Assembly: GCA_030622435.1 (NCBI GenBank)
Contig: JAUXGE010000003.1
Span: forward strand, 1 to 35,324
Source: Planctomycetota bacterium
GTDB lineage: Bacteria; Planctomycetota; Phycisphaerae; UBA1845
Direction of reading: 5' to 3'
DNA: 35,324 nt
Positions 1-35,324 of this stretch are shown here, in pieces (position 1 is the first letter of the stretch; every line of letters starts with the position of its first letter). The position numbers and the translations under genes were made by a program. A model generated the notes under the pieces. The model was not told the DNA's origin. It made no database searches and saw only the letters and a program-made list of their open reading frames with translations.

Positions 1-60
1 ACCAACAGAAGAAGTGGCACCATCGATGGGTGCAGCTCATGTGGACATCAACCGCGTGTC

Positions 61-1620
61 CTACGGCTGACCTTCGAAGGTCACCTGGAACTGGGCTACG
101 TCGGCGAGATCCACGTCGCCGTCGTACTCGAAGTCGAAAACCTCGCAGCCTTCGAGATAAGGCCCGCTATTAGGTCCGGTCATGCAGGCTTCCCAGGTGG
201 CGAAGTCGTCCAGGTCTACATCCTCGTCGCACTGGTAGTCGCCGATGCCGAACTCGTACGCGCCCATGTCCACAGTGTCGCACAGAACGCGAACGTGGCC
301 GTCGAGGTCGGTTTCCGGCAGATTGGGGACGGCGTTCGAGCCGGTGTTGATGCAGGGTGAGCCGGGAAGCACATGCAAATCGTCGTCCTCGGTGCCGGGG
401 ACATCATCCTGCCCGTCGGCATCGGCGTAGAGAGGGTTGTGTTCGGGCAGCCCGCCAATGTTGCCCGCGCCGGACCAGCCGTCCTGGATACAACTATAAG
501 TGATGGTGGGCGAAGAGCCGGACTCGCTGAAGATTTGCGGTCCACTAAGCGCCGTGTTGCCCCACATGATGCAGTTGGTGATGACTGGATCACTGGTTTC
601 CGAGGGCGAGCCGGCGGCGTTGTACATCGCACCGCCGTCGTCAACAGCCGTGTTCCCGCTGAATGTGCAGTTCGTGACCGTCGGGCTGGCGGCGCCGTTG
701 AAGATCCCGCCGCCGGAAAGGGCGGAGTTTCCGCTGAAGACGCAGTTGACCATCGTGGGGTTACAGTCAACCCAGTTAAACACTCCGCCACCTAAGTCGG
801 CCTCATTCCCGATGAATCTGCAGTTCGTGACTATTGGGGCGCTGTCGGAGGCGTTCACCATCCCGCCGCCCAGGCTGTCCGTGCCGCTTGCCAGGTTTGC
901 GTGGAACGTGCAGTTTTCCAGCGTTGGGCTGCTGGCGGCGTTGTACACTGCGCCGCCCTGGGCGATTCGGGAATCCACTGAGTTCGCCGAGTTCCGGCTG
1001 AATGTGCAGTTGACCACGGAAGGATCACTGAACAGGTTCGCAATCCCTCCACCGCCAATACCCCAGTTGCCTCTGAAAGTGCAGTTTCGCACCGTCGGGC
1101 TGGACGCGTAGTTGAACATTCCACCGCCGGCGACGTGCAAGTCCACTCCGTCGGCCTTCCCTCCGGTAATCGTGAATCCGTCGAGAACGGCTGTGGCGTC
1201 AAGCAGGAGGTCCTCAGTATGGTAGAAGACATGAAAGCAGTTGTCGGAATCGTCGCCCTCTAGCCCGAGGTCGCCGCTGATGATCGTTTCGTACAGGAGC
1301 AGGTTCCGGTCGTTCGGGTTGGCAAGATTGGCCAGGCCGGCATACCCGCCCAAGAGTGTGACGCCATTGATGAGCTGGAAGGTTTCCGTGCGCGGAGTCT
1401 CGGGCTCGTACCGCTGGGACGGGTAGTAGGTTCCCGTGGCGACGCGAATCTCGTCGCCGCTCACTGCCACGGAAAGCGCATCCTGAATCGAGCAGAATGG
1501 GTCGCCGGCGCTGCCGGAGCCGGGTCCGGGGCAGTTGTCGACGTCGACGTACCACACGGCGGCCCGGACGGTCGTGGCAAGGACGACAAACGCCAAACAG
1601 ATTGTGGCGTAACGTATCAT
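61..1620 (-). CDS. Secreted right-handed parallel beta-helix (pectin-lyase-like) repeat protein with choice-of-anchor Q-like motif and C-terminal dockerin/EF-hand-like pair
   Basis: Signal peptide MIRYATICLAFVVLATTVRA-A; repeated NCTFxxNxAxxGGG(A/M)xN units; DLDGHVR...DMGAYE motif; C-terminal DxDVDLxD loop pair. ATG 1620 chosen for the upstream AAGAGGAAG; ORF is open to 1653. Confidence 0.8.
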   Translation of the reverse strand: MIRYATICLAFVVLATTVRAAVWYVDVDNCPGPGSGSAGDPFCSIQDALSVAVSGDEIRVATGTYYPSQRYEPETPRTETFQLINGVTLLGGYAGLANLANPNDRNLLLYETIISGDLGLEGDDSDNCFHVFYHTEDLLLDATAVLDGFTITGGKADGVDLHVAGGGMFNYASSPTVRNCTFRGNWGIGGGGIANLFSDPSVVNCTFSRNSANSVDSRIAQGGAVYNAASSPTLENCTFHANLASGTDSLGGGMVNASDSAPIVTNCRFIGNEADLGGGVFNWVDCNPTMVNCVFSGNSALSGGGIFNGAASPTVTNCTFSGNTAVDDGGAMYNAAGSPSETSDPVITNCIMWGNTALSGPQIFSESGSSPTITYSCIQDGWSGAGNIGGLPEHNPLYADADGQDDVPGTEDDDLHVLPGSPCINTGSNAVPNLPETDLDGHVRVLCDTVDMGAYEFGIGDYQCDEDVDLDDFATWEACMTGPNSGPYLEGCEVFDFEYDGDVDLADVAQFQVTFEGQP

Positions 1621-1874
1621 GGGCTTCTTCCTCTTATCCATCGTTTGTGTCACACGGCTCGGTAAGCCTCAGGCGTGCGAGCGCACACCCACACCGCGCC
1701 GCGTGAGCACACGGTATCAGCAACGGCACCCGCTGCGGTAGCTGCCTCCGCGCGCAGCGCCGTCGCGACCCTCCTTATGTGATTATACTGCCACGCTTCG
1801 CCTGATCGACGCAAATCCGAACTGCCGGACAGATACGTAGCCCGATAACCGCGCGTCACCCGGCCGTGGTGGCT

Positions 1875-1953
1875 GAAAAAGGGGCTGGCTCCGAGTTCAT
1901 GACCAATCAAGCCACCGATAAGCGTGCCCGGCGAGGTGCCTGTACCCTTTTTC
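1875..1953. repeat. Short REP-like inverted-repeat element
   Basis: GAAAAAGGGGCTGGCTCC (1875-1892) and GGTGCCTGTACCCTTTTTC (1935-1953) are imperfect inverted copies in an intergenic region. Confidence 0.6.
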
Positions 1954-2179
1954 CGTTCTTCGGCTCGCTCTCCGCCTGCGTAACGATCCGCCTTCTTCGC
2001 TGTGCTGTCGAGAGAGTCGCACGAAAGGGCGCCCGAAACTGCCGAAGGTAATCTGCGAATCCCGTACTGCCCTCCCCTGCCGACATGGTCTGTGGCTCTG
2101 TCTGCTCGGATCGCCCGTTGCCGGTGAATCGGTGAATCCCACCGGGTATGGCAGGGCTCGTGCGAAGAGGCGGATCGGA

Positions 2180-3328
2180 TTACTCCGGCTTCTTCCGAGT
2201 GGATCGGAGAAGCGCGTCGTACGTTTGTTCGATCTGGTCGAGCTGTACGAGCAGGGCGTCGTCGCGGCCGGTGTAGGCTCGCTTCGACCGGGCGAGTCCG
2301 ATGAACCACTTCACGGTGTTTTTGAAGTCGCTGAGATCGATGTATTCCGGGCCGAGCGTCTTGCGGCGCTTATTGACGTTGTGGTAGTTGCCCAGTGCGA
2401 CGCACATGCCCGTCGCCTCGTAGCCCAGCAGGCAGTAGGCCGACGACTCACACATTCCGCCGTCCATCAACGTTCGCCGATAAACGAACTTCTTGTCCTT
2501 GGCGGCCATGTCCTGAGCCACTCGATGACAGTGGGCTGTCACTGCCGGCGTGAACGTACTTGCGCGATCGCCCACGCGCAGGATCGGCCCGTCACCCATT
2601 TTCACGTGGGGAAGCTCCGTGCTCGTCTCCATGGCGACGACGTAGCACTTCGACGGAATGGTCTTGGCGCGCGCAGCGGCTATGGCGCCTGCGAAGCCGA
2701 CTTCTTCGGCGCGTGTAAACAGGAAGTAAGCGTCGCAGCTCGCCCGGCCGCGGTCCAGTTCTTCAATGGCGCACAGCATGGCCGCCGCGCCGGCGAGGTC
2801 GTCGCATGGGCGTGCGTAGATCCGCGAGCCGCGAACCTTCGGGTCCGGCAGGTCCCACATCCCGATCGAGCCCGGGGGTACGTCCTTTGGAACATCGATA
2901 ACGGCCGTCTCGACCCGTTCCCGTCCGGCCTTCTTCTTGGTTGTCACCGAGCAAACACGCCCGCGAACCCACTCACCATCCACGTAAAAGCGAACCTTGC
3001 TTCCGACGAAGTACTCCTTCGGCACGCCGCCCCACCAGTTAGCACGGAGGCTTCGCTTTGCGATCATCCGGTCGGCCACGAAGCCGGGGTGATCGAGATG
3101 GGCCGTGATGCACGCAGGGCGCTTCACTCGACGGCTGCCCTTGCGCACGCGCGCCAGCAGGTTCCCGACGCCGTCTAGACGCAGCGTCACATTCCTGCGC
3201 TGCGCGCAGAAGCCCTTGACGTAGTCAATGACGTAATGCTCGGCGAACGGCGCCGTAGGAAGCGAGAGCAGTTCGCGCAGGATCCGGCGGTGGGTGCGAC
3301 GTTGGATGCTCGGAGCCATGTTGCTCAT
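2180..3328 (-). CDS. M20/M28/M42-clan (MH clan) Zn-dependent metallopeptidase/hydrolase
   Basis: GNLLA, AHLDH, CDD, AEEVG, ME and YHN metal-ligand motifs in the expected order. Alternative start at 3319. Confidence 0.8.
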   Translation of the reverse strand: MSNMAPSIQRRTHRRILRELLSLPTAPFAEHYVIDYVKGFCAQRRNVTLRLDGVGNLLARVRKGSRRVKRPACITAHLDHPGFVADRMIAKRSLRANWWGGVPKEYFVGSKVRFYVDGEWVRGRVCSVTTKKKAGRERVETAVIDVPKDVPPGSIGMWDLPDPKVRGSRIYARPCDDLAGAAAMLCAIEELDRGRASCDAYFLFTRAEEVGFAGAIAAARAKTIPSKCYVVAMETSTELPHVKMGDGPILRVGDRASTFTPAVTAHCHRVAQDMAAKDKKFVYRRTLMDGGMCESSAYCLLGYEATGMCVALGNYHNVNKRRKTLGPEYIDLSDFKNTVKWFIGLARSKRAYTGRDDALLVQLDQIEQTYDALLRSTRKKPE

Positions 3329-3386
3329 CCTTACAGTTCAGTTCCTGGTTAACGACGCAGTAGCATAGCACAGACCAAACGAGGTG

Positions 3387-3418
3387 AAAAAGGGGGCGGG
3401 TCGATGCCGACCCGCCCC
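3387..3418 (-). terminator. Intrinsic terminator of the 3443-5728 gene
   Basis: 11-bp stem GGGGCGGGTCG/CGACCCGCCCC followed on the minus strand by CTTTTT. Confidence 0.7.
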
Positions 3419-3442
3419 AAGCTCGTCGTATCACTTTTTGAA

Positions 3443-5728
3443 CTACGGGCACACCGGCGGAGGACTCGGCGGCGGGAAGCCGGGACCGGGATACGTATCA
3501 CCCAGGAACGCACCGAGACAGTACGTCACGTCGGTGATGTTAATCGCCTGGTCGGGGATCCTGTGGTCACCGGCCGGTGAACCTTCGATGTCGGCGCGGA
3601 CCTTCTGCACGTTGCCCGGCAGGTTCTTCCACTTGTCCAGAATCGCTGTAACGTCCACGATGCCCGTGCTGCCGTCCGGCGGCGGGCACGGTGTCGTGTG
3701 GCAGTCCTGGACCAGGTCGGCCCAAGCGTTCTGCGTCAGCGTCAGCGCCGCCGAGTAGTTGGCCTCGATGTCCGGCGAGCATATTTCGTCGATCACTTGC
3801 ACGTCATACACACCAAGCGGGATGACGCCTTCGTCCCAAACGTGGACGATGTCGTACGTTGTCCAGTCGGTATAGTATGGATCGCATCCCAGGTCCGCCC
3901 CCCAGAACCACGCAGGGCTGATTCCGCCGGCAGACGCGCAGCCGTAGTCGGGCGGGAGATCGGGCGAAGGCGCCTCCTTCTGCATGGCGTTCTCGCAGTA
4001 ACGCCGGGGTTCCTGGACCCAGAGCCGAACGCCGGTCCAGTGCACATACGGCGCAGGCACGTTCTGGAACGTCACGCGGATCGCCTGTGGGCCGGTGTCA
4101 CCAGCGCTAAACGACAGATAGCGGACCTTCTGGCTGATCGGCGTATCAAGCAGCGGCAGCATCTCCGGCGCCGGGGCCGTCGACGGGGAGCAGACGCCGC
4201 AGGTGATCTCCAGGGTACCCTTACCCCACGACCAATACATAGCAAACAACGGGACGTATTCTCTGCCGGCGACGCGGATCAGGAAGCACTTGCCCTCTTG
4301 CTCTGCAAACAACTTAACGGTCGGGGTTCGCATCGGGCAAGGATCATCGGTGCAGGCGATCAGGTACGGCTCTAGCGACCCGCCTTGCGACGCACATTCG
4401 GACGGAAGCGGACAAACGGTCGTTCCGTTCGTGTAGATCGCCAGGACTGGAGCGAAGCTCGTATCGCAGATGTCGATGTCGATCCGCTTTTCGTCGCCGC
4501 ATGCATGGTACTCGAACCACTGGTCCGCAATAACAACCACGCTCCTCGGCGAGTCACCGCACGTCGGGTACCAGCACGGTTCATCCGCGCCCGAGCACAG
4601 GTTGTTAACATCGTGCTCGCCCTCGCCGATCACCTTCGGATTGATGCAATCTTCGCCCGGGATAGCGCTCGGCTCACCTGGGCAATCATCGCTGGCTGAC
4701 CCGAGGTCCTCACACGTAATGTCGGAGCACGAGGTCATGGGCGTGAACCACCCAGGAGGTGGCCAACCGCCCCACCACATAGCGTCGCCTGTGTCCCAGC
4801 AGCCCAAGCAGTCCTCCCACGGGACGCCGTCCTCACAGACCCCATCGCACGCGCAACACGCACCGGTCATCGGTGCGGGCACGCCCAAACCGCCGTCGAT
4901 GCAGAACGCCCAGTCGACCGGATTCATGTAGTGCTTGTACTGGACCAGGTCCTGGACGGTCCAGTCGAGTGTAGCGAAGTGATCGCTCCGAAACAGCGAC
5001 CAGCCGTTGCCCTCAAGGCTAAAGTGCACAAAGACACGGCACCCCGTACCGTCCGACGCAACTGGTAAACCGGCCGTCGAGAACTCGACCCAGTACCGAT
5101 CGCCGACAGCCAACCCGGTAATCGGCGGGTCGAAGAAGATCGCGTAGTCCCAGCAGTAAGAGTCGGGGCCTTGCCATTGCTTCGCGGCGATCTCGACGGG
5201 ACCCGGCGAGTTCGGCAGCTCCGCGCCCGGAAGCCCGTTGTTGTCCTCGTAGAACCGGATCTCCATCTGGATGTCCTCGGGCGGAGGTACTGTACCGTCA
5301 GGATCGGCGCAGCTGTCGAGGACCGGTCCGGGGCCGCTTAAGAAGCACGGCGAGAAGCAGAACTGCCCGATCTGCCCACTCTGCGCGATGAAGTCATCCG
5401 CGACCGCGTAGAAGCCGTAGTGCCGGTCTAACAACCACAATAATCTGTTCATCTCCGCCTGGCAGTTGTCGGGGTTGGACGCGGCCGGGCAAACCGTAGA
5501 TGGAACAGCCTCGAACGGGTCCGAGTCGCACGTGTCACCGAAATCGTTGCCGTCCCAGCACATGTAGTCGGACAGGCAGCACGCAAGCGCGGTTGACCGG
5601 CCGACGACGCCCGATTCACTTGAGCTGCCGTCCACCCAACCTGTTACGAGGTCTCGTGGGCTGTCCGCAGCCGACGCACCGGAGACACTGAGTAGCAGGG
5701 TAATCCAACCGACAGTAAGTCTGGACAT
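3443..5728 (-). CDS. Secreted Cys-rich multidomain protein with conserved ~240-aa C-terminal domain ending in a dockerin-like module
   Basis: Signal peptide from ATG 5728 (AAAGGAG upstream); VADDF-type domain, GACC Cys repeat, DQWFEY...IACTDD...LIRVAG domain; C-terminus paralogous to 6099-7064. Confidence 0.8.
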   Translation of the reverse strand: MSRLTVGWITLLLSVSGASAADSPRDLVTGWVDGSSSESGVVGRSTALACCLSDYMCWDGNDFGDTCDSDPFEAVPSTVCPAASNPDNCQAEMNRLLWLLDRHYGFYAVADDFIAQSGQIGQFCFSPCFLSGPGPVLDSCADPDGTVPPPEDIQMEIRFYEDNNGLPGAELPNSPGPVEIAAKQWQGPDSYCWDYAIFFDPPITGLAVGDRYWVEFSTAGLPVASDGTGCRVFVHFSLEGNGWSLFRSDHFATLDWTVQDLVQYKHYMNPVDWAFCIDGGLGVPAPMTGACCACDGVCEDGVPWEDCLGCWDTGDAMWWGGWPPPGWFTPMTSCSDITCEDLGSASDDCPGEPSAIPGEDCINPKVIGEGEHDVNNLCSGADEPCWYPTCGDSPRSVVVIADQWFEYHACGDEKRIDIDICDTSFAPVLAIYTNGTTVCPLPSECASQGGSLEPYLIACTDDPCPMRTPTVKLFAEQEGKCFLIRVAGREYVPLFAMYWSWGKGTLEITCGVCSPSTAPAPEMLPLLDTPISQKVRYLSFSAGDTGPQAIRVTFQNVPAPYVHWTGVRLWVQEPRRYCENAMQKEAPSPDLPPDYGCASAGGISPAWFWGADLGCDPYYTDWTTYDIVHVWDEGVIPLGVYDVQVIDEICSPDIEANYSAALTLTQNAWADLVQDCHTTPCPPPDGSTGIVDVTAILDKWKNLPGNVQKVRADIEGSPAGDHRIPDQAINITDVTYCLGAFLGDTYPGPGFPPPSPPPVCP

Positions 5729-5874
5729 GGTAAGACACTCCTTTCCGGAAAAGACCTGAACCGCGCCCTTAGACTCGTCGAGACACGCCGACTGCGGGCG
5801 GAAATGGCGGAACACAGCCGGGCGGACTCACCCGTGGGATAGGGCCACCTTTCCCTGCGTCCGGGAACGAGCGC

Positions 5875-5904
5875 ATTGTAGATCCCGAGCGAGCGCCTCG
5901 TCAA
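5875..5904 (-). promoter_or_regulatory. sigma70-type promoter for the 3443-5728 gene
   Basis: Minus strand TTGACG (5904-5899)-N18-TACAAT (5880-5875). Confidence 0.6.
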
Positions 5905-5914
5905 GGCAATACTT

Positions 5915-6011
5915 TAACAAAGCATTGAAGAAGGTGTGGCGTGGGCTTCCAGCTCACGTTTTCACCGGCTGGAAGCCGGTGCGAAAGAGAGCCTTTTCCA
6001 ACAGGCTGCTA
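5915..6011. mobile_element. MITE-like element with IS-type ends and internal REP-like doublet (same family as 26908-27011)
   Basis: Right end TTTTCCAACAGGCTGCTA, degenerate left end TAACAAAGCATTGAAGAA; core GTGGCGTGGGCTTCCAGC...CACCGGCTGGAAGCCGGTGC nearly identical to the core of the 26908-27011 copy. Confidence 0.7.
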
Positions 6012-6043
6012 AGCCTCGCGACTCAGGAGACCCTGGGAGCATC

Positions 6044-6081
6044 CGAGGTTGGGCGGGTCGATTTCGACCCGCCCAACCTCG
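6044..6081. repeat. Perfect 18-bp inverted repeat downstream of the 6099-7064 gene (no U-tract)
   Basis: CGAGGTTGGGCGGGTCGA-TT-TCGACCCGCCCAACCTCG; paralogous to the 3387-3418 terminator. Confidence 0.8.
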
Positions 6082-6098
6082 TCGCATTACTTGCCAGA

Positions 6099-7064
6099 CT
6101 ACGGGCACACCGGCGGATCGCTCGGTGCCGGGAAGCCGGGACCGGGATACGTATCGCCAAGGAACGCACCGAGACAGTACGTCACGTCGGTGATGTTGAT
6201 CTGCTGGTCCGGAAGCCGGTGGTCACCCCCCGGCGATCCTTCGATGTCCGCCCTCACCTTCTTCACGTTGCCAGGCAGGTTCTTGTACTTATCAAGCACC
6301 GCCGTCACGTCCACGATCCCCGTGTTGCCGTCCGGAGGCTTGCACGGAGTCGTCGTGCAGTCCTGGATGAGATCGGCCCAGACACTTTGCGTGAGCGTCA
6401 GCGCCGGCGAGTAGTTGCCCTCGATCGCAAGGGTGCACGTACCATCAATGACCTGAATGTCGTACTCGCCACCCGGCACGATGCCCTCGTGAAACACGTG
6501 GACCGAACCGGCCGATGCCCAATCGTACGCCTCGGGCGGCTCACAACCGAGCGTCGCGGCCAGGAAGTCCACTGATGCCAAACCCCCAACGGACGGTGGA
6601 CACGGATCCCCCTGTGCTACGCCACCGTTCTCGCAGTACACCTGCGGCGTCTGAACGAACATCTGCACGCCGTTCCACGTGTCGTACGGCGCCGGGAGAT
6701 CCACGAACGTCACCCTGACGAACCCGTTGCGCCCCACGTCCTGCGCTTCGAACGACAGGTACCGGATCTTCCGGCTGATCGGATCAAACGGCAGATCGAG
6801 CCGCTCCGGTTCGGCCGGTGACGACACGTAGCACGCTAGACCGAACGACCAGAAGCCCTCGGTCACGGTATAGTCTTCGCCTGCCATCGCGCCTGCGTCG
6901 GGCTGGCCGATGGTGCCGCCGGCCTCGTACGCGCCCCCGCTCGCGTTCATCACACCGCCGCCGTCGACGGTGTGCCACGTGACTTCGTATGTTTGTGCGG
7001 CCGCAGGCACACTGAGCGCCACTGCAGCCAGGGCCAAAATGACCATCGAAGTGCTGTTTCTCAT
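6099..7064 (-). CDS. Secreted protein: small N-terminal WxTVDGGG...GTIGQPDAG...GFW domain fused to the same C-terminal dockerin-like-ending domain as 3443-5728
   Basis: Signal peptide from ATG 7064 (AAGAGG upstream) ending AAA-Q; the last ~110 codons align without gaps to the paralog. Confidence 0.8.
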   Translation of the reverse strand: MRNSTSMVILALAAVALSVPAAAQTYEVTWHTVDGGGVMNASGGAYEAGGTIGQPDAGAMAGEDYTVTEGFWSFGLACYVSSPAEPERLDLPFDPISRKIRYLSFEAQDVGRNGFVRVTFVDLPAPYDTWNGVQMFVQTPQVYCENGGVAQGDPCPPSVGGLASVDFLAATLGCEPPEAYDWASAGSVHVFHEGIVPGGEYDIQVIDGTCTLAIEGNYSPALTLTQSVWADLIQDCTTTPCKPPDGNTGIVDVTAVLDKYKNLPGNVKKVRADIEGSPGGDHRLPDQQINITDVTYCLGAFLGDTYPGPGFPAPSDPPVCP

Positions 7065-7158
7065 AAGAAACCTCTTTTCCGCGAATAACTGATTCGCGAA
7101 CAATCTTGTGTCTGTCGGCTTCATGATTCAACTCCTGTCACACATGCCTCACGAAGCC

Positions 7159-9186
7159 TCAAGGTGCACACGCCCCGGTACCATCGCAGTAATCGTTCGG
7201 CCACACGCACTCGCCGTCTGGATCCTGCCCCGCCGGGATGTAAGAGCAAGTGCCCTCACTTCCAGCGAGGTCGCACCGCATGCAAAGTGCGCCGCAGCCC
7301 GAACTGCAACACACGTAGTCAACGCAGAAGCCGCTCATGCACTCGGCGGGGCCGCCGCACGACCAACCCGGACAACCCTCGTCAGTGTCACCGTCGCAGT
7401 CGTCGTCGAACCCGTTGCAGATCTCGATGTCGTTGCCCGACGTGTCGCTACAGATCAATGAACCACCCCCGCAGTAGTAAGTGCCCTCCGGGCAGAAGTC
7501 GGTGTCCGGCCCGTCACAGAGAGTGCCCACTACTGGATCCTCGTCCCCGTCGGCGGATGCAGGATCGCAGTCGTTGTCGACGCCGTCACATACATCGAGG
7601 TCGTCCCCTGTCATGTCGTTGCAGACCAAGGTTCCCCCCTGGCACGAGAAAGTCCCTTCCGCGCAGAGATCACTGTCCATTCCGTCACAGAGAGTGCCCA
7701 CCTGCGGGTCCTCGGAACCATCGGGCGAGGCGGGATCACAGTCGTTGTCTACGCCGTCACATACATCGAGATCGTCACCCGTCATGTCGCTGCACCACAC
7801 AGATCCGCCTTGGCACGAGGAAACACCTTCATGACAGAGATCACTGTCCATTCCGTCACAGGAAATGCCCACCTGCGGGTCCTCGTCCCCGTCGGCCGAG
7901 GCGGGGTCACAGTCGTTGTCCATGCCGTCGCAGAGGTCAACGGTACTGCCGGTGTTGTCACTACACGACAGATATCCACCTTGGCACAAGAAAGTCCCTT
8001 CTACACAGAAATCGCTGTCGGGTCCGTCACAGGGAACACCCGTTTGCGGGTCCTCGGACCCGTCGGGCGAGGAAGGATCACAGTCGTTGTCGACACCGTC
8101 ACAAACATCGAGGTCGTCACCTGTCATGTCGCTGCAGACCAAGGCCATCGATTGGCACACAAAAGTCCCTTCTACACAGAGATCGCTGTCCGGTCCGTCA
8201 CATGGCACGCCCGTTTGCGGGTCCTCGGAACCATCGGCCGAGGAAGGATCGCAGTCATTGTCGACACCGTCACAAACATCGAGATCACTGCCCGTCGCGT
8301 CACTGCATGTTTGCGCGCCTCCTTCGCAGGAGGCCGTGCCCTCCGGACAGAGATCACTGTCCGGTCCGTCACAGGGAGCGCCGTACCAGGCTTCATCGAA
8401 ACCGTCCGCCGTGCCGTCATCGCAGTCGTTGTCCACCCAGTCGCAGGCCTCGAACGCGGTCGGATAGACCAATTCGTTGTCATCCTGGCAGTCCGCCGGG
8501 TGTCCGTCCGTGTCGTACGGATTGCTCGCATCGCAATTGTCGTAGCCGTCCCCGTCCTGATCGGCGCAGTCACACTCATCGCCTGCGCCGTCGTGATCCG
8601 TGTCGATCTGCCAGGGGTTGAACTCGCTCGGGCAGTTGTCGCATGCATCGCCCTTTGCGTCGTTGTCACCGTCCTCCTGGCCGGCATTGGCAGTGAATGG
8701 ACAGTTGTCCCCCGCGTTCGGGACTCCGTCGCCGTCGAGATCGGCAAGCCCGGCCGGGGATACAGAGGCCGCGTGAAGCGAATAGGGGGCGGGTGTGATC
8801 TCTTGACGCGGGCTCAGGACGACAAAATCCACGTCGGCTGTGCACATGACGGCCATCTCGAGCCAGCGGGCGTCGCCTTGGAACGCGCCCACGTCGAAGT
8901 CGAGCAGCACGGTGAATCGGCCTTCGCTCACATCGACGGGCTCGGGGTTCTCGCCCGTGCCGTCGAAGACAATCGCGTCGCCGATCTGGCTTCCCGGATC
9001 GACGCTCGCAGGATCGTCCCAGAGGCTAAAGGCCATCACGCACACGTCCGTGACCGGACTGTCGGCCTGTTTGAGCTCCCCCTGGTACGTAAACGCCGTG
9101 CCCATCGCGTATGGCTGCCCTTGCGCAGTCAATGCAGGGGCCAACAAGACCACCGCGCCAATCCACCATTTGTTTCTACCATTCAT
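7159..9186 (-). CDS. Secreted Cys/Asp-rich repeat protein (N-terminal TAFTYQG domain, thrombospondin type-3-like repeats, MopE-like CDGxDNDCD repeats)
   Basis: Signal peptide; DxDGDGVxxxGDNCP and GDACDNCP TSP3-like motifs; six 57-aa repeats; ATGA overlap with the upstream gene. Confidence 0.85.
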   Translation of the reverse strand: MNGRNKWWIGAVVLLAPALTAQGQPYAMGTAFTYQGELKQADSPVTDVCVMAFSLWDDPASVDPGSQIGDAIVFDGTGENPEPVDVSEGRFTVLLDFDVGAFQGDARWLEMAVMCTADVDFVVLSPRQEITPAPYSLHAASVSPAGLADLDGDGVPNAGDNCPFTANAGQEDGDNDAKGDACDNCPSEFNPWQIDTDHDGAGDECDCADQDGDGYDNCDASNPYDTDGHPADCQDDNELVYPTAFEACDWVDNDCDDGTADGFDEAWYGAPCDGPDSDLCPEGTASCEGGAQTCSDATGSDLDVCDGVDNDCDPSSADGSEDPQTGVPCDGPDSDLCVEGTFVCQSMALVCSDMTGDDLDVCDGVDNDCDPSSPDGSEDPQTGVPCDGPDSDFCVEGTFLCQGGYLSCSDNTGSTVDLCDGMDNDCDPASADGDEDPQVGISCDGMDSDLCHEGVSSCQGGSVWCSDMTGDDLDVCDGVDNDCDPASPDGSEDPQVGTLCDGMDSDLCAEGTFSCQGGTLVCNDMTGDDLDVCDGVDNDCDPASADGDEDPVVGTLCDGPDTDFCPEGTYYCGGGSLICSDTSGNDIEICNGFDDDCDGDTDEGCPGWSCGGPAECMSGFCVDYVCCSSGCGALCMRCDLAGSEGTCSYIPAGQDPDGECVWPNDYCDGTGACAP
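7370..8376 (-). repeat. Intragenic tandem repeat, 171-bp (57-aa) unit, ~6 copies
   Basis: CCGTCACA anchors recur at 7511, 7682, 7853, 8024, 8195 and 8366 (171-bp period). Confidence 0.9.
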
Positions 9187-11804
9187 CGCTCACCTCCTAT
9201 TGATTCCTCGGTCAATTTGTTGACGATTGTCTCCAGAGCGGCCAGGCGTACATCGAGCCGCTCGTTCTGTTTCTTCAATCTGTCGACCTCTGCATCCTTC
9301 TCTTTCACGATGTCATACAACCCCTGTATGGCTGCCAGGGCGACGCCGTCGGCGTCCTGCATATTGATGGCCGCGTCGCTTTCGCCGAATCCGAACTCGG
9401 CGAAGTCCTGCGCCACCGGCCCGATGTGGCGAATGGATGGGTCCTGGCTCTTCAGGTTGTACGTTTGAATGGGCAGCTCTGCCACTTGCTCAAGGGCTGC
9501 CCGTTGGTCTACCGGCTCGAAGTTCTCCTTCGTGTTCCGGTCGCTGACGCCGTTCCACGAGTTGCCCCCGGCGGAAACATAGACGCCGCTGGTCAGACCG
9601 GAACTCGTGTAGAAGTAAACGCCGCCGCTGGCCCGTGCAACCCAACGATTGTTGTTGTTGCACTCGACATCGGCAGTTGAGGAATCACCCCAGACGAAGC
9701 AGCCGGCATTGTTGGCTTTGGCCCTGTACCCGGCGGCGAGACTATACGACCCCTGGGCGCTGTTTTCCCTCCCTCCAGGAACGGTGGCGTGCCCGCCACC
9801 CGCGTTGTTCCCTTCACCGCCGGCGACCGTGGCCCACGAGCTGCTAGCCGTGTTGTTGTAGCCGCCGCCTACGAAGCTGTACCAGTTGCTTGCGTCGCAA
9901 TGCCGTCCACCGACTACGGCGGAATAGGTTCCGGTCGCGTTGCAGTCGCTGCCGCCGGCAACTGTAGCATGGCCTTCGCCCGCGCCGCTGGCAGTGTTGC
10001 CGTGTCCACCTGCAACCGTGGAATAGGCAGTGCTCGCAAGGTTGTTGTTTCCACCACCGACCGTCCCATAGTTGGCTGCAACGCGGTTGGCGGCACCGGA
10101 GGCTCCGCCACCACTGACGGTACCCCCGTAAACGCCGGCGGATACGTAGTTGTCGGCGTATCCGGCAACGAAGTTCGGGCTCGTGGCATCAGTTTCAATG
10201 CGTAGCCCACGGCCGCCGTTGACGTGAAGTTCCAGGTCGCCGCTGGAGCTTATCACGTTTGTCGTACCGTTGATGGTGATCGAGCTGCCGCTCGTGATGG
10301 TTCCGCTCGCGTGAATGTTCCCATCGACGTCCAGGCGCTCGCCGGGACTTACCGTTCCGATGCCCACATCGCCGTCGCTCTTGATCGTCAGTCGAGGCAA
10401 CGATGAGCTGGATCCGGCCGGCGTTGTGTTCAGCACAAGCCGACCGGGCATGTCGCTCGTTCCGGGCGTGCCATCCGCGAAGGCCGTAATTGACGCGGAA
10501 TTACGGTAGGCACTGCCGTCATACCCCCGAAAGCGAATTGCGCCTGTCCGGTCGTCCTCCACCAGGGAGGCCGGTGTTCCAATAGATCCGCGGCTGTTCT
10601 CAAAGTCGAAGCTCCAGGATCCACCGTCTGAGTACGAACGGTGTTTGGGGTCGAAGTTGACCATGTGAAAGCTGTTTCTTACGTCGAGTAGCGCGCCGGG
10701 GCTGTTGGTGCCGATCCCGACGCCGCCCGAAGCCCGAATGAGGAACTGGTCGTTGCCGGTGGAGGTGAAGTCGGCATCGGTCGAATCGGCCCAGACGAAC
10801 GTTCCCTGATGGTTCACGATGGCGCGGCGTCCAGCCGCTAGGCTGAAGTCACCTTCTGCGCGGTTGTACGTTCCTCCGGGGATCGCGCTGTACTCGCCGC
10901 TTGCCGTATTGCGATACCCGCCGGCCACGGTCGCGTACGTCGTTTCGGTCCGATTGGACCGGCCTCCACCAACGACGCTGGCCTCTCCATCGGCCACGTT
11001 GCTCTCTCCGCCACCGACCGTAGACCACGGCCGGTTTGCGATGCTCGCGCGCCCGCCTCCAACAGTGGCGTACGTCGCGAGTGCCGTGTTGTAGGCGCCT
11101 CCTGAGATTGTCGCAAACATCGCATCTGACGGGTCGCCGTCTATTGTACCGGCCCGGTTGAACGCGCCGCCGGCCACTGTGCCATGGTCGTCGGTAACGG
11201 CGTTTAACTGTCCTCCGCCGATGGTTGCGTGGGCGCCGCCGGCCTCATTGTATTCGCCGCCGCCGATAACACCGAAGTCACCAGTGATGGTTTGCGCAGC
11301 CCCAGTGGACCCGCCTCCGCCGATCGTTGCACCCGCCACGCCTGCAGCGACATCGTTGCTGGGAGAGCCGCCGATGATGTTCGGGCTGGAAGGATCCTGC
11401 TCAGTGCGCAGCCCAGGCAAAGCCAGCGCATGTGGCGCCGGCGTCAGCTCTGTGCGCGGACTGAGTGTCTCCAGTGTGCATCCGCCGGAAGGGCAGCAGA
11501 CGGCCATCTCCAGCCAGCGGGCCTGGCCGTTGAACTGCTCGCCGAAGTCCAACTCCATGGTAAAGAGACCTTCGTTGACGACCACGGCGGCAAGAGACAA
11601 CGTCGTGGAAAGCTGGTTCCCATCCGACGGTTCGTCATAGAGGCCGAAAGCGAACTCGCATGAACCCGTGACTGGGCTACCTTCGCTAGCAAGGTGCCCC
11701 TGATACGTGAAGGCCGTGCCCATCGGAGCCGGTGCGCCGGTCGCACCGGCGAACGGGATCAGGAAACCCGAAATGACCACGACGACAAGAATTGGCTTTC
11801 TCAT
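9183..11804 (-). CDS. Secreted trimeric tail-fibre-like adhesin with C-terminal peptidase S74 intramolecular chaperone
   Basis: Signal peptide from ATG 11804 (GGGAG upstream); TAFTYQG N-domain; Gly-rich xTVxGGxxNxAxG repeats; VGIGTxSP shaft motifs; SDRNTKEN...HIGPVAQDF...LAAIQGL S74 signature plus terminal coiled coil. Confidence 0.85.
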   Translation of the reverse strand: MRKPILVVVVISGFLIPFAGATGAPAPMGTAFTYQGHLASEGSPVTGSCEFAFGLYDEPSDGNQLSTTLSLAAVVVNEGLFTMELDFGEQFNGQARWLEMAVCCPSGGCTLETLSPRTELTPAPHALALPGLRTEQDPSSPNIIGGSPSNDVAAGVAGATIGGGGSTGAAQTITGDFGVIGGGEYNEAGGAHATIGGGQLNAVTDDHGTVAGGAFNRAGTIDGDPSDAMFATISGGAYNTALATYATVGGGRASIANRPWSTVGGGESNVADGEASVVGGGRSNRTETTYATVAGGYRNTASGEYSAIPGGTYNRAEGDFSLAAGRRAIVNHQGTFVWADSTDADFTSTGNDQFLIRASGGVGIGTNSPGALLDVRNSFHMVNFDPKHRSYSDGGSWSFDFENSRGSIGTPASLVEDDRTGAIRFRGYDGSAYRNSASITAFADGTPGTSDMPGRLVLNTTPAGSSSSLPRLTIKSDGDVGIGTVSPGERLDVDGNIHASGTITSGSSITINGTTNVISSSGDLELHVNGGRGLRIETDATSPNFVAGYADNYVSAGVYGGTVSGGGASGAANRVAANYGTVGGGNNNLASTAYSTVAGGHGNTASGAGEGHATVAGGSDCNATGTYSAVVGGRHCDASNWYSFVGGGYNNTASSSWATVAGGEGNNAGGGHATVPGGRENSAQGSYSLAAGYRAKANNAGCFVWGDSSTADVECNNNNRWVARASGGVYFYTSSGLTSGVYVSAGGNSWNGVSDRNTKENFEPVDQRAALEQVAELPIQTYNLKSQDPSIRHIGPVAQDFAEFGFGESDAAINMQDADGVALAAIQGLYDIVKEKDAEVDRLKKQNERLDVRLAALETIVNKLTEESIGGER

Positions 11805-12107
11805 AGCTTCGCTCCCTGTAAAACATGAAAGGGCCGATAGGGGACAAGAGGGACGCATTCATCAAACGACATTGCTAGAAGCATCCTCCCTCCGGTCAAC
11901 CGCTGTGCAGGTGGGGCACCGCTCTGCCGAGGCCGCGGCTTCCCCCTGCCAGACTACGCTCCCGGTCGCTCCTCCTGCCCACTCGGTGGCGGACGCCACG
12001 ACCATTGCCTTAGATGCGCAACCGGGCCCAGTGAGAAGAGGCTGTAGAAGACGATGAGACGAGCCGGCCCGAAGGCCGGCACGAGCCCGATAAGCTCACC
12101 AGAAGCG

Positions 12108-12136
12108 ATTATACGAGAAATCCCGTACTGAATCAA
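12108..12136 (-). promoter_or_regulatory. sigma70-type promoter for the fibre gene cluster
   Basis: Minus strand TTGATT (12136-12131)-N17-TATAAT (12113-12108). Confidence 0.7.
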
Positions 12137-12427
12137 CCCTCACGTCCCTGGCGAGGATCGAACCACCAGTGTACAAGGCGGCTGGTCCATCGGCGTGAAC
12201 GTTGATTGTCTGGTCCGTTTCTTGCTTGTTATGGATTGTCGCGGACGGGTCGATTCGTCGCGCGGTCGAGAGTCGAGCCGCAGGTTTGGATAGAACAAGG
12301 TGAAACGCCGCGGTTGCCGATAGGGGAGCCGGGTAGCGGTCAGGCCTGTGGTCTGAGTGTTGCCGCCCCACCGGCATCAGCGGCGCGAACTAGGGATGAG
12401 GACCTCTGTGGTCCGCTGGCGCCCACG

Positions 12428-13984
12428 ATGAATCCGGTCGGACTTGAAAATCGTAACGACCCTTCGCCTCCTCAATTTGATCAGGAGCCGTCGACCGTGG
12501 ATGTCACCTTGTCCGTGCAAGACGCTCACCCCCACCCGCCTCAGAAACTCAGCGGCCTTCAATGGTCTGCGATCCTTCTGGGAGTGGCCGCCTTCGCTTT
12601 CCTACTTTACACCTCGCTCACGGGCGACCACGGTCACGGCGGTCACGGTACACACGAGCATGCCCCGGCCATGTGGTCGATCATCCCGTTCGCCGGGCTA
12701 CTGCTATCGATCGCAATCCTGCCACTGATTCCTGCAACGGAGCACTGGTGGGAAAGCAATCAGAACCGGCTCATGGTGTCCTTGTGTTTTGCCGGGATCA
12801 CCTTGGCGTACTACTTTCTCACATATGGAGCGTCGAAGGTCACGACGATTCTGGACCACGCGATCCTGGCGGAGTACATCCCGTTCATCGTGCTGCTGTT
12901 TTCACTGTACGTGATTAGCGGGGGCATCAGTCTGAAGGGCGACCTGGCGGCGCACCCATCGACGAACACGGCCTTTCTAGCCGTCGGCGCTCTGATCGCG
13001 AGTTTTGTCGGGACGACCGGCGCGAGCATGCTGCTGATCCGCCCGCTTCTTCAGACGAACTCCGAACGGCAGTACGTCCGGCACACGGTGATCTTCTTCA
13101 TCTTCCTCGTGAGCAACATCGGCGGGTGCCTGCTGCCGATCGGCGATCCGCCGCTGTTCCTGGGGTATTTGAAGGGCGTGGGTTTCTTGTGGACCCTGAA
13201 CCTGTGGATGCCGTGGGCGACGATGTGCGTGATCCTCCTGATCGTCTACTTCGTCTGGGACACCCTGGCGTACCGGAAGGAAACGATCCGTGACATCGTG
13301 CGTGACGAGACACAGGTGCGGAAGCTGAAGCTCACCGGCAAGCTGAATCTGCTCTGGCTCCTTGGAGTGGTGCTGTGCGTGGCGTTGGTCAAGCCGGGTC
13401 AGGAGTTCCTCGGGCTGGGCTTCAAGCCGTTCCCGTTCATGCGCGAGGCGCTCATGCTGCTGCTCGTCGCATTGTCCCTGAGGTTCACCAGGAAGCAGAT
13501 TCGCTCGGACAACCGGTTCAACTACCACGCCATTCTCGAGGTGGCGGCGCTTTTCGTCGGCATTTTCATCTGCATGCAGGCGCCGATCGAGATTCTTCGT
13601 GCCAGCGGTGCGTCACTCGAGCCGCTGCTCAGCTCTCCCATGCGTTTCTTCTGGGCGACCGGCACGCTATCGAGCTTCCTCGACAACGCCCCGACCTACG
13701 TGGTCTTTTTCGAGACCGCCGGAACGATGACACCCGCCGACACGGCGGCTGAAACGGTCACCTTGGCCGGCGGTGGGATGATCCTCGAGAGCTTCCTCGT
13801 GGCGATCTCGCTCGGAGCGGTGTTTATGGGGGCGATGACGTACATCGGCAACGGTCCGAACTTCATGGTCAAGAGCATCGCCGAGCAGTCAGGCATTCGC
13901 ATGCCGAGCTTCTTCGGGTATATGCTCTACAGTTGTGCGATCCTGATCCCCCTGCTCATCGTTGTGACGCTCATCTTCTTATAG
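12428..13984 (+). CDS. Ion-transporter (IT) superfamily membrane protein, sodium:proton antiporter / CitMHS_2-like
   Basis: Many TM segments; [40 protein letters not shown] and [12 protein letters not shown] motifs. Start uncertain (12428 ATG or 12497 GTG; frame is open from 12206). Confidence 0.8.
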
Positions 13985-14010
13985 TGAACAAGGCAACGAC
14001 GACCGGGCCA

Positions 14011-14192
14011 TAGCCCGCATTATTCACCGCGGAGCACGCGGAGATCGCAGAGAAACAAGAGGTATTGCAGTCTCGATGAGCCAAGTCGTTTACATACTGT
14101 CGGAACGAGGAGGCTTCCGATTCTGTCTTAACCTCTCTTGCAACGCTGCTCTGCGCTCTTGGCGCTCTCAGCGGTTTGAATAATCCGAGCTA
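14011..14192. mobile_element. MITE-like element with 16-bp TIRs and internal inverted repeat pair
   Basis: TAGCCCGCATTATTCA (14011-14026) vs TGAATAATCCGAGCTA (14177-14192), 14/16 match; internal ACCGCGGAGCACGCGGAGATCGCAGAG / CTCTGCGCTCTTGGCGCTCTCAGCGGT inverted pair. Confidence 0.7.
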
Positions 14193-14204
14193 GCGAGTAA
14201 AAGC

Positions 14205-14708
14205 ATGGATGCACAGGCGCCACTACCAGAACCGCCCGGTCATGCCGGTTTTCGATGGGGGCCCATGCTGCTGGTCGTGGCCGTGTTGGCGCTCTACTTC
14301 GTCATGACCCGACCCCAGCCGCCCCTGGAGGGATGGCACACCGACTACGAAGCGGCGCTGGTGGAGGCGGGCTCGTCGAGCCGTCTCGTGCTCGTGGCGT
14401 TCTCGCTTCCTGGCTGCGCCCCGTGCAAGGCCATGGAACGGACCGTCCTGAACATGGGTGAGGTCCGATCCGCACTCGAACGGTTCGTTCCCGTCAGGGT
14501 CGATCTGAGCCAGAGGCTCGACGTCGCCAACCGGTTCGCGGTTTTTGCCGCGCCTACGTACATCATCATCGATGCGGAAGGACAGTTGCTCGGCAAGCGC
14601 GAAGGACCGCAAACGGTCGAGGGCTTCGTCGCGTTTCTTCAAGAAGCTTCTACGAATCCCCGCCGCGACACCGCCCCAACGGAGGGAGGCCCGACAGGCG
14701 GTCCTTGA
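14205..14708 (+). CDS. Membrane-anchored thioredoxin-fold protein
   Basis: N-terminal TM segment, GCAPC CxxC motif, FVPVRVD and AAPT (cis-Pro) motifs. Confidence 0.8.
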   Translation: MDAQAPLPEPPGHAGFRWGPMLLVVAVLALYFVMTRPQPPLEGWHTDYEAALVEAGSSSRLVLVAFSLPGCAPCKAMERTVLNMGEVRSALERFVPVRVDLSQRLDVANRFAVFAAPTYIIIDAEGQLLGKREGPQTVEGFVAFLQEASTNPRRDTAPTEGGPTGGP

Positions 14709-17517
14709 GAAACTGACCGGTGTGGCTCTCGGGGCAGGCGGCCACCTGTTCCGGCGTACCTTCGACAACAATGGACCCACCGCGATCTCCGCCTTCCGGA
14801 CCCAGATCGATGATCCAATCCGCCACCTTGATGACATCGAGATTGTGCTCGATGACGACAACGGTTTGACCGCGGTCGGCCAGCCGCCCAAGCAGGGTCA
14901 GAAGGTTCCGCACATCGGCGAAATGCAGTCCCGTCGTAGGTTCGTCCAGGACGTACATGGTGTGTCCGTCGGCGGACTTGTGAAGCTCGGCCGCAAGCCG
15001 CACACGCTGCGCCTCGCCACCCGAAAGCGTGTTGGACGATTGCCCGAGCGTCATATAGCCCAGTCCGACCTCCTTCAGTGCCTGCAGTCTGCGCCGGATG
15101 TTAGCGAAGTTGTCGAAGAACTCCGTGGCTTCTTCCACCGGCAAGTTCAGCACGTCGGCTATCGTCTTGCCGCGGTAGCGAACATCGAGCGTCTCGCGGT
15201 TGTACCGTGAGCCGCCGCACTCCCCGCAGGTCACGAACACGTCCGGTAGGAAATGCATCGCTATGCGTTTCGTTCCCTGCCCCTCACAGGCCTCGCAGCG
15301 ACCACCCTTGACGTTGAAGCTGAATCGCGCGGGTGCGTAACCGCGGATCTTCGCCTCGCGCGTCTTCGCGTAGAGCTGACGGATCAGATCGAAAACGCCG
15401 ACATAGGTGGCCGGGTTGCTTCGCGGCGTGCGACCGATCGGCGACTGATCGATCTGGATCACCTTGTCAATCTGATGGCTCCCTACGATACGCTCGTAGG
15501 GACCGGGACGTGGGCCGGCGCGCTCGATCCGACGTTTCAACACCCGCAGCAGGACCTGTGTGATCAGAGTGCTCTTGCCGCTACCGGAAACGCCTGTCAC
15601 ACAGACGAAGCAACCGAGGGGGAACCGGGCGTTGATGCCTTTGAGATTGTTGGCCGTGACTCCGCGCAGCTCGACGGCGTGGGATGGGTCCGCCTGCCGC
15701 CGCTTCTCGGGCAGGGCGATTGTCGATCGTCCCGACAGGAACTTGGCCGTGATCGAATCAGTCGAGGCGAGAACCTCGTCAAGAGATCCCTGTGCCACCA
15801 CGTGACCACCGCGCGCGCCGGCGCCCGGACCGATGTCGATCACGAGGGCCGCACCGGCGATCACTTCCTCGTCGTGCTCGACGACGATCACCGTATTATC
15901 CATCTCGCCCAATCGCTTCAGGATTCCGACGAGTCGCCGCGTGTCTCTGGCGTGCAGTCCGATGGTCGGTTCGTCGAGCACGTAACACACACCCGCCAAG
16001 CCGCTGCCGATCTGCGTCGCCAGCCTGATTCGCTGCCATTCGCCACCTGAAAGCGATGTGCTCGTTCTACTCAGTGACAGGTAGTCGACACCCACGTCAC
16101 ACAGGAAGCGCAGTCGGTTGCGGATCTCGTGCAGCAATGGGGAAGCCACCACGGCCGCTTCCCCGGAGAATGACAATCCGTCGAAGAAAGACCTCGCCTC
16201 GGCCACGGTCATGGCCGCAACCCCGGCGACATCCATACCGGCGACTTTGACGGCCAGCGCCTCTTTCCTGAGCCTCGCCCCGGCGCAACTCGCGCACGGC
16301 GCTTCGCTCAGGAAGGTGTGCAGCTTCTGCTTGGCCGACTCGGACTCTGTGGTCTCCCACCGCCGCCTGAGATTCGGAATGACGCCCTCGAACGTCGCAC
16401 CGAACCGCTCGGCGTCGGACGAAGCCGTCCCGTCCATCAGGATCTTCACGAGTTCGGCGGGGATATTGCGAAACGGAATGTCCGGCAACACCGAGAACCG
16501 CTCGCAGAACTCCTCGAGCAGCTTGGCGTACACGGCACTGAGCCGTTTACCCTGATGGCGCCAGGCCGCGATGGCGCCGTCCCGCATGGAAACGTTCGGG
16601 TCGGGAACGATCAGCTCCCGGTCGAACTCCAGCATCGTGCCCAGACCGTTGCACAGCTCGCACGCGCCGTGCGGGGAATTGAAACTGAACAGAGCCGGCG
16701 AGAGATTCTCGATGCGGACGTCAACATGGACCGGGCAGGCCAACATCGCACTGTACGCCTCGTCCGACCACTGATCCCGGGCCAACTCCGCCGTGATGAC
16801 AACCCGACCTCTCGAGAGGCGAGTGGCCGTCTCTATGCTGTCCGCCAGCCGATGATCGATACCCGGCTTGATGACGAGCCGGTCGACCACAACTTCGATC
16901 GTGTGTTTGCGGTTCGGATGTAGAACGCCGACATCTTCGAGCAACATTGTCTCGCCGTCGATTCGTGCACGCACGAACCCTTCCTTGCCGGCGCGCTCGA
17001 GAATTGCCTTGTGCGAACCTCGCTGGTCCTGAACGAGCGGGGCGAGCACCATGATGCGCTGCCCATGGGGTCCGGACAGAACCGCGTCGACGACCTGTGC
17101 CGTGGACTGGCGTACGATAGGCCGCCCGCACTTCCAGCACTCGGGCCGGCCAACACGTGCGAAAAGTACGCGGAGGTAATCGTGAATCTCGGTGCTGGTT
17201 GCAACGGTGGAGCGTGGGGTGGTGGAGGAAACACGCTGTTCGATCGCGATCGTCGGGGGCAGGCCCTCGATATGATCGACGTCCGGTTTCTGCATCTGTT
17301 CGAGAAACTGACGGGCATAGGCGGAGAGTGATTCGACATAACGCCGCTGCCCTTCTGCATAGATCGTGTCGAAGGCCAGGGAACTCTTCCCGGAGCCGGA
17401 AAGCCCGGTGATAACCGTGAGCGTGCCACGAGGTATCTCGACGTCGACGTTTTTCAGGTTGTGCTGCCGGGCGCCAACGACACGGATGACGGGGCGCCTC
17501 GCCACCGGACCTGTCAT
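14650..17517 (-). CDS. uvrA: Excinuclease ABC subunit A
   Basis: GARQHNLK, two Walker A motifs ([18 protein letters not shown]), LSGGE signatures, Cys zinc fingers, LDEPT motifs. Confidence 0.98.
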
Positions 17518-18129
17518 GAATTGTCTCTGATCGTAGTAAGCTGCATGCCGATCCCATCCCCGGCGCGCCCATTCTAGAAACGCGCCACGCGATCAGGCTA
17601 AGCCGAATCGGACGCCGGTTCAAACGCAGCAGAACGATGCGCCTGGGACGCACCATGCGGATCTTGCCGGCACTCTTCGTCCACAGGCCCTTCTCATGTG
17701 CGGAGTACCGGCAGATCTCGCTCGTCAGGGCGGAGAAGATGTCCGAAAATGTCAGGCCCAGGGTGTGGATTCAGCGACCCTCTCGTCCCGCTAACACCGC
17801 CGCTACGCGCGGTCGAAAGGGTTAAGGAGGCCTGAGGGGCGGCAGGTAGGGACTCCATCGACGATTAGGGTGGGTTGGACCCGTCCCGCTGCGAGTCTTA
17901 TACTCAATTGGACCGTATAATAGAGTATAGGTGGGCGCGATGGGCGTGTTTGGGGGCAAGTGCTCTCGAGACGGGACATGTGCGAGTCTCCTGTCGCGCG
18001 AACGCTTGGTTGCACCTTGTCGTAGCAGATAGCGGCGCGGGTTCCGTGACCGCAGCCGGGAGTGGGGACACAAGCCAGGCCGCCCACACGGGGTCGGCAA
18101 TCCCCGGATCGATGTTCTAAGGAGCCAAC

Positions 18130-20490
18130 ATGGCACGCAGTTTACAGCGAGCGGGAAAGTCACTCTGCGTTCTCGTTTTCGGGGCGATGCAGCTTGGCGC
18201 CGCGAGTACGGCATTTGCAAATGATACGCGCGGATTGTCCGCCTCGGCACAGAACAACAGGTTGTGGCAGGAGACCGTGAACCTCGTCGAGCACGGTAAG
18301 TTCCGGGATGCGGCCGACACTATCGAGAAGATCCAGGCTGGTGGGATGCTCACCGAGCAGGTGCGCGCCTGGTTGGAGGAATACGAGGCCGGCCAGGCAT
18401 CCCGAAAGGAACTGAACCGGATTGACTCCGAGAAGTACGTCGGGTACGCGAAGGCTCGGATCGAGCGCAAGGAGTATTATCAGGCACTGGCTTGGGCGTC
18501 TGCTGCGACAGATTGCACCGATGATCGAAATGCGTTTTTGGAAAGTGATTGGCTGCAGGATCTCGTTAACGACTCGCTGACGGCAGCCGAGGAATACCGC
18601 AAGGACAGCAAATGGCGTGAGGCGTGGCAGATTTACTGGCGGCTTGCCGAGCTGTTCGAGCGTGAACCGCGATACAAGAAGCTCGAGCGAGACGTGTCGA
18701 CACATCTTCGTCTCGATCGCATGTTCCGAGAGGGGAGTCACTGGGACGAGCAGATCGAGAAAGTCCGGTGGCGCGACGCGAAGGTGGCGCTCGAGCACAT
18801 CGACATGTACTACGTTCAGCCCGCCGACTTCAAAGCCGTCGCCGAGAACGGGCTGGAGCAACTCCTGCTTCTGGCCGAATCCACGACGGCCCGCAAGCAG
18901 TTCGAGGGGCTTGCCGACGAGGACGACAGAAAAGATTTCGAGCTCCGCATCCAGGAGCGGCTCGATCAGATCCGCGCGGCGCCCACTCTGGATCGCAGCA
19001 CGTGCGTCAAGCACTTCCGGCGGGTGATCAAGAGCATCAACGAGGAGACGGTCCGCCTGCCGGAGGAGTTGGTCGTGCACGAGTTGATGCGCGGCGCACT
19101 GGAGCCTCTGGATGACTTCACCGACGTCATCTGGCCTGCCGCGAGCAAGGAGTTCGACAAACATACACGCGGAGATTTCGTCGGCGTGGGGATCTCCATC
19201 ATCAAGAACCGCGCGGACGAGGTGGAGGTTGTTTCGCCGCTGGAGGACTCGTCGGCGTATCGGGCGGGCATCCAGGCCGGCGACATCATCACCGAGGTTG
19301 AAGGCCAACCACTCAAGGATCTCTCCCTCAACAAGGTCGTCAAGACCATCACCGGGCCGAAGGGGACGATGGTTACACTGACCATACGCCGTGACGACAA
19401 GGAGAGCGCGTACAGGCTCGAACGGGCCAAGGTGAAGATTCGTTCGGTCAAGGGCGTACGCCGCGACCCCGAAGACGAAGAAAGCTGGGACCATTGGCTC
19501 GATCGGGAGCGCGGGATCGGCTACGTCCGCGTCCTGAGTTTCCAGAGGAACACCGTCGAGGACCTCGATAACGTCCTGAGCAGTATGCCGGACCTGAAAG
19601 GGCTCGTGTTGGACCTTCGAGGCAATCCTGGTGGGTTGCTTGACGCCGCCTGGGAACTGTCGACCCGATTCCTCAAGCGGGGTGACATCGTCGTCAGCAC
19701 GAAGGGGCGGATTCCGTCCGAGAACCACGTGTTCGATGTCCCCGGCAACGGACCGTACTCGGACATTCCGCTTGTGGTTCTGGTCGACGAGCGAAGCGCC
19801 AGCGCATCGGAGATCGTCTCCGGCGCCTTTCGCGACAACCATCGCGGGGTCGTGATCGGCGAGCGGACGTTCGGGAAGTTCAGCGTCCAGAATCTGATCC
19901 CGCTGAGCCGATCGTCCGGGGCGAAACTCAAGATCACCACGGCCGGCTACTACCTGCCCAGCGGTGCCTCGTTCCACCGAGATCCGAAGTCCGACGAGTG
20001 GGGCGTCGCCCCGGATATCGACGTGCGCCTCGTCCGGAAGGAAGCGTGGAAGGTGTACGAGATGTGGCGGGATGCCAATCTGCTCGGTCCTCCGAAACCT
20101 GAGACCGAGGACTCCGAGGACGAGTCGGGCACGGAGGAGGACAAGATCGACAAGTCCGCCGCAGCAGAGGCCGAGACCGGAACGAACGACGAGGAACCCG
20201 GTAAGGATGCCGAAACCGCGAAGCCGGACTCGGACGCCGGCAAGGCGGAGTCCGCAGTTGCCGACGCTGGCACGGATGCACCGGGCGATCAGGACGGTGA
20301 CGGGGAGGATTCCGACGAAGAGGAAAACAAGCTTCCACCGCTCGACCAGCCTGACGAGAACGACAGGCCGAAGGGGGACCCGCAACTCGATACGGCGCTT
20401 CTGTTCATGCGGATCACGCTGGTCGGCAAGTCGTATCCCACACTCGCGACGGCCGACGTCGACAAAACCGCCGAGCAGGCGCATCCGTAA
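18130..20490 (+). CDS. S41 family C-terminal processing protease (PDZ + peptidase), exported
   Basis: Signal peptide; GVGI PDZ motif; DLRGNPGG, SASASEI and TFGK motifs; AAGGAG RBS; long acidic C-terminal linker. Confidence 0.93.
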   Translation: MARSLQRAGKSLCVLVFGAMQLGAASTAFANDTRGLSASAQNNRLWQETVNLVEHGKFRDAADTIEKIQAGGMLTEQVRAWLEEYEAGQASRKELNRIDSEKYVGYAKARIERKEYYQALAWASAATDCTDDRNAFLESDWLQDLVNDSLTAAEEYRKDSKWREAWQIYWRLAELFEREPRYKKLERDVSTHLRLDRMFREGSHWDEQIEKVRWRDAKVALEHIDMYYVQPADFKAVAENGLEQLLLLAESTTARKQFEGLADEDDRKDFELRIQERLDQIRAAPTLDRSTCVKHFRRVIKSINEETVRLPEELVVHELMRGALEPLDDFTDVIWPAASKEFDKHTRGDFVGVGISIIKNRADEVEVVSPLEDSSAYRAGIQAGDIITEVEGQPLKDLSLNKVVKTITGPKGTMVTLTIRRDDKESAYRLERAKVKIRSVKGVRRDPEDEESWDHWLDRERGIGYVRVLSFQRNTVEDLDNVLSSMPDLKGLVLDLRGNPGGLLDAAWELSTRFLKRGDIVVSTKGRIPSENHVFDVPGNGPYSDIPLVVLVDERSASASEIVSGAFRDNHRGVVIGERTFGKFSVQNLIPLSRSSGAKLKITTAGYYLPSGASFHRDPKSDEWGVAPDIDVRLVRKEAWKVYEMWRDANLLGPPKPETEDSEDESGTEEDKIDKSAAAEAETGTNDEEPGKDAETAKPDSDAGKAESAVADAGTDAPGDQDGDGEDSDEEENKLPPLDQPDENDRPKGDPQLDTALLFMRITLVGKSYPTLATADVDKTAEQAHP

Positions 20491-20641
20491 GACACGCTCC
20501 TTAGCGCACCGCCTTGCCCGCGAGAGGTGCATGCGGTACCGTGCCTCCGGATCGAGCCTACGCGAATCCCGCGGTAAGGTGTCGATCCGCGCGGGCTGAA
20601 ACCTGCGGTTCACTCCAACGTCAGCACGAAGGGACCGGGGC

Positions 20642-21103
20642 GTGGAACGTACACTGATCATACTCAAGCCCGACGCGCTTCAACGGCGGTTGATCGGGCG
20701 CATCATTCAACGGTTCGAGGAAAAAGGGTTGGCCATCGTCGGCCTGAAGCTCGTGTCGATCTCGCGTGATCTCGCCGGGCGGCACTACGCAGCGCACAAG
20801 GACAAACCCTTTTTCCCGAGGTTGATCGACTACATTACGAGCGGCCCGGTCATCGTCATGGCTCTGCAGGGCCCGCGAGCCATCGAGATGGCCAGGATGC
20901 TGATGGGCGCAACGGCCGGTTTCGAGGCCTCGCCCGGGACGATCCGTGGCGACTTCGGCGCGGACCAGACGTTTAACCTCGTGCACGGCAGCGATTCACC
21001 CGAGGCGGCCAGGAACGAAATTGCCCTGTTCTTCGCCGAAGACGAGCTACTTGATTATTCACCTGCCGGCAGTGAATGGGTGTTCGAATCGGGCAAGACG
21101 TAG
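20642..21103 (+). CDS. ndk: Nucleoside-diphosphate kinase
   Basis: ERTLIILKPD, HKDKPFF, PGTIRGDF and NLVHGSDS motifs. Confidence 0.97.
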   Translation: MERTLIILKPDALQRRLIGRIIQRFEEKGLAIVGLKLVSISRDLAGRHYAAHKDKPFFPRLIDYITSGPVIVMALQGPRAIEMARMLMGATAGFEASPGTIRGDFGADQTFNLVHGSDSPEAARNEIALFFAEDELLDYSPAGSEWVFESGKT

Positions 21104-21129
21104 CTTGGAAACCCTTGGCTGGGAGCTGA

Positions 21130-21777
21130 ATGTAGCTCAGCCGCCCCCGGCTGAGTGCTTGCAGCCACAAGCAGCGGACCGCTAATGCCGTTTCCAGAAA
21201 GGTACGGCTGTTTCTCTTCCCCCCTTGCCAAGGGGGGACTGAGGGAGGTCGGCCAACGCCAAAGAACCTCCCCCAACCCCTCCTGGGAAAAGAGGGGAGC
21301 AAGCCCCAGTAGGGGCGAAAGGCATCGGCCCACGGCGTGAGCCGTGGGAATAAGGACGTGCAATACAAAATGAGCCCCGAAGGGGCGACACGCGGATTCT
21401 CGTGGAGGTCGGATGCACGGCGTGTGTTAGCACTACAGCGCAAGGTCATGTGTAGCGCAGGCTTCCAGCCTGCACGAACTGCGATTACGATGCAGGCAGG
21501 ATGCCTGCGCTACAAGTCTGTGACGACTTTGCGCTGTACTGTTAGGATGGAGTGCCGTCCCTACGGGACTGCATATGTCGAGACCGGGTCCTGGCCCCAC
21601 GGCTCACGCCGTGGGCTACGGACTGTCGTCCCTACGGGACTGCACCACAGGGATCGACAAGAAGACTAGCGCTGCTCGCCAAGAGTTACGATACAGCCGT
21701 TTCCCGGGTTTGTCCCGAGGAATCATGGGAATTCGGTCAACGAGACCAGTATCAGAACTTCTGGCGCGTAGGACTGG
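21130..21777. repeat. Mosaic of several REP-like families and TIR-bounded miniature elements
   Basis: GTAG-REP hairpin 21131-21155; CCCCCCTT..AAGGGGGG doublet 21219-21299; inverted triple-REP arms 21302-21390 and 21553-21641; TIR elements 21428-21544 (17/20) and 21666-21777 (20/29). Confidence 0.75.
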
Positions 21778-21820
21778 AACCGGAGGACACCGCACCACGC
21801 CCATGGAGGTTTCACGGATC

Positions 21821-22171
21821 ATGAAAGTCCAATCCATCGAATCCCATGAACAGCAGGACGTGGACATGGAAGGAGCCGATCGGGTCAGGATGCGAATGCT
21901 CATCGGACCGAAGGAGAGGGCTCCGACGTTCCACATGCGCGAGTTCGAGGTAGCGCCCGGCGGTCATACGCCACACCACCAGCACGACTTCGAGCACGAG
22001 GTCCTTGTGCTAGGCGGTGACGGCGTGGTGAAGTCCGATGAGGGCGACCGCACGATCACGGGTGGCGATGTAGTTTACGTGCCGCCCGAAGAGAAGCACC
22101 AGTTTGTCAGCACCGGCCGGACCCCCTTACGCTTCATCTGCCTGATTCCCGCACCGGCCGATTGCACGTAG
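21821..22171 (+). CDS. Cupin-domain (Cupin_2) protein
   Basis: PGGHTPHHQHDFEHE and GDVVYVPPEEKHQF cupin motifs; GGAGGT upstream of ATG 21821. Confidence 0.88.
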   Translation: MKVQSIESHEQQDVDMEGADRVRMRMLIGPKERAPTFHMREFEVAPGGHTPHHQHDFEHEVLVLGGDGVVKSDEGDRTITGGDVVYVPPEEKHQFVSTGRTPLRFICLIPAPADCT

Positions 22172-22218
22172 CGGTTACTTCGGCAACCTCTCCACGAGAG
22201 CTGCCGGGGTAGCCACTG

Positions 22219-22953
22219 TTGAGTGACAACAAGATGACATCTCCCACGTCGAACGATCTTCCTTATGCCCGGCCGGTAGACCGGGCACAGGAGCCGATCG
22301 ATGAGGATCTCTACTGTCTCTCGTGCGGGTACAACGTTCGCGGCCTGACGGGTGATCCGGTTCGATGCCCCGAGTGCGGCGACTCGAATACCAGAACTGC
22401 GCTCAGAATCCCTGCGCCGTTGATCCGAGCTGTCCTGAGAAGAATGGAGACCGCACCGACTCTCTGCGTCGGCGCCGCGATCATCGGCTATCTTTTGGGC
22501 GGCATCGCCCTGCTCGCCTGGATCCTCGAGGACCGGCGCGTCTTCGGGACTCTCGCCGGTCCTTTCGTGGTCGGATGCGCCGTGGCGGTGGCGATTTGCG
22601 CCGTGGTCTGGCCTTTGGCCTGTGTCCGCATGCGGCGCTCGTTCGATGCCCAACCCGGCTGGACGCGCGTGCTTGGCGAGTTTCATCTGGCCGGGGCGCT
22701 GCTGACTCTGTACTACCCTCTGCTCCTCACGTGGGCTGCGATCCTTGAGCGGCTCAGTGGGCCGAGCGGTTCGCCGCCGCGCGGTATCGGCTGGATGGTA
22801 CTGACTATCTCGATCGTCGCGGGTGTATGGGGGTACCGTGTGTACGGCACCGCGCGACGCCGAATGGCACGTATGCGGCGTGACGCGGCCGTCAGGATCG
22901 CGGCCGACGTCCTTCGACGGGCGTCGGCCCGAACCATCTCGGCCGCGCGGTAA
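22219..22953 (+). CDS. Membrane protein with N-terminal zinc ribbon
   Basis: CLSCGYNVRGLTGDPVRCPECG followed by ~4 hydrophobic segments. Alternative ATG at 22234. Confidence 0.75.
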   Translation: MSDNKMTSPTSNDLPYARPVDRAQEPIDEDLYCLSCGYNVRGLTGDPVRCPECGDSNTRTALRIPAPLIRAVLRRMETAPTLCVGAAIIGYLLGGIALLAWILEDRRVFGTLAGPFVVGCAVAVAICAVVWPLACVRMRRSFDAQPGWTRVLGEFHLAGALLTLYYPLLLTWAAILERLSGPSGSPPRGIGWMVLTISIVAGVWGYRVYGTARRRMARMRRDAAVRIAADVLRRASARTISAAR

Positions 22954-23002
22954 CCGCGTCGGGTGTGGGGACGACCTGCGTATCCAAAGAAAGAGGATCC
23001 AT

Positions 23003-23374
23003 ATGAGTGTTGACATCGACAAACTCGACAAGATTCACATACGGGATCTCCATCTGCAATGCATCATCGGCACTTACGAGCACGAACGGCACGACAGGCA
23101 GGACGTGGTGATCAACATCACCCTCTACGCGAATCTGACCACGGCCCGGCGGACCGATCGCATCGAGGACACTGTGGACTACAAGGCCTGTAAGAAACGC
23201 GTCCGGGCCACGGTGGAAGAGTCGGCCTGTCAGCTCGTCGAGCACTTGGCCGAGCGAGTCGCCGAGGCGTGCCTGGTCGACACTCGCGTTCAACGAGTCG
23301 TGGTCACCTTGGACAAGCCCGGCGCCCTTCGTTTCGCGCGGAGCGTCGCCGTCGAGATTACGAGAGGTCGCTAG
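23003..23374 (+). CDS. folB: Dihydroneopterin aldolase
   Basis: DKIHIRDL, IIG...ER...Q, DTVDY, LVEHLAE and KPGAL motifs; AGAGG RBS. Confidence 0.93.
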   Translation: MSVDIDKLDKIHIRDLHLQCIIGTYEHERHDRQDVVINITLYANLTTARRTDRIEDTVDYKACKKRVRATVEESACQLVEHLAERVAEACLVDTRVQRVVVTLDKPGALRFARSVAVEITRGR

Positions 23375-23760
23375 TGCACTGGCAGCCGTCGACTGATGGG
23401 TGTCGAGGGTGCCACTGGCGGCTTGCCCGCCAGTGTCGCGCGGGCAGCCAAGCTGCCCGTGTCACCCAAAGAACTCATCAAACCGTTGGCGACAAAGCAC
23501 TAGAGCAAGCCCTAATTTTACTGTTGCGGACGGAACTAGGTTTCGCCCGCAACTAGACCGTATTCGGTTTTGATGTAGCGTCACCCCTTGTGGGTGACGA
23601 AGATTCGGTGCGGGCGCCGCCCGCAAGAGCCGCACAAAAGCCGCTACAAGAAAACCGAAACCGCTCTAAGCTGTCTTAGGTAAGTTTGTGGCTGGGATTG
23701 TGGGAAACAGGGTTATCTCCGGCAATCAATAAGGACAAGGACATAGGTAAGACCGCTTAG
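23371..23760. mobile_element. Chain of four abutting miniature elements between folB and folK
   Basis: A 23371-23503, B 23500-23556, C 23554-23668 (TIR 15/18), D 23667-23759 (TIR 13/16); neighbours share a TA within CTAG/CTAA junctions. Confidence 0.7.
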
Positions 23761-23803
23761 GCAGATTTCGATGTTGCACAAGACCCGAGAATGCTCAGGC
23801 GCG

Positions 23804-24319
23804 ATGGTCGACGCCTTCATTGCCGTGGGATCGAACATCGGACCACGGCGTCACATTCCCTACGCGTTGGAGAAGCTCCAAGAGCATGCGCGCGTCACAC
23901 GCGTGTCCACGTTCTATCGCACCGAGCCGCTGGGGGGCCGCGCACAGCCACCGTTTCTCAACGGCGTGTGGCGCATCGAAACGGCCATGTCACCACGCGC
24001 GCTCGAGTTCGACGTTCTCCGCACGATCGAGCGTGAGCTGGGCCGGGTCCGAACGGACGACAAATACGCGGCCAGGGCCATCGACCTCGATCTGATCCTC
24101 TATGGGGACAGCGTCGTGAATGAACCCGACTTGATCCTGCCCGATCCCGACATCCGCGTACGCTCCTTCATCGCGGTTCCTCTCCTTGAACTCGCACCCG
24201 ATCTGGTCATCCCGGGCACCGGCGAGGGGTTTGCTTCCATCGTCGCCTCTTTGTCCACCCAAGGCCTGGAACCGGACCGCGACTTCACGCGCGATCTTCA
24301 GACCCGGGTGAGTTCGTAG
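23804..24319 (+). CDS. folK: 2-amino-4-hydroxy-6-hydroxymethyldihydropteridine diphosphokinase
   Basis: IAVGSNIG, QPPFLNGV, IERELGR and ARAIDLDLILY motifs. Confidence 0.93.
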   Translation: MVDAFIAVGSNIGPRRHIPYALEKLQEHARVTRVSTFYRTEPLGGRAQPPFLNGVWRIETAMSPRALEFDVLRTIERELGRVRTDDKYAARAIDLDLILYGDSVVNEPDLILPDPDIRVRSFIAVPLLELAPDLVIPGTGEGFASIVASLSTQGLEPDRDFTRDLQTRVSS

Positions 24320-24465
24320 GTCGGAATGATGGGCGCGGAGCACGCCGAGTGTGCGCAGTATCTTCTTCAGCGCATACATGACTACTCTCCTTGTTTGAGA
24401 TGTAAACTCCGACCTCACCTATCGAAACGGCGAGCGTCGGACCCCCGCGCCCCCGACCAGCCGCT

Positions 24466-25086
24466 TCAAACTGCGACCCTGCGTCGTCCACGAAGGAGCG
24501 CAAACAGACCGAGCCCCACAAGAAGAACTGTCCCCGGTTCGGGGATGGGCGTGAAGAAGAAAGACTGAATATCCGCAAGGCTCCTTCCGCGGTAAATCCA
24601 CACCTCGCTGATCGGTGTGTCTGAGAGCACGCCAAGAAACAACGGGTATTGGGGACCCACAAGGAACTCGATTCCCATTGGAGTACCGTCAACCCCGTAG
24701 GCAGACATGTAGCTGTCACCCGCAAAGAAGATTCCAGCTGCGGAGGCAGGCGTGACAAGCTCCGCGATAATCCCGTTTCGCAAGTCGACAGGGTAGCAAT
24801 CGGCCGTCAACCCGAACCCGGAGAGAGGGTTCCCGGTGATAAAGAGCTCGGGTTGCCAGGATGAAAATGTCACCCCCTGGGTCGTGTAGTTGAACTCCGG
24901 CGTGATATGCTCTCCACCGGAGGGCCGGGTGCCGTCGGGCAGGGTTTCGAAGTCGATCTCGTGAACCTCGCCAGCGGCCGCGAGGAACCCGTCGTAGTCG
25001 TTGATGAACCAAACCGGGCCGGCCTGGGCCGGTGCTGCCGCCGCCAGAATCACGGTGGTGCTGAAAATGATGCCGATCGCGCGCAC
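24466..25086 (-). CDS. PEP-CTERM sorting-domain surface protein (paralog 1)
   Basis: Signal peptide; C-terminal IPEPGT + TM + RGRRR; GTG start with AAGGAG RBS. Confidence 0.9.
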   Translation of the reverse strand: MRAIGIIFSTTVILAAAAPAQAGPVWFINDYDGFLAAAGEVHEIDFETLPDGTRPSGGEHITPEFNYTTQGVTFSSWQPELFITGNPLSGFGLTADCYPVDLRNGIIAELVTPASAAGIFFAGDSYMSAYGVDGTPMGIEFLVGPQYPLFLGVLSDTPISEVWIYRGRSLADIQSFFFTPIPEPGTVLLVGLGLFALLRGRRRVAV

Positions 25087-25234
25087 GGGATTTGCTCCTT
25101 ACGTGTGCGGGAGCGAAGAAACGCTCTACCGATAATTCTACCCGCGCACCATGCGGGAGGTCAACAATGAAGTCAGATTCTTCTCCGATGAAATCGCATC
25201 TAACGAAGCGGCGAGCGTCGAGCCCACGCGCCAC
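25036..25234. repeat. 199-bp direct repeat, copy 1 (promoter + RBS + signal-peptide codons)
   Basis: Aligns to 25827-26025 (offset 791) with 5 mismatches by eye. Confidence 0.93.
25135..25164 (-). promoter_or_regulatory. sigma70-type promoter of PEP-CTERM paralog 1
   Basis: Minus strand TTGACC-N18-TAGAAT; spacer contains the inverted pair CCCGC/GCGGG. Confidence 0.65.
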
Positions 25235-25259
25235 AACCGCCGCCCGCCGACCAACCTCT

Positions 25260-25877
25260 TCAAACGGCAACCTGATGACGCGCCCGAAGGAGCGCCATCG
25301 CACCAAAGCCCACAAGCAAGATGGTCCCTGGCTCGGGAATTGGTGCGAACACAAAGTCGTTGCAGACGGCAAAGGTTGTGCCGCGGTCCAACGTGACCGA
25401 CGCGATCGGTACTTCGGACACAACGCCAAGGAATAGCACCCCTTGGCCCCCATAGTCCTCGCTTCCGAGCAACGTTCCCGCGGAGTCGTAGATGGACACC
25501 ATCGTATAGGCGGGGTAAAACGTCCCGACGGCGAACGCTGGGACGGTCAGCTCGCCGACAATCCAGTTTCGCACCGACAAGGGATAGGCGTCTGCCCCCA
25601 GCGCGTACCCTGACACATCGTTACCCTCGAGGAACAAGTGCGGGACTGGGGTGGAGAAGGTCACACCCTCGTCGGTGTAGTTGAAATCCGGCGTGATCTC
25701 CGCGCGGGGGAAACTCGACGTCCCGTCGGGCAGTGTGTCAAAGTCGATCGTCTGAACGACCCGCGCGGCTGCCACAAAACCTTCGTAGTCGTCATAGAAC
25801 CAAATCGGCCCGCCCTTGGTCGGCAGTGCCGCCGCCAGAATCGCCGTGGTGCTGAAAATGATGCCGATCGCGCGCAT
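25260..25877 (-). CDS. PEP-CTERM sorting-domain surface protein (paralog 2)
   Basis: Signal peptide; IDFDTLPDGT and ITPDFNYTxxGVTFS motifs shared with paralog 1; IPEPGT + TM + basic tail. Confidence 0.9.
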   Translation of the reverse strand: MRAIGIIFSTTAILAAALPTKGGPIWFYDDYEGFVAAARVVQTIDFDTLPDGTSSFPRAEITPDFNYTDEGVTFSTPVPHLFLEGNDVSGYALGADAYPLSVRNWIVGELTVPAFAVGTFYPAYTMVSIYDSAGTLLGSEDYGGQGVLFLGVVSEVPIASVTLDRGTTFAVCNDFVFAPIPEPGTILLVGFGAMALLRARHQVAV

Positions 25878-26025
25878 GGGATTTGCTCCTTACGTGTGCG
25901 GGAGCGAAGAAACGCTCTACCGATAATTCTACCCCCGCACCATGCGGGAGGTCAACAATGAAGTCAGATTCTTCTCCGATGAAATCGCATCTAACGAAGC
26001 GGCGAGCGTCGGGCCCACGCGCCAC
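25827..26025. repeat. 199-bp direct repeat, copy 2
   Basis: Near-identical to 25036-25234; includes a minus-strand TTGACC-N18-TAGAAT promoter at 25926-25955. Confidence 0.93.
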
Positions 26026-26195
26026 CGTGTCAGCTACCTGCCCGGACCACACTCACCTGTGCCGCACTCAATCATACGTCGAGATCCGGCCCGCAACCCG
26101 ATCGTGGATGGGTCGCACGGAAAGCCCAGCATACGCCAGCGCCCGCACCCCAAGGTGCGGCCTGCCGGGCGTTGTAACCGGAATGTCACGGGCAT

Positions 26196-26223
26196 TTGAC
26201 AATGAGCCAGGATGTTGTATACT
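26196..26223 (+). promoter_or_regulatory. sigma70-type promoter for the small-peptide transcript
   Basis: TTGACA (26196-26201)-N16-TATACT (26218-26223). Confidence 0.7.
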
Positions 26224-26290
26224 TTGTTTGTACGGTTCAAACCTCCAGAACCGGCTGATACGACTGTTCTTTGCTGAAAGGATTCGGATT

Positions 26291-26344
26291 ATGTTTTTCT
26301 TGATCGAGCTCGCCAATAGGTTCCTTGTTGCTCTATTCAACTAA
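26291..26344 (+). CDS. Unannotated 17-aa hydrophobic, Phe-rich peptide MFFLIELANRFLVALFN
   Basis: AAAGGA SD 8 nt upstream of the ATG; lies between a near-consensus promoter and a strong terminator. Confidence 0.6.
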   Translation: MFFLIELANRFLVALFN

Positions 26345-26369
26345 GTCCTGAGAACGGGGCAATGCTTCT

Positions 26370-26406
26370 GCCGAGCCGGGCTGATCGCCCGGCTCGGCCT
26401 TTTTTT
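26370..26406 (+). terminator. Intrinsic terminator
   Basis: Perfect 12-bp stem GCCGAGCCGGGC/GCCCGGCTCGGC, 5-nt loop, then C + T7. Confidence 0.9.
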
Positions 26407-26832
26407 CGCTTCATGCCCAACCCGACAGGGCCTATGTGCCTTTGACATCCTTGGTAAGCTAGTTCCCCTTCCCGTCAAGAAACCAACGCGACTTAAGCCT
26501 GATCCCCGTCCACAGCCCTCTTCGAAAGCGGTGCCCGTCCGATAATAACCGGAGGTTCAGCCTCGACTTTCTTTTCGTGCAAGAAAGGCTCGTGGTCCCG
26601 AGCGATCTGGCAGAGCTGCAAAGTAGAAGACGGCACCCGGCCGTGTAGGCCGACTTCCCTGTGCAACACTCAACCATACTCGAGCTTTGGCCCTCGATGC
26701 CGATAGCGGCGGCATCGCACGAAACGCCCAGCGTACGCCAACGCGTGCGGCCACGCCCCAGCGCGCGGGCCGGGTATTCCAACCGCGATGTCGCCCCCTC
26801 GATAACCAGCGTGACGCAGTTCGCGCGGCCGT

Positions 26833-26861
26833 TTGACACTTGTGCGATAGCTGACTAGACT
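26833..26861 (+). promoter_or_regulatory. sigma70-type promoter upstream of DAHP synthase
   Basis: TTGACA (26833-26838)-N17-TAGACT (26856-26861). Confidence 0.7.
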
Positions 26862-26907
26862 GTCCGATTCGCCATGCGCGTCCGTAACTCTTTGCAGGGC
26901 GGACACT

Positions 26908-27011
26908 TAGCAGGCTGTTGAAAAAAGTGTGGCGTGGGCTTCCAGCCCGCGTTTTCACCGGTCGGAAGCCGGTGCCACACAGCAGAGATGCCTTTTTTCA
27001 ACAGGCTGTCA
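26908..27011. mobile_element. MITE-like element with IS-type TIRs and internal REP-like doublet
   Basis: TAGCAGGCTGTTGAAAAAA / TTTTTTCAACAGGCTGTCA (16/19 inverted match); second copy at 5915-6011. Confidence 0.75.
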
Positions 27012-27091
27012 GACCCGGGGTATCGACCTGGAATGCCACATGCCATCTCGTACACGCGAAGATCAACCCCGGGGGAATTGAGAAAACACTC

Positions 27092-28156
27092 ATGGACCTG
27101 ATCGTCGTCATGAAATCCAGTGCCGCGGGCGATGACGTACATCGCGTCGTCGATCGCGTGTCAGAGCTGGGCATGAAGCCTCACATCTCGAAGGGCGAGT
27201 ACCGTACGATCGTCGGCGCCATTGGGGAGAAGACCCCACAGGCGCAGGAGCAGCTCGAGCAGCTCCCCGGCGTCGATCAGGTGATGAGCATCTCCGAGCC
27301 CTACCGCCTCGCCTCCCGCGAGTTCCACGAGGCCGATACCATCCTCGACATCAAGGGCATTCGCATCGGCGGGCCGCACGTGAACATCATCGCCGGCCCC
27401 TGTGCCATCGAGAGCCGGGACGTGCTGTTCGACGTGGGACAGGCGGTCAAGGACGCCGGGGCAGCCATCCTTCGCGGCGGGGCTTACAAGCCCCGAAGCT
27501 CTCCCTACTCCTTCAGCGGTATGGGGCGCGAGGGTCTCGAACTCCTCAAAGAGGCCGGCGAGCACCTCGGCATGCCGACCATTACGGAGGTGATGGATCC
27601 GCGCGACGTAGAGGCCGTATACGACTACGCCGACATCTTCCAGGTCGGCGCCCGCAACATGCACAACTTCAACCTGCTGCTCGAAGTCGGCAAGACGGAC
27701 AAGCCGGTCTTCATCAAGCGGGGAATCGCCGCCTCCGTCACCGAGCTGCTAATGTCGGCCGAGTACGTCCTGAGCCAGGGCAACCACCGCGTGATGCTCT
27801 GCGAGCGCGGCATCAGGACGTTCGCCGAGGAGACGCGGTACACGCTGGATGTGTCGGCCATACCTGTGATCCAGGGGCGGTCGCACCTGCCGGTCTTCAT
27901 CGACCCGTCGCATGCGGCCGGCAAGCGTGACCTGGTTCCGCCCCTGACGCTCGCCGGCATTGCGGTCGGGGCGGCCGGCGCCATCGTTGAGGTCCATAGC
28001 TGTCCCGATCGAGCGTTGTGTGACGGTCCACAGGCGGTTTTGCCGAAGAACTTCGTGAGGCTCATGGAGCAAATCCGCCAGATTGCGGACATCGTCGGGC
28101 ACCGGGTTACGCAATGGGGAGAAGGCTCGCATCCTGCTGATCCGTTAGGGAAATAG
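27092..28156 (+). CDS. aroF: 3-deoxy-7-phosphoheptulonate (DAHP) synthase, class I-beta with N-terminal regulatory domain
   Basis: IAGPCAIES, LRGGAYKPRSSPYSF, QVGARNM, LCERGIRTF and DPSHAAG motifs; N-terminal LIVVMK ferredoxin-like domain. Confidence 0.95.
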   Translation: MDLIVVMKSSAAGDDVHRVVDRVSELGMKPHISKGEYRTIVGAIGEKTPQAQEQLEQLPGVDQVMSISEPYRLASREFHEADTILDIKGIRIGGPHVNIIAGPCAIESRDVLFDVGQAVKDAGAAILRGGAYKPRSSPYSFSGMGREGLELLKEAGEHLGMPTITEVMDPRDVEAVYDYADIFQVGARNMHNFNLLLEVGKTDKPVFIKRGIAASVTELLMSAEYVLSQGNHRVMLCERGIRTFAEETRYTLDVSAIPVIQGRSHLPVFIDPSHAAGKRDLVPPLTLAGIAVGAAGAIVEVHSCPDRALCDGPQAVLPKNFVRLMEQIRQIADIVGHRVTQWGEGSHPADPLGK

Positions 28157-28250
28157 GGGACCGCCGGCGGCAGGTTAAAGAAGTAAGAGGCCACTTTGTT
28201 ACCCTTTTGGGGCTCGTGTCATCACTTTGTGACAACGGAGTGTCAATGCT

Positions 28251-29021
28251 ATGAGAACACCGCTAATTGCCGGCAATTGGAAGATGCACAAGACGCTCGC
28301 GGAGGCTAGCGAGCTGGTGAAAGGGATACGTGAAGGTGTCGGGGGGATCAGCGGAGTCGAGGTCCTGGTCTGTCCGCCCTATCAGCACCTGTTCCCCATA
28401 GCCGAGGCCGTCAAAGGGTCGGCCGTCAAGCTCGGGGCGCAAAACGCCCATTTCGAGCTGGAAGGGGCGTTTACCGGCGAAATATCCGTACCGATGCTGG
28501 TCGACGCGGGATGCACTCACGTGATCCTGGGCCACAGCGAGCGCAGGCAGTACTTCGCCGAGGACGGCCCGCTGCTGGCGAAGAAGGTCCGGGCGGCCGT
28601 TAATGGGGGTCTGACGGCGGTCTACTGCGTCGGTGAGACACTCGAAGAGCGCGAATCCGGGCGCACCGCGGCGGTCGTCGAGCGACACATGACCGAGGCC
28701 ATAGGGAAGGACGTGCCCGCTGATCGGCTGGTGATTGCCTATGAGCCGGTTTGGGCGATCGGGACGGGCAAGACGGCCACACCTGACCAGGCCCAGGAGG
28801 TCCACGCCCTGATTCGTGGCCTGCTGGCTTCGAAGTACGACCAGGCTACGGCGGAATCGATCCGGATTCTGTACGGTGGCAGCGTGAAGCCGGGCAACGC
28901 CGAGACGCTCCTGGCCCAACCGGACATCGACGGGGCGCTGGTCGGCGGGGCCTGTTTGGCAGCGGGGGACTTCGTTGCTATCATACAGGCCGCTGAGACG
29001 ACGGTGGCGATGCCGTCGTAG
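28251..29021 (+). CDS. tpiA: Triosephosphate isomerase
   Basis: AGNWKM, GHSERR, AYEPVWAIGTG and YGGSVK motifs. Confidence 0.98.
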   Translation: MRTPLIAGNWKMHKTLAEASELVKGIREGVGGISGVEVLVCPPYQHLFPIAEAVKGSAVKLGAQNAHFELEGAFTGEISVPMLVDAGCTHVILGHSERRQYFAEDGPLLAKKVRAAVNGGLTAVYCVGETLEERESGRTAAVVERHMTEAIGKDVPADRLVIAYEPVWAIGTGKTATPDQAQEVHALIRGLLASKYDQATAESIRILYGGSVKPGNAETLLAQPDIDGALVGGACLAAGDFVAIIQAAETTVAMPS

Positions 29022-29135
29022 AGGTTCCAGGGTGGCAAGGGGTTTGCGCGCGCCCTGGTTCGATAGGCTGGCGTCACCGCGAGCGCTGTGGATGCGCGAA
29101 TGCGGTGCATGGGTTTGGAAAGCAGAGGCTTGTTG

Positions 29136-29708
29136 ATGGACTTACTTTGTCAGATGCGTTGGACGCAGACGTTTCTTGGTCTTGCGCTCTTCTTGGTATG
29201 TTGTCTGCTGATGATCGTGATCCTGCTTCAGAAGGGGCGTGGTGGCGGTCTGTCCGGTGCCTTCGGGGGTGGCGGCGGCAGCAGTGCGTTCGGAGCGAAG
29301 ACGGGAGATCTGTTCACCTGGATTACCGTTGTGGTCGCCATGATCTTCCTGTTTGGCAACGTGGTGGCGAACTACGCATTCGACGAATCGGTGAAGAACG
29401 ACAACGCGAGCGAGCCGGTACAAGCGGCACCGGAGACTCCCGAACCGTCGGCCGAAGGAGATGCCCTTCCAATCTCCGTGACACCGATCGATCTGTCGAC
29501 CGCGACGGCTCCTGCGGAAGATGCGGCCGGGACTGGTGCCGACGAAACGCCGCCTCCCGATGTGACGCCTGATTCGACAACAGCAACTCAACCCCCTCCC
29601 GGTGAAGACGAGACCGCGCCCAAGGACGAACCATCCGGGGGCGGTGAAACCGGCGAGGGTGGTACGGGTGGAGATTCGGGCGCCGGCGAGGACCGGCCCA
29701 GTCCATGA
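29136..29708 (+). CDS. secG: Preprotein translocase subunit SecG with long acidic C-terminal tail
   Basis: ILLQKGRGGGLSGAFGG...FGAKTGD between two TM helices; located after tpiA. Confidence 0.9.
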   Translation: MDLLCQMRWTQTFLGLALFLVCCLLMIVILLQKGRGGGLSGAFGGGGGSSAFGAKTGDLFTWITVVVAMIFLFGNVVANYAFDESVKNDNASEPVQAAPETPEPSAEGDALPISVTPIDLSTATAPAEDAAGTGADETPPPDVTPDSTTATQPPPGEDETAPKDEPSGGGETGEGGTGGDSGAGEDRPSP

Positions 29709-30589
29709 TCCGGTCCATGACGGGCTATGGGGCGGCGCAGCACGTGGAGGGCGGCGTGTGCTACGCCCTCGAGATTCGCAGCCTCAACAACCGGTACGTC
29801 AAGCTTTCTCTCAAGTTGCCCGAGCATCTCCAGTTTCTGGAGAGTGACATTGACAGGATGCTGCGGGCTCGCCTGGTTCGCGGCACCGTGACTTATACGC
29901 TCCGTGTTCGCAGCGAGCATGGTTCGGTGCTTCGGCGCATCAACTCCGCCGCCTTGCAGGAGTACGTGGATCAGTTGTCGCGGGTAGAGGCGTCGAATGG
30001 ACCGCCTTCGACGATCGACCTGGCGACAATCGCCCTGCTTCCGGGTGTTTGTGATGTTCCGGAACTCGACGAGGAAGCCCGCTCCCGTGAGCGGGACATC
30101 GTGACCAATCTGACGGACCGTGCGATTGATGCGCTGTCGGCGATGCGGCGGGACGAAGGAGAGGCGCTGCTACGCGAGTTACTCGGGTTTTGTGAATCGA
30201 TCCGGTCCCTGCTGGCGAATTGTGCGACCCGGGCGCCCAAGGTCATCGAGGAATACCACGAACGGCTGAAATCACGGGTGGGGACGTTGATGCGGACCGG
30301 CGGCTTCGAGCTCGAGGCCGAGGGGTTGATGCGCGAGGTCGCCATCTATGCCGAGAGGTGTGACATAAGTGAGGAGATCGCGCGTCTGACCTCGCATCTG
30401 GATCAGTGCGGTGTGCTCTGCGAGCGAGAGGAACCGGTGGGTCGGACGTTGGACTTCTTGAGCCAGGAAATGCTCCGTGAGGCGAATACTATCGCATCGA
30501 AGAGCAACGACTCCGTGATCGCCCGCAGTGTGGTCGAGATGAAGGGGTGGGTCGATCGCTTGAAGGAACAGGTTCAGAATGTCGTGTAG
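29705..30589 (+). CDS. yicC: YicC/YloC family endoribonuclease
   Basis: IRSMTGYG, DISEEIARL and GRTLDFLSQEMLREANTIASK motifs. Confidence 0.93.
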   Translation: MIRSMTGYGAAQHVEGGVCYALEIRSLNNRYVKLSLKLPEHLQFLESDIDRMLRARLVRGTVTYTLRVRSEHGSVLRRINSAALQEYVDQLSRVEASNGPPSTIDLATIALLPGVCDVPELDEEARSRERDIVTNLTDRAIDALSAMRRDEGEALLRELLGFCESIRSLLANCATRAPKVIEEYHERLKSRVGTLMRTGGFELEAEGLMREVAIYAERCDISEEIARLTSHLDQCGVLCEREEPVGRTLDFLSQEMLREANTIASKSNDSVIARSVVEMKGWVDRLKEQVQNVV

Positions 30590-31184
30590 CGAGGCCTGCA
30601 CCTCGGGCGGCTTCCGCGGAAAATTGATCGTGATCAGCGGGCCGTCGGGGGCGGGGAAAACGTCGATCTGCAACGCGTTGCTGGAGCAACTGCCCGACAC
30701 TGTCTGGAGCGTGTCCGTGACGACCCGGCTCCGCAGGGTCGGTGAGGATGGGGGTCGCAGCTACACGTTCGTCAGCCGCGAGGAGTTCGAACAGCGGGAG
30801 CGAGCCGGGGAGTTCCTCGAGAGTGCCGAGTACGTCGGACAGCGATATGGTACCCCACAGCGCCCCGTAGTCGAAGCGCTGTCGCGCGGGCAGAACGTGG
30901 TGATGGAGGTAGACGTCCAGGGCGGTGCGCAGGTGGCCCGGACGATGCCCGACTCGGTGCGGATCTTCGTGTTACCACCCGATTCGGCTGTCCTTCGGGC
31001 GCGGCTGGAAGGACGAAAAACGGAGGACGCCGAGCAGCTCGCCCGGCGGTTGACGATTGCCGAGAGGGAGGTCGCTGAGGCGAAAGCCGGCGGCTGCTAC
31101 CGGTATTTTGTAGTTAATGATTCTTTGGACGAAGCGATTGCCCAGGTCAAGGCGATCGTACAGAAGGAGAGCGGGGCCGCATGA
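30579..31184 (+). CDS. gmk: Guanylate kinase
   Basis: ISGPSGAGKT, SVSVTTR, YGTP and EVDVQG motifs. Confidence 0.95.
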   Translation: MSCSEACTSGGFRGKLIVISGPSGAGKTSICNALLEQLPDTVWSVSVTTRLRRVGEDGGRSYTFVSREEFEQRERAGEFLESAEYVGQRYGTPQRPVVEALSRGQNVVMEVDVQGGAQVARTMPDSVRIFVLPPDSAVLRARLEGRKTEDAEQLARRLTIAEREVAEAKAGGCYRYFVVNDSLDEAIAQVKAIVQKESGAA

Positions 31185-31405
31185 TCGAGGCATTTCGGCA
31201 CGATGACATAATCGACAAGTTCGGCGGGCGTTTCAAACTCTGCGCCCTCATCCAGCGCCGATGGCTCCAGTTGCTGCAAGGGGCCAGACCCATGGTCGAG
31301 ACCAAGGGTCTGACTGATCTGGAAGTCGTGGTGAAGGAGATCGTCGAGGGGAAGATCGAGATGGAATTCCCCGAGGACGAGCCGGCTGATGAAGAGCGGG
31401 TCTGA
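31181..31405 (+). CDS. rpoZ: RNA polymerase omega subunit
   Basis: GGRFKLCALIQRR...GARP...EIVEGKI; located after gmk. Confidence 0.88.
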   Translation: MIEAFRHDDIIDKFGGRFKLCALIQRRWLQLLQGARPMVETKGLTDLEVVVKEIVEGKIEMEFPEDEPADEERV

Positions 31406-32000
31406 CAATCAGGGCGGATCCGATCTTGCCGGCTACGAAGTACTGATCGGCATCTGCGGCGGGATCGCGGCCTACAAGGTCTGCGAAGTCGCTTCTGCGC
31501 TCGTGAAGCGCGGGGCGGGTGTCACCGTGTCCATGACGCGGGCCGCCCGGAAGTTCGTCGGGCCTGTGACGTTTCAGGCGCTGACGGGCCGACGTGTACT
31601 GACGGACATGTGGCACGAGATGGACGTCGTCGAGGTCAGGCACGTTTCGGCGACTGATGCGGCCGATCTGATCCTGATCGCGCCTGCCACGGCCAACCTC
31701 ATTGCCAAGATTGCCTCGGGGATCGCCGACGATCTGGTCAGCACACTGGTGGTCACTGCCGCCTCACCCGTTCTGATCGCGCCGGCCATGAACGATCGCA
31801 TGTGGGCCAACCCGATCGTGCAGCGCAACGTCGCCGCCCTGGCCGAGCCGGCTTACCGGTTCGTGGGGCCTGGTGAGGGTTGGCTGGCGTGTCGGAGCGT
31901 CGGTCCGGGGCGCATGGCGGAACCGAACGAGATCATCGAAGTGGTTGTTTCGTCGCTTATGGAAAAACCGGCGAAGAGAAGGATGAAGGGTGAGGGATGA
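31389..32000 (+). CDS. coaC: Phosphopantothenoylcysteine decarboxylase (stand-alone CoaC flavoprotein)
   Basis: GGIAAYK, APATAN, PAMNDRMW and LAC...GRMAEP motifs. Confidence 0.9.
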   Translation: MKSGSDNQGGSDLAGYEVLIGICGGIAAYKVCEVASALVKRGAGVTVSMTRAARKFVGPVTFQALTGRRVLTDMWHEMDVVEVRHVSATDAADLILIAPATANLIAKIASGIADDLVSTLVVTAASPVLIAPAMNDRMWANPIVQRNVAALAEPAYRFVGPGEGWLACRSVGPGRMAEPNEIIEVVVSSLMEKPAKRRMKGEG

Positions 32001-32100
32001 ATAGCGAATGGCGAAGGAAGAATGGTGAATCGGAAGTGACAGAGGCTGTCGTTTCCTTAATTCGCTATTCGCCATTCGACATTCTCAATTCATCAGTTCG
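31981..32100. repeat. Inverted heptamer short-tandem-repeat tract between coaC and coaB
   Basis: GAATAGC/GAATGGC/GAATGGT units followed by complementary ATTCGCT/ATTCGCC/ATTCGAC units. Confidence 0.7.
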
Positions 32101-32103
32101 ATC

Positions 32104-32748
32104 ATGCGAATCCTCGTAACCGCCGGGCCGACGCGCGAGTTTCTCGATACGGTGCGGTTCCTCTCCAATTCGTCTACTGGAAAGATGGGTCACGCGATAG
32201 CCGCCGAATCGGCGCGACGAGGGCACGACGTTGTCCTGATCTCGGGGCCCGTCGAGCTGTCGGCGCCTGACGGCGTGGAAGTCTTGCGTGTGATCAGCGC
32301 TCGTGAGATGTACGAAGCTTGCGTGTTGCGCTTCGGTGAGTGCCATGCTGCTGTCATGACGGCGGCCGTCTGTGACTATCGGCCTGCATCGCGATCCGAC
32401 CGCAAGTGGAAGAAGGAATGTAGCACCCGTTCGCTGACACTCGAACCCACAGAGGACATTCTCGCTCACCTCGGAACCATAAGAGAGCGGCAGGTGTTGA
32501 TCGGGTTCGCCATGGAGGACCACGATCACCACCAAAACGCCGAGGCGAAGCTGAAGCGCAAAGGGTGCGATGCGATCGTGCTCAATGGTCCGGGCAACGT
32601 CGGCGCCGATACCGCCCGGATCGAGATCCTCCGCGCGGACGGCGGCTGGTCGCCGGCTTTTTCGGATACGAAGGCGAAGGTCGCCGCCGTCGTCGTCGAT
32701 CTCGTCGAGGTCCTGGCGGGCTCGCAGTCTGACGATCGACACGCGTGA
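32104..32748 (+). CDS. coaB: Phosphopantothenate--cysteine ligase (stand-alone CoaB)
   Basis: ILVTAGPTRE..D.VRF.SN.S.GKMG, AAVCDY, GFAME and KLKRKGCDAIVLN motifs. Confidence 0.9.
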   Translation: MRILVTAGPTREFLDTVRFLSNSSTGKMGHAIAAESARRGHDVVLISGPVELSAPDGVEVLRVISAREMYEACVLRFGECHAAVMTAAVCDYRPASRSDRKWKKECSTRSLTLEPTEDILAHLGTIRERQVLIGFAMEDHDHHQNAEAKLKRKGCDAIVLNGPGNVGADTARIEILRADGGWSPAFSDTKAKVAAVVVDLVEVLAGSQSDDRHA

Positions 32749-32771
32749 CCATGCCCCGCCGGGGCGGCGGG

Positions 32772-33007
32772 TATGTGTTTAGCGTGGAATCCGGGTGGCA
32801 TGGGCAAGGATCGCCTCTAGCGAAACCTCCGATTCGAGGATAACGGTTGGTGGTGATCCTTGCCCGTGCAGTGGATGTGATTGCGGGCAACACGGGCAAG
32901 CTTCACCGCGGGGCGTCGGTCACGAACTCGTCCTGGCCGGGTAACCGGTAGCCCAGTCTGCTTGCCCCTGCGTTCGCTTGCCCATGCCACCCAACGCTAA
33001 ATACGTA
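32772..33007. mobile_element. MITE-like element with TIRs enclosing nested REP-like inverted pairs
   Basis: TATGTGTTTAGCGT / ACGCTAAATACGTA (12/14); inner GGGTGGCATGGGCAAG / CTTGCCCATGCCACCC perfect 16-bp pair; innermost CTTGCCCGTG / CACGGGCAAG. Confidence 0.72.
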
Positions 33008-33520
33008 CGGCGGCGGGAATGGCCTGTCCCGTCGACTGGAGGGCTCTGGGGGCTTTGATTTCCGGGGAAATTCTCCGCAAATTCTGGCGTTGAGCCGGCC
33101 CGGGTTGTGATTTGTTGTCGTGTGTGGTTTGTGCCAAGTTGGGATACCTTTGTGAAAAGGAGTTCCTTCGTGAAGGGTCTTTACGGGTCCGCACCATAAT
33201 GCGTTGTAGCAATCCATTGGGTCGGATTGTGTTGTCCTGGTTTGGTGGTTGGTCGAGAGAACGGTGGGTTGCGATGCCAAACGCCGTAATTACTTCAAAT
33301 ATAATAGGTTAGGCCTGTTTCGCCCGGGAGAATCTGCCTTTGGCCCGGCCTGTTGCGATCTGCGGAGCGGATGCGGGGCGTCCGATTTTGCCATGGTTTG
33401 TTCAAGCTTCTGCGCGCGGAGGACCGATTAGCAGTCAACGTCCCTGTAATGTCTGCTGCGCGTGCGGTCATTTGCCTGTGCGATGGGACGTGGTAGGGCG
33501 AAAAGTTTTGGGTTTGAAGG

Positions 33521-33548
33521 TTGACTTGCTTTGGCCGATTCCTACAAT
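33521..33548 (+). promoter_or_regulatory. sigma70-type promoter upstream of the Cys-rich lipoprotein
   Basis: TTGACT (33521-33526)-N16-TACAAT (33543-33548). Confidence 0.6.
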
Positions 33549-33934
33549 TCGCCCACGGTACTCTGTTGGAGTTTGCGTGTTTGAGCCATAGGGGGTAGAA
33601 CCGCGGACTTCACGGCACTGGAGGAGGCGCTCGTTCTGGAGCTGGCGCGTGGTCAGAACGGTGAGAGCCCCCAACTCGGAAGGTGCTGAGGGACCCGGAG
33701 CCGCGTAACGGACTTAAAGGAGTGAGTCGCTGCTGGGCGACGGTGCTGCGACGAAATCGGTTCTGTAATCCTTAAATGTGTGAAGTGGGCTTGATCCGGC
33801 GCCCCGTGTGTGGCGGAGCACCGGGTGAGGGTCACGCTTGGGATGTTCCCGTTTTGCGTGTCTGATTTTGTGGTATAGACGATCCGCGTGTGACACGGAG
33901 CACGCCACAACCTTTTGCTTGGAGGTCAACGAGA

Positions 33935-35324
33935 ATGCTAGGTTTGAATATCGAAAGAAACACAAAGCTGTGGGTGTCTCGGTTGGGCACGCTTTGTGGC
34001 GTGTTCGCCATGTTGGTGCTTGTCACGGGGTGTCCATGGGGGGAGCCGCCGCCCGTGGCGTGCGAGACTGATGCGGACTGCCCGGACAATGATGTGTTCT
34101 GCGACGGTGTACCAGTCTGCGACATGGAGACGCTTGTCTGTGTTGCGGGCGAAGTGCCCTGCGCGGCTGATTACTGCGACGAGGAGTTGGACGTTTGCGC
34201 CGAGTGTTTGGCGGACGATGAGTGTGACGATGCCGATCTGTGCACTGACGACGCTTGCGTGGACGGTGTGTGCGTCTTCACGGCTGTCGACTGCGGTGAT
34301 CAGATGTGCGATCCGGCCGACGGTGGTTGCGTCGACTGCCTCGGGGACGCCGACTGCGATGATGGCTTGTTCTGCAACGGAGTCGAGACCTGCGTCGATG
34401 GTGCGTGCGTCCCGGGGATCGATCCGTGCTTGGAGGGTGAGGTTTGCATAGAGGCATCTGACAGGTGCGCTCTGAGCTGCACGACGCCAGCGGACTGCGA
34501 CGACAGCGATGAGTGCACTGTTGAAACGTGCACCGAGGGAGTCTGCTTGTCGACTGCCATTGACTGCGACGACGGTCTGTTCTGCACCGGTGTCGAGACC
34601 TGCGATCCTGCCACGGGTTGTGTCTCGCCCGGTGATCCCTGTGCCGAGGGTGAAACGTGCGACGAAGAAACCGGCACGTGCCTGGATTGCGTTGCGTGCA
34701 CGGATGACGCCGACTGCCTGGACGACGTGTTCTGCAATGGGATCGAAACCTGCGTGGAGGGCTGCTGCCTGGCGGGTGAGGCCGTCGATTGCGATGACGA
34801 CGATCTCTGCACGACGGACGTGTGCGATCCCGACACCGATGCTTGCACGAACGACCCGGTGGTATGTCCTGAGGGTGAAGTTTGCGATCCCGAGACCGGG
34901 GATTGCATGGTTGGGTGCCTGGAGGATGCCGACTGCGACGATGATAATCCCTGCACCAACGATGCCTGTGTCGACCACGAGTGCGTCAACACGAACAACA
35001 CGGCAGGTTGCGATGACGGTGATATCTGCACCAACGGCGACTCCTGCACGGACGGTGTCTGTCTCGGCGTGGCGATGTGTCCGAGCGGAATGACATGCTC
35101 GGGCGGCACCTGCTTGTCGCAAACCGCTTGTGCCGTGCAGCCCGACCCCGCCTGCGATGACGGTTTCGTCTGCACGACGGACGTCTGCAACCTCGGCACG
35201 CTAGAGTGTGAGCACACGCCCAACGACGGGTTGTGCGCCGATGGCTTGTTCTGCTCCGGCAGGTGGATCTGCGATATTGCGAGCGGCGCCGGCTGTGACA
35301 GTACGGGTGATCCCTGTGCGGACC
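33935..35324 (+). CDS. Cys/Asp-rich repeat lipoprotein (Dictyostelium CTDC-like CDDGxxCTxDxC repeats), 3'-truncated by the window edge
   Basis: Absent from the ORF track because it has no stop in the window. GGAGG at 33921, ATG 33935; [33 protein letters not shown] lipobox; open frame to the end with [13 protein letters not shown] and CDDxxxCTxDxC repeats. Confidence 0.85.

Follow-up and report, generated by a model that had tools for sequence, protein, structure and literature searches.

A conserved gene pair encoding variable secreted proteins and a candidate small surface adaptor in Phycisphaerae and Anaerolineae

Four adjacent genes of a Phycisphaerae genome encode secreted proteins that are related to one another only through shared domains, raising the question of whether they form a single system for displaying proteins on the cell surface. 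They lie in a window of 35,324 nucleotides, the whole stretch of DNA that was analysed, as ORFs P0001 to P0004, all on the minus strand between positions 3443 and 11858, the common orientation given in the original prediction (Table 1). Their signal peptides were assigned by reading the N-termini. The database form of P0001, 873 aa in length, starts at an internal methionine (9183-11804), and from the coordinates its stop codon overlaps the start of P0002 by 4 nt. The domains are distributed in the pairwise manner expected: one, termed X, is common to P0001 and P0002, and another, Z, to P0003 and P0004, whilst P0003 additionally contains a small domain, Y.

Table 1. Features of the four-gene cluster and its borders, in window coordinates
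Feature	Position	Strand	Description
P0001	9183-11858	minus	Signal peptide, X, phage-tail-fibre-like repeat body and Peptidase_S74 C-terminal chaperone; translation probably starts at 11804
Domain X of P0001	11421-11729	minus	About 103-105 aa, directly after the signal peptide
Peptidase_S74 match of P0001	9396-9545	minus	Residues 772-821; begins at the S-D-x-x-x-K motif
P0002	7159-9186	minus	Signal peptide, X, Asp-rich TSP3-like stretch and 57-aa Cys/Asp (MopE-type) repeats
Domain X of P0002	8773-9111	minus	Sequence match to X of P0001
P0003	6099-7124	minus	Signal peptide followed by fused Y and Z; Met at 7064 is the probable start
Domain Y of P0003	6843-6992	minus	About 50 aa; G, T, G-Q and G..W invariant in an alignment of 82 sequences
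Domain Z of P0003	6102-6824	minus	About 240 aa; last 65 aa or so (6159-6350) weakly dockerin-like
P0004	3443-5815	minus	Signal peptide, unique Cys-rich N-terminal region of about 515 aa, and Z
Domain Z of P0004	3446-4174	minus	Sequence match to Z of P0003
Terminator-like hairpin after P0004	3393-3418	minus	11 bp with 10 GC pairs, followed by a T-run; consensus match only
Sigma-70-like promoter match 5' of P0001	12108-12136	minus	10/12; matches in the region not above shuffles

The X domains of P0001 and P0002 are identical at 57 of 125 residues (46%; E = 3e-24), and beyond them the two proteins have no similarity, so that a common domain is indeed joined to unrelated bodies. The C-terminus of P0001 matches Pfam Peptidase_S74 (PF13884) with 43.9 bits against a gathering cut-off of 22 (E = 2.9e-11), and the catalytic motif of this family, given as S-D-x-x-x-K in the available part of PMC10769870, is present as S-D-R-N-T-K at the start of the match; these two observations uphold the identification of P0001 as an S74 fibre. 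Its body matches a tail-fibre family of the PHROG collection (phrog_9942, E = 5e-24), and P0001 is probably a self-cleaving, trimeric protein resembling phage tail fibres. The MopE-type Cys/Asp repeats of P0002 are arranged in tandem with a period of 171 bp, in 4.6 copies.

The interchangeability of the bodies behind X, also anticipated, extends well beyond this pair. Amongst 77 X proteins adjoining Y genes, an S74 domain was found in 15, others having Kelch, RCC1, collagen or combined MopE and TSP3 sequences, and 54 having no Pfam family; the bodies and C-termini of these proteins are unrelated, and X is the only feature that they have in common. In 76 of 83 X ORFs the domain follows a signal-like hydrophobic stretch. 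X begins within a few residues of the signal peptide cleavage site, with a conserved alternating strand, F-T-Y-Q-G-Q-L. A weak similarity of the X profile to the Thr-Gln ester-bond Ig-like repeats of adhesins (Cpe0147, 4mkm; E = 0.037) covers the central strands only, and the Thr of F-T-Y-Q-G varies among X paralogues.

The S74 domain and the PHROG tail-fibre matches of P0001 are what might be expected of a prophage or of the remnant of a phage tail. However, the cluster is flanked by housekeeping genes (for an M42 peptidase, a CitMHS transporter, UvrA, an S41 protease, TIM and SecG), no break in composition was seen at it, and there are no neighbouring genes for phage structure or replication. 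Neither X, Y nor Z has a PHROG match, and a scan of viral contigs found no Y locus and a single X locus, which lies beside an alanyl-tRNA synthetase gene. On the basis of these flanks, the even composition and the near absence of X and Y from viral collections, a prophage origin was rejected as highly improbable, and the cluster is of the non-phage nature originally proposed.

Domain Y was recognised by the motif WHTVDGGG...GTIGQPDAG...GFW, which was found as described at residues 50-92 of P0003, and is Gly-rich, probably folding as a beta-hairpin. Nothing in Pfam, NCBIfam and PHROGs matches it at or over a curated threshold, and its sequence has no counterpart in the PDB; a protein-cluster search with a homologue in which Y is joined to a dockerin returned only Planctomycetota clusters without names, and a homologue search gave six matches to the Y region, in proteins of 187-597 aa, with few words shared. 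No description of the domain was found in literature on the Y motif, the YLP-box or work following up the mosaic adhesive trimer (MAT) fibres of Bdellovibrio. A derivation of Y from X by truncation was rejected, as the two were found to be unrelated using hhalign.

Y is always followed by what its sequence suggests is a tail of the anchor or sorting type, 44-77 aa long in 64 of 86 Y ORFs. The usual tail in Phycisphaerae is a dockerin of about 62 aa, with 44 of 57 canonical Y tails matching Dockerin_1 (PF00404) at E <= 0.01, whilst those of Chloroflexi end in a YLP-box, a putative sorting motif. Out of 20 Y proteins from the class Anaerolineae, 14 match the YLP-box regular expression and the other six are near variants by eye; the YLP-box families NF050076 and NF053834 match 12 of the 20 at E <= 0.1, and six reach a curated cut-off. 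Such tails are a property of Y and not of X proteins: a regular expression for anchors matches 53 of 86 Y ORFs as against 2 of 83 X ORFs, and none of the X ORFs of the source genome is in its lists of Z or Dockerin_1 matches.

In P0003, Y is followed by Z, which is 57% identical to that of P0004 (151/265 residues, E = 4e-90). That the end of Z is dockerin-like is weakly supported: its match to NCBIfam dockerin_GC (NF041540) scores 19 bits where the cut-off is 29 (E = 1e-3), and in hhalign is similar to the dockerin tails of Y proteins with E = 1.3e-3 and a probability of 18%, whilst no Pfam dockerin match was found on Z of P0003 or P0004 at E <= 0.1. Z had been proposed as a dedicated tether to the cell surface, a role that its distribution does not support: it is the C-terminal module of 48 ORFs in the source genome, was found in only three of 201 genomes of the same class, and stands where the usual Y tail is a dockerin. 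Judged from this distribution, Z is a lineage-restricted C-terminal module outside the X-Y pair. Because it sits on so large a paralogous family, the connection of P0004 to X and Y is unspecific; of the four proteins postulated to form a display system, those with X and Y are linked by gene neighbourhood, but P0004 is tied to them only through the Z family.

The X-Y pair is a real, widespread and uncharacterised two-gene module. The source genome has X at seven places and Y at four; three of the four Y genes abut X genes, and the other is at the start of a contig, where the fragment preceding it is similar to the C-terminal ends of three X proteins (E = 4e-29 to 1e-25). Peptidase genes are found downstream of two X-Y loci in this genome. 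In a sample of 201 genomes of the class, Y was detected in 29, all of which have X, and X in 31, the tallies per family being near-identical. X is found within 10 kb of 62 of the 74 Y matches, where 1.8 would be expected by chance, and in all 62 it is on the same strand, lying upstream of Y in 55, although such counts overstate the statistical weight because related genomes are not independent. The neighbourhood association predicted for the two domains was likewise found, again over at most 10 kb and always on one strand, at 68 of 86 Y loci from GTDB, and in 40 of 54 cases in which X is followed by Y no more than 330 nt separate the X stop codon from the start of the Y domain. Some of the Y matches without X within 10 kb (12 of 74 in the class sample, 18 of 86 amongst the GTDB loci) are at contig ends. 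Y was too dilute to be of use in a phylum-wide Planctomycetota sample (4/301 genomes).

The association recurs in a second phylum. Of 201 sampled genomes of the Anaerolineae class (Chloroflexi), 100 have Y and 119 have X, with both in 95, only Y in five, only X in 24 and neither in 77; hence X-Y is present in about half. At least 106 of the 150 listed Y matches lie no more than 10 kb from a listed X, every one on the same strand. As 43 of the 117 X matches in the first sample lack a Y within 10 kb, and 24 of the 119 Anaerolineae-class genomes with X have no Y, X can exist without a nearby, or indeed any detected, Y.

We give about an even chance to the interpretation that the core of the locus is a two-gene module, not a four-gene system, in which an X cargo is held by a Y adaptor with a surface-anchoring tail. 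The first gene, present in one to three copies, would encode a secreted cargo with X at its mature N-terminus and a freely variable remainder; the second, directly 3' of it and in many cases overlapping its stop codon, would encode a small secreted adaptor consisting of a signal peptide, Y and an anchoring tail typical of the lineage. Following Sec export, X and Y would bind non-covalently and the tail of Y would fix the complex to the envelope, with several X proteins potentially served by one Y. An anchoring role for Y is plausible; contact between X and Y, a surface location and the cohesin partner are inferred. In Phycisphaerae the tail would be a Ca-dependent dockerin whose partners are presumably scaffold proteins with cohesins; the Anaerolineae would use the C-terminal YLP-box sorting motif; and in this window the tail would be Z, an abundant module of the lineage's own with a weakly dockerin-like end. 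The source genome has two cohesin (PF00963) matches over the cut-off on contig C185, one of them on a protein with Cohesin and HYR domains; no cohesin gene is adjacent.

Co-regulation or a chaperone function could also lie behind the operon linkage. X and Y might not touch, being co-regulated envelope proteins or each binding some third surface component, in which case the linkage would reflect shared regulation, perhaps through the ECF sigma factor and Ser-Thr kinase pair often encoded nearby. Of 83 loci, 11 have an ECF sigma gene and 20 have kinase-TPR genes, and the occurrence in some cases of either domain without the other is what such independence would allow. However, all near pairs are on the same strand (62/62, 68/68 and 106/106), stop and start codons frequently abut, and the pair is conserved across two phyla despite a complete turnover of cargo bodies and Y tails. 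Strict adjacency and conservation on this scale are more readily explained by stoichiometric partners than by loose co-regulation, and we consider this alternative unlikely.

Another possibility is that Y is a downstream fibre accessory, akin to a phage tail-fibre assembly or tip protein, that assists the folding of the distal cargo, or forms a cap or decoration on it, without binding X. Phage genes for fibres and their assembly proteins show a similar order and spacing to that seen here, where the fibre gene is tightly followed by a small gene, and the fibre bodies match phage tail-fibre PHROGs. However, the neighbours of Y have only X in common, their bodies and C-termini being unrelated; moreover, anchor-type tails suit a role close to the cell, and Y, without a PHROG match, also has no relative in a pattern scan of 2.9 million viral contigs. 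An accessory function seems quite unlikely.

The joint itself could be formed by strand complementation, with Y an incomplete Ig-like fold into which X inserts its N-terminal strand to give a very stable joint, as between tip or base subunits of chaperone-usher or CPR Pam pili. The F-T-Y-Q-G-Q-L strand of X lies close to the signal peptide cleavage site, and seven Y proteins, one of them without its signal peptide, weakly match the N-terminal part of PamT (NCBIfam NF058579; E = 1.8e-4 to 0.1), a predicted donor-strand acceptor according to the available part of PMC13278184. Yet the best of these scores is 21 bits against a curated cut-off of 240, and chaperone or usher genes are not a recurring feature of X-Y neighbourhoods, making this arrangement very unlikely as an account of the pair. 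More tentatively than the cargo and adaptor interpretation itself, X-Y may represent a general plug and socket for surface display in at least two phyla, in which Y would capture any secreted protein that has X at its N-terminus, with the tail of Y exchanged to suit each envelope (dockerin, Z or YLP-box) and a joint that may form by strand complementation.

Host-encoded fibres of phage-like type are already known. That X fibres are almost always beside a tiny secreted Y protein with an anchoring tail, in two phyla, suggests an undescribed mode of hanging interchangeable fibres on the surface. If X does bind Y, this would explain how Phycisphaerae and Anaerolineae, most of them uncultured, equip their surfaces with adhesins that can be exchanged, and the two domains would constitute a compact natural tag and catcher pair.

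Each of the known systems that the module resembles differs from it in some respect. Phage tail fibres, with their attachment domains, sockets and assembly proteins, are similar in the S74 chaperone and fibre-like body of P0001, the conserved N-terminal module on exchangeable fibres and the small gene directly 3'; however, there are no other phage genes here, neither X nor Y is in PHROGs and both are all but absent from viral contigs, and Y bears an anchor-type tail. Donor-strand pili, both chaperone-usher and the CPR Pam pilus (available part of PMC13278184), share Sec-exported subunits and the weak similarity of Y to the N-terminal region of PamT, but chaperone and usher genes are lacking near X-Y and the PamT scores fall well short of the cut-off for that family. 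Cohesin-dockerin scaffolds, such as the cellulosome and the hypothetical 'planctosome' of freshwater Phycisphaerae (available part of PMC6461901), have C-terminal Ca-loop dockerins on secreted proteins, as Y does, and the source genome encodes cohesin proteins, including the Cohesin and HYR protein. Here, though, the dockerin is on an adaptor of about 140 aa and not on the cargo, hence a second pairing, X-Y, would be interposed, and in Chloroflexi the YLP-box replaces the dockerin.

A similar architecture is that of the MAT fibres, which, as set out in the available part of PMC10769870, are host-encoded and not phage-encoded, as X cargos are, and have a conserved beta-rich N-terminal domain right after the signal peptide, in members with and without S74, followed by variable bodies and tips. 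MAT structures in the PDB are of tips only. The MAT domain is of about 130 aa, as against about 105 aa for X; no Y-like neighbour is reported in that part of the paper, and many X cargos, unlike MATs, are proteins with Kelch, RCC1 or MopE repeats rather than fibres; the phyla also differ. The MAT N-terminal domain presumably binds a cell-surface element not yet identified, the paper giving the way in which it is held on the cell as unknown, and Y is a specific candidate for the equivalent partner of X. Should X be a homologue of the MAT N-terminal domain, the surface receptor that is missing for host-encoded S74 fibres would be a protein like Y.

Four genes of the window (P0001-P0004), which lie on contig C24 of a 4.2 Mb source genome that is 76% complete, had originally been described as secreted and linked by shared domains. 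This description was correct, in that the ORFs, the S74 domain and domains X, Y and Z were all recovered; the window's nearest relatives in the database bear the label Phycisphaerae or Planctomycetota. P0001 is 891 aa long from its first ATG (873 aa in its database form), with a body matching phage tail-fibre PHROGs and a Peptidase_S74 match at residues 772-821, starting at S-D-R-N-T-K. The start of P0002 (675 aa) lies 4 nt ahead of the stop codon of P0001. P0002 has Cys/Asp repeats of the MopE type, 171 bp in period; bodies of this kind also occur on contigs C205, C95 and C242, where they lack X. The two have in common only the approximately 105 residues following their signal peptides, which constitute X (46% identity, E 3e-24). 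P0003 (341 aa) consists of a signal peptide, Y and Z, and Z also forms the C terminus of P0004 (790 aa; 57% identity to P0003 over 265 aa, E 4e-90). Two other genes in the window encode secreted proteins, and a homologue of one of them, the beta-helix protein, sits downstream of a Y-Z gene at another locus, L049.

Coordinates of features in the window and at loci elsewhere
Feature	Location	Strand	Description
P0001-P0004	window 3443-11858	minus	four ORFs
Domain Z	window 3446-4174 and 6102-6824	minus	C-terminal modules of P0004 and P0003, respectively
Tandem repeat of P0002	window 7503-8283		unit of 171 bp in 4.6 copies (78% matches), coding for Cys/Asp units of 57 aa
Other secreted-protein genes	window 61-1653 and 25260-25877		beta-helix protein with choice-of-anchor Q domain; small PEP-CTERM protein
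Extended Y frame	L107 (Phycisphaera MAG) 5549-6580		runs upstream into fibre-like sequence overlapping the X-protein ORF in another frame
X-Kelch propeller protein	L127 (IMG/VR contig) 1088-6284		beside alanyl-tRNA synthetase gene
ECF sigma factor and Ser/Thr kinase with TPR repeats (examples)	L043 (source contig C168) 14315-15000 and beyond; L103 6162-6806; L104 4847-7702		sigma factor PF07638
Peptidases	L043 103-6443; L044 (source contig C227) 3083-4696		C10, reprolysin-like, beta-lactamase-like, trypsin-like

The central prediction, that X and Y co-localise, was strongly borne out and extends to a second phylum. Three of the four Y genes in the source genome abut X genes, and the fourth lies at the beginning of a contig, preceded by a fragment whose sequence matches the C termini of three X proteins. 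Among 201 genomes of the same class, X was detected in 31 and Y in 29, all 29 of which also have X; tallies of the two per family are nearly equal (8/9, 7/9 and 7/7 in the three families of the source's order). An X match lies within 10 kb of 62 of the 74 Y matches in this sample, against 1.8 expected by chance, with every such pair on the same strand and X upstream in 55, although these counts, like those below, include related, non-independent genomes. Across 79 loci from GTDB species genomes, X was found within 10 kb of 68 of 86 Y domains, always on the same strand; the gene orders at the 79 loci are XY (30 loci), Y alone (18), YX (10), XXY (8), XYXY (4), XXXY (2) and others (7). The X stop codon is no more than 330 nt from the start of the Y domain in 40 of 54 X-to-Y neighbours; given a signal peptide of around 25-30 codons, the genes therefore often abut. 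An independent repeat sample of 201 genomes, drawn from the class of an Anaerolineae genome, contained Y in 100 and X in 119 (both in 95, Y only in 5, X only in 24, neither in 77). Among the 150 of 337 X matches listed for this sample, one lies within 10 kb of at least 106 of the 150 listed Y matches, all 106 pairs being on the same strand and 94 having X upstream. The linkage of X and Y holds across two phyla, through complete turnover of the remaining parts of both proteins.

Y is not related to X. Besides P0003, the source genome has three Y genes, with products of 139-150 aa composed of a signal peptide, Y and a two-loop dockerin of about 60 aa; for this small protein, 2968 relatives were found at E<=1e-3, none of them named. 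The tails of the 86 Y ORFs from the GTDB set are 44-77 aa long in 64 cases, 15-24 aa in seven and longer in 15, and Pfam Dockerin_1 matches 44 of the 57 mid-length tails scanned. The longer proteins combine Y with other domains and a dockerin, or with Z. The short tails are from Chloroflexi; at their end is a motif of the type Y-L-P-L-V-L-R, which NCBIfam names the YLP-box putative sorting motif. A regular expression for this motif was matched by 14 Y proteins from 20 further Anaerolineae-class genomes, the other six being near variants by eye; the NCBIfam model lists 12 of the 20, with six reaching a curated cut-off. These Chloroflexi Y proteins are around 100 aa long, with the ultrashort motif at the end (loci L129-L148, L065, L068, L075, L078, L083 and L092). 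Judging from sequence, Y is always N-terminal and always followed by a predicted anchoring or sorting element, which varies with lineage. No match of Y reached a curated family cut-off in Pfam, NCBIfam or PHROGs; the only matches were recurrent, weak and to the N-terminal region of PamT, a CPR pilus protein, for which the best score was 21 bits and the cut-off is 240. At five loci of the Anaerolineae-class sample (L132, L136, L137, L139 and L145), one stop-to-stop frame contains two Y domains, and the second of these has a separate signal peptide; they may be tandem Y genes or read-through. The extended Y frame at L107 reflects a frameshift in the assembly or else a natural fusion of cargo and Y.

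A signal-like hydrophobic stretch precedes X in 76 of 83 ORFs, and X proteins have no anchors of their own. By our own count, PF13884 (Peptidase_S74) is present in 69 of the best 120 X-bearing database proteins; S74 is found in only 15 of the 77 X proteins adjoining Y, and in none of those directly adjoining Y in the source genome, indicating that the association of Y is with X rather than with the S74 chaperone. Kelch, RCC1, collagen and MopE plus TSP3 bodies each occur once among these 77, a few match adhesin-repeat or beta-roll families, and 54 have no Pfam family. Several non-S74 X proteins (at L045 on source contig C118, positions 1-504, and at L085 and L125) share a C-terminal domain of about 150 aa with a coiled-coil-like end, which may be another C-terminal assembly module. 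X itself, in which the Gln of Y-Q-G and the Arg of P-R-Q are invariant, has no match in Pfam, NCBIfam or PHROG; its sole PDB match is weak (E 0.037), with the central strands of the profile resembling an Ig-like repeat, stabilised by an ester bond, in the adhesin Cpe0147 of Clostridium perfringens (4mkm_A and 4ni6_A).

Z had been proposed as a dedicated tether, with P0004 as part of the system, and neither proposal is supported. A whole-genome search of the source genome gave 57 Z matches, and a phmmer scan of all its ORFs found 48 bearing Z, the shortest 80 aa and the longest 2500 aa; the match stops no more than nine residues short of the ORF end in 46 of them, including a few that contig ends truncate. 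Most of the 5560 relatives of P0003 (E<=1e-3, in a library of 1.84 billion representatives) are otherwise unrelated proteins with Z at the C terminus, though they include proteins of around 300-340 aa with the Y plus Z layout. Z was found in only three of the 201 sampled class genomes (the source genome, a congener and one from a further genus), with 60-74 first-look candidates in each. Z is thus a lineage-restricted, massively expanded C-terminal module that is not special to the cluster, and so P0004, the N-terminal part of which has no paralogue in the source genome, is tied to P0003 solely through the Z family. The final 65 or so residues of Z weakly resemble a dockerin, and it is a putative anchoring or sorting domain.

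A prophage origin of the cluster, which would have told against the original prediction, is very unlikely given the housekeeping genes on its flanks, its even base composition and the viral contig collection, in which a pattern scan found no relative of Y and X occurred at one locus, L127, on a contig of cellular rather than viral appearance. Around X-Y pairs at 83 loci, no phage, usher or secretion family recurred; the only neighbours that did were a Ser/Thr kinase carrying TPR repeats, at 20 loci, and an ECF sigma factor, at 11. On contig C168 of the source genome genes for both are divergent to the X-Y operon, of which the pair is a possible dedicated regulator.

We infer binding of X to Y, its stoichiometry and a surface location from the simplest model that fits all of the observations. 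X would serve secreted, exchangeable cargo proteins as their shared N-terminal attachment domain, with Y as its adaptor, the tail of which would fix the complex to the envelope; in the window, the two cargos would be the S74 fibre and the Cys/Asp-repeat protein, and Z would replace the short dockerin of the adaptor. The source genome also encodes cohesin domains on contig C185 (L128), one of them on a Cohesin+HYR protein away from the X-Y loci, and peptidase genes follow two of its X-Y loci; together these recall the hypothetical 'planctosome' of freshwater Phycisphaerae, as outlined in PMC6461901.

No description of an X-Y pairing was found in the literature searched on the Y motif, the YLP-box and MATs, and a passage of a 2026 review (PMC13689555) holds nothing further on the partner of the MAT N terminus. 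The closest described system is the Bdellovibrio MAT fibre family. According to PMC10769870, each of the 21 MATs has a beta-rich, conserved domain about 130 aa long directly after the signal peptide, with C-terminal ends that in some cases carry S74 and in others do not, and the authors presume that the N-terminal domain binds an unidentified surface element.

Follow-up and report, generated by a model that had tools for sequence, protein, structure and literature searches.

An autonomous candidate small-RNA-type gene with a 17-codon reading frame upstream of a planctomycete DAHP synthase gene

In the intergenic region ahead of the DAHP synthase gene (aroF) of a Planctomycetota bacterium, we find a promoter-to-terminator module that stands apart from aroF and that we tentatively read as an autonomous, lineage-specific gene of the small-RNA type, with the RNA as its probable main product and a 17-codon ORF that is possibly translated as well. 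We put the probability of this reading at about 0.4. The window, i.e., the whole stretch of DNA that was analyzed, comprises 35,324 nt (GCA_030622435.1, JAUXGE010000003.1:1-35324), and the features discussed here are collected in Table 1. According to this reading, a near-consensus sigma-70 promoter would start a transcript of approximately 176 nt near position 26230, and a very strong intrinsic terminator would end it at the U-run at 26400-26406. The RNA itself would be the main product, and its single-stranded CCUCC loop could pair in trans with the Shine-Dalgarno (SD) sequences of target mRNAs. The U-rich, weakly structured body and the 3′ end consisting of a hairpin plus U7 would correspond to the usual build of a base-pairing small RNA. 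Furthermore, translation of the ORF is possible and would turn the transcript into a dual-function RNA, though the SD of the ORF is weak and predicted to be paired.

Table 1. Coordinates of the mini-gene, its predicted RNA structures and the neighboring features in the window
Feature	Position	Strand	Remarks
PEP-CTERM protein gene	25260-25877	minus	second of two tandem paralogues
Upstream GC-rich block, copy 1	26045-26195, core 26056-26187		abuts the mini-gene promoter on its upstream side
Sigma-70-type promoter TTGACA-N16-TATACT	26196-26223	plus	-35 at 26196-26201, -10 at 26218-26223; 11/12 matches
Predicted transcript, ~176 nt	26230-26406	plus	start placed from the -10 box; ends at the U-run
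5′ hairpin (predicted)	26233-26253	plus	6-bp stem, 9-nt loop AAACCUCCA; in MFE and centroid structures
Hairpin 2 (predicted)	26261-26286	plus	pairs SD AAAGGA (26277-26282) with UUCUUU (26267-26272)
SD AAAGGA	26277-26282	plus	8 nt ahead of the ATG
17-codon ORF MFFLIELANRFLVALFN	26291-26344	plus	ATG at 26291, TAA at 26342-26344
Imperfect hairpin over last codons and stop (predicted)	26327-26363	plus	in MFE structure, not in centroid
Intrinsic terminator	26370-26406	plus	perfect 12-bp stem 26370-26381/26387-26398, 11 G-C pairs
Upstream GC-rich block, copy 2	26647-26800		~35 nt farther from the aroF promoter than copy 1 from the mini-gene promoter
aroF promoter TTGACA-N17-TAGACT	26833-26861	plus	10/12 matches
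DAHP synthase (aroF), type I-beta, N-terminal ferredoxin-like domain	27092-28156	plus	Pfam DAHP_synth_1 7e-75, DAHP_snth_FXD 5e-21

The transcription unit and its surroundings

No promoter in the window other than that of the mini-gene reaches 11/12 or better, and matches of this quality are rare more generally, with 21 in the 2.28 million strand-bases of the window and 73 DAHP-synthase loci from other genomes. The terminator, whose stem encloses a 5-nt loop (UGAUC) and is followed by a C and seven T (U7 in the RNA, 26400-26406), has a folding energy of -28.4 kcal/mol. In a separate strict scan it was the only long-stem, strong intrinsic terminator in the window, and the same set of window plus 73 loci yielded 22 strict terminators. 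A promoter followed on the same strand by a terminator at 40-400 nt was found twice in this set, the other case being at an unrelated locus (L061). Simple arithmetic, in which one such promoter and one such terminator are placed randomly in the window, gives a probability of approximately 361/70648, or 0.005, for the arrangement. The pairing of promoter and terminator is thus far beyond chance, and the transcription unit is very likely real; that it is transcribed is what its signals predict. The lowest GC content of any 120-nt stretch in the window likewise falls within the unit (41.7% as compared to a mean of 61.6% with a standard deviation of 4.6, i.e., approximately 4.4 standard deviations below), which, for a genome of 62% GC, speaks for selection or a recent gain.

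A first-pass annotation of this DNA had described a self-contained unit with this promoter, a leader of ~60 nt and a perfect 12-bp terminator followed by T7. Promoter and terminator are indeed present, the leader measures about 61 nt from the presumed start near 26230, and the self-contained character is borne out by the unit's own signals, their rare pairing and the separation from aroF.

The window has an overall GC content of 61.6% and stems from a Phycisphaerae-like planctomycete. The mini-gene sits in a gap of 1.2 kb between a PEP-CTERM gene on the minus strand and aroF on the plus strand, such that the mini-ORF is 413 nt from the start of the former (25877) and 747-748 nt from the latter. 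aroF is a neighbor that lies outside the unit. Its start codon, the ATG at 27092, is 748 nt past the ORF stop and 686 nt past the T-run; an earlier figure of ~690 nt thus holds if counted from the T-run and has to be corrected to 748 nt if counted from the stop. The claim that aroF has a promoter of its own was confirmed (Table 1). Downstream of aroF lie genes for triosephosphate isomerase, SecG, YicC, guanylate kinase and a CoaBC-type flavoprotein, and the best relatives of the DAHP synthase, at 79-85% amino-acid identity, come from metagenome-assembled Phycisphaerae and Planctomycetota genomes, none of the loci being identical. Of the long frames across the region, those of 153, 85, 126 and 133 aa gave no match in a Pfam scan, and the translations of these and of a 90-aa frame are Arg-rich junk.

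The gap is a patchwork of duplications. The segment 25880-26025 is 98.6% identical to 25089-25234, each forming the 5′ region of one PEP-CTERM gene, and two repeat families (D1 and D2) recur at a spacing of 602 nt. Moreover, the GC-rich block immediately upstream of the mini-gene promoter (26056-26187) shares 70.5% identity over 139 nt with 26658-26792 in the promoter region of aroF. This shared block had not been noted in the first-pass annotation. It could reflect common regulation of the two genes, or it could be what is left of an ancient tandem duplication of 602 nt; farther downstream, the mini-gene and aroF units have no detectable similarity to each other. Folding the alignment of the two copies on both strands gave 2 and 6 compensatory pairs, from two sequences only.

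Several other identities were considered for the unit and set aside. A scan for tRNAs and tmRNA found none, and a replication origin was discarded with 0 matches to DnaA boxes in the window. The sequence TTTGACA occurs at both 26195 and 26442, but inspection by eye showed no terminal inverted repeats that would indicate a mobile insertion.

RNA folding and the 17-codon reading frame

The first hairpin of the predicted RNA folds on its own at -6.3 kcal/mol, and in the ensemble its loop is 100% unpaired. At 26242-26246, this apical loop carries CCUCC, the anti-Shine-Dalgarno sequence. A fully unpaired CCUCC in a hairpin loop was obtained in 6 of 1000 shuffles (0.6%), a figure that is optimistic, since the motif was chosen after the fold was seen. 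CCTCC in any position was found in 117 of 1000 shuffles, and the window holds 89 copies. The loop motif was absent from the first-pass annotation.

The second hairpin has a core of only -3.5 kcal/mol, but is predicted to leave little of the SD accessible: in the ensemble the SD is 98% paired (unpaired probability 0.02), its partners at 26267-26272 being paired with a probability of 0.92-0.97. Because of this strong pairing, AAAGGA may merely be one arm of a hairpin. It had been proposed that the SD can be occluded by TTCTTT at 26267-26272 or by TCCTT at 26322-26326. The first of these is the predicted partner, and TCCTT is also present. A further hairpin that had been drawn over the last codons of the ORF is weakly supported, as it is found at about 26327-26363 in the MFE structure and is absent from the centroid. 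With its terminator, the transcript folds better than shuffled sequences (z = -3.2), whereas for the body without the terminator this advantage vanishes (z = +0.34), from which it follows that this is not a highly structured RNA.

The window offered no clear partner for the RNA. When it was folded at whole length against 14 gene starts in the window, the z values ranged from -1.9 to +1.6 and none was outstanding. Likewise, with ungapped complementarity as the measure, 85-195 of 200 shuffles did as well as the RNA itself against the aroF leader, the PEP-CTERM 5′ region and five other 5′ regions.

With respect to the reading frame, the SD and the ORF of the first-pass annotation are both present. 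An ATG that has a 5-mer SD at a suitable distance and opens a closed frame of at least 15 codons arose in 56 of 5000 dinucleotide shuffles (1.1%), and in 219 of 5000 if any start codon (GTG and TTG included) was allowed. The SD pairs over only 5 bp with the anti-SD. A recognizable SD is found in about half of the window genes inspected; the strongest are AAGGAG, present ahead of a peptidase gene and of both PEP-CTERM genes, and AGGAGG, which precedes a gene for a 675-aa protein. The stop codon lies 25 nt ahead of the terminator.

The putative peptide has 12 residues from the set I, V, L, F, C, M and A in its best stretch of 15 (residues 1-15), though this hydrophobic stretch is broken by E6 and R10. 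It had been called amphipathic, with E6, N9, R10 and N17 on one helical face. This did not survive a permutation test, in which the hydrophobic moment of 0.383 was equalled or exceeded by 2033 of 20000 permutations (~10%, not significant), so that the amphipathicity is no more than chance. It had also been called Phe-rich, and there are indeed four Phe codons (positions 2, 3, 11 and 16), two of them in tandem (positions 2-3). However, at least four Phe codons occurred in 304 of 5508 open 17-codon stretches (5.5%) from dinucleotide shuffles of the T-rich transcript body. The richness in Phe is thus no more than chance and is explained by T-richness. The T residues are unevenly distributed over the frame, with T at the second codon position in 11 of 17 codons as compared to 5 and 5 at the other positions.

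Relatives and rival readings

Conservation was assessed in the 73 DAHP-synthase loci, which comprise approximately 21 kb per genome and of which the closest relative has 85% identity in DAHP synthase. The unit (26190-26410) was found in none of them (blastn with word size 7 and E <=0.1; nhmmer with E <=1), and a tblastn search with the peptide gave, among the matches listed, a best E of 0.15, which is noise. The expectation of an ORF conserved in linkage with aro or phe genes was therefore not borne out at the DAHP-synthase loci of these relatives. Frames of 153 aa (read-through), 90 aa (antisense) and 41 aa (in-frame) had no match in a set of 5.8 billion proteins, in searches that returned nothing at all, the window's own calls included. 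Plasmid and phage collections, searched in distant mode, contained no match to the unit. In Rfam, a search of the whole window at the gathering threshold gave nothing in the unit and only two Acido-Lenti-1 motifs elsewhere. With 25880-27100 searched at E <=10, the best hit was eeev_FSE at 26938-26992 (19.7/80 bits, E = 0.49, far under the gathering score), and the best inside the unit was McaS (20/42 bits, E = 1), which covered the terminator only and is likewise under the gathering score. Since no homologue was obtained in any of these searches, neither covariation nor conservation speaks for any function.

The relatives also differ in the layout of the region. In most of the 14 closest loci, long ORFs (unannotated) end or begin approximately 100-430 nt from the DAHP synthase start (L007 at -129, L042 at -260, L004 at -322, L045 at -409, L003 at -382, L005 at -212, L027 at -289, L036 at -102), while L002, L012 and L047 have no clear long ORF. 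The window, by comparison, has its nearest gene start at a distance of 1215 nt. The shorter gaps in the relatives imply that the long gap of the window, the PEP-CTERM duplication and the mini-gene are lineage-specific. AT-rich islands in two relatives (L042 near 4693, L051 near 2480) were considered as homologues and rejected, since they resemble ordinary promoter regions.

A less probable reading than a small-RNA-type gene, though one that deserves to be taken seriously, is that the unit is simply a small mRNA for the 17-residue, membrane-associated hydrophobic helix peptide MFFLIELANRFLVALFN, that the SD hairpin throttles its translation, and that the RNA has no separate role. A peptide-coding function is about as well supported by the data, given how rarely shuffles produce an ORF with an SD (56/5000, or 219/5000 with any start). 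The SD lies at a workable 8 nt, SDs are in use in this organism, T is concentrated at codon position 2, the stop is placed shortly ahead of the terminator, and the isolated ORF with its 12/15 IVLFCMA residues agrees with heuristics for small membrane toxins (PMC2887945). These points are countered by E6 and R10, which interrupt the hydrophobic stretch, by the insignificant amphipathicity, by a hydrophobic, Phe-rich composition that is just what T-rich sequence yields, by an SD of only 5 bp that is predicted to be 98% paired, and by the lack of conservation. To our knowledge, nearly all validated bacterial small proteins are longer than 17 residues. Orphan units of such size are mostly base-pairing small RNAs, and it is for this reason, together with the exceptional shortness of a 17-residue product, that we rank the small-RNA reading first. 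The signals are modest on both sides and compatible with each other: the ORF with its SD speaks for translation, the paired SD together with the exposed CCUCC loop for a riboregulator. Somewhat more doubtful still is the absence of any function, with the unit being either a fragment of DNA that was gained recently or is in decay and by chance carries sequences resembling a promoter and a terminator, or an artefact of assembly in an intergenic region rich in repeats. The lack of conservation in the relatives' 73 loci, the duplication patchwork of the surrounding 1.2 kb and the position of the relatives' long ORFs, mostly within ~100-430 nt of the DAHP synthase start, would fit this explanation. 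It would, however, leave to coincidence (~0.005 by chance) that the best promoter, the best terminator and the lowest GC content of the window come together in the right order and on the same strand, and the ORF-plus-SD and exposed-CCUCC signals add to this coincidence.

The two readings offered by the first-pass annotation fare worse. The first, a Phe-sensing leader-peptide attenuator, would have ribosomes stall at the Phe codons and thereby let transcription continue past the terminator into the DAHP synthase gene, and the four Phe codons with their tandem pair at codons 2-3, a terminator 25 nt past the stop, DAHP synthase as the next gene on the strand and the 139-nt block in common with the aroF promoter region make it an attractive idea. 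A published screen for pheL leaders demanded, within 60 nt, at least five in-frame Phe codons of which two are neighbors, a location within 200 nt upstream of pheA, and terminator and antiterminator structures, and E. coli pheL has a run of seven Phe codons (PMC3082878). As against this, the mini-ORF has four Phe codons, a number accounted for by T-richness, and aroF lies behind 686 nt of non-coding sequence as well as a 10/12 promoter of its own. In the folds that we modelled, the -28.4 kcal/mol terminator forms in all four stalls (codons 2-3, F11, F16 and stop), and no competitive antiterminator was found. Before the 3′ arm of the terminator is made, the sole alternative is a weak pairing of its 5′ arm and loop with codons 4-8, which a ribosome stalled at the tandem Phe codons would mask. 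Furthermore, the 49 Phycisphaerae-type loci contain neither a homologue of the unit nor, in the 1.6 kb upstream of DAHP synthase, a strict terminator. We hence consider attenuation extremely improbable and have removed it as wrong: the unit is uncoupled from the DAHP synthase gene in this respect. The second reading, an independent membrane-active peptide or a type I toxin-antitoxin locus, where the peptide would be a membrane toxin and its translation would be blocked by antisense RNA from the opposite strand, is improbable, though less so than attenuation. The toxin heuristics of Fozo et al. 2010 include a length of 16-70 aa, at least 10/15 residues from I, V, L, F, C, M and A, isolation, and a polar or aromatic C-terminus (PMC2887945), and the peptide agrees with each of these with its 17 aa, a 12/15 stretch, 413 nt of upstream and 747 nt of downstream spacing, and an LFN terminus. 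Toxins of such size do exist, IbsA having 19 residues (bioRxiv 10.1101/2025.05.26.656083). The predicted sequestration of the SD and weak promoter-like sites on the minus strand, at 26316-26288 (9/12) and 26478-26451, also point in this direction. However, the site TTGACG-N16-TACCAA at 26478-26451, which had been suggested to drive an antisense RNA, is there as a sequence, but its -10 lacks the invariant final T and it fails a promoter scan, and the 9/12 site, the sole minus-strand match in the unit, sits in AT-rich DNA where such matches would be expected. The strict scan gave no minus-strand terminator in the window, and a second scan gave two weak ones (26644-26630 and 26603-26588), both outside the unit. 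Antisense folds contained nothing beyond the palindromic terminator, a second or tandem copy was found neither in the window nor in the 73 loci, and the charged residues lie mid-helix. A literature search pairing type I toxin-antitoxin systems with Planctomycetes found nothing relevant. What stands of the second reading is thus an independent small transcript with a predicted sequestered SD; the membrane-active or toxin part is unsupported, with no credible antisense promoter or terminator, no second copy in the window or the 73 loci and no significant amphipathicity.

Significance and comparison with known systems

For the PVC superphylum, hardly any small RNAs or very small proteins have been charted. 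The table of a 2022 survey lists 8 sRNA families for the PVC group as compared to 345 for Proteobacteria (PMC9029176). As a candidate, the locus is clean: its promoter and terminator are of textbook form, and signals of either kind are rare in the genome. As a single orphan without conservation or a known target, it is a lead rather than a discovery. At the far end of speculation, and as unlikely as attenuation, the mini-gene and aroF may share a regulator via the ~140-nt block, translation of the mini-ORF with its tandem Phe codons at positions 2-3 may gate the stability of the RNA or the activity of its anti-SD loop, and the RNA might act in trans as a sensor of Phe-tRNA charging for the shikimate pathway. 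If true, such a sensor would amount to a leader peptide in trans, and it would rank among the earliest functional small RNAs known from Planctomycetota.

With pheL/pheA attenuators, the unit has in common a short ORF with adjacent Phe codons, an intrinsic terminator and an aromatic-pathway gene downstream (PMC3082878). It differs from them in lacking an alternative 1:2/2:3/3:4 structure, in having four Phe codons, and in that the downstream gene is 748 nt away with its own promoter. The ibs-sib loci resemble it in their very short hydrophobic ORF, isolation, sequestered SD, and own promoter and terminator (PMC2887945); in contrast to them, it has no antisense RNA gene, no tandem copies and no homology, and it carries charges in the middle of the helix.

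Closer to the reading that we prefer, a small-RNA-type gene, are two groups of riboregulators. RsaE/RoxS of Firmicutes and alpha-proteobacterial small RNAs with CCUCC-type loops are trans-acting RNAs that employ C-rich anti-SD loops. The unit has no sequence or Rfam relation to these RNAs and a single CCUCC loop where they have several C-rich motifs, and it came with no target among the 5′ regions of the window and no conservation in the 73 loci. It shares with them a sigma-70 promoter, an intergenic location, a length of 100-200 nt, an exposed C-rich (CCUCC) loop that could pair with ribosome-binding sites, and an intrinsic terminator with a U-run. Dual-function small RNAs are exemplified by Staphylococcus RNAIII, which encodes delta-haemolysin, and by SgrS with SgrT. 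In comparison with these, the mini-ORF is very short at only 17 residues, and both its translation and base-pairing by the RNA are putative. What it shares with RNAIII and SgrS is the overall plan: a short, SD-led ORF for a helical peptide within a transcript of small-RNA size that also carries a candidate base-pairing loop.

Repeated DNA on either side of the mini-gene

Just 5′ of the mini-gene promoter lies one copy of a GC-rich block, and the other copy lies just 5′ of the promoter of aroF, the DAHP synthase gene (see the table). The block, which has no match among the 73 related DAHP-synthase loci, could be regulatory DNA shared by the two promoters, or else what is left of a 602-nt tandem duplication.

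Repeated sequence is also found further upstream, where two PEP-CTERM protein genes stand in tandem. Their 5′ regions (25089-25234 and 25880-26025; 146 nt) are 98.6% identical, and this identity points to recent tandem duplication or gene conversion. Past the first gene there is a partial third copy of the upstream sequence (24416-24455 versus 25988-26027, 85%, on a scale of 26 to 40 nt).

The aroF leader carries a long hairpin element that matches no Rfam family. A second copy, at 82% identity, is present in the window at 5925-6008, and dispersed relatives occur in other Phycisphaerae loci (L017, 509-579; L039, 8049-8115; several sites each in L051 and L071). In appearance the element resembles a repeat of the REP or MITE type.

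Features of the window and of the related DAHP-synthase locus L061
Feature	Position	Strand	Description
PEP-CTERM protein gene 1	24466-25086	-	206 aa
PEP-CTERM protein gene 2	25260-25877	-	205 aa
GC-rich block, two copies	26056-26187 and 26658-26792		139 nt, 70.5% identity between copies
Long hairpin element, aroF 5′ leader	26911-27008		near-perfect; 17-nt outer arms CAGGCTGTTGAAAAAAG / CTTTTTTCAACAGGCTG
Extended frame of mini-ORF	25883-26344	+	153 codons, open upstream
Promoter-to-terminator unit	L061, 11581-11732	+	TTGACG-17-TATAGT; 11-bp stem + T7; ~116 nt
Acido-Lenti-1 motif (RF01687)	21596-21641	+	56.3 bits (gathering score 37)
Acido-Lenti-1 motif (RF01687)	21302-21348	-	40.5 bits (gathering score 37)

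An extended frame and a second small unit

The frame of the 17-codon mini-ORF stays open upstream, first across the mini-gene promoter and then across the adjoining copy of the GC-rich block, and contains an ATG at 25958 preceded by GGGAGG. Since this longer frame has neither a Pfam match nor a relative in the database, it was judged to be open by chance in high-GC DNA.

Among the 73 loci, the only other strong promoter paired with a strict terminator at a spacing of 40-400 nt is found in L061, the locus of ‘Candidatus Ribeiella danica’, where the DAHP synthase lies ~600 nt upstream of it. This unit may be another small RNA gene; no similarity between its sequence and that of the mini-gene was detectable.

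Acido-Lenti-1 motifs

The hairpin-rich gap between the ndk gene and the cupin gene contains two Acido-Lenti-1 RNA motifs, inverted relative to each other. Table 1 of PMC2864571 describes this motif for Acidobacteria and Lentisphaerae; the host here is Planctomycetota-like.
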